From IMG/VR virus record IMGVR_UViG_3300050196_000085, positions 5,046 to 69,045 of that record: a stretch of DNA of 64,000 nt. One strand, 5' to 3'. The translations under genes and the position numbers were made by a program. Each line of letters starts with the position of its first letter. The stretch's first letter is position 1. This DNA is from a virus. Of this stretch, positions 1 through 64,000 are shown in pieces. The notes beneath the pieces are model-generated. The model saw nothing but the letters and a program-made list of their open reading frames with translations. It did not search any database and was not told where the DNA came from.

Positions 1-498
1 AAGTATTTCTTCCATCTTGCTGTTGCCGTCACCTGAAAGCATCGACATCATCATGAGGCTGGACATGTCCATGCCACCAGTACCTTCACCGTTGCCACCG
101 AAGAGATTGGTGAAGCTCTTGACGATGGTGACACCACGGCTGATCCCCATCATGTTGACTTTGGTGGGGACGAATCGGCTGGAATGGCCCTGTACATTGA
201 GGGTGCGAAGCGAGCCAGATTCAGTGATTTCCTGGATGAAGCCGTAAGCTTTCTTTTCGGAAACCAGAATGTCACCTGCCTTGACCTGATCTACAGGCAT
301 CAGCATTGCGAACGCTGGAATAGCCATGCCAAAAAAGTCCATAGGATTTTTGCTCAGCTCTTCGCCGTCGAAGGTGACGATGCCAGTGCCCGTCTTGATA
401 CCGGTGAGTCCGGTCTGAAGATCGTAACTCACGTTGTCGATAGGCTGAATCATGGCCGACATTGCAGTGGCCATCTTGCTCTTCATGTCCTTGAACAT
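1..498 (-). CDS. Hypothetical phage protein, partial (runs off the left edge), with Met/Gly-rich C-terminal part
   Basis: Read by hand; absent from the ORF track because no stop lies in the window. AGGAG RBS, then ATG at 498, open to position 1: MFKDMKSKMATAMSAMIQPIDNVSYDLQTG...GGMDMSSLMMMSMLSG. Confidence 0.8.
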   Translation of the reverse strand, partial: MFKDMKSKMATAMSAMIQPIDNVSYDLQTGLTGIKTGTGIVTFDGEELSKNPMDFFGMAIPAFAMLMPVDQVKAGDILVSEKKAYGFIQEITESGSLRTLNVQGHSSRFVPTKVNMMGISRGVTIVKSFTNLFGGNGEGTGGMDMSSLMMMSMLSGDGNSKMEEIL

Positions 499-785
499 CA
501 CTTTTCTCCTAAGCGTACTTGTCTGTTGATGGATGAATAGCTCCGATCCACGAGAGCAGAAATGAGCTTAGCTCTACACCTCTCTGACCGGTCTTGGGAA
601 ACAGCATTACCTGTTTATTACTCAAGCAGCTTTTTTTGGATAACCACAGTCCAGTGGGTTATTAAGAGATCTTACATCTCTCCAAGAAATTTGAATTATT
701 TTAGTGTGCCGCTGGACGCCGTTGTTCCCATTAAGCCAGTCTCGTCTGACTCACACACTCCATGAATATGAGATCGTCATCTCTT

Positions 786-852
786 GATACGACAGGATTT
801 GAACCTGCATCTCGCTCTTCCGAGCAGGAAGTCACCAATGCTTCTCCGTATC
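786..852 (-). pseudogene. Degenerate tRNA-like sequence
   Basis: GATACG/CGTATC acceptor-like stem and T-arm GCAGG-TTCAAAT-CCTGT. The anticodon arm has an aberrant 4-nt loop (GCTC-GGAA-GAGC) and there is no encoded CCA. Confidence 0.55.
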
Positions 853-902
853 TATTCATGGCCTTGGGTCCGTCGAACGGTTTCCCTTGGTCTAATTGAA
901 TT

Positions 903-1021
903 TGGCCGAGACGGGAAGAGTCGAACTTCCACTAGCCATTGCGCTATGGCATCCACCCATACACCATCGTACCTTGCCAAGCCTTATCCGGCTCCAGCTT
1001 GGTTTGGTTAGGGTCGTCTCG
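903..1021 (-). ncRNA. Oversized (119 nt) tRNA-like RNA ending in G-CCA
   Basis: Perfect 7-bp acceptor CGAGACG/CGTCTCG, canonical T-arm GGAAG-TTCGACT-CTTCC and encoded GCCA. The interior is longer than a tRNA and non-canonical. Confidence 0.5.
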
Positions 1022-1425
1022 AAACGCTAAAGGATGTGAGGCACACATGCTCTCCGTTGGCCTACGAAATTGGTTATCACCTAGTGGTGGCCTAGAGAAT
1101 TTAGGCTTCGTGGCTTCGCCTCCCAGACTTACGCAACCGGGACATCCAATTCTGTTATCTGGTTCCCCCACCTAGCTTTTGTGTCGGGGTTCTGACGTTA
1201 TGTGCGGTCTAGGCTTCGTTGTTCAGCAGAGCTTCCCTGCCTACCATGTGCTGCGTTAACGTCCTATCCTTCAGGCGTATGGTACGTGAGTACCATCATT
1301 TAGCCAACAGGTGGGTGGGAAGAGCACGACACTGATTTGGAACCAAGAAAGGAATTCAAAGCATACGTTATCCATCAGGTATGCCAGCCGACCGAAATAC
1401 CCACAGAACGGGCAGGATTAGAATA

Positions 1426-1509
1426 TGGCCTTCTCGGTTGGAATCGAACCAACGACCGATCGGATGGGTAACTCCCATCGGATAGCTGTACCAACTAAGC
1501 TACACAGGG
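1426..1509 (-). ncRNA. tRNA-like RNA with an elongated anticodon arm and weak acceptor stem
   Basis: TA-GCT-TAGTTGGTAC-AGC D-arm, arm ATCCGATGGG-AGTTA-CCCATCCGAT, variable loop CGGTC, T-arm GTTGG-TTCGATT-CCAAC and GCCA end. Only ~4 of 7 acceptor pairs form. Confidence 0.6.
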
Positions 1510-1519
1510 GTATTAGTTA

Positions 1520-1886
1520 AATCTGGTGGTTGTTACGGGACAAGGGAACCAACCCTGCTGAGCTATCCTTAGAGCTTCCCATTTGTCTCAGGCCACTTCC
1601 GCGAGGTGCCGGTCAGGTGCATTACTTCCTGACCGGCGTGAGCATGTAATGCTCCAGCACAGAAGTCATCTGTCACTGGCACGCTCCCTCTTCTCGGAGG
1701 AGCTTTCACCCCAATTCAATCGACAGGAACGGTCCCCACTGCTCCATTCTTCAGGTTGGGTCAATGGGGTTTCACACAGTCGTCTGTGTCTCTTTTCTAC
1801 CCCAACCTACTGTCGTCGCCGACAGGCTTGTCTTCTGATCCGGGCCTAACACCCATTGCAGCGAGACACCCTGTCGAAGTTTCGAG
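1520..1886 (-). ncRNA. Long highly structured RNA of unknown class
   Basis: Successive stems: CTGTCG/CGACAG, GGTTGGG/CCCAACC, ACACAG/CTGTGT, GCTCC..GGAGC, GAGCAT/ATGCTC and the 10-bp GCCGGTCAGG/CCTGACCGGC. Ends in ...CAACCACCA. Confidence 0.5.
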
Positions 1887-1954
1887 GAAGCTGCTCTAAC
1901 ACTGAGCTACCGGGGCCGTAGCCCCGTTCCCGAGTTGAACGGGCGACCTTCTTC
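1887..1954 (-). ncRNA. Circularly permuted tRNA-like element (3' half precedes 5' half)
   Basis: GAAGA-AGGTC-GCCCG-TTCAACT-CGGGA-ACGGGGC-[TACG]-GCCCCGG-TA-GCTC-AGTGTTA-GAGC-A-GCTTC; every segment has the canonical tRNA length. Confidence 0.65.
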
Positions 1955-2038
1955 TTCTGGTCTGGTGGAGTATCATGTCTGGCCAGCTAAGGGCGTATGC
2001 CCACCATGATAGCCGCTAAGCGTATCCCTCAAACCAAT

Positions 2039-2129
2039 CACGATTGGTAAAGCGGGAGGATCTCGCTTCTGCTTCAGATCCTCAAGAGCCATGCACCCGT
2101 GGGTCGGCCTATCCGCTTTATCAATCGTG
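2039..2129. ncRNA. Branched hairpin: 17-bp closing stem with internal stems
   Basis: CACGATTGGTAAAGCGG/CCGCTTTATCAATCGTG encloses GAGGATCT/AGATCCTC and a second short stem. Confidence 0.45.
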
Positions 2130-2306
2130 TTATAAATTAGATGCTGTCATCGTGAGTAGTTTCCTCATCACATCTGCCCAGCGAAGCCATTTGATTTTTA
2201 TTACAATTCACAGACCAAATCAAACTGATGGTGCTAAATCTGTGAAAGGGTCTCCCTTTATCTGGGTCTCCACCCAAATTATTCCCTTTGGTCGAGTGAA
2301 CCTAAA

Positions 2307-2392
2307 GGACATTTAGAAGACGGTTATGACCCTACGGTTTCGTCTCATAAAGACTCATCAGATAACCTTTGAAAAGCGAAGGGTCACTGTCC
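2307..2392 (-). ncRNA. Hammerhead ribozyme, type I
   Basis: GGTTAT-CTGATGA-GTCT(TTATG)AGAC-GAAA-CC(GTAG)GG-TC-ATAACC: complete CUGAUGA/GAAA/GUC core and stems I, II and III. Distal GGACA/TGTCC pairing. Predicted cleavage between 2328 and 2327. Confidence 0.9.
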
Positions 2393-2468
2393 TGCCTCAT
2401 CTTGTCTGTAAGCGACAAGCCCTAATTGGCTGACTACCGTGCCCTTGCCCTGAACTTCCGTTCCAAAA

Positions 2469-2529
2469 TGGTGAGACTTGCTTCGCTTACCCCTTCCAAT
2501 GGGTAGAACCCGCTGCTGCACCTAGACTC
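2469..2529 (-). ncRNA. Short tRNA-like unit ending in ACCA, lacking a canonical T-arm
   Basis: GAGTCT/AGTCTC acceptor-like stem with one mismatch, TACCC-ATTGGAAG-GGGTA arm, GC-GAA-GC mini-hairpin and ACCA end. Confidence 0.3.
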
Positions 2530-2727
2530 AACTAAGTGAGTGTTAGCGATTATTCTCGCAAATGGTGATTTATCCCCGTGCCTGTACTATAACGGCTTGG
2601 GGTGAAATGGGTGGCCGCTTCTAACGGCTAACTACATCGTTTGTTCATTAGGAGCTATCCCCCGGCTGGTTCGATCTAGGTTGTTGAACATTTTGGGGCG
2701 GAGCCCCAAACCACAAAAAGAATTCCT

Positions 2728-2804
2728 TGGTGCTCTCGACAGGACTTGAACCTGTAATCTCAGAAATAGAAGTTCCGTGGCCTATCCAGTTGGCCTACGA
2801 GAGC
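2728..2804 (-). tRNA. tRNA-Arg (anticodon UCU)
   Basis: GCTCTCG/CGAGAGC acceptor, GGCC D-stem, CGGAA-CTTCTAT-TTCTG anticodon arm, ACAGG-TTCAAGT-CCTGT T-arm and encoded ACCA. Confidence 0.95.
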
Positions 2805-2821
2805 GAAAACCAAGAAAACAA

Positions 2822-3373
2822 TTAAGCGGTTACAGTGATATTCTTGGTGGCAGTGAATCCACCATCCTGCGAAGTTGCAGTAATGACAGTCGAGCCGTTT
2901 GCCACACGAGTGACAAGACCGGTTGCCGAAACAGTGGCTTTCGTTGGATTACTGGATACCCAAGTGACATTGCCGTTGGATGCGCCGGAAGGCGTCTTGG
3001 TAATGCCAAGTTGTACAGTCGGAGCTGCAACAGTGATCGTGCTGGTTCCACCGGGAGTAATGGCAATGCCAGTCAGAACCACATAAGTGGTATCCTGAAC
3101 AACCGTGATACCAGCCATGTCGGTGATGTTGTTCGGGAACTGAAGCGTACCCGGAACAGCCAAACCAGTGCTGGCATTGACGTGATACAGGGCATCACGA
3201 ACATGTTGGAAGAAGACGTGGTTCACGTCAAATTCCAAATCAGCAATGGCTGGCTCAACATCTGCATGAACGAATTCACCAATCTTGTTGGAACCAGCAG
3301 GGAGAAGATCTCCCTTTGCCTGAATTGTAACCACTTTTGTGGTGTTGTTGAACGCTATCTGATAATTGGCCAT
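2822..3373 (-). CDS. Capsid decoration protein with an Ig-like (BIG2) domain, N4 gp17-like
   Basis: N-terminal NHVFFQHVRDALY motif. C-terminal Ig-like motif VTWVSSNPTKATVSATGLVTRVANGSTVITATSQDGGFTA. Confidence 0.85.
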   Translation of the reverse strand: MANYQIAFNNTTKVVTIQAKGDLLPAGSNKIGEFVHADVEPAIADLEFDVNHVFFQHVRDALYHVNASTGLAVPGTLQFPNNITDMAGITVVQDTTYVVLTGIAITPGGTSTITVAAPTVQLGITKTPSGASNGNVTWVSSNPTKATVSATGLVTRVANGSTVITATSQDGGFTATKNITVTA

Positions 3374-3432
3374 GACAGGTGCCTATCTCTTTCTTGCAAG
3401 AAGAGGTGTTCCGAAGAACACCTTGACTTAGC

Positions 3433-3912
3433 TCAATAGCCTGCTGCTAACAAGGCCACCCTCATGAGAGTGGTATTGTCGAGTGAACCGGTACGAGCTT
3501 CAGCAGCCTTTGTTTTATCACCATTGTCGGTGAAGACCTTAGCAAGCACTCTGCGAGCTTCCAGAATTTCAGGCTTCACAGCCAAGTCTGGGTGCTCTTT
3601 AATGGCGGCATCTTTCCAAGCGATTAGGTCAGCAATTTGCTCTTGGAGCTGTTTAACCTGAAGGTTCAACTTGGTTTCTGGCTTCATTTGCATCTTTGGT
3701 GGAACGATGGGTTTACCATCACCTATGTAAATCTTATGATCTTTACGCTTGAGCACACCTTTCTTGATCTGCTCAGAAATTGGTGATGTGAGTGAATTCA
3801 TCTTGATGCCGGTGAATTCACTGATTTCTCGGGGAGTTAGTCCGGGAAATTCCCGGACCGTCTCTAGTATTCTTGTGATGTTTGACATCGGCTTTGCCTC
3901 AGCTAAGGGCAT
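3433..3912 (-). CDS. Putative winged-helix DNA-binding protein
   Basis: ILETVREFPGLTPREISEFTGIKMNSLTSPISEQIKKGVL HTH pattern. Start moved to the ATG at 3912 behind a GAGGAG RBS. Confidence 0.6.
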   Translation of the reverse strand: MPLAEAKPMSNITRILETVREFPGLTPREISEFTGIKMNSLTSPISEQIKKGVLKRKDHKIYIGDGKPIVPPKMQMKPETKLNLQVKQLQEQIADLIAWKDAAIKEHPDLAVKPEILEARRVLAKVFTDNGDKTKAAEARTGSLDNTTLMRVALLAAGY

Positions 3913-5134
3913 ATTCAGTCTCCTCAATGTCCTGCCACATTTCTAGGTCCAGCTTACCGATCTGCACGGTACGGCCAATGATCTGAGAGATTAGGTAGCT
4001 CAGCAAATCACTCTTAGCGATCAGCATCAGTTGGCGTGCATATTGGATACGTAGATCGTTGGCGTAGTTTGGATGGCAACGGAAGCAGTCATGCACACTC
4101 AAGACCTTGAATGGTTTCTCAGGCAGGCTTTCCAGTAGTTCCCAGATGACAGCAGGATCGACATGTCCCAGATTATCAGCGTTCAGTGCGTTGATGATCC
4201 GAGCCGAGAGATACCCGCAGTTCTTGTAATGCTCCCAAAGGACTACAACGAGCTTATCGTCGTTGGTCTTGGTTCCGTGTCCATACACAGGCACAGGTGC
4301 CTCAACAGCAAGAAGGTCATATAGCTTGTTGACCTTCTCGGTGTTGTAGTCGCAGCGTTCACCCATTTCACGGCAGATCATGCCATCAATGGAGTGAGTA
4401 GCGTTTGCACCAAGGCTACGACCTTCTTTCATTGGTCGATTAACTTTATGGAACACCTCGAATGGCTGGTTTAGGAAGTGTACGGTTTCTTTGATGGAAT
4501 CCATGACCTTGATCTTCACATGGAAGTTGTCGGGCAATACCCAGTCGTGGCTCAAAGCTTTAGAATCCCAAAACGAAAGCATTGCTTCGTTGAGTTCCCA
4601 AGCTCCGGGTGCAGCCTCGGTCATGGTATCGTAGAACAGATCCAGCAAAGCTCCTTCACCGAACACTTGACGCGGTACAGCACGGCTGGAATACAGACTT
4701 GTCATTATGGCCTGCTTCACATCGTCACGCTTAATTTTGCTTTCTTCACCAAGCTCATCGAGCATCATGTTGTAGATGACTGTGTAGCCGTCTTGACGCT
4801 GTACCACACTGTCATCATGAAACCGGAATGGCACGACGTTGCACAGTTCAGCAGATTGACGGCAGCCGGTTAGAGCAGCCAGAAGCTGCAATCCTGAGGA
4901 TGTGGCATCCAACGAGATCATGTAGCCTGAGGGCTTGCCTGCGAGTGCATCGTTATAAGCTTTGCAGCCTGCGTAGAACATTGCAGGTTCTTTGGCCTGT
5001 GGGATCAGCTCAGCGATGTTACCATCTTTGATGCTGTCGAACCAAGCAATACGCTCATCCCAAGTGAGCTTGTCTAGCCCATACGAATTGGCGATGTCGA
5101 TCTTGAGGTACTGAATCGGAGAAAAGCGTTGCAT
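3899..5134 (-). CDS. RNA polymerase II subunit 2 (N4 gp16-like, T7-type catalytic half)
   Basis: SLDATSSGLQLL (motif A), RDDVKQAIMTSLYSS (motif B), VLSVHDCF (motif C). Confidence 0.95.
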   Translation of the reverse strand: MQRFSPIQYLKIDIANSYGLDKLTWDERIAWFDSIKDGNIAELIPQAKEPAMFYAGCKAYNDALAGKPSGYMISLDATSSGLQLLAALTGCRQSAELCNVVPFRFHDDSVVQRQDGYTVIYNMMLDELGEESKIKRDDVKQAIMTSLYSSRAVPRQVFGEGALLDLFYDTMTEAAPGAWELNEAMLSFWDSKALSHDWVLPDNFHVKIKVMDSIKETVHFLNQPFEVFHKVNRPMKEGRSLGANATHSIDGMICREMGERCDYNTEKVNKLYDLLAVEAPVPVYGHGTKTNDDKLVVVLWEHYKNCGYLSARIINALNADNLGHVDPAVIWELLESLPEKPFKVLSVHDCFRCHPNYANDLRIQYARQLMLIAKSDLLSYLISQIIGRTVQIGKLDLEMWQDIEETEYALS

Positions 5135-5635
5135 CTATTGCGTCCTTCGTTTTCTTCGGTTGTTGGCTTGCTCTTTACGAGTGGCCCATCGGCAATTACC
5201 CGGATGGTAATCACCGTCATTGTTTATTCTTTCTATGGTGAGATCTGCTTGGTATCCATTTGATTTTGCCCAACCAGCAAATGTCTCATATGTCAGCCAT
5301 TGTTGACATACTTTGATCCCACGACCACCATAGTAATCGTATTTATCGCTATTGGGATTATTGCATCTGCTCAGCATGTTACACCACGTTTTATATAAAC
5401 GTGTACCGTGCTCACCATGAGATCTAGCACGATCCCCGGTGACTTGTTTTCGAACACATCCGCAGGATGTAGTTAATCCTCTTCTAAGAGAGTTCACTAC
5501 AATATCCTGTATGTTCCCGCATGAGCAGCGTGTTGGAGCAAACCTGATAGATCTACCTGAGTAGCGTTTACTGAAAGTTGGCCCCGTTACAGTCAACTCA
5601 CCAAATTGCATTCCATTCACGTCAATTGCTTTCAT
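5135..5635 (-). CDS. Free-standing HNH homing endonuclease
   Basis: [59 protein letters not shown]; the gene is AT-rich. Confidence 0.9.
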
Positions 5636-5669
5636 CACCGACTCCTTTGTTATCGGTGTAAGCTATAAT

Positions 5670-5702
5670 TTATAGTATTGCAAGTGCGGTGAACTTTTGC
5701 AT
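5670..5702 (-). pseudogene. Orphaned original 5' end of the RNAP2 gene
   Basis: GGAG RBS, then ATG CAA AAG TTC ACC GCA CTT (G) CAA TAC TAT AAA = MQKFTAL/QYYK, against RNAP2 MQRFSPIQYLK. Confidence 0.6.
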
Positions 5703-5735
5703 GATCTCTGCTCCTAGCGTCTTGAGATTGTTGGA

Positions 5736-5948
5736 TTACCAGCTTTGGTCTGGTGCTCGATTGCCGATCACCAGCCGGTTGAGATTATCTAACGTGGCGT
5801 GGTGGTAGATCTTGAATTCCCCCTTATCAAAAAGAGGAAGAACCTGCCCAACAGGCACCTCTACCCTGATGTCTCGATACTGATTGTAGATCAGAGCCTG
5901 AGGGTCTTGTCCGTTGGTGATCAACGGAATCTGAATCTTGACGATCAT
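5736..5948 (-). CDS. Hypothetical protein (70 aa)
   Basis: ORF track; ATGA overlap with the upstream small ORF. Confidence 0.75.
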   Translation of the reverse strand: MIVKIQIPLITNGQDPQALIYNQYRDIRVEVPVGQVLPLFDKGEFKIYHHATLDNLNRLVIGNRAPDQSW

Positions 5949-6079
5949 CGGAACCTCGTTTTGTGTAGAGGACGCTGCTTGGGAGCAGCCTTGTACCGAA
6001 GGTTCTTCACCTTCGGTGGCGTGTCGTCGTAAATCCCAGATGGTGTTGTACCACCTGAAAGGAATCCTCCTCTTGGCAT
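5945..6079 (-). CDS. Small basic hypothetical protein (44 aa)
   Basis: Read by hand: MPRGGFLSGGTTPSGIYDDTPPKVKNLRYKAAPKQRPLHKTRFR; its stop overlaps the next ATG. Confidence 0.55.
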   Translation of the reverse strand: MPRGGFLSGGTTPSGIYDDTPPKVKNLRYKAAPKQRPLHKTRFR

Positions 6080-6114
6080 GTGAAAGAAGAACAGACCGAG
6101 GTATGAGTATCTGA

Positions 6115-6306
6115 TCATGGTCCTACCCTATTGGTTCTGATCTCGTATGCGAGATTGCTGATCCTTCTGCGAAGAGCATCAGCTTCACGCTTTTGATCTT
6201 CATGGACGGTTGGTGAAGAGCAAATGTCTTCCATGGCTCGACTGGCCATAGCCAGCTTGCCTTGAAGTCCATTATGTCTCCAGATGAGCATTCGTTTGAG
6301 GCTCAT
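6115..6306 (-). CDS. Hypothetical protein (63 aa)
   Basis: ORF track; GAGG RBS. Confidence 0.7.
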   Translation of the reverse strand: MSLKRMLIWRHNGLQGKLAMASRAMEDICSSPTVHEDQKREADALRRRISNLAYEIRTNRVGP

Positions 6307-6338
6307 ACCTCGATCACTTCTGGTTCTGCCAACTCAAG
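6303..6338 (-). pseudogene. Orphaned original 3' end of the RNAP1 gene
   Basis: CTT GAG TTG GCA GAA CCA GAA GTG ATC GAG GTA TGA = LELAEPEVIEV*, against the RNAP1 end IQLADEEIISME*. Confidence 0.6.
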
Positions 6339-6975
6339 AAAGTGTGTGTGGTAACCCATTTTGGCGGATATAATCATTTCGAGCATCTCTTGCTTGTTCT
6401 GGAGTATCATGAACCCCAAGATGGGTTCTGACATCATAAGAGCAAATACTTGCTGCCCAGCGTTTTCCAACAGCATATACACCTATGTATGGTGCTTTAG
6501 AGTTGATGCGCTTCTTTTTATTTGCCGCTTGGACATTTAAGTTTGCCCAATAGCAATTACTGGGTTCGTAATTGCCTGTAACATCATGACGCTCAATTGT
6601 CAGATCGTGGGAATATCCATTCTGAACTGCCCAAAAGGCAAATCCATCATAGTAAGTCCACTCTTTACAAACACTAATTCCCAGACCACCATAATATTGG
6701 TAGTCTGGTCTATTAGGTTTCGAGCACCTAGCGTGCATATTAGACCAAATTTGAAATAATCTGGTCCTACTTGCCCCGTGTATTGTGTTCACATCTCGTG
6801 CGTAACACCCACATGATAGTGTAGCCCCTCGTTTGAGGTTCTGCCAAAGTGCTGTGATAATTTTACCACAATCACATTCGCACTCTATAGCACGCTTTTC
6901 ACCTTGACGGGGCATCTCACGTAAGAGGGTTAAACGCCCTAGCTTAGTCCCAAAGGGGATAATGTCTTTTGCCAT
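6334..6975 (-). CDS. Free-standing HNH homing endonuclease with a C-terminal AP2-like DNA-binding domain
   Basis: LGRLTL..CECDCG..SCGC..TRLFQIWSNMHARC..YYGGLGISVC..LTIERHDVTGNYEPSNCYWA. AP2-like tail YIGVYAVGKRWAASI..HLGVHDTPEQARDARN. Confidence 0.9.
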   Translation of the reverse strand: MAKDIIPFGTKLGRLTLLREMPRQGEKRAIECECDCGKIITALWQNLKRGATLSCGCYARDVNTIHGASRTRLFQIWSNMHARCSKPNRPDYQYYGGLGISVCKEWTYYDGFAFWAVQNGYSHDLTIERHDVTGNYEPSNCYWANLNVQAANKKKRINSKAPYIGVYAVGKRWAASICSYDVRTHLGVHDTPEQARDARNDYIRQNGLPHTLS

Positions 6976-6979
6976 ATGC

Positions 6980-7801
6980 CTACTCCATAGAGATTATCTC
7001 TTCATCTGCAAGCTGTATCACCGCCTTGTTCCAAGGTGCTCCCTGATAGTTGACGTGGTAGCCCTGACAGTAAATTCGACCACGCTTGTCATACTTATGG
7101 GTCAGGTAAAACTGATTCCCATGTTCAGTGAGCGTGTCGATTACGTCATGGCAGGTGCGATCATACTTCTCGAAAGCACGCTTACGCTTCTCGAAGTCTT
7201 CCTTGGACTCACCCTCTTTGGGTCGGTCGAGATTACGCCAAGAGTTCTTGATCATCAGAGCAGTGTCACGATTGATCGTTAGCTTGATTTTGTTCTGCCT
7301 GTTAATGTGACCAAGGCACACATCATCGCTGTGATGATTCTTCTTGAGTATCACTGAGCCACGATTCATGACGTAGCCAGTGTCCCGGTTGGTCTTCACT
7401 TCCCTTGGTTCTATGACCATAGGCAGAGGAAACTGGAAGCGATCCAGCTCAGCTTGCACATCATCACTGATAGTGATGGCTACGACCAAACGCTCTTGGA
7501 TAGGATCCCAATGAGCAAGGTCGAGCACACACATCTTGTGAATCAGATCTGCTGCTTCCTGAGCAGTTGCAGTGTAGTTCCTTAACAGACCTACAATGAC
7601 GGTGAATTTGGCCCTTTTGTGGAGAGCCATCTGAACCAGAAAGGCGAATCCAAAGTCCAGTGGAATACCGTTGACCTCAAACAACTCAGAGAAGTTGAGT
7701 TCCTTACAGCCAGTGAATTCAGCCTTGATTCGGGGAATGAGCTGATTCTTGTTGTACAAGTTCTCAAGCTCAATCTGTTTCGTCATAAGCGCATCTTGCA
7801 T
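6980..7801 (-). CDS. RNA polymerase II subunit 1 (N4 gp15-like)
   Basis: FQFPLPMVIEP, FYLTHKYDKRGRIYCQGYHVNYQG (DxRGR motif). Confidence 0.95.
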   Translation of the reverse strand: MQDALMTKQIELENLYNKNQLIPRIKAEFTGCKELNFSELFEVNGIPLDFGFAFLVQMALHKRAKFTVIVGLLRNYTATAQEAADLIHKMCVLDLAHWDPIQERLVVAITISDDVQAELDRFQFPLPMVIEPREVKTNRDTGYVMNRGSVILKKNHHSDDVCLGHINRQNKIKLTINRDTALMIKNSWRNLDRPKEGESKEDFEKRKRAFEKYDRTCHDVIDTLTEHGNQFYLTHKYDKRGRIYCQGYHVNYQGAPWNKAVIQLADEEIISME

Positions 7802-7815
7802 CTGCTTACTCCTTG

Positions 7816-8220
7816 TTATGGAAACCAGTAGTCGTCCTCTGGATAATAATCCAAGTCATCATCCAATTCATGTTCTTTCCAGAACATCTCTTCCATGAGT
7901 TCTGCTAATTCATCCTCATGTTCTGGATCCATTGGCTCATCGTCATACCAATTTTCATCGATCCACTGCTCAAGCAGTTCTCGCTGCCATTCAGCATCTT
8001 CATACAGCTCATAAGCTATTTGAAGCTTGGCAGCAGCTCGTTGCTGTCGAGCAGTATAACGCTGATACCAACGAGAGCTGCCTACCCAGCTTTCATCCCA
8101 GCGATTGAGAATCGCATTACCGTGATGGTCTATGCTCATGCTCATGAAATGGATGCTAGGATAGCGTTGACGACTGGCTTTGCGCTGCCATTTCGGATTG
8201 GCTCTCCGAGTCCAGCCCAT
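7816..8220 (-). CDS. Hypothetical protein, basic N-terminus and very acidic C-terminus
   Basis: ORF track; coupled to the upstream stop codon. Confidence 0.7.
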   Translation of the reverse strand: MGWTRRANPKWQRKASRQRYPSIHFMSMSIDHHGNAILNRWDESWVGSSRWYQRYTARQQRAAAKLQIAYELYEDAEWQRELLEQWIDENWYDDEPMDPEHEDELAELMEEMFWKEHELDDDLDYYPEDDYWFP

Positions 8221-8453
8221 TAGAGTTCTTCAGTGATCATGGTGATCTTGAAGAGCTTGGTGGGTGCAACCTTGTCACCATGCCTGCTGACATGTTCTTT
8301 CCACCATTCGTCAGCACGCTCTGAAGTGTCGAATGCAGCTACGACACGTCCACGGCTGGTACGAAGCTGATACTCCGTCTTGGTCTCGATCTGACGAGTG
8401 TTGATCGGCTCACCATGAGCCTGAGCGGTGATGAGTTCTTCATTGGGGTGCAT
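8220..8453 (-). CDS. Hypothetical protein
   Basis: ORF track; GGAGG RBS. Confidence 0.75.
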   Translation of the reverse strand: MHPNEELITAQAHGEPINTRQIETKTEYQLRTSRGRVVAAFDTSERADEWWKEHVSRHGDKVAPTKLFKITMITEEL

Positions 8454-8470
8454 GAGCGTCTTCCTCCAAG

Positions 8471-8803
8471 TTATTGTGGTAGTACGAGAGTGATCTCGAC
8501 GATCTCCATGTCCTCACGGTGACGTGTCGGAACCTTTACGGCCCACACATCACCTTCATCATCTCCAAGAAATCGGCCTCGTAACCATGATTCCAAAAAG
8601 ATCTTGGCAGCACGCAGTTCAGAGAATGTCCTGATCTGCATATTCTGGGCGAAGCGTGAGCTTCCCCCTCTCTGGTGGCGAGGTAGGCTGAAATCCATTG
8701 GTTCATACCATGAGCCACCACGACCATCACGACGCTGAGGTCTGGGCAGATACATTTGCGTACCTTTACGTCTGATGGCATATTCTGTGACTGTGAGGGT
8801 CAT
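8471..8803 (-). CDS. Hypothetical protein
   Basis: ORF track; coupled to the upstream stop codon. Confidence 0.7.
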   Translation of the reverse strand: MTLTVTEYAIRRKGTQMYLPRPQRRDGRGGSWYEPMDFSLPRHQRGGSSRFAQNMQIRTFSELRAAKIFLESWLRGRFLGDDEGDVWAVKVPTRHREDMEIVEITLVLPQ

Positions 8804-9261
8804 TAACCCTCTCCCCAGAATTTGTGACGACCATCGCCGGATTCATTGAGCCAATGTTTCCATTTCAGGTCAAAATAGCAGTTTTCAGGTGCATCAGCGA
8901 ACATGCCTGCTACGTCGTGATGCTTTAGACCTGCAAGGCCACAGCCAATGCAAGTCACCTGAAACTGGAGTTCAGGATGACCACGAGCATAAGCAATGAA
9001 GCCTCTTACGTAGTCTTGGATATCATCTAAACTAAGTGTGTCACCGACAGTGAGACTCTCACGATTCCGACCTTCGTAATTCGGAATGACTTTGAAGCCC
9101 TTGGTGGGAATGGCAAAGCTATCTCCAAAGTGACCATAGCTCAGCCCCCAACGGGCACCACGTTCCTTGTATGCGAAACGAGCAGCACCACCACCGTGGA
9201 TACCGCCTTCGTTACTCCCGAACACAAAAACCATTTTCGAAGTGTCGATTTTGTTCACCAT
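8803..9261 (-). CDS. Conserved phage protein of the FVFGSNxxGxHGxGAA family (A1S_2505-like, macro-like fold by inference)
   Basis: VFVFGSNEGGIHGGGAARFA..SFAIPTK..FQVTCIGCGLAG. Start moved to the ATG at 9261 behind GGAG. Confidence 0.75.
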   Translation of the reverse strand: MVNKIDTSKMVFVFGSNEGGIHGGGAARFAYKERGARWGLSYGHFGDSFAIPTKGFKVIPNYEGRNRESLTVGDTLSLDDIQDYVRGFIAYARGHPELQFQVTCIGCGLAGLKHHDVAGMFADAPENCYFDLKWKHWLNESGDGRHKFWGEG

Positions 9262-9659
9262 TATTCTCCGATTGATTGGACACATGCTGCAAAGCAAGGA
9301 CGGTTGTCTGAAGGACGGTACAGAGTCTCAGATGCCCAATGCCAAAACAGTGTTTCAGGGTCATCTACTGCGTCCCTGCGTCTTGAGATTGGTTTGATGT
9401 TGCGACGAACATAAATGAGTAGTCCGTCAACGGCGAATGAGTCATCAATGGGCAAGATCTGACCATCAAACCTAATCCCACGAATGTTGGTTTCGTTGGT
9501 GCATATGTGGATCTCATCGAGCCTTCCGCTCCACTTGCATCTGACAAATTGACGAATATCACTGATTTGTCCTGCCGGTTCAGTAAAGAAGTTATCAGCC
9601 AGACGTTGAACCCAGCGTTTACCGTTCTTTGTGAAGTCTGCGATGACTGCATGAATCAT
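9261..9659 (-). CDS. Hypothetical protein
   Basis: ORF track frame; start moved to the ATG overlapping the upstream TGA. Confidence 0.65.
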   Translation of the reverse strand: MIHAVIADFTKNGKRWVQRLADNFFTEPAGQISDIRQFVRCKWSGRLDEIHICTNETNIRGIRFDGQILPIDDSFAVDGLLIYVRRNIKPISRRRDAVDDPETLFWHWASETLYRPSDNRPCFAACVQSIGE

Positions 9660-10027
9660 GAAGCCAGCTTCTCTATCAACCGCTTCACTACATGAGCATG
9701 GGTGAAGTAAGGTTGAGGCACACAACGAGTGGTAAGAATGACACCATTGCCAATGGCTTTGTTGTAGATGTCATCAAGAGCGATCATCACTTCTTGGTTC
9801 TGAGTTTTGACCTGTTCTTCAAGCCAGATGTCATACTCATCAACCTGATCGCTGTAGCTCTGGATGGTATAAGGACCATCTCCCAGATTGGTGCCTTTAG
9901 CGCCGATCCGAATGTGTGTAGGCATGGACAATGGACCGGTGTCCATATTGTATGTGCTGCTTACTGCTTGGGCACCCAGTTTGTTATCTGGGTGGTCTAT
10001 TTTTATGTAAGGGCCATCATTCCTCAT
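9656..10027 (-). CDS. Hypothetical protein
   Basis: ORF track; GAGG RBS. Confidence 0.7.
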   Translation of the reverse strand: MRNDGPYIKIDHPDNKLGAQAVSSTYNMDTGPLSMPTHIRIGAKGTNLGDGPYTIQSYSDQVDEYDIWLEEQVKTQNQEVMIALDDIYNKAIGNGVILTTRCVPQPYFTHAHVVKRLIEKLAS

Positions 10028-10052
10028 TGTTTAGGTTGCCTTTAGCCAGAAG

Positions 10053-10125
10053 TTAAAAAATCCCAACATTTGCTCTTTAGTTAAGTTGAATTATGTCAAC
10101 TAGAAAGTAGCAGTATGTTGGGTTT
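10053..10125 (-). terminator. Long imperfect hairpin followed by a U-tract
   Basis: CCCAACAT/ATGTTGGG closing stem with inner AGTTGA/TCAACT, then TTTTTT on the minus strand. Confidence 0.5.
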
Positions 10126-10198
10126 ACGTGACTATCAAAGACAGCCCCGTAGGGCAGACCTGTTAGGGTCTGCCCGTAAGGTAACTTGAATCAGCTTA

Positions 10199-10639
10199 TC
10201 AGCCAAAGTTGAACGGCAGTGGTGCCGTTGCATCTTCTTCAAGCGGTGGTGCAGCATCACCGATACGACGCAGTTCCACGCCGAGATTACGCTCGTTATC
10301 GAAGGCGATGATCTTAGACTGGCCCGGCTCCAGCTTGTCGGCTTCGCTTATGATTGCAGCGAGAAACCGGTTCTGGTCACGACGCAGCGTAGCCATGTTG
10401 GAGTTGCGAATACGGTCAAGATCAAAGGGTTCGATCTGATCGACGGGGATACCACGAGCAATGGTAACGAAGACTTGATCGTCTTCACCTTGCTCGTTCT
10501 TGAACCGCTTGATGTAGCCGAAGTTGATCCAGATCTTCGCCTCTTCATATTCGGTGCCATCTGCCTTGCGGCGACGGCCTGCCTGTGTAGGTGCGGGTTG
10601 ACGATTTGCGTTGGCAAAATCCGAGAGATTGAGGGCCAT
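10199..10639 (-). CDS. ssDNA-binding RNAP II activator (N4 gp2/Drc-like)
   Basis: AKIWINFGY, RGIPVDQIEP, DKLEPGQ, VELRRI match the N4 gp2 motif order and genomic position. Confidence 0.85.
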   Translation of the reverse strand: MALNLSDFANANRQPAPTQAGRRRKADGTEYEEAKIWINFGYIKRFKNEQGEDDQVFVTIARGIPVDQIEPFDLDRIRNSNMATLRRDQNRFLAAIISEADKLEPGQSKIIAFDNERNLGVELRRIGDAAPPLEEDATAPLPFNFG

Positions 10640-10674
10640 GTGTATTCTCCAAGTTGTTGTAGGTCAGGAACAGA

Positions 10675-10693
10675 CCCAAAAAGGCCGGAGGCC
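10675..10693 (-). promoter_or_regulatory. Putative virion-RNAP hairpin promoter upstream of gp2
   Basis: Template (+) strand CCC-AAAAA-GGCC-GGA-GGCC: C-GNA-G triloop hairpin with N4 P2-like spacing. Confidence 0.7.
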
Positions 10694-10744
10694 AAGATTA
10701 CTGCTTGCAAAAAAGACTTTTAGCGAAAAGCTTTGGTCTAAGAC

Positions 10745-11092
10745 TCATCCGACATATTGCTGTGTTTCACTAGCAGCCCAATCATCATCTTCAAAACGAC
10801 GACGATGATCAAACTCTTGTTTTACAGCCACTGGTTCAGGAATGACCACAGGCTGAAGATCGAGGCCGATTTGGTTGGTACGGTGGTAGATGTTTGCAAT
10901 ACGCAAATTGAGTAAAGTCATCATCGAAGATTTGACCTCATCATAGTTGAGGTCATCCTTGGTCATGATCATTTGACGACCGAAGAACTGAACATGCAGT
11001 TCGTTCGCATCAGACAACGCAGTGTGCTGTTTTTTGAGCACTCTGAGATCGTTGACGAGCTTGGCAGCTTCAGTGAGATGTTCAGGCTTCAT
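10745..11092 (-). CDS. Early hypothetical protein
   Basis: ORF track; AAGGAG RBS. Confidence 0.75.
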   Translation of the reverse strand: MKPEHLTEAAKLVNDLRVLKKQHTALSDANELHVQFFGRQMIMTKDDLNYDEVKSSMMTLLNLRIANIYHRTNQIGLDLQPVVIPEPVAVKQEFDHRRRFEDDDWAASETQQYVG

Positions 11093-11247
11093 GACTGTTT
11101 CTCCTTAGGTCCAAGCTTCGAAAGGACAAACAAATAGAGCACACAACATCCGAAGATGGTGGTGCCCCACTTGATTGACCCTTCACGAGTGCAGACGATC
11201 ATGAGCACGGACATGCACATGACGATAATGGGGAGAACATAACGCAT
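11089..11247 (-). CDS. Early small membrane protein (2 TM)
   Basis: MRYVLPIIVMCMSVLMIV..WGTTIFGCCVLYLFVL; AGGGGA RBS before 11247. Confidence 0.6.
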   Translation of the reverse strand: MRYVLPIIVMCMSVLMIVCTREGSIKWGTTIFGCCVLYLFVLSKLGPKEKQS

Positions 11248-11258
11248 AGTTAGTTCCC

Positions 11259-11396
11259 CTACTCGAACCACCACAGTTTGGTGGGACATGAAATGTTATC
11301 CTGCTCGCACAGGTTGGCCCAGTCGAGACGCATCATGTGGTCTGCCATAGTCAGAACCACGATGCAGGCGATGAGGGCAGTTAGGAACTGCTTCAT
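11259..11396 (-). CDS. Early small membrane or secreted protein
   Basis: MKQFLTALIACIVVLTMAD..; ATGA overlap with the upstream ORF. Confidence 0.5.
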   Translation of the reverse strand: MKQFLTALIACIVVLTMADHMMRLDWANLCEQDNISCPTKLWWFE

Positions 11397-11569
11397 GGGA
11401 AGAGCCTTTTGATGAGAGCAATGAAATTGCAAATCCACATGAACAGTAGGATCCAGAGGCAGAGCCTTAGACCATACCACCCAATAATGAGTGGTGTGCC
11501 ATCAACGTCCTGTTGGTTGCCGAGGAGCAACACAAGGACCATGATGAGGGTCATATTGATGATGGACAT
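11393..11569 (-). CDS. Early small membrane protein (58 aa, 2 TM)
   Basis: Read by hand: MSIINMTLIMVLVLLLGNQQDVDGTPLIIGWYGLRLCLWILLFMWICNFIALIKRLFP; GGAG RBS. Confidence 0.6.
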   Translation of the reverse strand: MSIINMTLIMVLVLLLGNQQDVDGTPLIIGWYGLRLCLWILLFMWICNFIALIKRLFP

Positions 11570-11681
11570 GCTGTATCTCCAAGTCGGGGTTTAGTGGAAG
11601 GATGGGCAAGCCATCACTCAACTTAAACTCAACACATGTTGGTAGTACATAGGTCCATAGTTAACTATCGGACCTTTAGGT

Positions 11682-11705
11682 AGACCGCAGGTCCGAAGAC
11701 CTGCG
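11682..11705 (-). terminator. UUCG hairpin after gp1
   Basis: CCGCAGGTC-TTCG-GACCTGCGG on the minus strand, just past the gp1 stop. Confidence 0.55.
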
Positions 11706-11715
11706 GCACAGTTGT

Positions 11716-12033
11716 TTAGTCCCCGAAGATGTTGTCGGGGAGATATTCAGTTGCAGCTTCGTACAACTTCTTGTTGGCATCGCTCTCACTGATGAAGTCA
11801 ATGACTTCCTTGTTGGATTGAGCGATACTGATGCGTGATTCACGCAGCAGAGTATCCCGGAAAGTCTTCCGATGGATGAGCTGACGATCCTTCTGATCGA
11901 CGGATGCCGACTCGACAAAGCGATTGAGCATGTTGACTGCACCAGATGCAGTCTTTGCAGTGTCACTGATGACACTTGCAGTGTTGCTTACGGTGTCCAA
12001 GATGGTGGACGCGGTGAGCTTGAGCGATGCCAT
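11716..12033 (-). CDS. First early protein (N4 gp1-like)
   Basis: TILDTVSNTASVISDTAKTASGAVNMLNRFVE resembles N4 gp1; first gene after the promoter hairpin. Confidence 0.8.
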   Translation of the reverse strand: MASLKLTASTILDTVSNTASVISDTAKTASGAVNMLNRFVESASVDQKDRQLIHRKTFRDTLLRESRISIAQSNKEVIDFISESDANKKLYEAATEYLPDNIFGD

Positions 12034-12072
12034 ATGATATGTCCTCTATGTGTGTGATGCAGGATGCAATCA

Positions 12073-12096
12073 CCTATACAGGCCGGAGGCCAGTAT
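12073..12096 (-). promoter_or_regulatory. Putative virion-RNAP hairpin promoter upstream of gp1
   Basis: Template (+) strand ATAC-A-GGCC-GGA-GGCC-A-GTAT; same 11-mer core as the gp2 promoter. Confidence 0.7.
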
Positions 12097-12280
12097 TGAT
12101 GGGGGCACCCCATCGTATTACGTATTCAAGTACCCAGGGGGGTACTTGGTATTAAAGGGTGGGTGCCCCACACACCCCCTACCATCAGACATACCAACGA
12201 AAATCCTGTATAGGCTCCCCCAAAATATATGCGGGATCAGTCTGTATATGAAAATATGTTGGGGGTTGGTTATCGTTCAA

Positions 12281-12314
12281 GAAAAAAGCCGGGGAGCGTA
12301 AGCTCTACCCGGCT
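12281..12314 (-). terminator. Rho-independent terminator-like hairpin
   Basis: AGCCGGG..GAGC-TTAC-GCTC..CCCGGCT followed by TTTTT on the minus strand. Confidence 0.5.
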
Positions 12315-12710
12315 ATTCCGATAAGGCTGCCACCCTATCTGTGACTTGAGGTCACTACTCTGTCAGATCAACCACCGCTGCTAAGCAGCCCCCGAATACA
12401 GTACGCTAATACTTTAACCGGAGAGGAGATCGGGCCTCTGACCGTGGAAGTTATCTGCCCCACTATCCACTGGGGTCATGACGCAAGATCCAAAGATCAC
12501 ACATCACCGACTGAGCAAAACGACATAACTCTGATCGGCGAGACATATGTGCAACAGGTGTTGCTACGATGCAAGTGGCTTTTCTCTTTTGGTTCCGAGG
12601 AGGGGGGCGTAGCCCATCCTCCGGGCACACTCCTTCATTTCCTTCCTTCATATAATTAAAGGGGATCGCCCCAGCAGGGGTGTGCTCGAAACAGGATTGG
12701 CCGTCCCGTA

Positions 12711-12739
12711 TTGTCAGACGACTATATATGACCTAAACT
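12711..12739 (+). promoter_or_regulatory. Putative sigma70-type late promoter
   Basis: TTGTCA-N17-TAAACT, ~30 nt upstream of the first late gene. N4 late genes use host sigma70 RNAP. Confidence 0.55.
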
Positions 12740-12769
12740 ACCTCTGTCACTGTGGTAAAGGAGTCACAC

Positions 12770-13522
12770 ATGAATAAGCCCGTCACCGAAGCAGAGTTGA
12801 TTGCCCGGAACCAGTTCCCCCGTGTCACTTTTGATCAGCTTCAGGCCAACATCGTTGGCAAGAAGTTCGTGCAGCATGATCTACTGACCATCTGTATTCT
12901 CACGCTGGCAAGTGGTTTCACCGTAGTCGGTAAGAGTGCTTGTGCCGTACCCGGCAACTTCAAGCTGGATGTCGGTCAGCGTCTAGCAGAGCATGATGCT
13001 ATCGGTCAGGTCTGGCCTCTTATGGGTTACGAACTCAAGAGCAAGGTGGCTTTGGCAATGAGTGCCACCGGCCCCAGCAACCCTGAGCAGAAGACTTACG
13101 TCGGAACCAAAGTGATCCATGCTCAACCAATGAGTAAGACCGAGTACAACTATTTTCGTGGTCGGGATATGCCTAAGAATGAAGACCCCAATGAAGATGG
13201 TTATCTGGTTGAATATCCCGACCAGAATTCAAACACACCACTATATCAGGGCTACGTCTCATGGTCTCCAAAGGAAGTGTTTGAAAAGTCTTATGACCTG
13301 ATGGACATTCGTGGTGAGGGTTGCATCGGTGGTCTAACGTGGCGTGATCGTCTCGTCATCGAGAAGGACGAGCTGCTGGAACGCCTTGATAAGCTGACCA
13401 CGTTCCTTGCTGGACCTCTCTTTTTAACCCTCCCAGAAGAACAGCAAGTGCTCATGAACAAACAGAAGGCTACTATGTCTTCCTACCTCACTATCCTTAA
13501 TCTCCGATTGGTTTGGGTCTGA
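12770..13522 (+). CDS. Three-module fusion: N4 gp49/Sf6 gp66-family domain + YVGTK..GYLVEY..SWSPK module + crAss001_48-like helical hairpin
   Basis: FPRVT..LTICILTLASGFTVVGKSACAVPGNFKLDVGQRLAEHDAIGQVWPLMGYELK; KTYVGTKVIHAQPM..DGYLVEYPD..YVSWSPKEVFEKSY; TWRDRLVIEKDELLERLDKL..QKATMSSYLTILNLRL. Confidence 0.75.
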   Translation: MNKPVTEAELIARNQFPRVTFDQLQANIVGKKFVQHDLLTICILTLASGFTVVGKSACAVPGNFKLDVGQRLAEHDAIGQVWPLMGYELKSKVALAMSATGPSNPEQKTYVGTKVIHAQPMSKTEYNYFRGRDMPKNEDPNEDGYLVEYPDQNSNTPLYQGYVSWSPKEVFEKSYDLMDIRGEGCIGGLTWRDRLVIEKDELLERLDKLTTFLAGPLFLTLPEEQQVLMNKQKATMSSYLTILNLRLVWV

Positions 13523-13527
13523 GCCGA

Positions 13528-13603
13528 GGACCGAAGCACGGGAGGGGGTGAGCGTAGCGGCGAAGCCAGCGTAGCGAATCCCCCGACCAAGTGCGATAGG
13601 TCC
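13528..13603. other. Cluster of GNA-triloop mini-hairpins in a branched fold
   Basis: GGACC/GGTCC, GCAC/GTGC and GGGG/CCCC stems enclose GC-GTA-GC, GGC-GAA-GCC and GC-GTA-GC. Confidence 0.6.
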
Positions 13604-13758
13604 GCAGGCGAAATCCGCATGTAAGTTGGGAGGAGTATCGGGGGACCAACCCACCCCTCCCAACCTTCTCGTGAGAGAAAACGGGGAAACCCAGAAACCC
13701 GTCCAAGAACCAGTGACCCGAAAGTCACAATGCCACAACGCTAATTATCGAGGGTCAA

Positions 13759-14451
13759 GTGAACGCCATTACACGAGCGGAAGTCGAACGAGCACTGCCC
13801 GCCAATCTCAAGCCCTCGGCCACCCAATCGCTGACGGACACTATCAACAACCTGACTTCCGATCCTATCTTGGGGGAGGAAATCCGAGGCAACTTCATCA
13901 CTTACGCCCACATCCTTTCGGAAGGAAAGTGGAGCACCGAGCAGTACTTGTCTGCCGTACAGTACGTGACGCACAAGCTCATGGGTCGCACGAACCAAGA
14001 CGCATACGCTCTCACTTTCCCACAACGCATGAACGATTTGATTGCGCGGGGAATGACATCGAAGGATATTAGTGCCTACGTCTCGGCTTACCACAAGAGT
14101 AAGTTGGTGAACGCGATCATGGAGAAGTGTCTGATCCCGGTACACGTCCTCCATGTGGACACGTATCATCAGGCTATTCGTGTGCAGGCCGACCTTATGA
14201 TGAACGCCCAGAGCGAAAAGGTTCGACAGGATGCAGCGAACTCAATCCTCACGCACCTCGCTACTCCCATCAAGCAAGCACCAACTGTGGCCATCCAGAT
14301 CAATAACAATCAGGAACTGGATGCTATGAAGAAGATGATGGCCAACTTGGCCGAAGTCCAACTTGGTGCTATCGACTCTGGAATGACCGCAAAGGATCTG
14401 GCCAGTCAGGTTCTGATTGAACACGAGACCACCACTGATGGCACTGATTAA
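13759..14451 (+). CDS. N4 gp69-like protein (putative small terminase)
   Basis: ALPANLKPSATQSLTDTIN..AVQYVTHKLMG..SEKVRQDAANSILTHL; lies immediately upstream of terL. Confidence 0.75.
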   Translation: MNAITRAEVERALPANLKPSATQSLTDTINNLTSDPILGEEIRGNFITYAHILSEGKWSTEQYLSAVQYVTHKLMGRTNQDAYALTFPQRMNDLIARGMTSKDISAYVSAYHKSKLVNAIMEKCLIPVHVLHVDTYHQAIRVQADLMMNAQSEKVRQDAANSILTHLATPIKQAPTVAIQINNNQELDAMKKMMANLAEVQLGAIDSGMTAKDLASQVLIEHETTTDGTD

Positions 14452-16030
14452 GCAAGAGTTGGATGAATGGCTGGATCAAGTGGACTACACCCACTTGAAC
14501 AGTCTGAACTTTAAGCCTTCGGGCTTTGCTCTCCAGTTCATGAACTTTATCAAAATGGTCAATGGATCTGAGGGGGAGTCTCATAAGACACCCCCCGTTC
14601 ATCTTGCCATGCTCGACAAAATTGCTGAACCTACCTCTTATATAGCCAACCTTTGTTTTCGCGGTGCGGCCAAGACCACTTTGTTTGCGGAATACTTCTT
14701 TCCGTTCGTTGCAATGATGGGTGAGTTGCCCAATTTTGGTGATGTGTCTGGGGCCATCTATGTTTCTGACTCGATGGACAACGGCGTCAAAAGCCTGCGT
14801 CGGAACATGGAGTTCCGATACAACAACTCGCCATTCCTTCAGAGGTGGCTGCCTAAGGCTACCTTTACGGACGCCTATATCGAGTTTGAGAACATTGCTG
14901 GTCACAAATTCGGCCTGAAGATGTTTGGTGCAAAGACCGGCCTTCGCGGTACAAAGATCTTCGGTAAGCGACCTACTCTCTGTGTGCTCGATGACCTTGT
15001 GAGCGATGACGACTCGAAGTCGCAGGCATCCATGATCGCTATCAAGGATACGGTCTACAAAGGTGTAAACCACGCCCTCGATCCAACAAAGCGGAAGGTC
15101 ATCTTCAACGGCACACCCTTCAATAAAGACGACATTCTCATTGAGGCTGTCGAGTCTGGTGCTTGGGACGTGAACGTCTGGCCTGTATGTGAACGGTTCC
15201 CATGCGAGCGTGATGAGTTCTGTGGTGCATGGGAGAATCGCTTCTCTTTTGATTACGTCTCAGCTCAGTATGATATGGCAGTGAAAACCGGCAAACTAGC
15301 CGCATTCATGCAAGAGCTGATGCTTCGCATCACGTCGGAAGAAGAGCGTCTGGTTCAGGATGATGAGATCAAGTGGTATAACCGCATGAATCTCCTTGTG
15401 AATCGAGGCTCGTTTAACTTCTATATCACCACAGACTTTGCTACATCCTCTCGCCAGACAGCGGACTACTCTGTTATTAGTGTCTGGGCATACAATGCTC
15501 AGGGGGACTGGTTCTGGGTAGATGGCGTTGCTGCACGCCAGACAATGGACAAGACGGTAGATGATCTCTTTCGACTGGTTCAGTTCTACAAGCCCCAACG
15601 AGTAGGCATCGAGATCACCGGCCAACAAGGTGGCTTTATTCCTTGGCTCCAGAATGAGATGCTCAATCGGAACATCTGGTTCAATTTTGCCAGTTCTAAC
15701 CCAAAATCTAACACGCCGGGCATTCGTCCGACTGTGGACAAGCTCAGTCGTTTCAACGTAGTCGTGCCGTGGTTCAAGATGGGAAAAGTTTATTGGCCCA
15801 AAGAAATGGAACGCACCCCCATCATGGGTATGTTCATCGGGCAAATTCGTCTTGCCACCGTGTCCGGTATCAAAGGCAAGGATGACGCCCTCGATACCAT
15901 TTCCATGCTTCAGTATATGAATCCTTGGAAGCCGTCAGACTCTGTACCCGCGACCCCGGATGAGGTAGAGATCTGGGAGGAGGACGCAAGGGCTGATGAG
16001 CTATCCAGCCTGTCGTCTTATATTGTGTGA
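14438..16030 (+). CDS. terL: Terminase large subunit
   Basis: LCFRGAAKTT (Walker A), LCVLDDL (Walker B), FNGTPF, ITTDFA..DYS, KDDALDTISML nuclease motifs. Confidence 0.95.
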   Translation: MALIKQELDEWLDQVDYTHLNSLNFKPSGFALQFMNFIKMVNGSEGESHKTPPVHLAMLDKIAEPTSYIANLCFRGAAKTTLFAEYFFPFVAMMGELPNFGDVSGAIYVSDSMDNGVKSLRRNMEFRYNNSPFLQRWLPKATFTDAYIEFENIAGHKFGLKMFGAKTGLRGTKIFGKRPTLCVLDDLVSDDDSKSQASMIAIKDTVYKGVNHALDPTKRKVIFNGTPFNKDDILIEAVESGAWDVNVWPVCERFPCERDEFCGAWENRFSFDYVSAQYDMAVKTGKLAAFMQELMLRITSEEERLVQDDEIKWYNRMNLLVNRGSFNFYITTDFATSSRQTADYSVISVWAYNAQGDWFWVDGVAARQTMDKTVDDLFRLVQFYKPQRVGIEITGQQGGFIPWLQNEMLNRNIWFNFASSNPKSNTPGIRPTVDKLSRFNVVVPWFKMGKVYWPKEMERTPIMGMFIGQIRLATVSGIKGKDDALDTISMLQYMNPWKPSDSVPATPDEVEIWEEDARADELSSLSSYIV

Positions 16031-16036
16031 GGCATT

Positions 16037-16738
16037 ATGAATTTGCTGGAACTCTACAAGCGACTGGCTCTCGACGAACTGAGCAATCATCGTTGCTCTG
16101 GTGACGGCAGTGGCACTATTGTCTCAGACTATCGTTCAACTGTAGTCTCTCACTTGAATGCAGCTTTGCGAGATCTACATATTAAGTTCAATCTCTTGGA
16201 AAAGAGTTTGATTCTTGAGCTTGAGACGGGAAAAGTTTCTTACGTTTTGTCACCACAGTTCAGTTATCAGAATGCTACCCTGAGTGGTAAGAAGCCATAC
16301 ATTGTCGATATGTTTGGGGTTCCTTTCAACGACACCGTGATCCGTATCATCAGGGTTATGAGTGCGGTGGGTCACGAACTACCAATCAATGATGTGTCTC
16401 ACCCATATTCCGTGTTCACACGGCTCGGTAACATCATAGATGTTCCTTATGCTGAGACCGGTAGAACACTTGCTGTGACTTATCAGACTTTCCCAAAGGA
16501 GGTTCTGGCAAGCAATGAAGATGCTTCTATAGATGTGCCTCTTGTGTTAGAGGACGCTGTAAGAGCTTATATTTCGTATAAGGTGTTCTCAAACATCAAC
16601 ACGGCAGAGTCCAACACCAAAGCCCAAGAGCACCTTCAACGCTACGAAGCAGTTTGCGTTCAGGTTGAAGCAAATGACCTTCTTGGTTTGAGTTCGGTCA
16701 CTTCCCATGACAAATTTGACAGGAAAGGTTGGGTCTGA
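16037..16738 (+). CDS. Virion structural protein (N4 gp67-like adaptor)
   Basis: LALDELSN..VVSHLNAALRDLHIKF..AVRAYISYKVF; N4 synteny. Confidence 0.75.
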   Translation: MNLLELYKRLALDELSNHRCSGDGSGTIVSDYRSTVVSHLNAALRDLHIKFNLLEKSLILELETGKVSYVLSPQFSYQNATLSGKKPYIVDMFGVPFNDTVIRIIRVMSAVGHELPINDVSHPYSVFTRLGNIIDVPYAETGRTLAVTYQTFPKEVLASNEDASIDVPLVLEDAVRAYISYKVFSNINTAESNTKAQEHLQRYEAVCVQVEANDLLGLSSVTSHDKFDRKGWV

Positions 16739-17163
16739 TGACTGCTATCAACCCTTATAGTGGTTGCTCGAACAACTTGCTTGTGCCTCACATGCTCGGT
16801 GAAGCTTATGCTGTTGTGAAGGCAGTGTACGATCAGCTTTCTGCAATCACAGGTGTTTCGCAGAATATGCTTGCTGTGCAGCGAGCAGGTGCCAATGCAT
16901 ATCGCGGTATTGCCGAGATCGCTGGTCCCACTGGAGTTGCTGGAATAGAGAGTGGCATCCCCCTTCCAGCTATCGTTGACCAGAACGCCATCATGGACTT
17001 TACAGTCTTGATTCTGGGTAATGATGATGCTCTCTATTCACAAGCAAGTGGGTATTTCACCACTCGCATCGAAGATCGCTTTCTGAAGGTTGTACTGGAT
17101 CCCACTGCCCCCGCTGTAGTCCAGAATGCCCTGATCCGTGCCACCATTTCGTACAAGGCATAA
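16738..17163 (+). CDS. Putative appendage/tail-associated protein
   Basis: LGEAYAVVKAVYDQL resembles the N-termini of N4-like appendage proteins; TGATG coupling. Confidence 0.55.
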   Translation: MTAINPYSGCSNNLLVPHMLGEAYAVVKAVYDQLSAITGVSQNMLAVQRAGANAYRGIAEIAGPTGVAGIESGIPLPAIVDQNAIMDFTVLILGNDDALYSQASGYFTTRIEDRFLKVVLDPTAPAVVQNALIRATISYKA

Positions 17164-17169
17164 TACGCC

Positions 17170-20127
17170 ATGATGCTTACTTATACCGATCCTACTGGTA
17201 CGCAGCACATTCTGGACATTGACCACAACGAACTGTTCTTTGGGGCTGTTCTAGTTGGTAATGTCTCTGAGCAGAAGACGCTTACCCTCACCAATCGTGG
17301 TTGGGGTGACATCTCGCTTCGTGAACTATCCATTGCTGGTGATGGGTTCTCGATGCTTAACGATGCTTCGGGTGTGATTCTAAAGCCGGGTAAGAATGTC
17401 AGCTTTGCTGTGACTTTCGCACCGTCCACCAAGAGCACTGCAAGTGGCAGTATCTTTATTGATGCTGGTATTGCAGGTACAGCAAACATTCGCCTTTACG
17501 GTGCTGGCTACTCTGGTGTTGACGGTGACGTTGACATCACCGGTATGAGAATCACGCCTTTGTTCAGTGATTTGGAAACAGATGAGCTTCTCAATCTTGA
17601 GAACGGCACTAAAACTTGGGTTTATAATGATCCTGATTTCGGTCTGAACGGTTTTTACACCAAAAATGGTGCTTCTGGTTCAGGATCTTTTAATGGCCCT
17701 GAATATGCTTTTAGCTCTATCATGGCCAATGGTACGATTGATCTTGATAATATTGAAGATGTCGCAAACGGTGGAGCTAACCTGAACGGAACTGGTTTAG
17801 TCCCTATGCGGCTTGGCGGTAATCGCAAGACTATTGCTAAATTGGAAAGCGAATACCAGCAAATCATCAACGCACAGGTAGTGCAGGAACAAGCAGCATC
17901 AGACGCTGCTACAGTTGCTACCACTCAAGCCGGTATTGCTACCACTCAGGCTGGGATAGCGACTACTCAAGCGGGTCTTGCTGCTACCAATGGTGCTGCA
18001 CAAACATCTTTGGCTACTGCACAAGCTAACATTGCAACTGACATGGCGAGTGTCAACGGTTTGTCATATTCGCAAGTTTCAGCGGGTCGCTCGCCCCGTA
18101 TCGCCCCATCTGCGAGTTGGAACGGTACGCTTGGCACCGGCTGGTCTAGCGGTGAGCCGACCGCTTCCCCGGTGCGTGCATTAACCGATCCGGCGCAGCC
18201 TGAAATCGCTCCGTTCTATCCCTATCATAGATGTGCTTTCAACACGCGTACCCGCCTATTGTTCAACGTCGAAGAACGTGACCCCACAAAGCCGGTCAAT
18301 ATGCGGGTTCATCTTGAGGGTAACACGGTGGACGTTCCCGCCGACACGTTCCAGCGGTATGTTGGGGACGACGGCATTGAGCGGGCAGCATGGCTTCGCG
18401 CTTTCGATCTTGATTGGGCGAATTTCAGCGTCAACGGCAAGTGCCGGTTCTGGGTCGAGGCGATCCCGAGCGATACTACGATGGTGAGCCGGATCATCGG
18501 GCCTTTCGAGATGAAGCGGAAGACCGGCAATCTTTGGGATGCCACGCTGACGTTCGGGCCGGGTGGCACATATGCCGACTTTGCGGCGGCAAGGGCCGCC
18601 GCAGTGGCCGCGCCATACAATACCAGCAGTTACGAGCATATCTGGCTCAAGCCGCTTGCCAGTCACAACTACGATGTTGTCGGTAGAACCGTTCCGGTCA
18701 TATACAACCGTTGGGGTAAAACGTTGATTGACGGCAACCCCGGTGTGATCTGGCGGGTTCATTCGTCGGAGTGGCGCACTACTTCACAGAACTTTGAAGT
18801 GGGCCTAGACGGTGCAATCTGGGGTCCATCCTGCGCGTTTGATATGCGTCGCATGTCATCGTTCATCGTGCCGCGTTCTACGCAAGGAGCAACACAGAAC
18901 CAGCATTTTGCAGGGGTAAGGTTTTATAATGATAACGGTCGTAATGACATGTTTGGTAACGGCGTCGTCCTTGCGGCAAACTCGGGTAGCACTGCACTGA
19001 GCAACCCTGATGCACGGGACCGCAGAAACCCCGGATTTGTGTCGAACCCCGCGAGTGCAGGTATGTTTGCAGACTTCACCGAATGCACGTTTGAAGGCGC
19101 ATGTCGCCCGCCAACAGCAGGTCTGGCACAGCTTGCGCGTAACTGCATTATTCGGGGCGGCAGTGAAGACATCTTTTCGCCTAGCAATACGGACAAGATG
19201 CAGTGGGGCCTGTGCTACAACAACGTAGCTATTGACTGTTCACCAATTGACTTGCGTACAACAATCAATGCCATTTCCATAATCTATGGCGGTGCGGCAG
19301 CAACTGCCACGGTGACATTTATTGGCAGCAACAATGCAGCAGGCACCCGCATTGAGTTGCGAGAAAATGGAAGTCTCGTATACAGCGTGAGTGTTTCCAC
19401 AACCCTTGGAACAGGAAACTACTCGGTTGCCGAGGTTGTCGCGTGGATCAACGCCAATTGTGCCGGTTGGACTGCAACCACGCTGGATAACACCCGTAGG
19501 GCATCTTACTTTTCCGCCAAGACGGCTGCCAATGCCAAGGGCGTTGCTGTCGTCAATTCGACTTGGATTGATAACCATGCGGACGGTTGGCAGATTGGGT
19601 TGATTAGCGGTCAGAACTATGTTGCCAAGGGCAATCAGTTTTACCGTTGCGGTGCGCTCCAAATCTTCTTTCTGTCAATTCAGAGCAGCACCAAAATTTG
19701 GACGGATTGCGCATGGTACAACAACATCGTCTATTTTGACCCCACAGATGCGGAAGTAATCCAAGGGGCGGTTTTGTCGCAGTGGGAGGGCCGTTTCAGT
19801 AACGTCCGTGTCGATCACAACTACAATCCCGGCCAAGCCTATTACGTCAGGACGCAGTCAGGCACGACCAGCTTTGACGACAAGTGCAGCATCAACGGCA
19901 ACATCACGGACTTTATGACGCTTGAAGCGGGGACCAGCCTTGGAACCTGCGATGTCAAGTATAATCAAGCGGTTAAGGCCGGGGCCGGTGCGTTCCCGGC
20001 GGGAACGAATGTCGCAAACAACTTGGTCAGTACGACTATCGCCGCCGACCCGGTTCCGACGAAAATCAAGTACGATGTGCTGAACAACCAACGTGCAGTT
20101 ATAACTCGTCGCGGACCCTTTCAATAA
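17170..20127 (+). CDS. Tail fibre/spike: N-terminal Ig-like (ASH/choice-of-anchor D) domain, ATTQAGI repeats and a C-terminal beta-helix-like receptor-binding region
   Basis: FGAVLVG..TLTLTNRG..LKPG..VTFAPS..GSIFI..IRLYGAG; (ATTQAGI)x3; Asn/Gly-rich C-terminal repeats such as HADGWQ..YVAKGNQF. Confidence 0.75.
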   Translation: MMLTYTDPTGTQHILDIDHNELFFGAVLVGNVSEQKTLTLTNRGWGDISLRELSIAGDGFSMLNDASGVILKPGKNVSFAVTFAPSTKSTASGSIFIDAGIAGTANIRLYGAGYSGVDGDVDITGMRITPLFSDLETDELLNLENGTKTWVYNDPDFGLNGFYTKNGASGSGSFNGPEYAFSSIMANGTIDLDNIEDVANGGANLNGTGLVPMRLGGNRKTIAKLESEYQQIINAQVVQEQAASDAATVATTQAGIATTQAGIATTQAGLAATNGAAQTSLATAQANIATDMASVNGLSYSQVSAGRSPRIAPSASWNGTLGTGWSSGEPTASPVRALTDPAQPEIAPFYPYHRCAFNTRTRLLFNVEERDPTKPVNMRVHLEGNTVDVPADTFQRYVGDDGIERAAWLRAFDLDWANFSVNGKCRFWVEAIPSDTTMVSRIIGPFEMKRKTGNLWDATLTFGPGGTYADFAAARAAAVAAPYNTSSYEHIWLKPLASHNYDVVGRTVPVIYNRWGKTLIDGNPGVIWRVHSSEWRTTSQNFEVGLDGAIWGPSCAFDMRRMSSFIVPRSTQGATQNQHFAGVRFYNDNGRNDMFGNGVVLAANSGSTALSNPDARDRRNPGFVSNPASAGMFADFTECTFEGACRPPTAGLAQLARNCIIRGGSEDIFSPSNTDKMQWGLCYNNVAIDCSPIDLRTTINAISIIYGGAAATATVTFIGSNNAAGTRIELRENGSLVYSVSVSTTLGTGNYSVAEVVAWINANCAGWTATTLDNTRRASYFSAKTAANAKGVAVVNSTWIDNHADGWQIGLISGQNYVAKGNQFYRCGALQIFFLSIQSSTKIWTDCAWYNNIVYFDPTDAEVIQGAVLSQWEGRFSNVRVDHNYNPGQAYYVRTQSGTTSFDDKCSINGNITDFMTLEAGTSLGTCDVKYNQAVKAGAGAFPAGTNVANNLVSTTIAADPVPTKIKYDVLNNQRAVITRRGPFQ

Positions 20128-20249
20128 AAATAGCTGGTGGTGGCCTAGACGTGTTTTATGTATTTGATAAAACGTCTTAGACCATCTGATTGAGATTTTG
20201 ATCTCTCAGGAAATGTGTCCGGGCACTGTGGACGTGGGATAATTTTCTG

Positions 20250-20579
20250 ATGAGTGAATCGGTTGAAGTGAGGGTGGCTCGCCTTGAAGAGCAACTGAAG
20301 TTTCTCGTTGACGATGCCAAAGAGGCAAAGATCAATAGAAAGGGTCAGTACGACAGCATTGAAGCTTTGCGTCATGCAATGGCTACAATGGCTGGTGAGG
20401 TCGGGGAAGTGAAGAGCAAGCTTGCTGGTCAAGCACCAACCATCGAAGAGTTCATCACAATCAAGCACAAGGTGGTTGGTGCAGGCAAACTAGGCAAATG
20501 GCTCTGGGCAATTGGCGCTTTCATTATAGGGTCTGTCTTTTCAGCCCGTGAAGGCATACTTTCTATGCTATCAAAATGA
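20250..20579 (+). CDS. Putative holin/antiholin (coiled coil + C-terminal TM, N4 gp63-like)
   Basis: VRVARLEEQL..GKLGKWLWAIGAFIIGSVF; adjacent to the endolysin. Confidence 0.6.
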   Translation: MSESVEVRVARLEEQLKFLVDDAKEAKINRKGQYDSIEALRHAMATMAGEVGEVKSKLAGQAPTIEEFITIKHKVVGAGKLGKWLWAIGAFIIGSVFSAREGILSMLSK

Positions 20580-20588
20580 GGTGACGAG

Positions 20589-21146
20589 ATGACCAAACTC
20601 ACGACAAAAGCTGTGCTCTACACGGCATCCCTCGAAGGCATGGTGCAAGAGATGTATCTTGACTCGGAAGGTATTGCTACTTGGGCATTAGGTGTGACGA
20701 ACAAGTCTGGTCATCAAGTCAATCCCCGGTACAAGGACAATCCTCAGCCTCTTCAGAAGTGCTGCGATGCTTCTGTTTGGCTCATGCGTAACACGTATCT
20801 GCCCCCAGTGCTGAAGGCTTTTGGTGACTATGAACTGAATGAAGCACAGCTTGCTGCTGCCCTATCTTTTCAGTGGAATACCGGTGCTATTGGTAAGACC
20901 GACTGGGTGGGCATGGTGAAGGCAGGTGACATGTCAGGAGCCAAGAGATTCCTGAAGTCTCACTACCTCAATGATGGTGATCTCACGTCTCGACGGTTCA
21001 GTGAAGCTGCCCTGTTTTTTGATGGGATGTGGCCTTCTCTTTTGGTTCCAATTTACCCGGTACGGAAGCCCAATTATAAGCCGAACATCTCTCTCGGTCG
21101 TAGGGTGGAGCTCACACCCTACATTGAAAGGGCACTTGTAAAATGA
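20589..21146 (+). CDS. Endolysin, GH24 lysozyme-like
   Basis: SLEG..MYLDSEGIATWALGVT (E-x8-D-x5-T), QLAAALSFQWNTG, LTSRRFSEAALF. Confidence 0.9.
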   Translation: MTKLTTKAVLYTASLEGMVQEMYLDSEGIATWALGVTNKSGHQVNPRYKDNPQPLQKCCDASVWLMRNTYLPPVLKAFGDYELNEAQLAAALSFQWNTGAIGKTDWVGMVKAGDMSGAKRFLKSHYLNDGDLTSRRFSEAALFFDGMWPSLLVPIYPVRKPNYKPNISLGRRVELTPYIERALVK

Positions 21147-21466
21147 TGTTCGGGTCTATCTTAAAAACTGCGAATGGTGAATTTGAAATCAACCGTGTGG
21201 TTGGTGCTGTTGGCTCATTGTTTTACATCGCAGGAACCCATATTTTCATGGGGTACGATCTCTTTGTAAAAGATCGTTCTTTTGATGTGACTGCATACTG
21301 TCTTGCTTTTCCGGGCGGTTTAGCGGTGGTAGTTGGTGCAATTGCAGGTGCTGTCACTCTAAAAGATCGTGGTGTGGCTACAGCCAAAATCATCACTGAT
21401 ACTGGTGCAGTACCTACGGCATCCACGGCTGGACCTTCTGTAGAACTAGAAAGAGTAAAGCCATGA
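21143..21466 (+). CDS. Putative holin (2 TM)
   Basis: Two hydrophobic segments; lies between the endolysin and the spanin. Confidence 0.6.
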   Translation: MMFGSILKTANGEFEINRVVGAVGSLFYIAGTHIFMGYDLFVKDRSFDVTAYCLAFPGGLAVVVGAIAGAVTLKDRGVATAKIITDTGAVPTASTAGPSVELERVKP

Positions 21467-22011
21467 ATCCTATCACTGCATTGAAGATCTTCGGCCCTGT
21501 TGTGACTGCATTGCTGCTTGGTTGGCTGGTCTTCTCTATTGGTTCGGACCGTGGGGCTTCAAAAGTGCAATCCAAATGGGATGCACAAAAACGAGCTGAT
21601 GCGGCTCTGGTTGAAGCTGTGAAGATACAGAACAGCATTGATGAGGCAGCTCATCGAACAGAAGATCGGAGAATCTCAAATGAACTCGCTAACGCTAAAG
21701 AAAAGGCTCTCATCGGTAATTCTGCCAATGAGCTTGCTCTTGCTAAACGCTTGCAAGACAGCGCCAAACGAGAGCGTCTGTATCGGACTCAGGCCGAAAG
21801 TGGAACCACTGAGCGAGCAGACCTTGCAAGCCATGCAGCCGAACTCGACCATCTACTCTCAGAAAGTCTTGGACTTCTCGAAGAAGGTAGAATCCTCGTT
21901 GAACTCCGTGATGGACAAATCCGTGGACTAGCGTCACAGATCATCAACGACCGCCAACTTATCTCGGGACAGAGCACCGTCAATGAAAACGCAGCAGTTT
22001 ATGCTCAGTGA
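21463..22011 (+). CDS. Inner-membrane spanin (Rz-like)
   Basis: N-terminal TM followed by a long coiled coil. Confidence 0.8.
21680..21931 (+). CDS. Embedded outer-membrane spanin lipoprotein (Rz1-like)
   Basis: Alternative frame inside Rz: [25 protein letters not shown] lipobox. Confidence 0.75.
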   Translation: MNSLTLKKRLSSVILPMSLLLLNACKTAPNESVCIGLRPKVEPLSEQTLQAMQPNSTIYSQKVLDFSKKVESSLNSVMDKSVD

Positions 22012-24229
22012 GGCTCAGGCCCCGAAGCTGACCAACTGGAAGAACGAGCCTACGGTTCGTCAGCTCAAGGAAGACTTTGAGACGGCAAAGCCTGCTCAGC
22101 AGACGCAGAACAGTCGTATCCAGCGGTGGAATGATCTGTCTGCGATCCGTGGTGCTGCCAAGCCCCCCAAGATCAAGGGCCGTTCGAGCGTCCAGCCGAA
22201 GATGATCCGGCGTCAGGCAGAGTGGCGTTATGCTGCTCTGACTGAGCCGTTTCTGTCGTCCAAGAAGATGTTCAACGTCAACCCAGTGACGTTTGAAGAT
22301 GCTGATGCTGCTCGCCAAAGCGAGCTGGTGTTGAACTGGCAGTTCCGTACCAAGCTCAATCGGGTGAAGTTCATCGACGATTTCATTCGTGCTGTGGTCG
22401 ATGAAGGCACAGGCATTGTTCAGGTGGGCTGGGAACGTGACACGATCACGATCCAGCAGGACGTGCCCGAGTTCACTCATTATGCCATCCAGACTGAAGA
22501 GCAGCTTCAGCCTTTCCAGCAGGCGATGGAACTCAAGCAGTCTGACCCCCGGAGCTACGACGAGAAGGTCGATCCGGCGATCAAGGCTGCGGTGGACTAT
22601 TACGAAGAGTCTGGTCAGGCCACCTATGCCACCCAGACCGGCACTCGTAAGGTGCCTGTCCAAAAAGTGCTGAAGAACCAACCGACTCTTCAGATTCTGA
22701 ACCCCCAAAACTTCTACATCGACCCGTCGTGCAACGGGGATGCTGAGAAGGCTCTGTTTGCTGTAGTCTCTTTCGAGACCAACAAGGCCGAACTGTCCAA
22801 GAACAAGAAGCGGTACAAAAACCTTGATCTAGTCAACTGGGAGGGGAATATCCCCATGTCCCAACCGGATCACGAGACGACTACGCCAGATGTGTTTCAG
22901 TTTAAGGATGCCTTGCGTAAGCGGGTCGTGGCCTACGAATACTGGGGCATGTATGACATTCACGGCGATGGGCGACTTGTTCCTATCGTTGCGACGTGGA
23001 TTGGTGATGTTCTGATTCGGTTGGAGGAAAATCCCTTCCCGGACCAGAAGATCCCCTTCGTTCTGGTTCCCTATCTGCCGGTCAAGCGTGAACTTTACGG
23101 TGAGCCTGACGCTGAGCTTTTAGAGGATAATCAGAAGATTCTCGGTGCTGTGATGCGCGGTATGATCGACCTTCTTGGTCGGTCGGCCAACGGCCAGCAA
23201 GGCTTTGCCAAGGGAATGCTCGATCCTCTCAACCGTCGCCGGTATGAAAACGGGCAGGACTACGAGTTCAACCCTAACCTTTCGCCCGCTAATGGTATTA
23301 TTGATCACAAATATCCTGAGTTGCCCCAGTCTGGGTTGGTCATGGCCAACCTCCAGAACCAAGAAGCCGAAGCCCTCACAGGTGTAAAGGCATTTTCTGG
23401 TGGCTTGTCTGGTGAATCCTACGGCGATGTGGCGGCTGGTATTCGCGGTGCTCTGGATGCTGCATCCAAGCGTGAGATGGCCATTCTTCGTCGTATTGCA
23501 AAGGGCATGGTTGAGATCGCCAATAAGATCGTCGCCATGAACCAAGTGTTTCTGTCAGCTGAAGAAGTGATCAGGGTTACGAACAAAGAGTTCGTGACCG
23601 TCAAGCGTGAAGACCTTGAAGGCAACTTTGATCTTGATGCTGACATTAGCACGGCTGAGATCGACAACCAGAAGGCTCAAGATCTGGCCTTCATGCTTCA
23701 GACCATCGGCAACAACATAGACATTGGCATCACGCTGATGATTCTTGCTGAGATTGCCGATTTGAAGCGTATGCCTGAACTGGCTGAGAAGCTGCGTTCG
23801 TGGAAGCCTCAGCCCACACCGGAACAGCAGCAGATGCAGCAGCTCCAGCTTGAGGAAGCCAAACTTAAGGTTGAAGAGCTTCGCTCTAAGATTGAATTGA
23901 ATAACGCCAAGGCTGAAGAAGCACGAGCCAACCGTGACCAGAAAAACCTCGATTTTGTTGAGCAGGAGTCTGGTACGAAACACGCCCGTGATATGCAGAA
24001 GCAAGCTGGTCAAGCCCGTGGGAATATGGATCTTGAAGTAACTAAGGCTGCGCTCAAGACCCAAAAACTAGCCAATGGCAGTGAAACAAGGCCCAATATT
24101 GAAGCAGGTATTGGCTGGAACGAAATATCAGACCGACTTCGTGATGCTGGACAACCAACTTCACCCCTTGACTTTACACCCCAAGTTGGGGGACAGCAGC
24201 AAATGATCCCCGGTCTGACTGGGGCTTAA
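21983..24229 (+). CDS. Portal protein (N4 gp59-like)
   Basis: [43 protein letters not shown]. Confidence 0.95.
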
Positions 24230-24268
24230 CTGACCAAAACCCACTCTAATTATATAGAGGCCCAACTT

Positions 24269-24640
24269 ATGACTTCCGTATCGCGTCTTGAGGATCAACT
24301 GAAGGACACCAAGACACTCGTTGAGCGTCGTGATGCAATCCTTCGGCTCAGCAAGAATGCTGACTTTCGTACCATCATTCTGGATGCCTTCTTCGTTGAA
24401 GAGTGTGCTCGGTATGCACGGGAGTCTGGCGACCCGGCACTCACCCCGGCTCAGCGTCAGGATGCCCTGAATATCGCTCAGGCCGCCGGTCATGTGAAGC
24501 GGTTCTTGAACGTTCAGATCCAGATGGGTGACGCCGCTGAAGGCAGCATCGTCGATCTTGAAAATGCCATCGAAGAAGCACGGCTCGAAGAGCAAGTGCC
24601 CGTCACCGAGACTGATGGTTATAAGGAGATCGTTGACTAA
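24269..24640 (+). CDS. N4 gp58-like protein
   Basis: ILRLSKNADFRTIILDAFFVEECAR; synteny. Confidence 0.8.
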   Translation: MTSVSRLEDQLKDTKTLVERRDAILRLSKNADFRTIILDAFFVEECARYARESGDPALTPAQRQDALNIAQAAGHVKRFLNVQIQMGDAAEGSIVDLENAIEEARLEEQVPVTETDGYKEIVD

Positions 24641-25866
24641 TGGTTGATGTGGTCAATCCGCTTGGGCTGTCGGATGACGACTTCTCCAAGCTGCCGATGC
24701 CCGGAGTAGAAGCCCCCGCAGCGGAAGAACCGACCATCGAGGCTCCGGCAGCAGAAGCTGCTGGGGCCGAAGGTGCGTCTGATGAAGAACAGGGTCAGCA
24801 AAAGGCGGCTGCCAGTGAAGCAGAAGCGGAAGCCGGAACAGAAGCTCAAAGCGCTGAGAGCGAAAGCGAGGGTGGTGCAAATCCAGCCGCTGGGATTGAA
24901 GGTGCTGAAAGTGGTGCTGCACAACCGAAGGCCGAAGAACAGCAGGGTAAGGAAGGGACAGAAGCCCCGAAGTCCGAAAGTGCTGTTCCTGCCACTGGTT
25001 CCGGGCCGAAGGTTCTAACGGCTGACGATCACAAGTCTTTCTATGAGAAGGTCATGGCCCCCATCAAGGCCAATGGCAAAACCATTGAGTTGAGGACGCC
25101 TGAAGAGGCTATCCAACTTATGCAGCAGGGTGCCAATTACACCCAAAAAATGCAGGCTATCGCACCGCACCGAAAGGTGCTAACGATGCTTCAGAACAAC
25201 AGTCTTCTCGACGAGGACAAGCTTTCCTTCCTCATTGACTTGGAGAGGGGGAACCCCGAAGCGATACAGAAGCTGTTGAAGGACAAGAATGTCGATGTGT
25301 TTGCACTCGACACCGAGTCTGAACCAACTTACCTTGGAGGCAATCACAAGGTCAGTGACAATGAGGTGGCATTCCAGTCCAACTTGAGCGAGCTTAGCTC
25401 TACCTCGGATGGTAAGGAAACCCTTCAGACGATCAACTCGACTTGGGATGACGCCAGTAAGGAAGTGCTGTGGGGAGAACCCGGACTTATGCCGGTAATC
25501 CATGCTCAGCGTGCGAACGGTATTTATGACCGAATTGTAAGCGAGATGGACCGTCGTCGGACCTTGGGTCAGATTGCCCCTGAAACCACGTTCATCAATG
25601 CCTACCGTCAAGTGGGTGACGATCTGATGAAGCTAGGTGGCTTCGATGATCTTGCTTCAAAGGTGGAACCAAAGCCTGCTGCTGCCCCTGTGGCGGTTGC
25701 AACTACGGCAGCGGCCCCTAAGCCGGTGGTTGAGAACGGGGACAAGGCCAGTGCCGCCTCTCCCACGAGGAGCACTCCGAAACCGGCAAAGGCCATCGTC
25801 AATCCGCTGGCCATGTCTGACGAAGAATTTGAGGCCCAATTTGCTTCTATGCAGGGCCGAGTCTGA
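24640..25866 (+). CDS. N4 gp57-like protein (acidic N-terminus; scaffold/tape-measure-type annotation)
   Basis: [27 protein letters not shown]; lies immediately upstream of the MCP. Confidence 0.8.
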
Positions 25867-25880
25867 AGGAAAAGCATCTC

Positions 25881-27113
25881 ATGCTGAACTACAATGCCCC
25901 CATCGACGGTCAGAAGGCGTCCATTGACGGCGCTGGCTCGGATCAGATGGTCACGTTCTTCTGGTTGAAGAAGGCGATCATCGACGCCCGTCGTGAGCAG
26001 TATTTCATGCCGCTCGCCAGCGTTACTAACATGCCGAAGAACTTCGGCAAGTCCATCAAGGTCTACCAGTACGTTCCGCTGCTGGACGACCGCAACGTCA
26101 ACGATCAAGGCATCGACGCCAACGGCGTGACCATTGCCAACGGCAACCTGTACGGTTCGTCGAAGGATGTGGGCACCATCGCGGGCAAGCTGCCGACTCT
26201 CACCGAAAATGGTGGCCGCGTTAACCGCGTCGGCTTTACCCGTCTTCAGCGTGAAGGTTCTATCCACAAGTTTGGTTTCTTCACCGAGTTCACGCAAGAA
26301 TCGCTTGACTTCGATAGTGACTCGGAGCTGATGTCGCACCTGTCTCGTGAACTGATGAATGGTGCGGTCCAGATGACCGAAGCCGCTCTTCAGATGGATT
26401 TGCTCGCCGCCCCCGGCGTAGTGATCTATTCGGGTGCGGCCACAGATGTGGACGAGATCACTGGTGAGGTCGTTCCCGAAGTCGTGGGCACCAGCCCCGA
26501 GATTCCGGCGTCCATCGTGGACTACGACGATCTGATGCGTCTGGACCAGATCCTGACCGACAACCGCACGCCGACCCAGACCACGATCATCACGGGCAGC
26601 CGTCTGATCGACACCAAGGTGCTGGGTGCGACCCGTGTGCTCTATGTCGGCTCTGAGCTGGCTCCGCTGCTGATGCGAATGAAGGATCCATTCGACAATC
26701 CGGCATTCATTCATGTTCAGCACTATGCCGATGCCGGTACGGTGATGAATGGTGAAATCGGTGCCATCGGCAAATTCCACATCATTCAGGTGCCGGAGAT
26801 GCTGCATTGGGCCGGTGCCGGTGCCGAAGTGGACGACAACCCCGGCTACCGCACCAGCACGGTCGGTGGCGTCGAGCGTTACGACGTGTTCCCGCTGCTC
26901 TGCATCGGCGATCAGGCGTTCACGACCATCGGTTTCCAGACCGATGGCAAGACCGTCAAGTTCAACGTCATGACCAAGATGCCGGGCAAGGAAACGGCTG
27001 ACCGGAACGACCCCTACGGCGAAACCGGCTTCAGCTCGATCAAGTGGTACTACGGTATCCTGATCCTGCGTCCCGAGCGGATCGGCGTCATCAAGACGGT
27101 TGCCCCGGTCTAA
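25881..27113 (+). CDS. Major capsid protein (N4 gp56-like)
   Basis: [64 protein letters not shown]. Confidence 0.97.
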
Positions 27114-27136
27114 GACCAGTGGCATAAGCCTAAGTT

Positions 27137-27169
27137 GGGGGGCAGAGGCAACTCTGCCCCCTTTCTTTT
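27137..27169 (+). terminator. Rho-independent terminator after the MCP
   Basis: GGGGGCAGAG-GCAA-CTCTGCCCCC-TTTCTTTT. Confidence 0.9.
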
Positions 27170-27195
27170 GACCAAACCCGGAAGGTATCTTCTAC

Positions 27196-28035
27196 ATGGC
27201 TGAACAGACTGAAGGCAGCGGCCCGTCTGAACTCGAACTCCTCAAGCAGCGAGCACGCTTGCTCGGTGTGGAGTTCTCGAACAACATCGGCATCGACACC
27301 CTTCGTGAGCGTGTTAACGCCAAGATCGGTGAAGTGAACAGTGGGGACACTGGTTCCGAACAGTCCAGCGATGAGGCTGACACGGCCAGCGATGGCACCC
27401 AACAGAACCAGAACTTCGATGATGACATTGAAGAAGAGCAGGCTGAAGGGCAGGCTCTGATTCAGAATGCGTTCGATGCAGCGGCTCAGATCGCTGCTAC
27501 CAAGGTGACTGCCCCCGCGACGACCCCGATCTCGCCCAGTGGCGAGATCAAGCGAGTTACTCCCATTGTGGGCAATACGCCGGATCTCACGGCTTCGGCG
27601 AAGACCGGATCGCCATTGGCTCCTCGTGAGGGCCGTACCCCGACGCTTCGTCAGCATCTGTACAATGAACAGATGAAGCTGGTTCGTGTTCGTATTCAGA
27701 ACCTCGATCCGAAGAAGGCTGACCTCAACGGTGAGGTCATTTGCATTGCCAACAAACATCTCGGCAATGTGAAAATGTACGTGCCTTATGGTGAGACGAC
27801 CGATGATGGTTGGCACATCCCCTACATCATTTATAAGGAACTGGCCCGTCGCAAGTTCCTGTCGATTCGTACCGTCAAGGATCCTCGGACCAAACAGCCT
27901 GTGGTCAAGAAGGGGTGGGCCAAGGAGTTCGCCATCGACATCCTTCCGCCGCTGACGCAGAAGGAACTGAATCAGCTTGCGGTTGCACAGGCGGCTGCTG
28001 GGTCGATTGACTCGGGCAACAGCGACCTGCTGTAA
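27196..28035 (+). CDS. N4 gp55-like protein
   Basis: ELELLKQRARLLGV.FSNNIG..KLVRVRIQNLDPKK..LPPLTQKEL. Confidence 0.85.
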   Translation: MAEQTEGSGPSELELLKQRARLLGVEFSNNIGIDTLRERVNAKIGEVNSGDTGSEQSSDEADTASDGTQQNQNFDDDIEEEQAEGQALIQNAFDAAAQIAATKVTAPATTPISPSGEIKRVTPIVGNTPDLTASAKTGSPLAPREGRTPTLRQHLYNEQMKLVRVRIQNLDPKKADLNGEVICIANKHLGNVKMYVPYGETTDDGWHIPYIIYKELARRKFLSIRTVKDPRTKQPVVKKGWAKEFAIDILPPLTQKELNQLAVAQAAAGSIDSGNSDLL

Positions 28036-28066
28036 GCTGAACCAGAGAAGGTAAAGGAACCGCTAA

Positions 28067-28897
28067 ATGAGCTGTGGTGCAGAAACTGAAGCCAATACCC
28101 TCCTCACGGCCCTTCTGGTTGGAGAGGATGTTACGCTTCCTGCAATTGACTTCGAGGATTTCGAGATTCCCGAGGGTCTCCTTGATTCGGTGCTTTTGCC
28201 GGTGGCAAAGCTCACGAATGAAGATCTCACCACCGGTCAGCTTAGCGGTTCCGGCACCTTTGATGTCCTGATGCGAGCCTTCAAGGCTCATCTTCAGGTC
28301 GAGTTTGATAAGGGCCGGATCACTGGAACCGAATACACCAAGGCATATATTGCCCTCACTGAGTCAGCTATGGCTCAGGGTGTGAACTTCCTCGTCAATC
28401 GAGATCAGGCATACTGGGCAGCCGTCACGGCACAGCTTGGTGCCCTTCAAGCTCGAACGATTCTTAAAACTGCTCAGATGCAGTTGGTCACTGCAAAATT
28501 TGAAGCTGTAACCTCGAAGGCCAATTTTGGCCTGACCAAGCTGAAAATCAGTTCCGAAAGTATGGCCTACTGCACGGCCAAATACGGTCTGGAAAACATG
28601 TTGCCGCAGCAGCTTACGCTGCTAAGGGAACAGACAGAAGCTCAGCGTGCTCAGACCCTCGGCACACGTTCGGATGGTGCTGCTGTTACCGGCGTGCTTG
28701 GTAAGCAAGTGGCTCTTTATACCCAACAGATCACGTCTTATCAGCGTGACGCCGAAGTTAAAGCTGCCAAAATGTGGACCGATGCGTGGACCACCATGAA
28801 GGCGATTGACGAAGGTCTTGAACCTCCGACAGCCTTTGCAAACGCAACGCTGAACACCATCATGCAACGTGTACAGACGAATAATGGATTGAGCTAA
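28067..28897 (+). CDS. Virion structural protein (N4 gp54-like)
   Basis: GSGTFDVLM..EFDKGRITGTEY..QQITSYQRDAEVKAAK. Confidence 0.85.
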   Translation: MSCGAETEANTLLTALLVGEDVTLPAIDFEDFEIPEGLLDSVLLPVAKLTNEDLTTGQLSGSGTFDVLMRAFKAHLQVEFDKGRITGTEYTKAYIALTESAMAQGVNFLVNRDQAYWAAVTAQLGALQARTILKTAQMQLVTAKFEAVTSKANFGLTKLKISSESMAYCTAKYGLENMLPQQLTLLREQTEAQRAQTLGTRSDGAAVTGVLGKQVALYTQQITSYQRDAEVKAAKMWTDAWTTMKAIDEGLEPPTAFANATLNTIMQRVQTNNGLS

Positions 28898-31290
28898 TGG
28901 GCCTGTTTGGTGGCAGTACGACCTATGTAACTTCTGTGGTTTACAACCTTGCAGGGGACATAGACAAACGCCCAAATTACCTCAAAAGCGTTGTCATTCA
29001 AGACAACGTTTACGACTCGGGTGACAAGGCCAAAAGTATCAGAGATGGTTATATGCACGGACCGGGGATGAAACTCCGGTCCTTTGGTCGTTGGTCTCAG
29101 CATGACTATTCTGATGTAATGGGATCTGCCACGGGAGCACTGTTGGGCGATAATAGCCTAAACGTGTCTGTACTTACCGATGAAATCGCCACCATTATTG
29201 GAAATACCCAGCTTACGGTTCAAAAAGCTGAACTGGAGTTTGCTGATTCAAATTGGTGGGCTGATAGGTGGATTTTAGAGAATCATCCAGAATTGGTTGA
29301 TAATAACTACCAATCAGACTTTGATGAAGGATCAGGGGAAGTTGTCATTCTTCTCGAAGACGGTGTAACCATTTACCGGTTTACCCCTACCGATTATGAT
29401 GCAACATCTCGGTATATTTATGCTGTATTTAACACCTATGAAATAATCCATCACCCGGCTGTTCCGGGCGATCCTTTGGCTACTCCACCGATTCCAGAAA
29501 CACCCGCTCACGGCGAATGGGTTTATGGGGTTGTGCAAATTTTCCTGTATAAGATTGGTTCTGGGAATAGTGTTCTTGACGCTATGGTTGCTCCAAGCTC
29601 TGACGGGTCTTGGTTCTTTCCGATAATCCCTTTGCGGATCGACAACAAGTTTGTCGGGCCTGACAAAGATCAATGGGACATCTCTGACCTCGGTGAAGAT
29701 GCTACCGAGGACCAAATTGATGCTGCATTCAAAGCAAAGCGGGAAGAGTACCCGGAAGCAGATCTTCCAATCAACTACCCTGACATCTATCCCATGGCCA
29801 AGCGGGCTTTGAAAAAGAGCATTGGCGGTAAGTTCGGTAAGGTTATTAACAGCCTTGCTAAAAACGTGTCCCTTAAAGACATCGACTATGCTTACGCGGT
29901 GTTTGGTGTTTGCATTAACACAAAGGAGGATACAGCTAAATTGTATCTGTGGGAGTTCTTTGACAGGTTGGTCGATACCCAAGAAGAGCATGACCCAACA
30001 TCGTGGGAATCCAGCATCATTGATTATCGGGTAAAAATGGCTGCTTGGGTTGCTTGGGTAAATGGCGGAAGTGTTGGAACTGAACCGGAAAAGCCGGTCT
30101 ATCCAAGTCTCTTAACCCAAGGCATTAGAATCCATGCTGAAGGTTCTGCACACATCAATTATGATGTAACTATTAACTGGAACGGTATGGCCCGCTCCAG
30201 TGGAACCGGTATGCGTAGCCCCACAGCAACGGTTGGTTCTGTTTGGTGGGAAGTTGGTGCTGACCTTGAATACGAAGAGATCTTTTACTCTCTTAGCACA
30301 GAAACTGTTATCTCTAAGGTTCGGGAAAGAGTGAGTATTTTTATTCAAATAGATTCCGATAATTGGAAGGCTATTACGATTTGGAATCTCACACACAACA
30401 ACATGATTTACAATGGCAAGGCTGTCAAGACATCGGCAAAGAGAGCCATTCTTTCTCAAAATGACAAAGGCGAAACTATTCCTTACGAAGAAAGCGGATT
30501 TATCATTCCGCTAAACTTTGATTTGTTTCGTGACATGAGTTTGGCAAAGTCTACGCAGATGGCCACTGCGTCGTGCTACCTTGTGCTTAATTGCTACAAG
30601 GTCGTTAAAAAGAAATGGTATCAGACACTGTTTTTTCAGATCCTGATAATAGCTATCATCATTGCAGTGATTATTATATTTCCGCCTGCCGCTGGTTCTG
30701 GCGGCGTTCTTGGATCTAACGCTGCTATTGGATCTGCTCTGGGGTTTTCTGCGGGAACTGCAATTATTATCGGGGCAATTGTAAACGCAATTGCTGCAAT
30801 GATAGTTGCAAAGCTCATTGTTAAAGTTGCCACTGAATTGTTTGGAGATAAGTGGGGAGCTATCATAGGAGCTATGGCAGCTTTTGCTGCACTGTCTGTG
30901 GGAAGTAGCCTTGCTAACGGTGGAACCCTTGCTTCAAGTTTTTCCCATATGTCTAATTTGTCCAACATTTTGGCTATGACAAATGCCGTTGGTGAAGGGG
31001 TGCAGGGCTACATCGGAGCTTTGGCTCAAGACAAGTATGAGCAAACTTCCCAACTTCAAAGTGACTACGCTCAGAGAGAAGCAAACCTTGAGAGTCTCTA
31101 TACAGCAAACATTGGCCCTGATATGGCATATCTAAACCCTTTGGGAATGATTCAACATAGGCAATACGTGCCTGAAAGCTCTGATCTTTTCCTAAGCCGG
31201 ACCCTGATGACGGGGAGTGACATAGTTGAATTTACAAACAGCTTGCTCACCAACTTCGCTAAGTGGACCATCAACACTGATCTTCCATGA
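28897..31290 (+). CDS. Virion structural protein (N4 gp53-like) with a hydrophobic C-terminal region
   Basis: MGLFGG..SVVYNLAGD..FFPIIPLRIDNK..YKVVKKKWYQT + TM-like stretch. Confidence 0.8.
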   Translation: MGLFGGSTTYVTSVVYNLAGDIDKRPNYLKSVVIQDNVYDSGDKAKSIRDGYMHGPGMKLRSFGRWSQHDYSDVMGSATGALLGDNSLNVSVLTDEIATIIGNTQLTVQKAELEFADSNWWADRWILENHPELVDNNYQSDFDEGSGEVVILLEDGVTIYRFTPTDYDATSRYIYAVFNTYEIIHHPAVPGDPLATPPIPETPAHGEWVYGVVQIFLYKIGSGNSVLDAMVAPSSDGSWFFPIIPLRIDNKFVGPDKDQWDISDLGEDATEDQIDAAFKAKREEYPEADLPINYPDIYPMAKRALKKSIGGKFGKVINSLAKNVSLKDIDYAYAVFGVCINTKEDTAKLYLWEFFDRLVDTQEEHDPTSWESSIIDYRVKMAAWVAWVNGGSVGTEPEKPVYPSLLTQGIRIHAEGSAHINYDVTINWNGMARSSGTGMRSPTATVGSVWWEVGADLEYEEIFYSLSTETVISKVRERVSIFIQIDSDNWKAITIWNLTHNNMIYNGKAVKTSAKRAILSQNDKGETIPYEESGFIIPLNFDLFRDMSLAKSTQMATASCYLVLNCYKVVKKKWYQTLFFQILIIAIIIAVIIIFPPAAGSGGVLGSNAAIGSALGFSAGTAIIIGAIVNAIAAMIVAKLIVKVATELFGDKWGAIIGAMAAFAALSVGSSLANGGTLASSFSHMSNLSNILAMTNAVGEGVQGYIGALAQDKYEQTSQLQSDYAQREANLESLYTANIGPDMAYLNPLGMIQHRQYVPESSDLFLSRTLMTGSDIVEFTNSLLTNFAKWTINTDLP

Positions 31291-31823
31291 AGGAGGCCCT
31301 CGTGGCTAGTGAAGCTTTCAATAATGCCTTTGGGGGCGACTGGCTTCAGAGTCTAAATGGTTTGGACTCGCAGAAGTTTGCTCCTGTTGTCCAGAAACCG
31401 ATTCAGATCCCATATCAAGCTGGTGCCATTCCTATTACCAATGCTGATGTGCTCGGTACTGATTGGAGTAAAACCCTACCTTCAGCCTTGACTGGTGGGG
31501 CAGCCGGTGACGCCTCTATCGCGGGTGCTTTGGACCGATATACGGCTAGTCTTGGCAAGATGAAAACCGGTGATTGGATCAACGCTGGTTTGGGCGGCGT
31601 TCAAACCATAGGGGGTCTGATCGGGGCTTTTGGTTCTCTTGGCCTTGCCAACAAGCAATTCAACCTTTCCAAGCGAATGGCTGAAACCAATCTTACTAAT
31701 TCAGTGCAGGCGTATAACACTGCTCTTGAAGATAAGGCCCGCTCTCGTGCTGTAATGGAAGGCACATCAGCCGCTGATACGGCGGCATACATTGCCAGCC
31801 ACAAGGCTACCACAGGCAATTAA
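31287..31823 (+). CDS. Virion protein (N4 gp52-like)
   Basis: LGLANKQF..QAYNTALEDKARSR; synteny. Confidence 0.75.
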   Translation: MKEALVASEAFNNAFGGDWLQSLNGLDSQKFAPVVQKPIQIPYQAGAIPITNADVLGTDWSKTLPSALTGGAAGDASIAGALDRYTASLGKMKTGDWINAGLGGVQTIGGLIGAFGSLGLANKQFNLSKRMAETNLTNSVQAYNTALEDKARSRAVMEGTSAADTAAYIASHKATTGN

Positions 31824-31835
31824 GGAGTAGACGTA

Positions 31836-33923
31836 ATGGCTCAGCTCACTTGGCGTGAAATGCAGGCCCCCGATCTGAGCACGTCTCTTCGGGGCTACCA
31901 ACAGTTTAGTTCTCTTTTGGATAGTGCTCTCGGGAAGGCACAAGGAACCGTAGATCGCATTAATACCTCGATGGATGAACGTGCTAACAACGGTGCTTTG
32001 CGTATTGCTGCTGCTATTCAGGATCCTGAACAGGCCAAGCAGATTCTGCTTGACCCTCGGTTTATGAATGACCGGCTAGATGGCCGGACCATTGCCCAAC
32101 TTGCTACTCGACCGACACAGATTACTGCTCAGCAAGCAGGTGAGCTGGCGTTTTCGGATGCCAAACTGGCTTCGCAGCAGGGCAAAGCTGAAGACGCTCT
32201 TGGTGCGGATCTCACCCGTGCCTATGCTCTTCGGGAAGCTGAGGGTGCTGGACAGCTTACGGCTGAAGGTCGGGCCGAGTACAAGGCAATTCGTGATCGT
32301 ATTGCTGCTGCTGCTGGCGGTGTCGGATCTAAGAACGCTTTGAGTAATTTGACGACTCTTTCGAACGCCGAAACTGATGCTTTGGGTCGGGCTACCTCTC
32401 GACTGAACATGGATAATACCCGCCTCAACATGAGTAATGTTGAACAGACGATGAGGTTTGCTGCACAAGAACAGGGCTGGAAAGCTGAAGATCGTGTGGA
32501 TCTGGCCAACGCTTCGAACGCGGTTCGGGACGTGCTTCAAAATGCTCGTGATCCAGACACAGCCCGTAACATCCTGAGTCGCTACAAATTGTCTGGGAAG
32601 GCTTACAGTCTGGCAGTTAGTCAGCTCGGGGGTCAGTTCAAAGGTCTCGTGGGCGACGCCCCTATCAGTGGTGATCCGGCTTTGGCCGGTATCGGTGATC
32701 AAGGTTTTACCGGCCCCGGTTTGAACGGCGACTACCGCTCGTTCATGTCCAAACTGGAGAATGCCTCGGGTAATCCGAATGCTAAAAACGGAAATTCTTC
32801 AGCCTCAGGGCTGTACCAGTTCACGGACGGTGCGTGGCTTGGAACTATCAAGAAAGCAAATTCGTCTTGGGCACGGGGCAAGAGCGACTCTGAGCTGATA
32901 GCTCTCAAGTCGAACCCTCGGTATCAGGATATGGTGGAACAGGCTTTTCGTGCAGACAATGCACAGATGTTGGCCAATGGTGGTTATGCCGCATCTAATA
33001 TCAATCTCTACGGTATGCACCACTTCGGTGGTGTTAATGGTATGAAGTTTGCGGGTGCCAGTGGCAACACGCCAATGACACAGATTCTGACTCAGGCGCA
33101 GATCAATGCTAATCCACATCTTCGCAACATGACGAAAGATCAGGCCATCCAGTATTGGGGGACTAAGACGGGTGGGGCGGTGTCCACTGGTTCTTTGTCA
33201 GGTGCTACGGATGCTGCTCTTACAGGCATTGCCGGTCGTAGAAGCCAAAACAACGTCACGTCTAATCAGCGTGACTGGGTGGCTGGCCTTAATGACACTC
33301 GGGATGTCGAGCAGGTTATTCAAGATCTCAAGAAGGACACTTTCAAAGGTGTCTCAGACGACTATATCCGTCGTCAGATTCTTGAGGGTATGAGTAAAAA
33401 TCCGGGCGCTAACGCCGCTCAGGTGGGGGGTGTTCTACGTCGTTCTGTGGGTTCAGGTGATAATGGCTTCTGGGGCTTTGGTTGGGCACGTTCAGGTATC
33501 GATGCTGTCATGCCTGACTGGTTCAAGACCCCGAAAGCACCAAACCTTGGTAATGGTCGTCGAATTGACTACACCAAGCGTGATGCTGGTTTGGCTGAAG
33601 TTCGTTCGGGCGATGTCATCGACAACGTGCTGGCGGATAAGGCTTTGGGGGATACGGCTGCTGTTGTTGAAGCTCAGCGAAAAATCTTTAACGATGCTGA
33701 CGTGGCTTATCGAACGGCTGTTTCGTCGAGGGACAGTCGAGTTCGTAATTCGCTCCCTGCTTTGGAACGCGCCCGAAACATTGCTGCTGCCAATCTTCAC
33801 ATGACGTTGGGAGCAATCGCTACTGATGGGAATAGTCGCTATCAGACGCCTCCGGTTGCAACAACCGCAGGTAATCCCAATAGGTCGAATCCACGCCGGA
33901 TCATCAACAGTCGTTTTCAGTAA
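31836..33923 (+). CDS. Ejection protein (N4 gp51-like) with a lytic transglycosylase-like domain
   Basis: FMSKLENASGNPNAKN..SSASGLYQFTDGAW..LYGMHHFG. Confidence 0.8.
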   Translation: MAQLTWREMQAPDLSTSLRGYQQFSSLLDSALGKAQGTVDRINTSMDERANNGALRIAAAIQDPEQAKQILLDPRFMNDRLDGRTIAQLATRPTQITAQQAGELAFSDAKLASQQGKAEDALGADLTRAYALREAEGAGQLTAEGRAEYKAIRDRIAAAAGGVGSKNALSNLTTLSNAETDALGRATSRLNMDNTRLNMSNVEQTMRFAAQEQGWKAEDRVDLANASNAVRDVLQNARDPDTARNILSRYKLSGKAYSLAVSQLGGQFKGLVGDAPISGDPALAGIGDQGFTGPGLNGDYRSFMSKLENASGNPNAKNGNSSASGLYQFTDGAWLGTIKKANSSWARGKSDSELIALKSNPRYQDMVEQAFRADNAQMLANGGYAASNINLYGMHHFGGVNGMKFAGASGNTPMTQILTQAQINANPHLRNMTKDQAIQYWGTKTGGAVSTGSLSGATDAALTGIAGRRSQNNVTSNQRDWVAGLNDTRDVEQVIQDLKKDTFKGVSDDYIRRQILEGMSKNPGANAAQVGGVLRRSVGSGDNGFWGFGWARSGIDAVMPDWFKTPKAPNLGNGRRIDYTKRDAGLAEVRSGDVIDNVLADKALGDTAAVVEAQRKIFNDADVAYRTAVSSRDSRVRNSLPALERARNIAAANLHMTLGAIATDGNSRYQTPPVATTAGNPNRSNPRRIINSRFQ

Positions 33924-34001
33924 CTGACATAGGAAAGGTCTTCCCCTAAACATCCGCATACGATAGGGATCCTGAAATCACTCTGATTTCAGGATCTCTT
34001 C

Positions 34002-37000
34002 ATGGCTTCTCGCTACCAGCAGCTTTTGAACCAGTACGCCGGAGCAATGCCCACCCCATTGCCCGTGCAGAAAGCGGAAGAGGTTGAGCAGGCTGCTGAC
34101 TCCAAACGACAAATGCTGGAGGGCCTGACGCCACAAGACGGCTATGATGCTGCCACTATCCGTCACGATCCTAACATGGCTGGCCTCAGCTCGGCCTCGG
34201 AAATCGAACGAGATATGGCTACGGCCAGTCCGCTTGACCTGTATCTGAAGTACGGTGATGCAGCTCGTGGGATGATTGCCAACCGCAGTACCGGTAGCAT
34301 TCAGCGTCAGGCCGACATCACTAATACTGACTCCAATCGAATTGGAGACATGATTACGTCTATCCTCACTGGCACGACTAATCTCGTTGGTGGTGTGGCT
34401 GGTCTAGGTGCAGGTGCCCTATCTCCGGTGATCGGGGCCAAGCCCGGTCACGCTATTAATGAAGTCACTGGCGATGTTACCGGTTTTATCAAGGGGTTCC
34501 AGTCAGAAGCCGTGAACGCCTCGGATCGGGTCTATGACGCGGCCCGTCGTATGGCCGAACGTGACAACCGCGAGACGGCAAATGGAATTGCAAACGATCT
34601 TCGTCCTTATGTCGGCGACACCGTTGCCGAAGCTTCGGCCGGTGTGGCTGAAGGTGTGGCCGATACCTACTCGGCTCTGAAGAACTCGTGGGAGAACCCC
34701 ACGATGGCGCTGAATACTACAGGTGAGGCTATTGGTTCGCTACTGCCGATTGGCAAGTTGACCAAGGTTCTTGGTAAAGTAGGTGGTGCTGTAGTTCGCC
34801 GTGTTGGTATGGCAGGTGCCGTCGAAGAGATCGCCGCTGCTAAGACAGCCGGTCGTTATCTAACCGTGGGTGATCGCATCGCTCTGTCAGCCACTGAACA
34901 TGCTCCGGTTATGGCTGCTATTGGTCTGTCTGAAGCAGGCGGTTCATTCCAAGGTACGGAGCAGGAAGCCTACCGTCAACTGAAAGAGCAGGGTGTCGAT
35001 GAAGGGGATGCTCTACGTATTGCCAACAACGCTGGTCTGTCGGCTGCATGGAAGCAGGGTCTGGCTGCAATGGCCAGTGGTGCTCTGACTGCGAAGTTCG
35101 AGGCCAACCCGTTTGCTAAAATGTCTCCCCGCGAGTTCGCCAAGATCTTGCTCAAGGAGCCTATCGAAGAAGGTTTCCAAGGTGCATCGGGTCAGCTTGC
35201 CCAGAACCTTGCGGTGCAGGACTACGTGAACGCAGATCAACGTCTCATGGAAGGCGTAGGCGAGCAAGTGGGTCTAGGTATTGTGGGTGCTCTTGGTTCC
35301 ACTGGAGCTGTGCAGACACCGGGTCTTGCTCTTCGTGGTGCAATTGAGACGGCCAAGCTTCCTTTCCGTGCTGCCGGTGCTGTGCTTACGTATCAGGGCA
35401 ACCGTGTTGCTGCTCGGAACCAGAAGGTTCAGGATGATGCTCTTCGGGGTATCTTTGGTGAAGCTGATGCTGTTTTGCCGGATGCTCAATCTGAAGCTGA
35501 ACAGGCCATTGAAGCTGCCAAAGCCAATGCTACGGTTAAAGCTGCTGCTCGTGAATGGGTGAATGGTATGGTGGAAAGGTTCCAACAGACCAAGAGTGTG
35601 CAGGCTGCTGCCGACATCGTGAATAAGGTCGGTGGTGCCACCAAGGATAAGCTGGATGCTGCCCTTGAAGTCATCAACGGTATCCGTAATTCTGAGACCA
35701 CTCAGGATGATGAGACTCCGGCACCTTTGGCCAATACGACCATGCAGAGCATCAAGGATGCTGTGGCTAATGTGGCACAGTCTGAAGGTGTCCAGCAGGC
35801 CATGGACAATGCCAAAACCATGTTCGGTCGTGCTGCTGGTGCTATCAACGCTGGCGTTCGTTCGGCGATTGCTGGTCAACAAGCTCGTAAGGCATCTGCC
35901 CCTGAAGACATGCAGGTTGCTGCAAATCGTCTGGTAGGTCTGGCCGAAACCAATCCCGAGAAGTTGGACCCGGATGCTGCAAACCAGATCCTTTACCACG
36001 CTGGTCAGGGGACTATTCAGCTCACGCCGGTTCAGACGAACGCTCTTCGTATGGGTGTTGCTGCTGCGCGGACTGCCAAGGATGCCACCAATGTGGGCAG
36101 CAAGTATGGCCTAACCGGTGCTCAGGCGGTGGCCGAGAACGTACTCACGAACGGTCGAAAGAAGGGCGAGCGCCTTTCGCTTCAAGAGCACCTTAAGACC
36201 ATTCGAGCTGCGCTTGACATGGGTGATCGTGAAGCTGCTACCCGTGCGTTCCGAGAACTCAGTGGCTTTGCTCAGCACTTGTCGAACCAAGTCGTTGCGA
36301 TCAACGACGCTTTGGTTGGTGGGAACACGAACGACAAAAACCCAGTCACTTTCAATGCTCATGTCGGCAATGGTGTTTTTAAGCCCCTCGGAAGTCGGTA
36401 CGTTCAACCAACCTCTGAGAAGAGCGTCAAGATTGCCCAAGAGATGGCCACTCAGGCTGCTGTTGTCGGAGCGGCGGTGAACAACCTGAGTGATGCTTTC
36501 CCCGAGTTCAGCATCCCTCACATCGAAATTTCTTCGCTTGATCCATTGCTCGATGGTGATGCGACTACCGTCGCCAAAGAGTATGCGAGTGGGAAACGTA
36601 AAGCTTCGGTCAATGAGGCAGACAGTATTACTGTCGAGGCTGGGCAGGTCGATCAAGGTAAAACACCCTATGAGATGCAGGTGGTGGAAGAACCTAATGT
36701 AGATCAGACCAATAGTGAACAGGCTGTGTTTGAACCAACCCAAAAGGTTGAGCAGTCGCAGACAGAAGTTGTTGTTTCTGAAGCTGAAAAGGTTTCCGCC
36801 GTTGAAGAAAAAACTTTGATAACTGAAGCCACTCTTGTTGATCAACCGGGGGAACAGGGAATCGAATCCTCGGTAACTGACAAGCCTGTATCAGAGCAGG
36901 TTCCTGCTGAGGAAGTTCAGAAAGATCAGCGTGTTGGTGGTGACAGCAACCGGGTCACTCGTGCGTTTACTGAACCAAATAAACCTAAGACCCGTATTGC

Positions 37001-40000
37001 TGAATCGGTGTCACCCCTTCAAGATGTGAAAGATGCTTTGTCGTCTGAAACTGCTCTTCGTGAAAAGCTTGGTGAGATTGAGTTAAACCGCCGTTTCACT
37101 CAGGAAATTGCCGACCAGTATCGTGAACTTCTCGCTGCCGGTGAGCGCATCATTCAGGTGATGACGGCTCGAATGCAGAAAGCTGTCAAGAGCAAACTTG
37201 GTCGTTTGTCGTTTGAGGAACTGCTTCCTAAACTGGAAGCCGGTGCTCTCAATGCTGTGATCCAAGATGCCAATGGCAATTACATCTACGATCCAAAAAT
37301 TGTAGAATCCGCTGTGCTTGCTGGTCTTCAGTGGGTTCTGAAGATGAACAGCCATGGTGTGACCATGACTGATGAAGCTGTGCGTGAAGCCTTCGGTCTT
37401 ACAAGCGATGCTTATATTCCAGATGGTTTGGCAGACAGGCTTTCGGCTGGTCTCTCGACTGCCGAGGTATCTCGTTCTCTGGCTCAAGCCATTGGCCAGT
37501 TCCTCGGTCTGAAAGAACGCACTGACATTCCCGTGAATGAGGCACAGGCAGTCAAAGAAGGTCTTGCTAAGGAAGTTCTGACAGCATTGATCAATCAAGG
37601 TCTTGTTGATGAGTTCAAGGTGGACATCTCGGAAATCTCCACCCGTGACAATGTGTCTGATGTTGTTCGTTTCCGTCCGGGGGTTATGCGTGAAGCAGAT
37701 GCCATTGATGAAAGTGGTAATGTCAGGCGGGGTAATGTTGTTCGCGATGAGCAAGGTAACCGGATCAGGGCTATTGCCCCTGACGCTGCGATCCGTGGTT
37801 TCCCCGATGCTATTGAAAAAGCTGTACTAACTGACACACAGCCTGAAAGTTTTGTAGGTGAGATGCCTACTGAAGTTGCAAAAACGCAACTTCGGTCAGA
37901 CACACCTGTGACTAAAGAGCAACAGGAAGTGATCAAGGCTGAGCAAGCCATTGAACACAATGTCAATCTACCTTTCATCAATCTGCTGATTAGTGCTGGT
38001 CAGGAGTCTGAAGAACTGGTGTTGCGTCTGTTTGCTGGACAAATCGATGACACTATGAACGAGAACCACAAGCGTTCTGTTGAAGGTCGTCGTCTGATGT
38101 TCCAGTCTGCTTTCCGCTCGATCCAGAACCTCATGGCTGAGGTCACGAACGTGGCAAGCAAGAGTGGTCGTGATCTCGGCACTGTGCCGGTCTACTTCCG
38201 TTATGCTTATACGGTCGTAAACCGTCTTCAGATGTTGGGTAAGAACAATCCACAGTTCAGCAAGCTGATGCGTGAATTCATTCTACCTACGTGGGATGTA
38301 TTGGATCTGACTGATTCACAGAACCGCTTGAAATTCTCTCTTGGTCTGGCTCAGGCTCTTGGTGTGAAAGTTCACAAGGTTCAGCCTAAAGTGATGTTGG
38401 TCGAACTGAAGGATGCTCTTGCCAAGTTCCCTAAAACTCTGGAAATGTTGGGTAACAGCAGCTTCAAGCTGACTGAAGCTGCTGTCGATACCATGATTGA
38501 AGAGGGCGTCGAAAGCCCTGTAATGCTTCATGCCTTGATGGAGTACGCACGTCTTCAGAAGCCTGAGACCGACAAGAGCAAGTTCAAGACTGCTCTCTAC
38601 TTTGAAGCAGATGGTGTGACCAACGGTGTGGTCAACGCAATGTCATTGTTCTCGTCGGGCAGCTTCACACCAAACTGGGTGTCGAACATTCAGCGTGGTG
38701 GTCTGTGGATCGGTGAGCAAGCACTGTCTCTGGCTCATATTCGTCAGACTGATACTGATGCTCAAGACGATCTGTACGGAAAAGCAGCAGAGAACACTGC
38801 TTACAATGTGCGTAAGCTCATTCAGAGGCATGAGGGCAAAGACACAGGCGAGGTTATGCTCTCTGTGCTCCATGTACTAACAACCCTTCTTCCAAAAGGG
38901 ATCCAATATGATGAGAAGAGTAACAAGCTGAAGCTTGATCGTGCTGCTACCAAGAACCCATTGACCATCACGGTCTACGGCTCTGGTGTTATGGGCATTG
39001 CAGGTAACATTCTCGATGAAGCTCTCAACGCCATGTATGAGCGTTTCTCACAAGCTGCTGCTCGCAAGAAAGCTGATCCGTCAATCTCCGATGGTCAGGC
39101 ATTCTTTGGGGGTGATAGGGCTACGGCTGATAAAAAGTGGAATCGTTTCACCAAGGCTATGCGTGTCCTCGGGGCTAACAAACTCGTGAAAGAAGAAAAT
39201 AATCTCTACGTTGCAGAGACCGGCATTGATAGGATTCTTTCTGGTTCCAACTTCACGGATTACACCGTGGATAAGGTGGCAAAGCGTGCCCTTCAGGAAA
39301 GCTTCCTTCACGCTTTTGTGAACCCAATGGTTCGCGGGATCACCAAGACTGTTGGTAGTGATCTCATCGGCACTATGGATTTGATTAAGAGGCAGACTCA
39401 AACGTGGTCGCTGGTTGGTCAGTTCATGTACCAGAATGCCTATGAGAAAGCACTCAAGGCAAAGCGTGCAGCCAATCCTGATATGGATAGCTACGAGCTT
39501 CTGTCGAAGGATGAAGAAGACTTTATCCGTAAGCAGATCGATCAGAACCTACCCCAGTTTAGCACCGGGACACAGAACTATACGTTCGGTCAGCAACAGC
39601 GTCTGAACTTTCCGTTCATGACTTCAAAGAATGGCAAGCCCCTTGGGCTTGAATTCAGTCGTGCTTTGGATGATCGTTTTGAAACTCCAGCTTATGGCTA
39701 CATGCCGGGTGATGCTGGTGTATCAGGTCAACCTAACATGACCATTGGTAATGGTGATGGTCAGGCTGTGCAGAACATCATTAAAAACCCTGAAACGCCT
39801 AAAAAGCGTCTTCAGATCTTCGATGGTATTCACTCTACGATTGCCGAACTGGACAAGATGGGTCTCGCTGCAAACAAGGGTGTCTTCGACTCTTGGCAGC
39901 GTAATCCAATGGCTGATCTGGCAAAGGCATTTCGTAACTTTGCTGATCAGGTTGATCTGTCCTCACTGACTGAGGATCAGCTCAAGGCTCTTGCCAAGAG

Positions 40001-43000
40001 CGTTTTTGGTGGGTGGACTGCGGTTCCTGCTGCCAGTGATTTGGAATTGACCATCAAGACTATGGCCATTTCCGGTCAAGAAGTGGCAAACAACATTGCT
40101 GCACGTCAGCGTGTGCTTGCCAGTGTTCAGCATTCTGTGGACCAGATGGCAGGTGCGGCAGCACCTTATAGCAATCCGGGCTTGATCCTGTCTGGTTCGG
40201 CGGCAGCCAAAGCCGCTCAACTCAATAAATTGCTTGCCGTTGAAAAGGCCAAGAACGAGCCTGTTAGAGCGTTCGAAGCACCTACCCAGTCTGTGACACC
40301 AGATTCGACTGAAACGTCTGTAAAAGCCTCTGAGAGCAATTCTGAGACTAAAGCTCAAAAGCCTTCTTTTACCCAGATGAACATGTTCTCTGCTTTGGGC
40401 GCTCCGGTCACTTTGTTTGGTCGGGCATTAGAAAAAGTGATTGCAAAGGTCTCGGACAACCTGCTTACGCGGGCATTGCTTCGTGATGTAGTTCGATCAG
40501 ATAAGCTGAAAGATTACACCGTTTATACTGGAAGCCGTGAAGCATTAATCAATCGTGCTGCTGACATGGGTATCATTATCCCGGCTGATCGTCAGGATAC
40601 CTTTAATGGTATGATTCATCCTGAAAGCCGTCAGATGTTTGTGCTCAATGGTGATGCTGAAACGATGCTTCACGAGAGCATTCATGCTGTCACTTATGAG
40701 ACAGTTGCTGCTCATTACCGTGGTGAAAATGTCGGACCTGAAGCCAAGGCTGCTATTACTCGCCTTGAAGGCTTGATGGGGGAGTTTCGTAAGATTGGTA
40801 ATATCAACATTGGTTTTGGTTCAATTGGTAATCCCGAAGACATTATGAATAAAGGGACCAAGGAAGAGTATGTCTCAGCCTTTGGGCAAGACATCTTTGA
40901 CAGAATAGAAGCTGGTGAGATTACTGAAGAAATCATAAATAAGGTTCAAAAGGGTATAGACCTACTGGAAAGCAAACAGCTTAAAGAGCGATTTAACTCT
41001 TACGGAATTAGCGATAAAGTCTATTTCCGTATTGTGGATAGCCTCAGTAAGTATGCTGTTGCTCTCGGAGGTTCTACTATCGACACTGTAAATGGTGCAT
41101 ACCTGTATCCCAACAAGGATACAAAGGGCTTTGGGGCGAAGAAGCCTTTGCTTCTAATTGCCCGTGATATGATGGAAGACCCTGAAAAAGTTATTGATCA
41201 TGAAACTATCCATGCTTTCCGCCAGCTTGGTATGTTTACGGTGGAAGAGTGGAACACTCTTGTAACTGAGGCGCTTAGCAATAAGTCCTTGAAGAAGTCT
41301 GTTGATACTCGTTACATTGGATTGTCTAAAACAGCTCGTAATGAAGAAGCTGTTGCAGATCTGTTTGCTATGTGGCGTCAGAACAACAGTGTTGTTTCTG
41401 AGAAAAACAACTCGATCTTTAAGAAGCTTTTGCTGATGATTGGGTCTGTGTTTTCGGCCTTTAAGAATCAACAGAATCTTTCTGGTTCAGTTGAAGAGAT
41501 TTTTAAAAAGATTGTTAATGGTTCACTCGCAAAGCGTGGTCCGCAGCAGTCTGCTGTTTCTGGTCTTTTGGGTAGTGCAAGCATTGCTCAAAGTAGTTTT
41601 GATGTAGCTTATCAGAATTCTTTGGCTGAAATGAATCGCCACTTTATGAATGACGATAAAGCCGCTGAGCTGAATGAATTCATGGCTTGGTCGCTTTCGA
41701 ATGTCGCTCTTCGTGATAAGCTTCAGACTATCAAAATTACTGACAAGTCTCTCAGCATTCCCCGCAAGGTGGTTCAGACCATTAAGGCACTTCTATGGGG
41801 TGGTAAGCGTTCGGCTGCTGTGAGGGATGATCTTTTTACGAACATCCGGTTCAATACCGCTATCATCATGCGGTCTAACCCGACCCCCTCAGAGATGACC
41901 AGCAGTGCTACTCTGTATCATGATCCCAGCTTTGGTAATGATCAGAGACTGATCAAGCTTCTGGAATCGGTAAAGGGTAAAATTGCTGATTACATCACTG
42001 AAGATGTGATCAATCGTGTGAACCTTGCACGTCGTGCAGGTCTGGAACCAGCAAAGGAAACTGATGCAGCCAAAGGCTTCGAGAAGGATACTCGGGGTAA
42101 GGTAGACCGTGGTCGTATCCAAGGTGCATCGGCTGCTATTGCCTTTGATCGTGTTGGCTTTGACTTCACGATGCAGGAGCGTATGGCCTTCGTCATGATG
42201 GTGTCTGTCATGGCAACTGCTGCTGATCTGGATGCAAATGCTACCAGCCGTATGCAGGAAATCTACACGCATGTTGTTTCGAACCTTTCGGTCGATGATT
42301 TCTTGCGTGACCCGACCACCAACAACCCTGAAGACAATGAGCAGGCAAACAAGAAGTTCAATTTGCTGACTGGTGGCTTTGCCAACCGAACAGACAACCG
42401 TGATCGTTCATTGATTATGCCTGCTTTTGTGGCTCTTGCTGCAACCAACCCCGAGTTTCGTGCAATCATCAACAAGATGCCTATGCCAAAGGGTAAGTAT
42501 GTTGGTTGGAACTCGGTGGACAACATCCTCGATAACATCGGGGATATGGGCATGGATGCTGTGAGCCGTGTGGTTTCTGGTGAAGGTGCCCTGACCAAGA
42601 ATGTTCAGGACTCTATCGATAACCTTGTGTCTCAGATGCTAGAAACCAATGCTGAAGCAGAGATGTTCATCGAGAAGTACACCAAGCCTGTTGGCTCTGC
42701 CATTGATCAGGTCAACGAAAAGCTGGTGTCTCTTTTCAACTGGCTCGGTGAAAAAGCTGAAGCCAATCTTGAGAAAGCAAAGACCGATCCCGACGCCAAG
42801 ATCAAACTCGCTCTCGCTAGCAGCTTGAAGACTTTGACTGGTATTTTGCATGAACCTACTGGGCAGGGAACTGCCATGAAGGTCATGTCCACTGCTAACC
42901 AGTCTGAGGGACTGTGGAAGCCTTTCTATGATCTACTGAAGGATCTCGTTGGACGTACTGTTGAGAATGCTCGGGTTTATGATCTGATCAAGTTGGCACG

Positions 43001-45308
43001 CTATCATGTGTCCAGCTTGCGTCAGCAATTTGTGGAAGAACTGCCCAAGATCATCAACAGCAAGTTCAGCCGTGATCTTACTGAAGTTGAACAAACTGCG
43101 ATGTTCAAGGGACTTGCCCAGACCGACCTCGCAAGTTTGTTGGGGGACAATACCATTCAGGAAATTCTGAAGTGGGTGTTTAATCCTGCTGCTCGTGACA
43201 TTAAGATCAAAGAACTCTCGGACACGATCAGTGACCTGTCACCAGAAAATGCTGCTTTGATCCTGAGCAAGTCTGAGCAGCTTGCCGAGTACATGATCAA
43301 TAAAAAGTCTGGTTCGAGTTTGCTGCGTAATGCTGATGCCATTGCTCATCTTCTGAATGAGGGTAAGCCTTCGCCTGTGACCAGCAAGGAAATGGTCAAA
43401 GCCATTGATCATTTGGTTTCGTTGAAGGCTCTGTCCAAAATCAGCAGCCGTGATAGCATTGCTCTTTCTTCACTGGTTCTCAGTGAAAAAGAGGGGCTGA
43501 ACTTTGTTCTGAACTCTCTCCGTGGACAGCGTGAGACTGAACAGTCCAAGGCTGACGGCAATGCCCGGTTCAATCACTACAAGGGTCATATGACTTCTAT
43601 GCCGGGTGATAGTGTCAGCCTTATTGTGGCCCATGATAATGAGACAGCCAAGCTCCTCGAAAAGAGCTACATTCGTCTGGGGCCATTGGTTGGTTCGCCT
43701 CGTGATCCTTCTGCGAAGAATCGCTCGTACTTCTATGCTCCCGTTTCTGGACGTGCTGCATATTCGCAGGGCATCGCACAGAATGTTCAGCGGACTGTAT
43801 CCGGTGTTGACCACGCTACCGGGTTCACTCTTGGAACTACTGGTGGGATTATCACAGATCCTAAGTTTGTGGCGAAAATTCGTCAGAACAAGGCTGTCGA
43901 AAAGGTTGGATCTGCTCTGCTTCCCGTGTTTGACGCAAAGGGCAAGCTATATGCATACGAACGTCAGGTAGCACCAGCTATGCTGGATCGTTTGCAAGGT
44001 GATACAAACCTTGCAAAGATGATGGGTGCTCGTGGTGGTCGTCAGGCTGAAGAAGCTGCTGCCATGACGATCAACAGACTGCTGATTGATAACCTGCGCG
44101 ATATGTGGGACCGTGATCGTCGTGCTGGTAAACAGAACGAGTATCAAGATCTCTTCAAGTCCACTGATCCAGTTGTGCAGGACTCTGTGAGCATCCTCTC
44201 GAATGAGATGAAGATGTATATCACTGCACGTTTCCCTGAAGGCTTCATGGTTCGTAGCGACATGGTGGATGACGCTATCGGCTATCGTGCCGCATCGATT
44301 GGTGACGTGTGGACTGGTACTTCACGTTGGTCTGAGCAGACTCAGGAAATGGTCAAGAAGGCTATGATGGGTATGTTCGGTAACAAGGCTTATGCCTATG
44401 CGGTCAAAGCTGAAAAGTTCTGGCAGAATGCCATTGTGCAAGACATTCGCACTATGATCATCATCCGGTCGGTCATCGTGCCGATGGCAAATGCTGCCAG
44501 CAATGTTTACCAGTTGATTGGTCGTGGCGTGCCTATGACTTCAATCTTCCGTGGCATTCCAAAGAAGACTGCTGAAATTGAAAGCTGGCACAAGACTCGT
44601 ATCCGTCAGATGGAAGCAGAGGCAGAGCTTTTGGCTACTACTGATTTGGTTCAGCGCCGTAAGCTGGAAGTAGAGATCAAAGCTATCTCTGACAGTCATA
44701 AGCGGCTGACCATTTGGCCTTTGCTGGAACGTGGTGAGTTCTCCTCGATCTCGGATGCTGGATCCAGAGAGGATGTACTTCTCACACAAGGTAAGTTGTC
44801 AGATTTTATTGAAGCTCAGATTGACAAGCTTCCCTCTGCTGTTCGAACTGCCGGTAAGTATGCCATTATTTCGAAGGATACAGCTTTGTTCCGTGCCCTT
44901 CAGAAGACGGTGGATTATGGTGACTTTGTGGCAAAGGCCATCCTTTACGATGACCTCACGAAGCGTCAGCATAAAACCAAGGAAGAAGCTCTTGCTCGCA
45001 TCACTGAAGAGTTCGTGAACTACGACAGGCTGCCGGGACGTGACCGCCAGTATCTGGAGTCGGTTGGTCTTCTCTGGTTCTGGAACTTCAAGGTTCGTTC
45101 GTCTAAGGTTGCTTTGAGTATGCTCAGAAACAATCCTGTTCATGCGATTATTGCAGCCAACATGCCACTACCGATCAATGGTATTGGTCTGCCACTGGAA
45201 GATAACCTTTGGTCCAGCCTGTTTGATGGCAGACTGTTCAACAGCTTTGGTCTTCACACGGGCTTCAGAGCACCGGGTCTTTTGCCTTTGGGTGGTCTGC
45301 TAAACTAA
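34002..45308 (+). CDS. Virion-encapsidated RNA polymerase (N4 gp50-like), 3768 aa
   Basis: YFEADGVTNG (motif A), RAATKNPLTITVYG (motif B), IFDGI (motif C); giant size; no Cys seen on reading. Confidence 0.97.
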   Translation: MASRYQQLLNQYAGAMPTPLPVQKAEEVEQAADSKRQMLEGLTPQDGYDAATIRHDPNMAGLSSASEIERDMATASPLDLYLKYGDAARGMIANRSTGSIQRQADITNTDSNRIGDMITSILTGTTNLVGGVAGLGAGALSPVIGAKPGHAINEVTGDVTGFIKGFQSEAVNASDRVYDAARRMAERDNRETANGIANDLRPYVGDTVAEASAGVAEGVADTYSALKNSWENPTMALNTTGEAIGSLLPIGKLTKVLGKVGGAVVRRVGMAGAVEEIAAAKTAGRYLTVGDRIALSATEHAPVMAAIGLSEAGGSFQGTEQEAYRQLKEQGVDEGDALRIANNAGLSAAWKQGLAAMASGALTAKFEANPFAKMSPREFAKILLKEPIEEGFQGASGQLAQNLAVQDYVNADQRLMEGVGEQVGLGIVGALGSTGAVQTPGLALRGAIETAKLPFRAAGAVLTYQGNRVAARNQKVQDDALRGIFGEADAVLPDAQSEAEQAIEAAKANATVKAAAREWVNGMVERFQQTKSVQAAADIVNKVGGATKDKLDAALEVINGIRNSETTQDDETPAPLANTTMQSIKDAVANVAQSEGVQQAMDNAKTMFGRAAGAINAGVRSAIAGQQARKASAPEDMQVAANRLVGLAETNPEKLDPDAANQILYHAGQGTIQLTPVQTNALRMGVAAARTAKDATNVGSKYGLTGAQAVAENVLTNGRKKGERLSLQEHLKTIRAALDMGDREAATRAFRELSGFAQHLSNQVVAINDALVGGNTNDKNPVTFNAHVGNGVFKPLGSRYVQPTSEKSVKIAQEMATQAAVVGAAVNNLSDAFPEFSIPHIEISSLDPLLDGDATTVAKEYASGKRKASVNEADSITVEAGQVDQGKTPYEMQVVEEPNVDQTNSEQAVFEPTQKVEQSQTEVVVSEAEKVSAVEEKTLITEATLVDQPGEQGIESSVTDKPVSEQVPAEEVQKDQRVGGDSNRVTRAFTEPNKPKTRIAESVSPLQDVKDALSSETALREKLGEIELNRRFTQEIADQYRELLAAGERIIQVMTARMQKAVKSKLGRLSFEELLPKLEAGALNAVIQDANGNYIYDPKIVESAVLAGLQWVLKMNSHGVTMTDEAVREAFGLTSDAYIPDGLADRLSAGLSTAEVSRSLAQAIGQFLGLKERTDIPVNEAQAVKEGLAKEVLTALINQGLVDEFKVDISEISTRDNVSDVVRFRPGVMREADAIDESGNVRRGNVVRDEQGNRIRAIAPDAAIRGFPDAIEKAVLTDTQPESFVGEMPTEVAKTQLRSDTPVTKEQQEVIKAEQAIEHNVNLPFINLLISAGQESEELVLRLFAGQIDDTMNENHKRSVEGRRLMFQSAFRSIQNLMAEVTNVASKSGRDLGTVPVYFRYAYTVVNRLQMLGKNNPQFSKLMREFILPTWDVLDLTDSQNRLKFSLGLAQALGVKVHKVQPKVMLVELKDALAKFPKTLEMLGNSSFKLTEAAVDTMIEEGVESPVMLHALMEYARLQKPETDKSKFKTALYFEADGVTNGVVNAMSLFSSGSFTPNWVSNIQRGGLWIGEQALSLAHIRQTDTDAQDDLYGKAAENTAYNVRKLIQRHEGKDTGEVMLSVLHVLTTLLPKGIQYDEKSNKLKLDRAATKNPLTITVYGSGVMGIAGNILDEALNAMYERFSQAAARKKADPSISDGQAFFGGDRATADKKWNRFTKAMRVLGANKLVKEENNLYVAETGIDRILSGSNFTDYTVDKVAKRALQESFLHAFVNPMVRGITKTVGSDLIGTMDLIKRQTQTWSLVGQFMYQNAYEKALKAKRAANPDMDSYELLSKDEEDFIRKQIDQNLPQFSTGTQNYTFGQQQRLNFPFMTSKNGKPLGLEFSRALDDRFETPAYGYMPGDAGVSGQPNMTIGNGDGQAVQNIIKNPETPKKRLQIFDGIHSTIAELDKMGLAANKGVFDSWQRNPMADLAKAFRNFADQVDLSSLTEDQLKALAKSVFGGWTAVPAASDLELTIKTMAISGQEVANNIAARQRVLASVQHSVDQMAGAAAPYSNPGLILSGSAAAKAAQLNKLLAVEKAKNEPVRAFEAPTQSVTPDSTETSVKASESNSETKAQKPSFTQMNMFSALGAPVTLFGRALEKVIAKVSDNLLTRALLRDVVRSDKLKDYTVYTGSREALINRAADMGIIIPADRQDTFNGMIHPESRQMFVLNGDAETMLHESIHAVTYETVAAHYRGENVGPEAKAAITRLEGLMGEFRKIGNINIGFGSIGNPEDIMNKGTKEEYVSAFGQDIFDRIEAGEITEEIINKVQKGIDLLESKQLKERFNSYGISDKVYFRIVDSLSKYAVALGGSTIDTVNGAYLYPNKDTKGFGAKKPLLLIARDMMEDPEKVIDHETIHAFRQLGMFTVEEWNTLVTEALSNKSLKKSVDTRYIGLSKTARNEEAVADLFAMWRQNNSVVSEKNNSIFKKLLLMIGSVFSAFKNQQNLSGSVEEIFKKIVNGSLAKRGPQQSAVSGLLGSASIAQSSFDVAYQNSLAEMNRHFMNDDKAAELNEFMAWSLSNVALRDKLQTIKITDKSLSIPRKVVQTIKALLWGGKRSAAVRDDLFTNIRFNTAIIMRSNPTPSEMTSSATLYHDPSFGNDQRLIKLLESVKGKIADYITEDVINRVNLARRAGLEPAKETDAAKGFEKDTRGKVDRGRIQGASAAIAFDRVGFDFTMQERMAFVMMVSVMATAADLDANATSRMQEIYTHVVSNLSVDDFLRDPTTNNPEDNEQANKKFNLLTGGFANRTDNRDRSLIMPAFVALAATNPEFRAIINKMPMPKGKYVGWNSVDNILDNIGDMGMDAVSRVVSGEGALTKNVQDSIDNLVSQMLETNAEAEMFIEKYTKPVGSAIDQVNEKLVSLFNWLGEKAEANLEKAKTDPDAKIKLALASSLKTLTGILHEPTGQGTAMKVMSTANQSEGLWKPFYDLLKDLVGRTVENARVYDLIKLARYHVSSLRQQFVEELPKIINSKFSRDLTEVEQTAMFKGLAQTDLASLLGDNTIQEILKWVFNPAARDIKIKELSDTISDLSPENAALILSKSEQLAEYMINKKSGSSLLRNADAIAHLLNEGKPSPVTSKEMVKAIDHLVSLKALSKISSRDSIALSSLVLSEKEGLNFVLNSLRGQRETEQSKADGNARFNHYKGHMTSMPGDSVSLIVAHDNETAKLLEKSYIRLGPLVGSPRDPSAKNRSYFYAPVSGRAAYSQGIAQNVQRTVSGVDHATGFTLGTTGGIITDPKFVAKIRQNKAVEKVGSALLPVFDAKGKLYAYERQVAPAMLDRLQGDTNLAKMMGARGGRQAEEAAAMTINRLLIDNLRDMWDRDRRAGKQNEYQDLFKSTDPVVQDSVSILSNEMKMYITARFPEGFMVRSDMVDDAIGYRAASIGDVWTGTSRWSEQTQEMVKKAMMGMFGNKAYAYAVKAEKFWQNAIVQDIRTMIIIRSVIVPMANAASNVYQLIGRGVPMTSIFRGIPKKTAEIESWHKTRIRQMEAEAELLATTDLVQRRKLEVEIKAISDSHKRLTIWPLLERGEFSSISDAGSREDVLLTQGKLSDFIEAQIDKLPSAVRTAGKYAIISKDTALFRALQKTVDYGDFVAKAILYDDLTKRQHKTKEEALARITEEFVNYDRLPGRDRQYLESVGLLWFWNFKVRSSKVALSMLRNNPVHAIIAANMPLPINGIGLPLEDNLWSSLFDGRLFNSFGLHTGFRAPGLLPLGGLLN

Positions 45309-45347
45309 AAGAAAACCCCCCAGCGGTTCCTACGCTGGGGGGTTTGT
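45309..45347. terminator. Bidirectional terminator between convergent late and middle blocks
   Basis: AAAACCCCCCAGCG-GTTCCTA-CGCTGGGGGGTTTGTT. Confidence 0.85.
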
Positions 45348-45357
45348 TCTTGACCTA

Positions 45358-45516
45358 TCAGGTATCGTCCGAAGGCTTTTTGTCTGACTTGGAGAGCAGA
45401 CAAATTGCCACCCAGATGATAACGCCGACTGCGATGTACGGGGCAGCGGCAATGACGGCAGCACTCAGTGCAAAGAATACTGCCACCATCACGACCCCGA
45501 TCAACAGGGCCTTCAT
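45358..45516 (-). CDS. Small membrane protein (52 aa)
   Basis: Read by hand: MKALLIGVVMVAVFFALSAAVIAAAPYIAVGVIIWVAICLLSKSDKKPSDDT. Confidence 0.65.
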   Translation of the reverse strand: MKALLIGVVMVAVFFALSAAVIAAAPYIAVGVIIWVAICLLSKSDKKPSDDT

Positions 45517-45521
45517 ATAGG

Positions 45522-46079
45522 TCAGTTCTTAGGCTTGTCCAGCTTTGCGAACAGCGATTGTCGCGGAGCCACTTCCGCCTCGGTGGAAGCTTCAAGCTGA
45601 GCTTCTACCTCAACGGCTTCAGCCGTCGTGGTGGTTGCTTCGTCCTGCCCGGCTTCGACTGTCTCTTCCTGAACAGCGTTCAGGTCGATAGCGTCGGCAG
45701 CACGGGCAGCTTCTTCCTCAGCCGACATTTCAGCGGCAGATTCAACTGGGGGTGTGGTGGTCGGAGTGGCCTTGGCTTCAGCAGCCTTGGCGGCGATGTT
45801 CAAGGGCTTGGTGCCCGAGGTCTTCACCTTTACCGGAGTCGGCTTGACAACTTCTTCCTTGGGAGCCGAAGCAACCGCCGTGGCGACAGCAGCAGTCGCT
45901 TCAGCGGGGTTCAGGTCGATGGCAGCCGTGAAGCCGCTGGGACCACGAGTGGCCGACAGTGTGATGCCGATCTTGGTGTTTGGGTCAAGACCCGGAACCA
46001 GCGAACGGACATGGATGTCAATGGCCTTTTCGATCTCTTCCTGATCGAGCGTCATGTTGAACGCCATATTGTATTTCAC
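45522..46079 (-). CDS. Hypothetical protein with an Ala/Glu-rich tail, conserved position in N4-like phages
   Basis: LDQEEIEKAI..IGITLSATRGPSGFTAAID. Confidence 0.7.
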   Translation of the reverse strand: MKYNMAFNMTLDQEEIEKAIDIHVRSLVPGLDPNTKIGITLSATRGPSGFTAAIDLNPAEATAAVATAVASAPKEEVVKPTPVKVKTSGTKPLNIAAKAAEAKATPTTTPPVESAAEMSAEEEAARAADAIDLNAVQEETVEAGQDEATTTTAEAVEVEAQLEASTEAEVAPRQSLFAKLDKPKN

Positions 46080-46651
46080 CTTTCAAATAGCCGCATGAGG
46101 TTCTGGAAGGTTGGGGTCAAAACCCCAGCGTGAATTGCAGCAAGAGCATCTGCGGCGTGTTCAGCCTTGCTGTGAATATCACCCTTCGTAAAGCCCTTAC
46201 CGCTTTGCTCATACAGCGGCCAGTTCGCTTTGGGGTAAAGATTTACCCCCCAATCGATCATCTGCTGCTTAGTGGCGTTCTTGTTGCCGGTCGCTGCCTT
46301 CTTCACCTCAAAGGCAGTGACTTCGATCAGAGGGATACCCTCTGCTCGGACGGCACCAAGGATACCCATGCAAACGCCGTAGCTTGCCATCGCCCGTGCC
46401 GATTGAGATCCCACGGGGCACTCAACGAACACGACTTTGGATTTGCGGGCGACTGCCAGAGCTTTGACGGCAAGTTGCTCACTGACAAATAGATCAGTTG
46501 AGTTCTGACGGACCTGCTTGCCCTTGAGCTTCTCTGGTTCCACGACTGACAGGTTGAGACCATCGAGATAGCCTCCTGAAAGGTCGAGTGTGGCTTCAAC
46601 AATACCCCAATGTGTGAGACTGGGATCGAAGCCTGCGACATTAATGATCAT
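46076..46651 (-). CDS. RuvC-like Holliday junction resolvase
   Basis: VAGFDPSLTHWG, VFVECPVGSQSARA, AEHAADALAAIHAG. Confidence 0.85.
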   Translation of the reverse strand: MIINVAGFDPSLTHWGIVEATLDLSGGYLDGLNLSVVEPEKLKGKQVRQNSTDLFVSEQLAVKALAVARKSKVVFVECPVGSQSARAMASYGVCMGILGAVRAEGIPLIEVTAFEVKKAATGNKNATKQQMIDWGVNLYPKANWPLYEQSGKGFTKGDIHSKAEHAADALAAIHAGVLTPTFQNLMRLFER

Positions 46652-46734
46652 ATTCGCTCCAGAGAAAAGCCCCCTTCAGCTAACACTGAAGAGGGCCGGT
46701 TCTTACCCCAACTTAAGTTGGGGATCAAGCGTGA

Positions 46735-47574
46735 TTAGCCTTTGTTAAAAAGGCTCTTCCGCTCACCGCCGTTGTTGCCACCACCATTTTGGGCGGTAGG
46801 TGCCTTGTTCTGACCGGGACGACCTGACTGACCGGCAGCACCGTCCTTGATGGTACGCTTGTCGCGGACCTTACCCTTGTGGGCTTCGAGCCAGCTATCC
46901 CAAAAAACACCTACGTTTTCGCCGGACTGGTTAAGAATGGCATCATCTGTGACTGAACCATTGTTTTCAAGAGCGACTTCAGCTTCACGAACCGTGCAAC
47001 GGAACTGTGGGAAGAGAGCCTTTTCGGTCTGGTTTACCTCACGTTCGTCGGCAATGGCTTCGTACTGACCAGACGAGTCGCTCTTCTTGGTCTTGTTCTC
47101 GACGATCTTGTAGATTGCGAGTGCGACCTGCTTACCAAGGAGATCGACCAACATTGGAACGGCCTTGGGCAGCTCAGCCTTGGCATCGGCATCCCAGACC
47201 TTAAAGACCTTTTCTTCGTCGGTCTGCTGCGATAGCGGCTTATCAGTCGCAATCATACAGATGTCATTGACGATGTTGAAACCCGGAAGCGGATTACGCT
47301 TCGTCTGATCACGTTCCTGCGATCCCTGCTTCTTCGGGTGGAAGTAATTCCGGCCCTGACCGTCAGTGACCCAAAAGGTTTCACGGTATTCCTTGTTTTC
47401 CTTGTCCACGAAAATGAAGTTGACTGACTGTGCATTCGAGCTGGTGCTCTTGCCCGCATAGGCAGCCTTGATCGTCATCGGGTAGATGTCACTCTCACGA
47501 GTCCAGCTACCACCGCCAACACGGTCTTCCTGCTTCTCCATGTTATCAGTGGAGAGGCCGCCAAAAATTCCCAT
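46735..47574 (-). CDS. Single-stranded DNA-binding protein (N4 gp45-like)
   Basis: ESDIYPMTIKAAY..YRETFWVT..LPGFNIVNDI..ends SLF; synteny. Confidence 0.85.
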   Translation of the reverse strand: MGIFGGLSTDNMEKQEDRVGGGSWTRESDIYPMTIKAAYAGKSTSSNAQSVNFIFVDKENKEYRETFWVTDGQGRNYFHPKKQGSQERDQTKRNPLPGFNIVNDICMIATDKPLSQQTDEEKVFKVWDADAKAELPKAVPMLVDLLGKQVALAIYKIVENKTKKSDSSGQYEAIADEREVNQTEKALFPQFRCTVREAEVALENNGSVTDDAILNQSGENVGVFWDSWLEAHKGKVRDKRTIKDGAAGQSGRPGQNKAPTAQNGGGNNGGERKSLFNKG

Positions 47575-47624
47575 ATCAAGTTCTTTCTATTTGTTTGTCT
47601 ACTGGCTTAGTATCGGTTTGGTAC

Positions 47625-48371
47625 TCAGTCGTAGAACTTGTGGAGGTGATCCAGCAGAAGCTGGGCATCATTATCCATGTAGGTCTGTTGCTTAGTGAAC
47701 ATTCCCATTGGAGAACGGATGCGAGTTCCCATTGACTCCTTAGTCAATCGGGTTTGGAAGACGTACTTGAAACCAAGATCCTGCTCATCTTCGCTGATAT
47801 GAAGAATGTTTGGATCATAATCTTTCAGATCCTTGATAGGGATCTTCGTAGCTTCCACCACGGTAGAGAAGTAGGCTTCCACACCTTGGTTCTTGAGGGC
47901 ACCCTTAATGGGCACCGAACGCTTGAAGGACATTGAGCTTTCATCATACTGCTCAAGGACGTGAGCAATAATGATCACCGGTTTGCCGAACTGGACTAGC
48001 TTATTTTGAAGAAGGTTCTTCCAGAACTGAGCATAATTGCTCCAACCCTTCATAGTATCAGCGGTGCCAAGCACATACTGACTCTCGAACATGTCCATCA
48101 TAAAGGTGGACGAGTCGATGATCAAACCGTCTACAGCATCAGGATTCTCGACGGCTTCGTCTACAAAACCATAGACTTGCCAAGGGTCATCCACACGGGC
48201 TGGGATAAACTTATTCCTGAAGGGCAAGCGTTTACCAGCTTCGCAATTGATGTAAATCCACTTCTCTTGGTTCCGAATGTTTCGGAGAGCAGCAGACTTA
48301 CCGGCACCTGAGACACCACCAATCAGAATCATCTGATCGTTGAAATCGAATACTTCGTTGTTGTCAGACAT
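47625..48371 (-). CDS. AAA/Sak4-like P-loop ATPase (N4 gp44-like)
   Basis: LIGGVSGAGKS, LIIDSSTFMMDMFES, VPIKGALKNQGVEAYFS. Confidence 0.85.
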   Translation of the reverse strand: MSDNNEVFDFNDQMILIGGVSGAGKSAALRNIRNQEKWIYINCEAGKRLPFRNKFIPARVDDPWQVYGFVDEAVENPDAVDGLIIDSSTFMMDMFESQYVLGTADTMKGWSNYAQFWKNLLQNKLVQFGKPVIIIAHVLEQYDESSMSFKRSVPIKGALKNQGVEAYFSTVVEATKIPIKDLKDYDPNILHISEDEQDLGFKYVFQTRLTKESMGTRIRSPMGMFTKQQTYMDNDAQLLLDHLHKFYD

Positions 48372-48585
48372 AATAAACTCCTAAGTAGAATTCACCATTA
48401 TCTGATAGTTGGCCTTCTAGGTTGTGAAAGCCATCATGACAGTCAAAACCAAGCTCACCTTTTGAAAGTCGAAGAGTACGTTGTTCTCCTTTAGTCATGC
48501 AGGTGAAGTCACCATCTACTTCGACATCAATACCCTCTTCAGCTTCTTCAACTGTAAGGTACTCCCGACCTTGAAGATCCCTCAT
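48364..48585 (-). CDS. Hypothetical protein
   Basis: ORF track; fits the operon. Confidence 0.65.
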   Translation of the reverse strand: MRDLQGREYLTVEEAEEGIDVEVDGDFTCMTKGEQRTLRLSKGELGFDCHDGFHNLEGQLSDNGEFYLGVYYV

Positions 48586-48652
48586 GGTGTTCTTTCCTTT
48601 TGGTTCTAGTCAAAGACAGTCCTGAACCAAAGAACAGGACTGCCCGAGACGG

Positions 48653-50824
48653 TTAACGGCGTTCGAAACGCTTACCAACAGTCACCATGATAGTGGTGTC
48701 GATCTCATCTTCGGTGAGGGGATCGTTCAGTTTCTTGTTGAACTCGTGGACCTGTTTCTGGACTTGAATAAGGTCCATACCACTATCTACAAGGGTCAGT
48801 GCGTACTTGATCATCTGGTTGTTACGGTTGCCCATAGCAATACGCTGGGCAAACCAGCGTTCCAGATTGTCCATGTTCTTGACGGCTTGCATTTCCTTTT
48901 TGAAGCCTTCATTCTTGGAAGTCTTCGGAATGAACGGCAGAGCATCAAGGAGTTCACCGTCGAGGTTGTAGTGATACTTGGCTTCGACCTCATCGGACCC
49001 ACCAAAGCATTCCCACTTCTTGGCTCGCTGGTTAGCTGACTCGTCTGTTTTGAATGGTAGCCATGCCATCACATTGTTCATAAACTCTTTGTACTCATCC
49101 GAGTCCAGCTCAAGGTGATAATTGATCGGAAGAATCAATCGGAAGCGATCACCGTGCCCCTCGGTCTGATGCCGCTTTGTCGTGTAGGTCATGAAGCGAT
49201 GTTCCTTCATGATCTCATGACAGGTTTCCAGTGAAATGCCTTCGTCCACGTCGATGACGATCATGTTAAAACCAGCGATGACATTTTCCTCAGCTCGATG
49301 CCCAGCTTTAAAAGCGTGGTTTGTCCAATGGTAGCCAGTGGCTTGGGTCATAAGGTGAAGTTGGTGGAAGGGAACCACTTCCTTCTCATAATTGTATGCC
49401 CAGTGCTGCGAATAGGAGACAATCATCTCGTCGATGTTTGTCTCTTGCAACTTCTCGCCCTTGAAGAACTCGATGCCGTCCACAAAGCTCTTCTTGATAA
49501 TGATGTGCTTTTTGTAACCCCATGCGGTGGCCATGGTCATCATCTCGTTTCGAGCAGCGTTACCTGCCTTGTAGAATGGAAGGGCTTCGTGCAAGTCGGC
49601 GTGCGTTTGCTCAGCGCCCACATCAGCAATGAAGCGAGCGAGCTTGACGTATGCCTTTTCACGATTGAGAATCGCTTGGAACGACGCTCCCGATTGCTCA
49701 ACTAACAAGATGGCTGACATGAGATGATCCATCTCGATCTCGCTACTTTCATCGACAAAGGCATATGCCCCGGCGAGTTTGAGAGCTTTGAAATAGCGAT
49801 GGCTCAGTTCGGACTTTTTGATCTCGTCGTGTTCGGGAAGCTTAGCCGCTTCTGCTTCACACTGGATTTTGTAGGTCAGCAGCATAATGGCCACGTCGTC
49901 TTCGACCTTCATCTTCCAGCCGTGCATAGCTGGATCAGCAAGTCGATGGAACTGGGCTGCCCATTTGTTGGATGCAGCAGCATTCGATGGTTCTGTCAGC
50001 CGCCGAAAAATCTCTTCCGGTGCCAACATATTGAATGCTTTCTTGTCCTGTTGTCCCCAACCAAAAATACAGCGTCGGGCATAACCAGTCTCCAACATGG
50101 AGTAGAACTGGTCCTCAGTTGGACCACCATCCAGCAATTTGCTAGGAGTGCCAAACAGCAGCATGTTGGTGGGAGTCTTTCCATCCAACTCTTCACCGCG
50201 CTGATTGTCAGCAGTGTTCTTGACCAACTTTTGTTTGACGATCCCCTGATCGTACAACTCCAAAAACAAGGTCAGGACATCGGTGGAACCAATGAGGTTG
50301 GATCCGATTTCATCAATTTGCAGGTTGATGGAACCGCATGACGCCAAAAGAAGCTTGTGTCGAAGCTGCTTGACGGCAGGTGGGGTGCCGGAGTCAAAAG
50401 TAAAGGGGTAGGCCCCAGCAGACTTGAACTCCTTTTCAGCCCTCTCGAACTCTTCCTGTGGATCAGTCCCATTACGGGCTGCCCGATTGTTGGCAATCTG
50501 CCACAGGTGTTGCTCAGCGATCACAGGGAAGGTATCTTCCATGAACCGCTTGGTAAAGGGCTTCATCAGTTCCTGCTCGACCACATTGACCGAGTGACCC
50601 TTACCGTAGCCGGATGTGGCCAAAGCAAGAGCGTAAATGTTGACCGGGATATGACCCCGGTCTTTTGTGATGATGGTGGCACGCTGGGCGGCTGCCATCT
50701 TACCGAGGAAGTAGGCTACTTCTACTTGAAAAAAGCCTGTATCTGTCGTCTGGGTCTTATTGCAAAGCAGCTCGACGATCTCGGTGATTGCCGGGTGGTG
50801 CTGCACTTTGGAAAGATCAATCAT
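48653..50824 (-). CDS. DNA primase (N4 gp43/dns-like)
   Basis: LATSGYGKGHS, IDEIGSN, DVDEG, YTTKRH, GNRNNQMIKY. Start moved to MIDLSK. Confidence 0.85.
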   Translation of the reverse strand: MIDLSKVQHHPAITEIVELLCNKTQTTDTGFFQVEVAYFLGKMAAAQRATIITKDRGHIPVNIYALALATSGYGKGHSVNVVEQELMKPFTKRFMEDTFPVIAEQHLWQIANNRAARNGTDPQEEFERAEKEFKSAGAYPFTFDSGTPPAVKQLRHKLLLASCGSINLQIDEIGSNLIGSTDVLTLFLELYDQGIVKQKLVKNTADNQRGEELDGKTPTNMLLFGTPSKLLDGGPTEDQFYSMLETGYARRCIFGWGQQDKKAFNMLAPEEIFRRLTEPSNAAASNKWAAQFHRLADPAMHGWKMKVEDDVAIMLLTYKIQCEAEAAKLPEHDEIKKSELSHRYFKALKLAGAYAFVDESSEIEMDHLMSAILLVEQSGASFQAILNREKAYVKLARFIADVGAEQTHADLHEALPFYKAGNAARNEMMTMATAWGYKKHIIIKKSFVDGIEFFKGEKLQETNIDEMIVSYSQHWAYNYEKEVVPFHQLHLMTQATGYHWTNHAFKAGHRAEENVIAGFNMIVIDVDEGISLETCHEIMKEHRFMTYTTKRHQTEGHGDRFRLILPINYHLELDSDEYKEFMNNVMAWLPFKTDESANQRAKKWECFGGSDEVEAKYHYNLDGELLDALPFIPKTSKNEGFKKEMQAVKNMDNLERWFAQRIAMGNRNNQMIKYALTLVDSGMDLIQVQKQVHEFNKKLNDPLTEDEIDTTIMVTVGKRFERR

Positions 50825-50832
50825 GGCGTTCC

Positions 50833-51837
50833 TCATTCGGGGAAGTAGCGAAGCCTCTGCTGGCAGATGGAAGCACCCGCACAATATGGGCACCGCTTGA
50901 CTTCACCGGAGACGGTGATGACAACACCCTTGCCACTTTTCTCAGCCAGATGCTGATTGGCGTCACTCAGGGTGTCGAAGTTCTTAGTGGAACGGGCACC
51001 GGGTTCCTTGGCCTTGGCGGGATCGGAGAAGTATTTGAACTTCGGTTCCGACCGCCACAGCTCTTCGTCGGTGCATTCCGGTAGCTCGCTTTCGGGAGCA
51101 TTGGCATATTTGATGATTTGCTGGAGCTTGTGCTTTACGAACAGCTCGGTCGTGGTGAGATCGAGCAGTGGAATATCCTTGTACTCCACACGCTTCTGCG
51201 GGTACTTTGGGTTCTGTCGGGCAGCAGCTTTCTGCCAATCGGTGAAAATATAGTTCACCCGCATGAAATCTTCAGTGATCCACTTGACCGGACGGGCGTC
51301 GTCAATCCAGCGATACAGGCTGCCCTGAAGTTGGTTTTCCCCATCTCTGGTTCCATAGACCCAGCCGAAGGCTGACGTGCTCTTGTTGTCCTCTACGTGG
51401 CCTTCAGCCACAGCATCAAACTTACCGCCGATCACAAAGCCATTGAACTCACGATAGCCTCGTTGTTCAAGGTAAATTGGAATGATGTGAGGATTATCGA
51501 TACGTTCTTGGTCTGTGGGATTGATCCGAACACGATCAATCACAGATTGAGGAACACCGAGCTTGCGAAGATTGCGAGCATGGTTGTGGGTCCATGCCTT
51601 CTCGATGCCATCGTGAATGGTGTGACCGAGACCACGGCTGATGTAATCAGCGACATCTTCGGTCACGTTTTCCGGTTCAATCCGGCGTGCCAGAATAATT
51701 TGCTTGAGCGGTTTCATCAGGGTGGTGACGCTGATGTAAGGCTTCTCGAACGATGCCCCGGCACCGTAGTCGTAGTTATCGTCCACGAGCCAAACGGCCA
51801 GTAGAAGCGAAATGTCGAGTTCGTTCGTGATCCTCAC
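50833..51837 (-). CDS. PD-(D/E)xK (Cas4-like) nuclease, N4 gp42-like
   Basis: IGGKFDAVAEGHVEDNKSTS, QGSLYRW, C-terminal CTDEELW..RCPYCAGASICQQ. Confidence 0.8.
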   Translation of the reverse strand: MRITNELDISLLLAVWLVDDNYDYGAGASFEKPYISVTTLMKPLKQIILARRIEPENVTEDVADYISRGLGHTIHDGIEKAWTHNHARNLRKLGVPQSVIDRVRINPTDQERIDNPHIIPIYLEQRGYREFNGFVIGGKFDAVAEGHVEDNKSTSAFGWVYGTRDGENQLQGSLYRWIDDARPVKWITEDFMRVNYIFTDWQKAAARQNPKYPQKRVEYKDIPLLDLTTTELFVKHKLQQIIKYANAPESELPECTDEELWRSEPKFKYFSDPAKAKEPGARSTKNFDTLSDANQHLAEKSGKGVVITVSGEVKRCPYCAGASICQQRLRYFPE

Positions 51838-51949
51838 GATGCGTCTCCGGTTTCTGAAAGGTCATGAGAAAGGAAGCCGTAGCCCCCAAAAAAAGGACTA
51901 CGGCTCCAATTGGTTCAGTTAGAGCGGAAGTTCCAACTGTTCCTCTTGA

Positions 51950-52282
51950 TCAGGAAATAACGTTCCCTGATCCGCTTGCGGCTTCATGTGCATCGACGAT
52001 ACCTTTCAGTTGTCGATGACGCAGAATCCGACCCGCGTAGTGGACCATCTTTTCGGCATCATAGATGTCGGACGAGCCTGGCTTGCCGTTGCCTTGTCGT
52101 GCAGCAGCAGAGCGCCAGAGTGCCTTGAACAGACATCCCTCGTCGAAGGTCATACCAAGTGCTTGGATTATGTCTTCACACTCAGCCTGATACGGAGCCT
52201 GATTCTCTCGCTGGGGATGCGTCACATGGACGAGGTAATAATTCACCCGTCCCCCGGTGAGCTTGGTCAGGGCCACCTGCAT
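51950..52282 (-). CDS. Conserved N4-like phage protein (DUF3310-like)
   Basis: TGGRVNYY..ECEDIIQALGMTFDEGCLFKALWR..YDAEKMVHYA. Confidence 0.7.
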   Translation of the reverse strand: MQVALTKLTGGRVNYYLVHVTHPQRENQAPYQAECEDIIQALGMTFDEGCLFKALWRSAAARQGNGKPGSSDIYDAEKMVHYAGRILRHRQLKGIVDAHEAASGSGNVIS

Positions 52283-52283
52283 G

Positions 52284-52616
52284 TCAGAGAACTTCCGGTA
52301 CAGGGGTCTCAACAAGGGTCATACCCTCAGGAGGAGCCTGAAATTCCTCTTCAGTCATGTGGCCGAGATGGGAAACCGACTGAACCACCACATCACGCAC
52401 GGTGATGATTGCTCGCGCTTCTTCGGGCATTTTCATGAGCATTGACTTGTGGAGGTTCTGCTGGGCCTTCGCCAGCTTGGTGGCCGGAAAGTTTGTGTCG
52501 TCGTGACGAACAAGGGCATTGGTTGGAATCGAGCTGATCTGGGCGGTGTCGCCGTCTTCACCGATGGTGAACATGACAATGCCAGAGATGAGGAAAAAAT
52601 GCTTTTTATCGGACAC
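52284..52616 (-). CDS. N4 gp40-like hypothetical protein
   Basis: HFFLISG..LAKAQQ..DVVVQSVSHLGHMTEEEF; GTG start behind GGAG. Confidence 0.7.
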   Translation of the reverse strand: MSDKKHFFLISGIVMFTIGEDGDTAQISSIPTNALVRHDDTNFPATKLAKAQQNLHKSMLMKMPEEARAIITVRDVVVQSVSHLGHMTEEEFQAPPEGMTLVETPVPEVL

Positions 52617-52693
52617 TGGGTCTTTCTCCAAGTTATTGATGGGGTGTGGTCATTTTGCCCTTAAAAATTGGTATCACCTTACAGGTGACAGGG

Positions 52694-55306
52694 CTAGGCT
52701 GCTTCTTTTAGTGCTTTGTCGATCACAGAAAAAATCTGTTCTTCAGTTGCACCGTTGGGTAAGGTTATCTCCGTTTTCCATGAAGGATAGAAGATACCAA
52801 ACTCGCCGCCGAGTTTAACCTCGGTGTGTACGATGTCAGGAAGCTCCTGCCACTGCACAGCTTTGACGAGATTATCATTGGCGTATTTGATCGCTTTGAT
52901 GTCATCACGAATCAGAAAATACTGTGCGTCATGGATCTGAGCGCATGGTTTGATGTCAAGTCGATATACGCTTTTACGCACTTTTCCATTGAACTCAATA
53001 CCTGCTCGGCTGTTGAGAAGGCAGTAACTCTGGCCAAGTGCATTGCCAGCGGTACGTCCTTCGGCCTCAGCTTGATGCGGGGTTTTGCTGGTTCCACGCA
53101 CCACTTGGTGTAGCAATGGGGTACGAAGTCGTAGACCGAAAGCAATTGTGACATATCCATCTCTGGTCGCCTGATCGAGTTTGGCAGCAACCCACTGGTC
53201 GCTGACCACATACAGCTCGTGGTACTTTGCTTCAACCGACTTAGCTTTCTCCAAGGAGAAACCGCAGTTGGTCATCAGCGTTTTGAATGTGCCCTGATAA
53301 GTCAGAGCGAAGGTCGGTGCTTTAGAATCCTGACGTTCAGCCGGGTACTTCTTGGCGATGGAGTTGATACTAACTACGGAGTTTGGGTCGATCCCTTCCA
53401 TCTTGTCACCAAAATAAGCATATGCCCGAAGGCAATGGCCATCATACCCATCCGTGTAAACCTTTAGCTTGTTGGGATCTTTGCTGGTAAGGGCACTGAT
53501 CCGGTCCTCCAACGAAGCAAAGTCCAATCCACAGAACAGCCAGCCCGGCGGGGCTTGGAAGCAGCTCTTGATAGCCTTGGCATATTTGGAAGAAGCAGGT
53601 AGGTTTTGTAGGTTGGGGCCAGAAGATGATAGTCTACCACTCTTGGTTCCTCCAAGATTGAAGTTTCCAAAGAGATAGTGCCAGCCGTCGTTGCCCTGCT
53701 GGGCATTCTTCAGGGATGGGATGAAGTCGGTGATGATCTTGTTCACCGCCTTGTATTCTTCCAGTCCTTTTAGGAACGCTTTAATGTCAGGGTTCGTCGT
53801 ATGGAACTGCAACGCTTTGATGGTGTCGCCATCCGTGCTGGGCTGCTTGCTATCGGTATATCCGAGTACGGGCAGGTTCAGGAAGTTGAATAGGAGATCC
53901 TGAAGCTGAGGAGCACTGTTAGGATTGAACACCTCCTTCGCGTCGGCGAGCGTAACTCGCTTTTTCTTTAGGGTAGTGTTCTTTATGTGGACCCACCGCT
54001 CGTTGAGACGGTCGGTGTATCGCTGGACGGTTGCTGAGTTTTGGATCGCAGCCAGAGCCTTGGCCATGTCTGCTTCGAGATCTTGCTCGACCTCCAGCAC
54101 CCTTTTCATGTTTATCGGCATCCCGGTAAGCTGCATCTGAATGATGTCTATGATGGCAGGCTGGAACAGCTCACGGTAAACTGGAAGCTGCTCATCTTTG
54201 ACTAACGTATCCCAATGCTTGTTGAAGGTGTACCAAGTGGAGAGTCCGTCCACCAAGTTATATTGGAGAAGATCCTTTAAAGGAATCTTACGAATGTCCT
54301 TAATCTCTTCTACTGCGTAGTTTCCGGCGAATTCTTGAGCTTGGTCTTTCAGACCCAGCTTGTTGCCAGCACAGGAATTGGTCGCCAGATAGGTGATGAG
54401 TTTAGTACAGTCCCATCCACCGTTGTTTCCGAGCATTACTTCCAGCCCATATAGGAGACCTTCTTGGTCGAGAATATGATCCATGAAGAGCTGATAAATC
54501 AGGACGTACACATCAAAGGCGATGTTATGCCACTTGATGTGGACCCCACGCTCACGGCACAGTTCAAAGAACCGTTTGAGCAATGCCCTCCGATGATCGT
54601 TTTTTACCTGTCTGCCGTAAAAGCCCGGCACGCCGGTGTCCTCTACATAGTCTACAGCGAAGGCTATTCCTTCTCCTTGGTTCCAGCAGAAAGTGATGGT
54701 GCCAACACCACACTCCCAGTGTTTCAGACCAAAACCTTCAATGTCTGAGGTGAGGGGTCGACCTTCGTCGAGCAACTGAATGAGCCAATTTTCAATTTCA
54801 TCGTCATTGCCGGGATAAGCGGCAAATTTGATAACATCATTACCCGGCGCTTCGTAAGAACCAGTGGCGTGGGATACCAAAGCGTCTAGCCCCTGCTTAA
54901 TTTTGGCACGGGTCTTATCCGGGTCGTAGAAGATCGACGTATGGTTTGGCACGTAAATGACCTTCCAGTCTCCAAAGGAGCTGTCCATCACGTAACCAAG
55001 ATTCGCTTCGACCTTTACCGCTTTGGTGAGTGCCTTGAAATACTCACCGTCCGTGCAAAGCACGTATTTGACCCCCATGTCTGAAAAGGTCGGAGCCAAT
55101 TCTTCCGTGATATATGCTCGCATCTCAACCATTGGGGTCTTTTTCTTGCCATCGGCATAGTGAAGATCGACCACCAACATATCGTCGGGTTTTATGGCTG
55201 AGGTATCGAGATAGGCTTGTTTGATCTCATCTTTACGGATGTTTGGAACCAGAAGACAGACGGGATAACTCGTCAGCTCTGTGTCGGAGAAGTAAGCGTA
55301 GTGCAT
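52694..55306 (-). CDS. DNA polymerase, family A (N4 gp39-like)
   Basis: SDIEG (Exo I), GTKSGRLSSSGPNLQN, GLDFASLED (motif A), RQDSKAPTFALTYQG (motif B), QIHDAQY (motif C). Confidence 0.97.
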   Translation of the reverse strand: MHYAYFSDTELTSYPVCLLVPNIRKDEIKQAYLDTSAIKPDDMLVVDLHYADGKKKTPMVEMRAYITEELAPTFSDMGVKYVLCTDGEYFKALTKAVKVEANLGYVMDSSFGDWKVIYVPNHTSIFYDPDKTRAKIKQGLDALVSHATGSYEAPGNDVIKFAAYPGNDDEIENWLIQLLDEGRPLTSDIEGFGLKHWECGVGTITFCWNQGEGIAFAVDYVEDTGVPGFYGRQVKNDHRRALLKRFFELCRERGVHIKWHNIAFDVYVLIYQLFMDHILDQEGLLYGLEVMLGNNGGWDCTKLITYLATNSCAGNKLGLKDQAQEFAGNYAVEEIKDIRKIPLKDLLQYNLVDGLSTWYTFNKHWDTLVKDEQLPVYRELFQPAIIDIIQMQLTGMPINMKRVLEVEQDLEADMAKALAAIQNSATVQRYTDRLNERWVHIKNTTLKKKRVTLADAKEVFNPNSAPQLQDLLFNFLNLPVLGYTDSKQPSTDGDTIKALQFHTTNPDIKAFLKGLEEYKAVNKIITDFIPSLKNAQQGNDGWHYLFGNFNLGGTKSGRLSSSGPNLQNLPASSKYAKAIKSCFQAPPGWLFCGLDFASLEDRISALTSKDPNKLKVYTDGYDGHCLRAYAYFGDKMEGIDPNSVVSINSIAKKYPAERQDSKAPTFALTYQGTFKTLMTNCGFSLEKAKSVEAKYHELYVVSDQWVAAKLDQATRDGYVTIAFGLRLRTPLLHQVVRGTSKTPHQAEAEGRTAGNALGQSYCLLNSRAGIEFNGKVRKSVYRLDIKPCAQIHDAQYFLIRDDIKAIKYANDNLVKAVQWQELPDIVHTEVKLGGEFGIFYPSWKTEITLPNGATEEQIFSVIDKALKEAA

Positions 55307-55845
55307 CAGTACATGAGCCTCGCAGCAGCATAGAATTCCATACGTTCCAGCAGCTTATTGAACTGCCGGGTGGCACGGGTATCGTTAGATAGGCTGCATC
55401 CCGGTTTGTTGTGCCGGGGCAGGTTTTTAAGCGCAGGAATCATTTCTGCCAGAAAGTCAGGCAGAGTGTCTCGCATATCCTGAAGGGTTTCGCAGGGCAT
55501 CAGAAGCTTGAATATGATCTGACCAATCATTCTCTCTTCATCTGCTACACGGCCAGCACTTTTGATGTGCCAGTCGATCTTGCCGGTCAAGCTGTCGTGC
55601 AGCGTCTCTTTTCTGGTGCTGCTGCCCATTACTCTAAAGCCTTCAGCCGTATAGTATTCACCCATGTAGATGAACCCTGCGGCCTGAACACCCTTCAGCT
55701 CGTTGTTGACGTTGATGAGATCGGAGATCGACTTGTTGAGTCGGCGCTTTTCACCGACAAAAAGATCCTCCAAGAACTTTTGAATCAGCTTGAAATAACT
55801 GGAGTTCTTGGAAGGCATCTTTACGATTTCGTTTTCGTTATCCAT
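55306..55845 (-). CDS. N4 gp38-like hypothetical protein
   Basis: ORF track frame; GAGG RBS before MDNENE; synteny. Confidence 0.7.
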   Translation of the reverse strand: MDNENEIVKMPSKNSSYFKLIQKFLEDLFVGEKRRLNKSISDLINVNNELKGVQAAGFIYMGEYYTAEGFRVMGSSTRKETLHDSLTGKIDWHIKSAGRVADEERMIGQIIFKLLMPCETLQDMRDTLPDFLAEMIPALKNLPRHNKPGCSLSNDTRATRQFNKLLERMEFYAAARLMY

Positions 55846-55855
55846 GATAGGTGCC

Positions 55856-57181
55856 TCAAAGAATGAGGCCGCCGTATCGCTCGGCAAGCTCACCGTAAAA
55901 TACGATGTGCTTTCGGGCACGAGATCCTGCCACGTATAGCATACGGGCGGCCTGTGATGGATTGGGGGAGCGGCTTAGGTTTGACACATCAATGAAGACG
56001 GTATCAAGAGAAGAGCCTTGGGCTTTGTAGACAGTCGAAGCATCACGCTGCCGGAGGTCCAGCATCTTATCCTTTAAGCTGTACATTTTTTGCCATGCCT
56101 TGCGGCCTGCCAGCCACTTTACGATGCTCTCGTAGTGAGGTTTGTTGAAGGGCAGCATGACATCGGTGAAGGTCATACCTAAACGGGTACGGATGTCTAC
56201 GAACTGATAGGCTACATCCACATTCTGTTCATCGAAGTGATCGACAGTCAGGTTGAACACCTGTGGCTTGATGTTCAGGATTTCTACCTCTTCACCAATC
56301 TTTAACCGATAACGGCGAAGAGGTGTGGGGTGGGCAGAAATTAGAAATTCGCCAACGGTGAATTGTGAAGACAAGCCACGAAGCCAGCGTATCTCATCAT
56401 TAAACTCGACGACTCGCTTGTTTGTGTAGGCTAGTACCCGAGCATCCAGCGTCTGTTTAGCAAACTGCTGGTGAAATGCTTGAGCCATCTGAGCATCATC
56501 GTACCAGTCAATAATGCCGGGTACAATTTGGATTGGTTTAAACTCCAGCGTCTCAACTGTGCGACGAAGCTGCCAATTGAGAGCGTGCAGTTCTGGGATG
56601 GTGGTCCGCATTGGCTGGGTCAATTCTACATGATGAATTGACCCGCGATAGACCGGGCTAATTGGTTCCCTGACAGGGGCCATCTGGCAATGATCGCCTA
56701 CGTAGACGATCTTACAATTAAGTGTGCCCTCATCCATGAATTTGTAAAGCGGAGTGTCCACCATACTGGCTTCGTCCACGAACAGAATCTTGTTGGTATG
56801 GACTTGCCAGTTGTTAGTTTTGGTTAGCCGGGTTTCACCTGTGTCCCAGTCCTCTTGTACCTTCAGCCCGAAAAAAGAAGCTGCCGTCGAAGTAGGACGG
56901 TCACAAGCCAAGCTAAGCACTTCGGCTGCTTGGTTCGTGGTAGAGAGCATAGAAACCTCAGTGTACTTTGGTTCAATGCCCATCATTTTGCAGGTCTGAT
57001 GGTATTGAGGAATGACATCATCGACCATGGCTCCCATAAGGTGTGTCTTGCCGACACCCCCCGGTCCGGTGATTCCCATTTCCTTTTCAGGAGCAAAAAG
57101 GAAAGAGAAGAAATAGTCTGCTGCGTCCTGCTGACCTTGGTTCAGCAAGGGTTTTTTGAGGGTGTTGGTCACATCCGTCAC
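55856..57181 (-). CDS. SF1 (Dda/RecD-like) DNA helicase
   Basis: ITGPGGVGKT, FVDEASM, YVGDHCQMAPV, AYTNKRV, STVYKAQGSS, LYVAGSRA; GTG start behind GGAG. Confidence 0.93.
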   Translation of the reverse strand: MTDVTNTLKKPLLNQGQQDAADYFFSFLFAPEKEMGITGPGGVGKTHLMGAMVDDVIPQYHQTCKMMGIEPKYTEVSMLSTTNQAAEVLSLACDRPTSTAASFFGLKVQEDWDTGETRLTKTNNWQVHTNKILFVDEASMVDTPLYKFMDEGTLNCKIVYVGDHCQMAPVREPISPVYRGSIHHVELTQPMRTTIPELHALNWQLRRTVETLEFKPIQIVPGIIDWYDDAQMAQAFHQQFAKQTLDARVLAYTNKRVVEFNDEIRWLRGLSSQFTVGEFLISAHPTPLRRYRLKIGEEVEILNIKPQVFNLTVDHFDEQNVDVAYQFVDIRTRLGMTFTDVMLPFNKPHYESIVKWLAGRKAWQKMYSLKDKMLDLRQRDASTVYKAQGSSLDTVFIDVSNLSRSPNPSQAARMLYVAGSRARKHIVFYGELAERYGGLIL

Positions 57182-57230
57182 AAGGATGTTCTCCTGATAT
57201 GGCAGACCCCGCTGAAGCAGGGTCTTGCGG

Positions 57231-57707
57231 TTAGTCAATATACAAAAGAAGATCGGCCTTGAAATAGTCTGGTCCTTTGGCAATTTTGCCGTTGGCGTCT
57301 TTGATGCATTGGCCGTCGATGAACTTTGACCAGTTTGAACGATCAACTTCATTCAAAGCGTCGGCCACATTGTAGTTCATGAAATGAGCTACGCCTGTCG
57401 CTGTCACTATCTGATCGCACAAGGCATCCAGGTAGTTGACGTGGTTGGCTTCGTCGATCATGAAGACCACATCAGTGCTCTTCTTGAGGTGCTCGGCTAG
57501 GGCGTGCATTGCCAGCTTAGCATTTGCCAGTAGCACACGAGTTTCGCCGTCCAATCCGTCGATTTCCATAAGCATCTCATGGACTTCTTCGAAATGACAG
57601 CCGGTTTGCACCTGAATATCACGGACCGAACGGGTTTCTTTAGGCTTGGCGGTTTCGAACCAGCTTGCAATACTGGTGATTGTGTTTTTGTCAGCGGTGG
57701 GTATCAC
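57231..57707 (-). CDS. MazG-like nucleotide pyrophosphohydrolase
   Basis: CHFEEVHEM, LDALCDQIVTATG, EVDRSNWSKF..GKIAKGPDY. Confidence 0.85.
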   Translation of the reverse strand: MIPTADKNTITSIASWFETAKPKETRSVRDIQVQTGCHFEEVHEMLMEIDGLDGETRVLLANAKLAMHALAEHLKKSTDVVFMIDEANHVNYLDALCDQIVTATGVAHFMNYNVADALNEVDRSNWSKFIDGQCIKDANGKIAKGPDYFKADLLLYID

Positions 57708-58021
57708 GGTACTTCTTTCTGGCTCTGACGAAAATGCTCTTTTGTCAGCAGGTTGGTGATGAAGTCCTTGATGGAATGGTGCGGACCAAGTTGGTCGGCA
57801 ATCCAGTCGGACTGGGCCGGGGTCAATCGAGTAACAATGTCTTCCATAAACGCTCGACGGGTGTCGGCAGGGGGGACATTCAAAGCCTTGAGGCGCTGTG
57901 TTACCGTAGTGTGGTGGCAGTTGAGAATATTGGCTATGGTGCTAAGCGACAGACCCATGCTGTTCAGACGAACAAGGTCTGCATCATTAGCCTTGCGGTT
58001 GGCTCGGTACACATTAGACAT
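57704..58021 (-). CDS. HTH DNA-binding protein
   Basis: LNSMGLSLSTIANILNCHHTTVTQRL..PPADTRRAFMEDI. Confidence 0.8.
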   Translation of the reverse strand: MSNVYRANRKANDADLVRLNSMGLSLSTIANILNCHHTTVTQRLKALNVPPADTRRAFMEDIVTRLTPAQSDWIADQLGPHHSIKDFITNLLTKEHFRQSQKEVP

Positions 58022-58034
58022 TAGCAAATCCCAA

Positions 58035-58078
58035 AAAAAGAAGCCTCTCCCGAATTATCTCGGGAGAGGCTCTTTTGC
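58035..58078. terminator. Terminator after rIIB (bidirectional-looking)
   Basis: A-run, GCCTCTCCCGA-ATTATC-TCGGGAGAGGC, T-run. Confidence 0.8.
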
Positions 58079-58097
58079 AAGGTATCTTGGGGAGACC

Positions 58098-59966
58098 TTA
58101 AACCCAGTCAGGTTTGTTGGTCTTAATGCGTTCTATCTCTTTGTCGGAGAAACCGAGCACCTTCCAGCTTTTCTTGCATTCCTTCTGGTGCCGCCAGAGA
58201 CTGCCCCAGCGGGTTTTGCTGCCAGCCGCTGCCTGATTGAACAGGATGCGTGCGACTTCAGCACGAGTGCCTTCCATCTTCGGTTCCTTGGTGGTTGGTG
58301 AAGACTCAGAACCCGACGCCCCCAGCGTCGTCGGGTTCTTCGCGATAGGAGTTTTCTTGGGTGACGACTCAGCCGGAACCTTTGCTTCAGGCTTTGTGGT
58401 CGCTGCCGGAGTTGAAGTGGGTTGGCCGTTTGTCACAGGGCTGGTGCCCGGTGCCGTGATGAGAGCGATCTCTTCAGGGGCGAACCCGAGAACTTCCCAG
58501 CTCTTCTTGGCCTGCTTCTTGAACTCCCGCAGCTCGACCAGCTTGCCGTTGGTGTAGAGCATCCGTGCCTGCTGGCCCTTCGTCTGGCCTGCTTCCTTCT
58601 TGGTCGCAGCGACGTTGGCAGCGATGCCCTTCGTGTCGATCGGCTTTGGAGCAGTGGTTGCACCGTCCTTGCTGTCGTCAATCGAAGCGACAGGCTCAGC
58701 CGTCTTGGCTCGCTCGGTGATTTCCTTGAGTGCCTTGCTGTTCTCAGCTTCGCTGCCCAGCTTGGTCACACGGAGGTTGCCACCACGAGCACCACCGATC
58801 TCTACTTCTTCGATGACGCCGATGTGGTCGCCACGGATAATTGCCCCCAGCAGCTTGCCGGTTGCACTGTCCTTCGGGATAGGCTTGTTGGCGTAGACCT
58901 GAGCTTTGCCATCCTCCGGCACGTCAGCGACGATGTGGTAGCCGCAGACACGCATCTTGTGTCCGTCACGGGCAGGCACTGCGATGGCATCTTCCGGTGC
59001 CACCTTGATGATGCACATGACGCCATGCGATCCACGGAAGCCGCCGACGTATGCCCGGCGTGCAACGTGCAGACCGTTCGAGCATTCGTTGTGACGGTTG
59101 GGGTCCACCATCTTCTCGGCCATGAAGACCTTCGAGCCGACATGTTGGATGACGTTCCCGGAGTGGATGTCCTGATACTCACCGGCGTGATTGCCACGAC
59201 GGTTGAGCGTCTTGAACGCCACGAACGTGCCATCGTCGGCGATGGGCATATCGTTCTTGCTCATGAAGTTGAGCAGATCGTTGATGCTGTGGCCACGCTT
59301 GTCGATGACCTTGGAAATCCGCTGAAGGAATGCTTCAACGCCCTTGGTCGAGCCGAGCTTGAGGGCAATAGCCATATGGTCACGGAGGTGCTCCATGCCG
59401 GGGATGACCACCTGCTTGCCGGTCGCCCTGTCTTTTACCACGGCGATGATGGTCTCATCGTCCTTGGTCTCGTCGTCGGTGAAATTCTCCGAGGTGACGG
59501 ACTTGGCATTGGCGAGGATGGCATCCGTTGCCGACTGGAACTTGTCAGCCTTGGCCTGAGCCTCGGGCTTCAGCTCTGTTGGTTCAGGTGCCGCAGGCAC
59601 AGCCGGTGCCTCCAGCGAAGCATGGAGAGGGTTGAACGCTTCGACCGGAGCTGCGACCACAGGCACGGTGCCGATGGTTTGGGGTTCCAGCTTGGCCGGT
59701 GCCTCGAAGATGTGCTGCACGAACTTCTTGGCGACACGGAACAGCTTGACCAAGCCGCCCGTCTTCTCCTCGAACTTCTGGTAGCCGTTCTCTCCGGCGA
59801 AATCGACCGAGGCCACGAGGCCAGCGGCGATAGCAGGGGTGGCCAGAGCCACCATGTTGGGGATGCGAGGATCGGTGGAGACCAGATCAATGGTCTCCCC
59901 GTCTTCCTTGTAGAACGTGGTGGTATCTTCTCCGACCACGATAGCAATGACGCGAATGATCGCCAT
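58098..59966 (-). CDS. rIIB: rIIB-like protein
   Basis: DLLNFMSKNDMPIADDGTFVAFK..DIHSG..VDPNRHNECSNGLHVA..KMRVCGYHIV. Confidence 0.85.
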   Translation of the reverse strand: MAIIRVIAIVVGEDTTTFYKEDGETIDLVSTDPRIPNMVALATPAIAAGLVASVDFAGENGYQKFEEKTGGLVKLFRVAKKFVQHIFEAPAKLEPQTIGTVPVVAAPVEAFNPLHASLEAPAVPAAPEPTELKPEAQAKADKFQSATDAILANAKSVTSENFTDDETKDDETIIAVVKDRATGKQVVIPGMEHLRDHMAIALKLGSTKGVEAFLQRISKVIDKRGHSINDLLNFMSKNDMPIADDGTFVAFKTLNRRGNHAGEYQDIHSGNVIQHVGSKVFMAEKMVDPNRHNECSNGLHVARRAYVGGFRGSHGVMCIIKVAPEDAIAVPARDGHKMRVCGYHIVADVPEDGKAQVYANKPIPKDSATGKLLGAIIRGDHIGVIEEVEIGGARGGNLRVTKLGSEAENSKALKEITERAKTAEPVASIDDSKDGATTAPKPIDTKGIAANVAATKKEAGQTKGQQARMLYTNGKLVELREFKKQAKKSWEVLGFAPEEIALITAPGTSPVTNGQPTSTPAATTKPEAKVPAESSPKKTPIAKNPTTLGASGSESSPTTKEPKMEGTRAEVARILFNQAAAGSKTRWGSLWRHQKECKKSWKVLGFSDKEIERIKTNKPDWV

Positions 59967-59970
59967 GATG

Positions 59971-62523
59971 TTATCCTTCGATTGCTTGAACCAGAAGATC
60001 TCGGGTGAGATCCCTGTACTTGGTAGTGAGGAGGTTCGCCTCCCAGTGCAGAAGCACCGATGAAGTGCCACTACAGTCCATGACCTGAAGGAGCTTCGAC
60101 TTCCTCAGTATCTCGAATAGCTCCGTGACTGCTGAGTCGATCTTGATTTCCTTGATGGCCTTCTGAACAGCCTTGTACTGCTCACCGTAATGACTGATGT
60201 GATTACGCTCGAAAGCTGCCCACATCTTCATCAGATCCTTGTCGTGGTCGGTGCGATTATCCACCAAACCAAAGTATTCAAGGAGGTCTTGATCCTTGCG
60301 GATCACCGTGGCCCACTCCCCGATGCTCCGGTAGGAAGAACCGTAGCCGGTATCGACACGGGTCAGGTCGAAAGCGAGGTACTCCCTGATAAGAGGATTG
60401 GTCTCGTATTCCTCCACCAAGTTATTGAGGACATAATCGCTCCAGTCAATAGCCCCAAGGGTTTTGTAGCGATCGAATTGGTTCTGGTTGGCACAGAGGG
60501 CACCCTCGTCGCCGTAGAGTTTCAGTAGCAGCTTCGACTCAGGCTCGTTGAGGCCCTCGATATTCTTGTACTCGTTCCGCCGTCCATCCTTGACGATGAA
60601 CTTCGGGTTCTGGGTGCGAGCGATCTTGTCGTTGTAATCGGCAGCCCGGTTGAAGAAGTCGCCGTTGCTGTTGACGCAGGCCGAGAGCTTGGGGATGCCT
60701 GTTTTCTTGGGCTTCTTGACGATCTCCCCGGTGATGACCTTGGCTTCCCGGACCTTGTATTCCGCCTGTTGCTTGACGGTCAGGTCGATCAGGTTGACCC
60801 CTGCTGCCTTGAAGAAAGCACGGGCCTCCTCAACCTTGGCGTCTGCACGAGGCACGACATAGACGAGGCTGTTCTCAGCGTTGCCCAGCCAGTATTTGCA
60901 GATAGCAAAGTCGTCTGCACCACCCTCGACCACATCCATCTTGTTGAAGGACAGGATCACGATGTTGCGAAGGAACGGCATCATGTTGATGAGGTCGTTC
61001 GACTGGAAGGACGAAGCTGCCATGACCTTCTGTCGATCATGGCTGTAGGATCGACCGGCTGCCCCGTAGACGAACAGCTTGCTCGCCTTCAGACCAGACT
61101 CGGGCGTCATGCCCTTCATCAATGGCCAGAGCACATGCTGTGCGAACCAAGGGGATTGGACCTCACGCTGCTGGCCGGACCGGCGATGCTTGGTGGTGGT
61201 CTTGAAGCTCCGCAGATAGGCCCGCCTGAATGCGAGGATGGCCTTCTTCCCGTTGGTTCCATTGAAGCCGGAGGCGACCAGAGCATTCAGTCGCTTGAGG
61301 ATGTCCGTCTTTCGGAACCCCTGAAAGTCAGGGTAGGAGGAGTGGGCATACTGCCGAACGAACTGGGGGAAGTTGGTGAGATTGTTCTCCAGATCGTATT
61401 TGTATTCGGCCCGGCCCGTCTTGTAGAGGGCACCGTTGCTCATCCGCTGGGGCTTGTAGAGGTTGGGGATCTGCTCCTCGGTCTCGAACAGCACAGCAGG
61501 CGAAGCGTTAAGCCACGTCTCGTTGATCTGGTCATCGAGCAGCTTGAAGCACTCGACCTGAAGCTCCTTGTCACGGGTCTTCAGGAAGCCGATCATCAGC
61601 TCACGTATGGTGTTCAACGTGTGCTTCTGGAGAGACAGGCTCTCACGGCTCGGCGTGACCGACACGGTGTTCGGTGCTGCCTGAAGGACCAGTGTCCAAC
61701 TACCGTTGCGAGCATGGTAGCCGGTGCCAGCCACCATACGGGTGAGGAACTTGGTCACGTCATCCCACTGCGAGGCGAAGAACTCGTCCCGCTCGATCGG
61801 ATAGATGACGTTGCCATACCGGATCACGATCGGGCTGAACGCTTCCAGCGTCTGGTTCTTGGTGAGCATGAAGCCATGCACCATGTCGTTGAAGGGCAGG
61901 CTGTCGAGCAGCTCCCCGTTCAGCTTCATGTTCATGGCACCGTTCTGCACGATACGACGGATCAGGACAGCGAAACGACGACGGTCGGTCTCGTTCTTGA
62001 TCGCCAGTTTGACCTGCAATCCCGACTCGGAGGTCGGGGTGCTGACCACCGGAATGATCGAGGGCTTGCCGCCGACTTCAGCGTTGGACTTGGACAGCCG
62101 ATAGATGGTGCGTTCACCGTCGCAGAAGCTCGTGACCTCGAAGTCATCGACGTATGCGAAGGGGGACTTGCAGCCCAGACCGAAACCGCCAGTGACCTTG
62201 CCGTTGAGCACCTTGGTGGAGCCACCATAGGTGCCATAGACAGGGCCGATCTTGTTCTTGGGAATGCCGGGACCGAAGTCACGGATGATGAGATGCTTCT
62301 CGTCGAGGCTGATCTCGACGGCTCGATCCTCCAGCTTAAATTCGAGGTGAGCATCCCATGCGTTGCACAGGGTCTCACGAACGACTGCGAGGATTTGGTC
62401 GGAGTAGAGCGTGGACGAGAGGATGTTGAAGAACTCGGGGCTGTCGCTGATAGCGAAGTCGATAGCCTGAGCACCGGAGATGACCGCTGAGGTCACATGA
62501 TCTTGAACGTGAGTGACTTGCAT
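59971..62523 (-). CDS. rIIA: rIIA-like protein with an N-terminal GHKL ATPase domain
   Basis: LYSDQILAVVRETLCNAWDAH, IRDFGPGI, YGGSTK..TGGFGLGCKSPFAY. Confidence 0.9.
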   Translation of the reverse strand: MQVTHVQDHVTSAVISGAQAIDFAISDSPEFFNILSSTLYSDQILAVVRETLCNAWDAHLEFKLEDRAVEISLDEKHLIIRDFGPGIPKNKIGPVYGTYGGSTKVLNGKVTGGFGLGCKSPFAYVDDFEVTSFCDGERTIYRLSKSNAEVGGKPSIIPVVSTPTSESGLQVKLAIKNETDRRRFAVLIRRIVQNGAMNMKLNGELLDSLPFNDMVHGFMLTKNQTLEAFSPIVIRYGNVIYPIERDEFFASQWDDVTKFLTRMVAGTGYHARNGSWTLVLQAAPNTVSVTPSRESLSLQKHTLNTIRELMIGFLKTRDKELQVECFKLLDDQINETWLNASPAVLFETEEQIPNLYKPQRMSNGALYKTGRAEYKYDLENNLTNFPQFVRQYAHSSYPDFQGFRKTDILKRLNALVASGFNGTNGKKAILAFRRAYLRSFKTTTKHRRSGQQREVQSPWFAQHVLWPLMKGMTPESGLKASKLFVYGAAGRSYSHDRQKVMAASSFQSNDLINMMPFLRNIVILSFNKMDVVEGGADDFAICKYWLGNAENSLVYVVPRADAKVEEARAFFKAAGVNLIDLTVKQQAEYKVREAKVITGEIVKKPKKTGIPKLSACVNSNGDFFNRAADYNDKIARTQNPKFIVKDGRRNEYKNIEGLNEPESKLLLKLYGDEGALCANQNQFDRYKTLGAIDWSDYVLNNLVEEYETNPLIREYLAFDLTRVDTGYGSSYRSIGEWATVIRKDQDLLEYFGLVDNRTDHDKDLMKMWAAFERNHISHYGEQYKAVQKAIKEIKIDSAVTELFEILRKSKLLQVMDCSGTSSVLLHWEANLLTTKYRDLTRDLLVQAIEG

Positions 62524-62543
62524 GTTTGGTTCCTTTGAAATGA

Positions 62544-62582
62544 AGAGAGCCACGACTCACATGAATGTCGTGGCTCTCTCTA
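62544..62582 (-). terminator. Strong hairpin just upstream of rIIA
   Basis: GAGAGCCACGAC-ATTCATGTGA-GTCGTGGCTCTC followed by only a weak U-tract. Confidence 0.5.
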
Positions 62583-62584
62583 GT

Positions 62585-62795
62585 GCCGTTAAGATCTGCA
62601 CTGATCGCCCCACATTAGGACTCCGGGGGGGCATTAACGTGGTCAGTTCACATTGCGTATCCGGTTGAACTGACACTACCGGACTTCCACGGAGACTTCA
62701 TACGCTTCGGTCTCACTAGACGGAGCCATTCGGCTTAGCGGGGTGGCCTTGTGAATATGCAACCACCCCAGCCTACGCTGGCACAGCGTATGGTT
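62585..62795 (-). ncRNA. Structured intergenic RNA with an H-type pseudoknot
   Basis: TCCGGT-AGT-GTCAGTTCA-ACCGGA-TACGCAATG-TGAACTGAC, plus stems TACGCTG/CAGCGTA, GGGGTGG/CCACCCC, AGCC/GGCT, GAGAC/GTCTC. Confidence 0.5.
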
Positions 62796-62796
62796 G

Positions 62797-63141
62797 TCAG
62801 CGAGGGCTGGTAGCTTCCAACACAGCGTTGATGTCCGTGACGAAGCTCTCGTTCGCGCCGGCTTTGGTCAGCGTGTCGTTGGCTTCCGGCGATCCCTCGG
62901 GGACTGCTACCCAGTTGCAGTAGTCCTTCTCGTAACCACACTGGTCACAGTTCTTGCTGTCGAATGTACTGGATAGTCCCCATGCTTGAGTGTCCACATC
63001 CCACCGTGCCGTGGCATCACAAGATAGCTCATCCGAACCACAATTCTTACAGACCGGCTTCTCTCGGACTTTCGTCTTCGGGTTCGCCGGTGATGTCTCG
63101 GATGAGGATACGGGCACGGGTTCCATCTGCGAATTTGACAT
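62797..63141 (-). CDS. Zinc-ribbon protein
   Basis: CKNCGS..CDQCG; AAGGAGG RBS. Confidence 0.7.
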   Translation of the reverse strand: MSNSQMEPVPVSSSETSPANPKTKVREKPVCKNCGSDELSCDATARWDVDTQAWGLSSTFDSKNCDQCGYEKDYCNWVAVPEGSPEANDTLTKAGANESFVTDINAVLEATSPR

Positions 63142-63353
63142 CGCGAATTACCTCCTTGGTTCCATCTTCATGGTACAGATCTGCACAAAGGCAAAGCAGT
63201 ACATGGGCATCGATATTGGCTACCTTTTTGATGGGTTGTCGATAGCGTTCTTCGGTGAGCCACATATGCCCAGTCTCCCGGTCCATGCGGATGTTCAAGT
63301 TCTTTGGGTTCATGATACCGTATCCTGAGTTTTTTTTTTTTTTTTGGGCCATG
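63047..63353 (-). CDS. Hypothetical protein; start uncertain (63353 or 63313)
   Basis: ORF track frame, protein-like (NIRMDRETGHMWL..RDVKFADGTRARILI); an A16 run lies at the 5' end. Confidence 0.55.
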
Positions 63354-63400
63354 GCCCAATCGGCAAAGGCCCCGTCTAAAACCAAAAAAGATGTTGTCAG

Positions 63401-63718
63401 TTAATGGGCCTGCATTAAAACGGCGTTGCGTACCAACACCCCCATAGGAGTAAGACGGTAGCTATTGTATTCACGGGTAACAGTATTTTTATATTGTACC
63501 TGCTTGAGTTCGCACAGGTTCAGATCTTGATATTGCCACCATAGAAAACGGGCACCATTGCTACTGAAGCCACCTTCTTTGGCGGTTAACCAATAATCCC
63601 CACGGAGTTTCTGAATAGCCAGTCTTGCACCGTGAGTAAGCTTGTAGGCGATGAAATCAGCAGCGGCTTGTTCATCTTCTCGGATTTCAAAGGGAATTGT
63701 GATGGATGTGTGGGTCAT
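63401..63718 (-). CDS. Hypothetical protein (possible winged-helix)
   Basis: ORF track; ends YRLTPMGVLVR. Confidence 0.65.
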   Translation of the reverse strand: MTHTSITIPFEIREDEQAAADFIAYKLTHGARLAIQKLRGDYWLTAKEGGFSSNGARFLWWQYQDLNLCELKQVQYKNTVTREYNSYRLTPMGVLVRNAVLMQAH

Positions 63719-63951
63719 CGCCGCCCTCTGCGGTGTTTCTTGGTTGGATCAAAATCCAAGTAACTGGCATCCTTGCCATTTTGTTTAATGGGTTTGTCCA
63801 CTATCCTTGGTTCCGGGATTGGTTCCGACGAGTCTTTTACGAGCTTGTACTCGGTTTGGGCTGGCAGATTATAGAGCAGGTCGAACATTCTTTCGTAGAT
63901 GTCCCTCCCATCGGAGGGCTCAACCCTCGTGATGTCGTCTATGATAGCCAT
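63715..63951 (-). CDS. Hypothetical protein
   Basis: ORF track; overlap coupling with the next gene. Confidence 0.6.
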   Translation of the reverse strand: MAIIDDITRVEPSDGRDIYERMFDLLYNLPAQTEYKLVKDSSEPIPEPRIVDKPIKQNGKDASYLDFDPTKKHRRGRR

Positions 63952-64000
63952 TGTGGCTTCCCGACCACTAATGGGATCATCCAGATTGATGGGCTTGTAG

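What the first reader, a model, noticed from the sequence alone, without database searches (positions are those of the whole stretch)
6303..6995. Mirror-image event: HNH-AP2 gene inserted into the 3' end of RNAP1, old C-terminus stranded downstream
Seen in sequence: overlapping the HNH stop, in another frame, is LELAEPEVIEV* (6338-6303), whose TGA overlaps the ATG of the next gene as a native operon junction would. The live RNAP1 ends IQLADEEIISME*, just before the HNH start. Inference: the element supplied a new RNAP1 C-terminus. Two related HNHs thus appear to have colonised the two facing ends of the split RNAP II genes by the same strategy.
Basis: partly seen in the sequence, partly recalled or inferred. 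Interest (0 to 1): 0.7.

Follow-up and report, generated by a model that had tools for sequence, protein, structure and literature searches.

The report
Endonuclease cassette swapped polymerase gene tail
A selfish endonuclease gene landed in the last 11 codons of an N4-like phage's RNA polymerase gene, brought a substitute ending with it and left the original ending as a fossil downstream; this trick is known from fungal mitochondria and here recurs in phages.

Summary
Observation and interpretation both hold. On the minus strand, RNAP1 (7801..6980) ends in a tail that is not its own. Four bases later starts a 213-aa HNH-like/AP2 gene (6975..6334). Overlapping its stop lies an unexpressed copy of the native RNAP1 ending (6337..6303).

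That stranded 10-mer is 10/10 identical to the RNAP1 C-terminus of the closest relatives, which lack the endonuclease (L028, 99% identical RNAP1 body; L029). It ranks first of 2925 stop-terminated peptides in the window.

Informative sites put the mosaic at 7019..~6338 (682 bp). The flanks follow the HNH-less relative. The insert follows a phage (L032) whose RNAP1 body is only 63% identical but whose HNH is 92% and live tail 11/11 identical.

Five more metagenomic N4-like lineages carry the same HNH family at this codon, each with a recognisable stranded tail. One further lineage carries the gene there with no visible stranded tail. A second endonuclease family (Pfam HNH_3+AP2) did the same thing in the L032 backbone. 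The mirror event at the RNAP2 5' end is also real.

The architecture matches the "mobile ORF gene hybrids" of fungal mitochondria, so this is a new member of a known kind. Nuclease activity, cut site and homing are inferred, and the canonical HNH histidine is absent.

The parts
7020..7801 (-). Recipient-derived body of RNAP1 (N4 gp15 homolog), codons 1 to about 261
   Evidence: 95-100% nt identity to HNH-less relative L028. Informative sites are L028-like down to 7020. PHROG phrog_2166, E 4e-98.
6980..7019 (-). Cassette-borne live RNAP1 tail (…IQLADEEIISME plus stop). Its last codons ATG-GAG contain the GGAG Shine-Dalgarno of the endonuclease gene, 7 nt before its ATG.
   Evidence: The switch from L028-like to L032-like sites lies between 7022 and 7019. 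The tail is identical in aa to L032 and 10/11 to L002. The SD is read from the sequence.
6334..6975 (-). HNH-like/AP2 putative homing endonuclease gene (213 aa): N-terminal Cys4 module, helical module, beta-beta-alpha core (aa 125-152), AP2-like domain (aa ~157-210)
   Evidence: phrog_374 'HNH endonuclease', E 1e-54. Model pLDDT 84. AP2 fold matches at Z 5.8-6.3; PacI at Z 5.7. dN/dS 0.055 against L032. No Pfam or PDB sequence hit.
6303..6337 (-). Stranded native RNAP1 C-terminus (ELAEPEVIEV plus stop). It supplies the TGA of the endonuclease gene and keeps the ATGA overlap with the next gene.
   Evidence: 10/10 aa to P0001 and P0004. 92% nt to L028 6785-6822. Rank 1 of 2925.
6115..6306 (-). 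63-aa downstream gene whose ATG overlaps the stop of the stranded tail
   Evidence: 95% identical to L028 6998-7186. In L028 a further 61-aa gene sits between RNAP1 and this gene.
5670..5714 (-). Mirror relic: old RBS (GGAG) and first codons of RNAP2 (MQKFTAL…), stranded upstream of the second endonuclease gene
   Evidence: Identical to the L028 RNAP2 start region for more than 75 nt, then broken.
5135..5638 (-). Second HNH-like gene (167 aa, no AP2 domain), inserted about 7 codons into RNAP2
   Evidence: phrog_374, E 9e-57. 43% identical to the first. Absent from L028.
3899..5134 (-). RNAP2 (N4 gp16 homolog) with a cassette-borne new start (MQRFSPIQ…)
   Evidence: phrog_2051, E 3e-154; Pfam RNA_pol. 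Alignment to L028 resumes at 5115.

Best explanation
A free-standing homing-endonuclease cassette of 682 bp sits inside the 3' end of RNAP1. It consists of a replacement RNAP1 tail of 12 codons plus stop, a 4-nt spacer and an HNH-like/AP2 gene. It lies between the Val and Ile codons, 11 codons before the native stop. RNAP1 stays intact because it now reads into the cassette's own tail, which keeps the family pattern (Q/E-L-A-acidic-x-E-hydrophobic...). The native tail is pushed out of the reading frame, 680 nt downstream, and survives as a fossil.

Shown: the native identity of the stranded tail; the exact mosaic breakpoints; horizontal co-transfer of tail and endonuclease gene between phages with only 63% identical RNAP1; purifying selection on the endonuclease; and recurrence at the same codon in five further lineages with a stranded tail, plus one with the gene but no visible tail.

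Inferred: the protein cuts or nicks endonuclease-less RNAP1 alleles in the highly conserved stretch encoding ...YQGAPWNKAVI, next to the insertion point. The break is repaired from a cassette-bearing co-infecting genome. The left crossover falls in that conserved stretch, and the right end is captured through the native tail, which matches the donor's stranded tail. The recoded live tail keeps carrier genomes from being re-cut and from deleting the cassette by direct-repeat recombination; the two tails share no run longer than about 5 nt.
For: - **Native tail.** Closest relative L028 (RNAP1 body 99% aa) and L029 lack the gene and end in exactly the stranded peptide.
- **Breakpoints.** In a three-way alignment the window is L028-like at nearly all informative sites to 7020, L032-like from 7019 to ~6338, then L028-like again.
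- **Co-transfer.** Window against L032: RNAP1 body 63%, HNH 92%, live tail 11/11 aa and 38/39 nt.
- **Recurrence.** The five closest HNH homologs and L002 all lie directly after RNAP1. Five of these six lineages have a lineage-specific stranded tail starting at the same codon. In L002 it is read in frame as the HNH C-terminus.
- **Native origin elsewhere.** L048 is 98% identical to L032 upstream but carries a Pfam HNH_3+AP2 gene instead, with a shorter remnant of the same tail. This shows the stranded tail is native there too, and that a second family uses the same strategy.
- **Specificity.** A motif scan finds stranded tails only in occupied loci: none genuine among the scanned loci that lack the gene, apart from one spurious regex match in L014.
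- **Selection.** HNH dN/dS is 0.055.
- **Assembly.** Both junctions are bridged by contigs from other runs.
- **Precedent.** The same architecture with a demonstrated endonuclease is described for Allomyces atp6 and Glomus mitochondrial genes (PMC3630166).
Against: No nuclease activity, cut site or homing has been shown. Pfam HNH models do not match even at E=10. No PDB sequence match was found. The only nuclease fold hit is PacI at Z 5.7, below the level the tool calls reliable. The position where HNH enzymes, from general knowledge, carry the general-base His is an invariant Arg in this family.

The same right junction in lineages whose HNH genes are only 50-64% identical is not explained by simple illegitimate end-joining. 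It needs either the homology-arm model or very precise cutting. L041 shows no stranded tail. L002 shares the window's live tail although its HNH is only 55% identical, so tail and endonuclease histories are partly uncoupled.
Confidence: 0.87

Rival explanations
1. In-situ tandem duplication of the RNAP1 3' end, divergence of the two copies, and later insertion of an endonuclease gene between them. Nothing was imported with the gene.
For: The two tails are homologous in pattern. Short 3' duplications do occur.
Against: The live tail is 38/39 nt identical to that of L032 and 34/39 to L002, phages whose RNAP1 bodies are 63-65% identical to the window's. The flank switches abruptly to L028-like at 7020. 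Local divergence cannot produce a tail shared with distant lineages that carry the same gene.
Confidence: 0.03
2. The cassette is ancestral to the window/L028 clade, and L028-type genomes lost it by precise deletion that restored the old tail.
For: Presence/absence alone does not give direction. Endonuclease genes are often lost.
Against: Recombination between the two diverged tails would give a chimeric tail. L028, L029 and at least five further relatives (80-97% RNAP1 identity) all have the pure AEPE-type tail and, where context is known, no endonuclease gene. The cassette's closest copy sits in a 63%-identical backbone, which argues for import.
Confidence: 0.05
3. The gene is a domesticated or inactive DNA-binding protein (AP2 plus a degenerate HNH). 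Its spread is by ordinary recombination of a hot spot, not by endonuclease-driven homing.
For: No canonical HNH His and no Pfam HNH hit. Strong purifying selection fits any functional protein. The 5' part of the cassette is more conserved than the rest.
Against: The fixed insertion codon across lineages with 50-64% identical genes, the sharp breakpoints next to the most conserved target stretch, and the parallel behaviour of bona fide Pfam HNH_3+AP2 genes at the same site are the signature of site-specific homing. Related atypical HNH+AP2 genes are treated as homing endonucleases in ICP1 (PMC10448857).
Confidence: 0.08

Closest known systems
Mobile-ORF 'gene hybrids' of fungal mitochondria (Allomyces macrogynus atp6; Glomus atp6, atp9, cox2, nad3; Rhizopus atp9; Mortierella cox2), as described in PMC3630166
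   Same: An endonuclease ORF is inserted in the 3' part of an essential gene. A foreign C-terminus carried by the element continues the host gene in frame. The native C-terminus is left downstream and is much closer to relatives than the inserted one.
   Different: Here the host is a dsDNA phage, not an organelle. The endonuclease is an atypical HNH+AP2 protein, not LAGLIDADG or GIY-YIG, and is a separate cistron with its SD inside the imported tail. The replaced piece is only 11 codons. A mirror version at a 5' end sits in the same genome.
Free-standing homing endonucleases of T4-like phages (intronless homing; SegB, mobE and others; PMC2330249, PMC2790892, PMC2988022, listed; abstracts only read)
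   Same: A free-standing endonuclease gene lies beside a conserved essential gene. Spread is by break repair with transfer of flanking donor sequence.
   Different: As far as I recall, those elements sit between genes and convert flanks by homologous replacement. They are not described as leaving a duplicated, stranded gene terminus.
IPA-HNH homing endonuclease genes of Vibrio phage ICP1 and other phages (Barth et al. 2023, PMC10448857)
   Same: An HNH-related domain too divergent for the Pfam HNH_3 profile plus a C-terminal AP2 domain, placed beside essential genes. There is a local match to ICP1 gp59 (39% over 51 aa, pairwise E 1e-8).
   Different: Similarity covers only the helical module. 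That paper does not report stranded gene termini or Schitoviridae RNAP genes in the passages searched.
Escherichia phage vB_Eco_Jura (an N4 relative) with an HNH gene between RNAP1 and RNAP2
   Same: An endonuclease gene lies directly after RNAP1, and the RNAP1 tail differs from N4 although the gene is 96% identical overall.
   Different: It has canonical HNH and AP2-like motifs by eye (Pfam was not run on it). The native tail was replaced, not stranded: no second copy is present.
Aeromonas phage Aeh1 nrdA split by a homing endonuclease (cited in PMC10448857)
   Same: Endonuclease insertion inside an essential gene without loss of function.
   Different: There the gene is cut into two working pieces. 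Here the gene stays whole and only its last codons are swapped.

Membership tests
Free-standing homing endonuclease gene (intronless homing) | Presence/absence polymorphism at one fixed site among close relatives | tested here: met
   L028 (99% RNAP1 body) and L029 lack it. Six other lineages carry the family at the same codon.
Free-standing homing endonuclease gene (intronless homing) | Donor-derived flank with sharp mosaic breakpoints next to a conserved target in an essential gene | tested here: met
   Informative-site switch at 7022/7019 and at ~6338. The imported tail is shared with L032.
Free-standing homing endonuclease gene (intronless homing) | Intact gene under purifying selection | tested here: met
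   Full length; dN/dS 0.055 against L032.
Free-standing homing endonuclease gene (intronless homing) | Protein cleaves or nicks the element-free allele and is inherited above Mendelian expectation | not testable with these tools
   Needs enzyme assays and phage crosses.
HNH (beta-beta-alpha-metal) nuclease superfamily | Significant match to an HNH profile | tested here: inconclusive
   PHROG families annotated HNH, E 1e-54. Pfam gives nothing even at E=10. No PDB sequence hit.
HNH (beta-beta-alpha-metal) nuclease superfamily | beta-beta-alpha fold similar to solved HNH nucleases | tested here: inconclusive
   The model has strands 125-129 and 141-145 plus helix 146-152. PacI matches at Z 5.7, rmsd 4.3, 95 aa, below the reliable range. 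Foldseek gives no nuclease hit.
HNH (beta-beta-alpha-metal) nuclease superfamily | General-base His at the end of the first strand, plus Asn, plus His or Asn | tested here: inconclusive
   Invariant residues are R129, N140 and N152, preceded by D/E128. There is no invariant His. Correspondence to the HNH motif was judged by eye, not by alignment to a solved enzyme.
AP2 DNA-binding domain | Three-stranded sheet packed on a helix, similar to plant AP2/ERF domains | tested here: met
   Residues ~157-210: TEM1 AP2 (Foldseek probability 1.0, rmsd ~3 A, 56 columns, 23% identity); ERF1 at Z 5.8; WRINKLED1 at Z 6.3.
AP2 DNA-binding domain | Pfam PF00847 above threshold | tested here: not met
   No hit for this protein. 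A 40%-identical relative, P0133, carries a precomputed PF00847 hit.
IPA-HNH homing endonucleases (PMC10448857) | Atypical HNH domain missed by Pfam HNH_3 plus a C-terminal AP2 domain; sequence relationship to ICP1 gp59, gp115-116 or gp209 | tested here: inconclusive
   The architecture fits. Only a local match to gp59 was found, E 1e-8 over 51 aa. The authors' custom profile is not available.
Mobile-ORF gene hybrid (Allomyces atp6 type) | Endonuclease ORF in the 3' part of a host gene, preceded by an in-frame foreign C-terminus | tested here: met
Mobile-ORF gene hybrid (Allomyces atp6 type) | Native C-terminus retained downstream and closer to relatives than the inserted one | tested here: met
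   Stranded tail: best match 10/10 to any of the 120 relatives' tails. Live tail: best match 5/10.

The most novel reading that the evidence does not exclude
The imported tail and the stranded tail may be working parts of the mobile element. The recoded tail would be the immunity determinant. The stranded native tail would be a portable right-hand homology arm that lets the cassette home into phages whose downstream genes are unrelated. By extension, the split point of the N4-type RNA polymerase II would be a permanent landing pad for several endonuclease families, and the RNAP1/RNAP2 split itself could be the product of an ancient insertion of this kind. The split corresponds to a short linker in an unsplit homolog, P0141.
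Probability: 0.15. Interest if true: 0.8.

Novelty: new member of a known kind. Interest (0 to 1): 0.55.

Why it matters
It shows, with breakpoints resolved to about 3 nt, how a selfish endonuclease gene can settle inside an essential phage gene without an intron or intein: it carries a spare gene ending.

The same solution recurs at this codon in several N4-like lineages. It is used by two endonuclease families, and it is mirrored at the facing 5' end of the partner gene. The RNAP1/RNAP2 junction of Schitoviridae is therefore a hot spot of endonuclease turnover.

Practical consequences:
- RNAP1 and RNAP2 termini are chimeric, so they should be trimmed before phylogeny.
- Short "orphan" ORFs after such genes can be fossils.
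- The start of the stranded tail gives a precise prediction for the cut site of an uncharacterised, histidine-less HNH-like family.

Tried and rejected
- Megablast of the region against GenBank phages found nothing. The nearest cultured relatives have RNAP1 below 60% identity.
- Pfam, PDB sequence search and Foldseek gave no nuclease assignment.
- A degenerate DNA pattern for the live tail found only the L002 contig in IMG/VR.
- Laying contigs of four leaf-litter runs showed no joined, cassette-free form. These are contigs only, so this says nothing about absence.
- A search for longer, fused RNAP1 forms gave a single distant 588-aa protein.
Identity to nearest-backbone relatives and informative-site mapping were used instead.
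- Rejected: chance resemblance; in-situ duplication and cassette loss in L028 (see rivals).
- Rejected: the 59-aa ORF 6482..6303 as a real gene. In L032 the same frame is closed by stops just upstream of the tail.
- The interruption of RNAP2 in L001 was considered as a live example of endonuclease-driven gene fission. It more likely is a group I intron.

Full report
**1. What is at the coordinates.**
All genes here are on the minus strand.
- RNAP1, the N4 gp15 homolog (PHROG phrog_2166, E 4e-98), runs 7801..6980 and ends ...IQLADEEIISME.
- Four bases later an ATG at 6975 opens a 213-aa ORF that stops at 6336..6334 (phrog_374 "HNH endonuclease", E 1e-54).
- Overlapping that stop in another frame, 6338..6303 reads L-ELAEPEVIEV-stop. 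Its TGA overlaps the ATG of a 63-aa gene (6306..6115).
- Two more small genes follow, then a second HNH-like gene (5638..5135) and RNAP2 (5134..3899; phrog_2051, Pfam RNA_pol).

**2. The stranded peptide is the native RNAP1 ending.**
A protein search returned 1212 RNAP1 homologs.
- The closest, P0001 (97% overall, 99% over the body), ends ...NKAVI-ELAEPEVIEV. That is 10/10 with the stranded peptide, as is P0004.
- Their contigs (L028, L029) have no endonuclease gene after RNAP1.
- Against the last ten residues of 120 homologs, the stranded peptide scores 47 and ranks first of 2925 stop-terminated 10-mers in all six frames. The live tail is second with 26, and 2000 shuffles of the peptide reach at most 36.
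- At DNA level 6337..6300 matches L028 6785-6822 at 92%.

**3. Breakpoints and origin of the insert.**
- blastn against L028 gives three collinear blocks: 8300..6992, 6337..6300 and onward, and 5115..3400. Both HNH genes are missing from L028.
- In a three-way alignment with L028 and L032, the window agrees with L028 at almost every informative site down to 7020. It agrees with L032 from 7019 to about 6338, then with L028 again.
- The left junction lies within 3 nt (…GCGGT|G…).
- The insert of 682 bp consists of the live tail, a 4-nt spacer and the endonuclease gene up to its penultimate codon. The stop codon of that gene is made from the first bases of the native Ile-Glu codons.
- L032 has an RNAP1 body only 63% identical to the window's. 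Its HNH is 92% identical and its live tail 11/11 aa and 38/39 nt identical.

Tail and endonuclease gene thus moved together between distant phages. The last two codons of the imported tail (ATG GAG) contain the GGAG that serves as Shine-Dalgarno for the endonuclease gene, seven bases before its ATG. The same holds in L032, and with GGAA in L002.

**4. Recurrence.**
- The five closest homologs of the endonuclease in a 5.8-billion-protein collection (51-92% identity) all lie directly after RNAP1 in N4-like contigs. So does a 53%-identical copy in IMG/VR contig L002.
- Five of these six further lineages show a stranded, lineage-specific RNAP1 tail beginning at the same codon, right at the stop of the endonuclease gene.
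- In L002 the stranded tail is read in frame as the C-terminus of the endonuclease.
- L041 shows none.
- A regular-expression scan of the RNAP1-RNAP2 interval in 46 loci found full stranded tails only in occupied loci. Among the loci lacking the gene it found one spurious match and none genuine.

**5. A second family does the same.**
L048 is 98% identical to L032 upstream of the site. After RNAP1 it carries a different gene with Pfam HNH_3 and AP2 hits, a different live tail, and a shorter remnant (…EPELIEL-stop) that is base-for-base the 3' part of L032's stranded tail. This shows three things:
- The stranded tail in that backbone is native.
- Two endonuclease families invaded it independently.
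- Each family brought its own tail.

L050 has yet another HNH_3+AP2 gene after RNAP1. In the cultured E. coli phage Jura, an HNH gene with canonical HNH and AP2-like motifs (by eye; Pfam was not run on it) sits between RNAP1 and RNAP2. The RNAP1 tail differs from N4, but no stranded copy remains. Pectobacterium phages Possum and phiA41 carry the phrog_374 type between RNAP1 and RNAP2.

**6. Mirror event.**
Upstream of the second HNH-like gene, the window keeps the old GGAG and the first seven RNAP2 codons. This stretch is identical to L028 for more than 75 nt and then breaks. A new RNAP2 start follows the HNH stop directly, and identity to L028 resumes a few codons in. The two endonucleases are 43% identical.

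**7. What the protein is.**
- The AlphaFold model is confident (pLDDT 84).
- Residues ~157-210 match plant AP2/ERF domains.
- Residues 125-152 form a beta-beta-alpha unit. The only nuclease match is PacI at Z 5.7, which is weak.
- Pfam and PDB sequence searches are blank.
- In an alignment of 23 relatives the invariant residues of the core are R129, N140 and N152, with D/E at 128. No histidine is invariant.
- Barth et al. (PMC10448857) describe "IPA-HNH" homing endonucleases with just this profile: an HNH too divergent for Pfam plus a C-terminal AP2 domain. ICP1 gp59 matches the helical module locally.
- The gene is under strong purifying selection (dN/dS 0.055).

It is therefore a functional protein of a family treated as homing endonucleases, but its chemistry is untested.

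**8. Mechanism.**
Shown: import of a tail-plus-endonuclease cassette into a fixed codon, with the native tail left behind.

Inferred:
- The enzyme cuts or nicks cassette-free RNAP1 next to the insertion point. That point follows the most conserved 40 nt of the gene.
- Repair copies the cassette from a co-infecting carrier.
- The left crossover falls in the conserved block. The right end is captured through the native tail, which is homologous to the donor's stranded tail.
- The recoded live tail prevents re-cutting and deletion by repeat recombination.

The homology-arm idea would explain why the right junction is the same in lineages whose endonucleases are only 50-64% identical. It is unproven.

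One oddity remains. The live tail is more conserved at nucleotide level than synonymous sites of the adjacent gene: 1 difference against about 5 expected from the pS (my own rough estimate). L002 also shares the tail although its endonuclease is only 55% identical. This points to nucleotide-level constraint or to partly separate histories.

**9. Comparison with the known, and novelty.**
The architecture is that of the mobile-ORF gene hybrids of fungal mitochondria. There a foreign C-terminus arrives with an endonuclease ORF, and the native C-terminus stays downstream and matches relatives better (PMC3630166). Free-standing endonuclease genes beside essential phage genes are also well known. 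Three full-text searches found no description of stranded gene termini in phages or of this site in Schitoviridae. That is weak evidence of absence. I rate it a new member of a known kind: clean, recurrent and experimentally tractable.

**10. Robustness.**
Contigs from other leaf-litter metagenome runs bridge the left junction (6776-7165) and the right junction (6125-6352) with no differences. These runs may belong to one campaign.

Noticed in passing
window 6303-6309 versus L028 6816-7001: The closest relative has an extra 61-aa gene between RNAP1 and the 63-aa gene. The window lacks it. Both ends of the difference lie exactly at ATGA stop/start overlaps, so a whole gene was gained or lost in phase.
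   Followed up: partly
L001 6005-6835 (also L016 and L017 at the same RNAP2 codon 143/144): RNAP2 of relatives is interrupted by about 0.8 kb holding a 202-aa Cys-rich ORF. Rfam gives a full-length but sub-threshold group I intron match (22.7 bits, E 0.002), so this is probably an intron with its own endonuclease.
   Followed up: partly
L032 versus L048 (RNAP1 3' end): Two contigs 98% identical upstream carry different endonuclease families at the same site, each with its own live tail and a remnant of the same native tail. This is rapid turnover at one landing pad.
   Followed up: yes
P0141 (588 aa, Logan contig of 2.5 kb): A distant unsplit homolog in which the RNAP1-like part runs straight into the RNAP2-like part. 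The residues swapped by the two cassettes correspond to the short linker at the split point.
   Followed up: partly
window 6980-7019 versus L032 and L002: The imported tail is 38/39 nt identical to L032 and 34/39 to L002, more conserved than synonymous sites of the adjacent endonuclease gene (dS about 1 against L032). Reason unknown.
   Followed up: partly
window 6520-6603 (aa 125-152 of the endonuclease): The family's core has an invariant Arg where HNH enzymes are expected to have the general-base His. If active, the chemistry may differ from textbook HNH.
   Followed up: partly
L046 (Escherichia phage Jura) 3741-4352 versus N4: A cultured N4 relative has an HNH gene with AP2-like motifs between RNAP1 and RNAP2 and a changed RNAP1 tail, but no stranded copy. 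This makes a usable experimental pair with N4.
   Followed up: partly
window 6303-6482, minus strand: The 59-aa ORF listed here is an artefact of the stranded tail being open upstream. The frame is closed in L032.
   Followed up: yes

Follow-up and report, generated by a model that had tools for sequence, protein, structure and literature searches.

An N4-like phage gene probably encodes a two-signal immune sponge with a widespread, RyR Tad-related middle module

Results

A probable sponge gene at the head of the block leading into the terminase genes

We analysed 64,000 nt (hereafter the window) of a 73,268-bp virus record (IMG/VR IMGVR_UViG_3300050196_000085) that is rated 99% complete. The source virus is an N4-like phage; the window carries a virion RNA polymerase gene (34002–45308; 3,768 aa), a large terminase gene (14417–16030) and, on the minus strand at 46–51 kb, genes for a primase, a Sak4-like protein, an SSB and a RuvC-like protein. 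The gene under study, here called the sponge gene (P0001), occupies positions 12770–13522 of the plus strand, stop codon counted in (ATG at 12770, TGA at 13520–13522), and encodes a 250-aa fusion of an Acb4 domain, a middle module and a Sequestin hairpin. A ribosome-binding site, AAGGAG, is located on the same strand at 12758–12763, 6 nt 5′ of the ATG, and the sequence GGTAAAGGAG at this site is kept in four of five related phages.

The sponge gene stands at the head of a rightward block in which it is followed by a 230-aa gene, the large terminase gene and the structural genes, and it is opposed by genes homologous to gp1 and gp2, which come first among the early genes of N4. This layout is common to four relatives and Rhizobium phage RHph_X3_15. 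A megablast search of the sponge locus against GenBank phages gave no match, and relatives were found only at the protein level. The sequence-only reading had called the gene the first late gene, a designation drawn from position only; each of the four relatives has one or two small ORFs, variable in kind, ahead of the gene, and we do not retain the designation.

In the two closest relatives, an Acb2/Tad1-hairpin gene (PF24729; 61–62 aa) is located immediately 5′ of the fusion gene (L005:2820–3008 and L006:2776–2961, the L006 match being weak). Two further relatives have unrelated small ORFs at this site and the window has none; the Acb2/Tad1-hairpin gene was found neither in the window (tblastn) nor in the entire 73-kb genome. 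Because the small ORFs are variable and two of them carry the Acb2/Tad1 hairpin, one with a weak match, the site resembles a small accessory island and looks like a small variable anti-defence islet.

The sponge genes of phages N4, Ab09 and CB1 are located elsewhere, between the primase and virion RNA polymerase genes. In the window, this N4-type hotspot contains nothing but the Sak4-like, SSB and RuvC-like genes plus a 185-aa ORF of no assigned function (45522–46079, minus strand). The RuvC-like gene (46076–46651, minus strand; phrog_159, E 4.5e-39) lies between the SSB and virion RNA polymerase genes, and its product is the counterpart of Ab09 Bes1, a reported broad evader of signalling defences.

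Promoter candidates and conserved non-coding DNA

A promoter of its own, of the sigma70 type, had been proposed for the sponge gene. The site TTGTCA-N17-TAAACT (12711–12739, plus strand) is weak and matches at 9 of 12 positions, and the three sigma70-like sites of the region are not above chance (1.7 ± 1.5 expected). Its −35 element is kept in the relatives and its −10 element is not, as three of four relatives have TAAAAG there, and we therefore do not uphold the proposal. A perfect TATAAT at 12651–12656 of the plus strand, inside a conserved non-coding block and with no recognisable −35 element, may be considered an alternative promoter candidate.

The approximately 350 nt of non-coding DNA 5′ of the sponge gene (12420–12769) are 75% identical to those of a relative and contain as invariant blocks TTTCCTTCCT, the TATAAT at 12651–12656, AACAGGAT and CCGTCCCGTATTGT. 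A GC-GTA-GC mini-hairpin at about 12606–12620 differs in sequence among the relatives while its pairing is maintained. Promoters reading in either direction could be located in this region, or it could contain the genome-end junction of an N4-type genome.

On the 3′ side, the sponge gene and its neighbour are separated by a strongly structured spacer of 236 nt (13523–13758, plus strand). It folds far more stably than shuffled sequence (z −4.2), has a mean identity of 72% across four relatives and may serve to set the sponge gene apart from the terminase genes. The two sides of its one long stem both differ from phage to phage (GGGAGGAGTA/TACTCCTCCC, GGGGAGAGTA/CTCTCCCC and GGAAGGGG/CCCCTTCC). 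Two additional GC-GNA-GC mini-hairpins are found in the spacer of the window and are missing from the relatives. A search of Rfam gave no match for either conserved intergenic region.

Three modules in one protein, two of them from established sponge families

An AlphaFold2 model of the protein, computed with 59 full-length relatives (mean pLDDT 92.7), consists of three compact units joined by short linkers: helices, three strands and a long helix (aa 7–98), a beta-beta-alpha-beta-beta-alpha unit (aa 108–174) and a helical hairpin (aa 191–248). Together with the Pfam matches of the outer parts (PF13876 and PF21825) and the PHROG matches of the middle part, the model bears out the earlier division of the 250-aa ORF into three modules. 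No NCBIfam family matched the protein, which is present in identical form on six contigs.

Module 1 (12788–13063, plus strand; aa 7–98) has three beta strands flanked by helices and belongs to the Acb4 family. Pfam PF13876 (Phage_gp49_66) matches at aa 20–92 with an E-value of 1.4e-18 and 67.6 bits (cut-off 27). The profile of the 59 relatives matches the SPO1 Acb4 chain (PDB 9e4w) at E 2.2e-8, and Foldseek superimposes module 1 on the same chain with a probability of 1.00 (TMt 0.66–0.76, rmsd 1.3–1.6 Å over 67–70 columns). Chang et al. assigned SPO1 Acb4, the founding member, to PF13876, so that the link between the gp49/66 family and Acb4, to which the sequence-only reading had pointed, is a published one; in their work, all eight purified Acb4 homologues, divergent ones included, bound 3′3′-cGAMP. 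The fold and family membership of module 1 are secure.

SPO1 Acb4, a homotetramer that binds cyclic dinucleotides, is a single-domain protein, unlike the three-module fusion, and is only approximately 21% identical to module 1. Its ligand is contacted by K36, F48, E49, V56, Y57, F62, N63, I66, T70 and K81. Three of these ten positions have conserved or conservatively replaced counterparts in module 1 (F50, F64 and V68 for F48, F62 and I66), and the other seven are occupied by L38, T51, C58, A59, K65, L72 and P83; K36, E49, Y57, N63, T70 and K81 are thus not conserved here. Because few of the SPO1 contacts are conserved, the ligand preference of module 1 is not readable from its sequence.

Module 3 (13337–13510, plus strand; aa 190–247) is a Sequestin hairpin. 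Its match to PF21825 (crAss001_48) spans aa 190–247 (E 3.1e-16, 59.5 bits, cut-off 24.8), and the model places two helices at residues 191–214 and 223–248 with a pLDDT of 93–98, which agrees with the crAss001_48-like hairpin that had been recognised from the sequence. R194, E198, Q232 and R246 are invariant in all 59 relatives and align with R8, E12, Q47 and R61 of SequestinA, the residues that contact 3′cADPR when Sequestin sequesters it (Tal et al., 10.1101/2025.07.12.664507). Their spacing (+4, +39, +53 in SequestinA) is kept to within one residue relative to SequestinA and exactly relative to SequestinB, and the motifs DRLxxE and QxxxMxxYLTILxxR are common to module 3 and SequestinA. An antiparallel homodimer with 3′cADPR has been shown for SequestinA and for the Sequestin domain of Ab09.

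In the survey of Tal et al. (10.1101/2025.07.12.664507), PF21825 was the commonest fusion family of Acb4 (91 cases) and of Tad2 (60 cases), and 10 of 13 members inhibited type I Thoeris. Module 3, for which a role as a new inhibitor had been suggested, thus belongs to an established 3′cADPR sponge family and not to a new one. The argument behind that suggestion, namely that related anti-defence modules are brought together in fusions, also led Tal et al. to discover Sequestin, and because of this match the reading of the protein as a multi-signal sponge is well supported.

The middle module shares homology with the RyR Tad N-terminal domain

Module 2 (13085–13297, plus strand; aa 106–176; beta-beta-alpha-beta-beta-alpha) is marked by the motifs YVGTK (110–114), GYLVEY (144–149) and SWSPK (165–169). 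No Pfam family matches it; by itself it matches several PHROGs (phrog_872, phrog_9467). Homology links it to the N-terminal domain of RyR Tad (gp68 of Pectobacterium phage vB_PatP_CB1, NC_048653), with 37% identity to residues 3–63 of CB1 gp68 in BLASTP (E 6e-7) and 29.3 bits in a profile search (E 3.4e-5, database size set to 1e6); Foldseek also matched it to the RyR protein of Yersinia phage TG1 (E 1.9e-5, TMq 0.76). The published account of this domain of RyR Tad goes no further than a fold with no assigned function: its crystal shows a strand-swapped dimer, made by inserting beta1 into the sheet of the partner, and alone the domain is inactive against type I Thoeris.

The homodimer of module 2 was predicted with a score of 0.60 (best control, 0.04). 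Of 30 solved homodimers, 20 attain this mark, as does one of 23 solved single chains; the runs agreed in at least 82% of contacts with a pLDDT of at least 80. In the model, beta1 (residues 5–8) pairs with beta2′ (12–16) and residue 10 touches residue 10′. The predicted dimer fits an exchange of beta1 and is compatible with the description of the RyR Tad crystal.

Over long range, module 2 is better conserved than either of its neighbours (55% identity, compared with 42% for Acb4 and 34% for Sequestin). It is acidic, with a mean net charge of −4.4 and a pI of 4.9, and contains a conserved long acidic loop, (D/E)EN-x-x-(D/E)EG. The invariant residues K11, Y46, Y59, S61 and Y72 (module numbering) are located at the predicted dimer interface, and a second conserved patch (Y23, R27, W29, P32 and E35, module numbering) lies outside it. 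In the copy studied here, codon 132 (13163–13165, plus strand) is CGG (Arg), whereas 58 of 59 full-length relatives have Trp (TGG) at this position of the conserved RGW motif. Because the identical protein is found on six contigs, R132 is unlikely to be a sequencing error, and because W132 is near-invariant, module 2 may be altered in this copy.

Searches for other known folds gave no hit to module 2 among solved structures with Foldseek at E ≤ 0.001, nothing below E 0.29 for its sequence profile against the PDB, and only matches in the noise range with VIA-align against 48,161 chains (best Z 4.8; CarD/Tudor-like and DUF1653 small barrels). SPO1 Tad2, listed at the top by Foldseek, was rejected as a structural match (E 0.9–2, TM 0.35–0.39), as was the idea that module 2 is a degenerate Tad2 (PF11195) repeat (hhalign probability 0.1%, no Pfam match); this phage carries no PF11195 gene. 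An identity with Lockin, which is not found in sequenced phage genomes, or with TadIV-1, which is confined to Straboviridae, is unlikely from the distribution of module 2 in 138 GenBank phages.

Module 2 is a mobile unit fused to several sponge families

A search of 1.84 billion representative proteins with module 2 gave 1,676 matches at E ≤ 0.001 and 604 matches at E ≤ 1e-10; module 2 therefore occurs in no fewer than 1,676 clusters when proteins are grouped at 50% identity. Among the best 143 of the 1,676, the only Pfam partners were Sequestin (42), Tad2-like (38), Acb4 (31), the Acb2/Tad1 hairpin (3) and YceI (1); RyR Tad is an additional fusion partner. The architectures of these best 143 representatives were module 2 with an unknown partner (36), module 2-Tad2 (33), Acb4-module 2-Sequestin (18), module 2-Sequestin (17) and module 2 alone (12), the remainder having other domain orders. 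The stand-alone proteins are 76–100 aa long. A structural search of the ESM Atlas agrees with this picture and includes a cluster of 114 members in which a 78-aa module 2 stands alone. Module 2 is thus a mobile unit of approximately 70 aa.

Phages with module 2 infect many hosts: it is present in 138 GenBank phage records, and its host range covers Proteobacteria, Clostridium (Firmicutes) and, with Bacteroides and crAss-like phages, Bacteroidota. In many proteins, N4 gp49 included, it is N-terminal to a PF11195 Tad2-like domain (52–63% identity), which confirms the statement of the sequence-only reading that module 2 is often fused to the Tad2 family. In 33 of 80 IMG/VR loci, the module 2 gene has a second sponge gene as its same-strand neighbour. 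Arrays that are split over two genes break on either side of module 2, giving Acb4-module 2 followed by Tad2 or Acb4 followed by module 2-Tad2. For two stand-alone copies in IMG/VR loci, a sample too small to support a conclusion, no sponge gene was found within 3 kb. In the GenBank phages PQ850616, PQ310662, PP889499 and PQ850609, the middle-module genes are annotated as 'anti-CRISPR protein', a label that probably derives from the name of the Tad2/AcrIIA7 family and not from a test.

Comparison with known sponge fusions

The closest characterized protein combining both outer modules is gp59 of the N4-like Pseudomonas phage vB_PaeP_C2-10_Ab09 (Fedorova et al., bioRxiv 10.64898/2026.06.04.730250), an Acb4-Sequestin fusion. 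It is a tetramer that binds 1′′–3′ gcADPR (tightly), 3′3′-cGAMP and 2′3′-cAA. Its effects on defence systems are a block of type I Thoeris, a partial block of type II-A CBASS and the triggering of Panoptes (10.64898/2026.06.04.730250). Its N-terminal Acb4 is 43% identical over 56 aa to the Acb4 core of the protein described here, and its C-terminal Sequestin hairpin is 30% identical with the same R/E/Q/R residues. In contrast to our protein, gp59 has only 147 aa, in which Acb4 (aa 4–79) and Sequestin (aa 86–143) are joined directly, without a middle module, and its gene is located in the primase-virion RNA polymerase hotspot and not near the terminase genes. With gp59 published, the multi-signal reading stands and, for modules 1 and 3, is not new. 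Tal et al. (10.1101/2025.07.12.664507) named the YH6 fusion as another Acb4-PF21825 fusion.

Phage N4 has the same order of Acb4 followed by module 2 in gp48 (Acb4) and the overlapping gp49 (middle module and Tad2-like domain). With the database size set to 1e6, the middle-module profile matches gp49 at E 1.5e-30, and tblastn shows approximately 53% identity. The N4 array differs in being split over two genes and in ending with Tad2 (PF11195), where the protein studied here has Sequestin. In RyR Tad, the homologous N-terminal segment (aa 3–63) has as its sponge partner a RyR Repeat12-like helical domain (PF02026), and the module as found in CB1 is a divergent version that has no RGW motif and only some of the long loop. 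The Acb4-Tad2 fusion of Pasteurella phage Pm86, which cancels type I Thoeris and type I CBASS, likewise joins two sponge families in one protein, the second being Tad2 and not Sequestin; its inter-domain stretch was drawn as an unmodelled linker (Tal et al., 10.1101/2025.07.12.664507).

Discussion

From the behaviour of tested homologues we infer the ligand binding, the oligomeric state and the anti-defence effect of the fusion, and we consider it highly probable that the gene encodes a two-signal immune sponge. The Acb4 module would form a tetramer that sequesters CBASS cyclic dinucleotides (3′3′-cGAMP and relatives, probably c-di-AMP isomers). The Sequestin hairpins would pair as antiparallel dimers, and these would sequester the type I Thoeris signal 3′cADPR (1′′–3′ gcADPR) through R194, E198, Q232 and R246. 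The middle module would form a strand-exchanged homodimer and act mainly as an architectural hub that links protomers between the two sponge layers, without being a nucleotide sponge itself. The explanation as a whole, dual sponge and hub together, appears likely to us; the hub role taken separately is its weaker part, with about even chances of being correct. It is favoured by the dimers seen in the crystal and in the prediction, by the negative activity test of the RyR Tad domain, by the position in the middle of the array and by the acidity of the module. With this single protein the phage very probably weakens two defences, CBASS and type I Thoeris, and for that reason it should be vulnerable to Panoptes-like sponge sensing.

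A purely architectural module 2 is rendered less convincing by several observations. It occurs in stand-alone forms of 76–100 aa, Acb4 and Sequestin oligomerise without it, it has the highest long-range conservation of the three modules, and it places invariant K, Y, S and Y residues at the predicted interface, as is found in sponge pockets. Module 2 may instead be a third sponge or otherwise bind a small immune signal (such as His-ADPR, N7-cADPR, cUMP/cCMP or a cyclic trinucleotide), so that the protein would neutralise three signals. All of its named fusion partners but one (YceI) are sponge families, its stand-alone forms have the typical size of sponges, and its superior conservation and the predicted homodimer with invariant K11, Y46, Y59, S61 and Y72 at the interface would suit such a function. 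We nevertheless regard a third sponge as unlikely, given that the N-terminal domain of RyR Tad alone was inactive against type I Thoeris, that most sponge pockets are positive whereas module 2 is acidic (pI 4.9), and that this copy carries W132R. The earlier proposal of module 2 as a new inhibitor is thus possible and not the best-supported reading.

Less probable still is a module 2 that binds a protein and not a nucleotide. Such a binder could act as an acidic decoy or clamp on a host immune protein (a TIR protein or a cyclase sensor) in the manner of Tad3–Tad8, or as a shield that hides the sponges from sponge-sensing systems such as Panoptes. An acidic surface with the long conserved loop (D/E)EN-x-x-(D/E)EG, and a second conserved patch off the predicted dimer interface, would fit this role; direct protein inhibitors of ThsB and ThsA exist, and Panoptes is triggered by sponges. 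On the other hand, no partner is known, the sequence indicates no particular target, and the very wide host range would call for a very conserved one. A non-immune job of the whole protein, for example in DNA packaging, is suggested by its position upstream of the 230-aa gene and the large terminase gene and is very improbable: both flanking modules come from experimentally established sponge families with key residues intact, N4, Ab09 and CB1 carry these modules elsewhere, between primase and virion RNA polymerase, and a conserved structured spacer lies between the sponge gene and the packaging genes.

Annotating modules 1 and 3 is routine and of an already published kind; the value of the locus lies in the middle module, a small domain that is better conserved than the sponges that accompany it. 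Taking new sponges and direct binders of a conserved immune protein together, the idea that module 2 is an unrecognised autonomous anti-immune domain is tentative and, on balance, somewhat doubtful. If it were correct, module 2 would be among the most widespread such domains, fused to sponge modules of five families, and the 36 of 143 representatives with unknown partners would be a ready list of further new inhibitors. If module 2 is only the dimerising hub that we prefer, it would explain how sponge layers are stacked in one particle.

The fusion relatives vary in length as well. Some (P0019, P0020, P0022 and P0044; 340–361 aa) have approximately 80 extra aa before the Acb4 domain, and others (P0057, P0058, P0063 and P0069; 356–393 aa) are extended by a long insert that separates module 2 from Sequestin; these stretches are further uncharacterised modules on the same scaffold.
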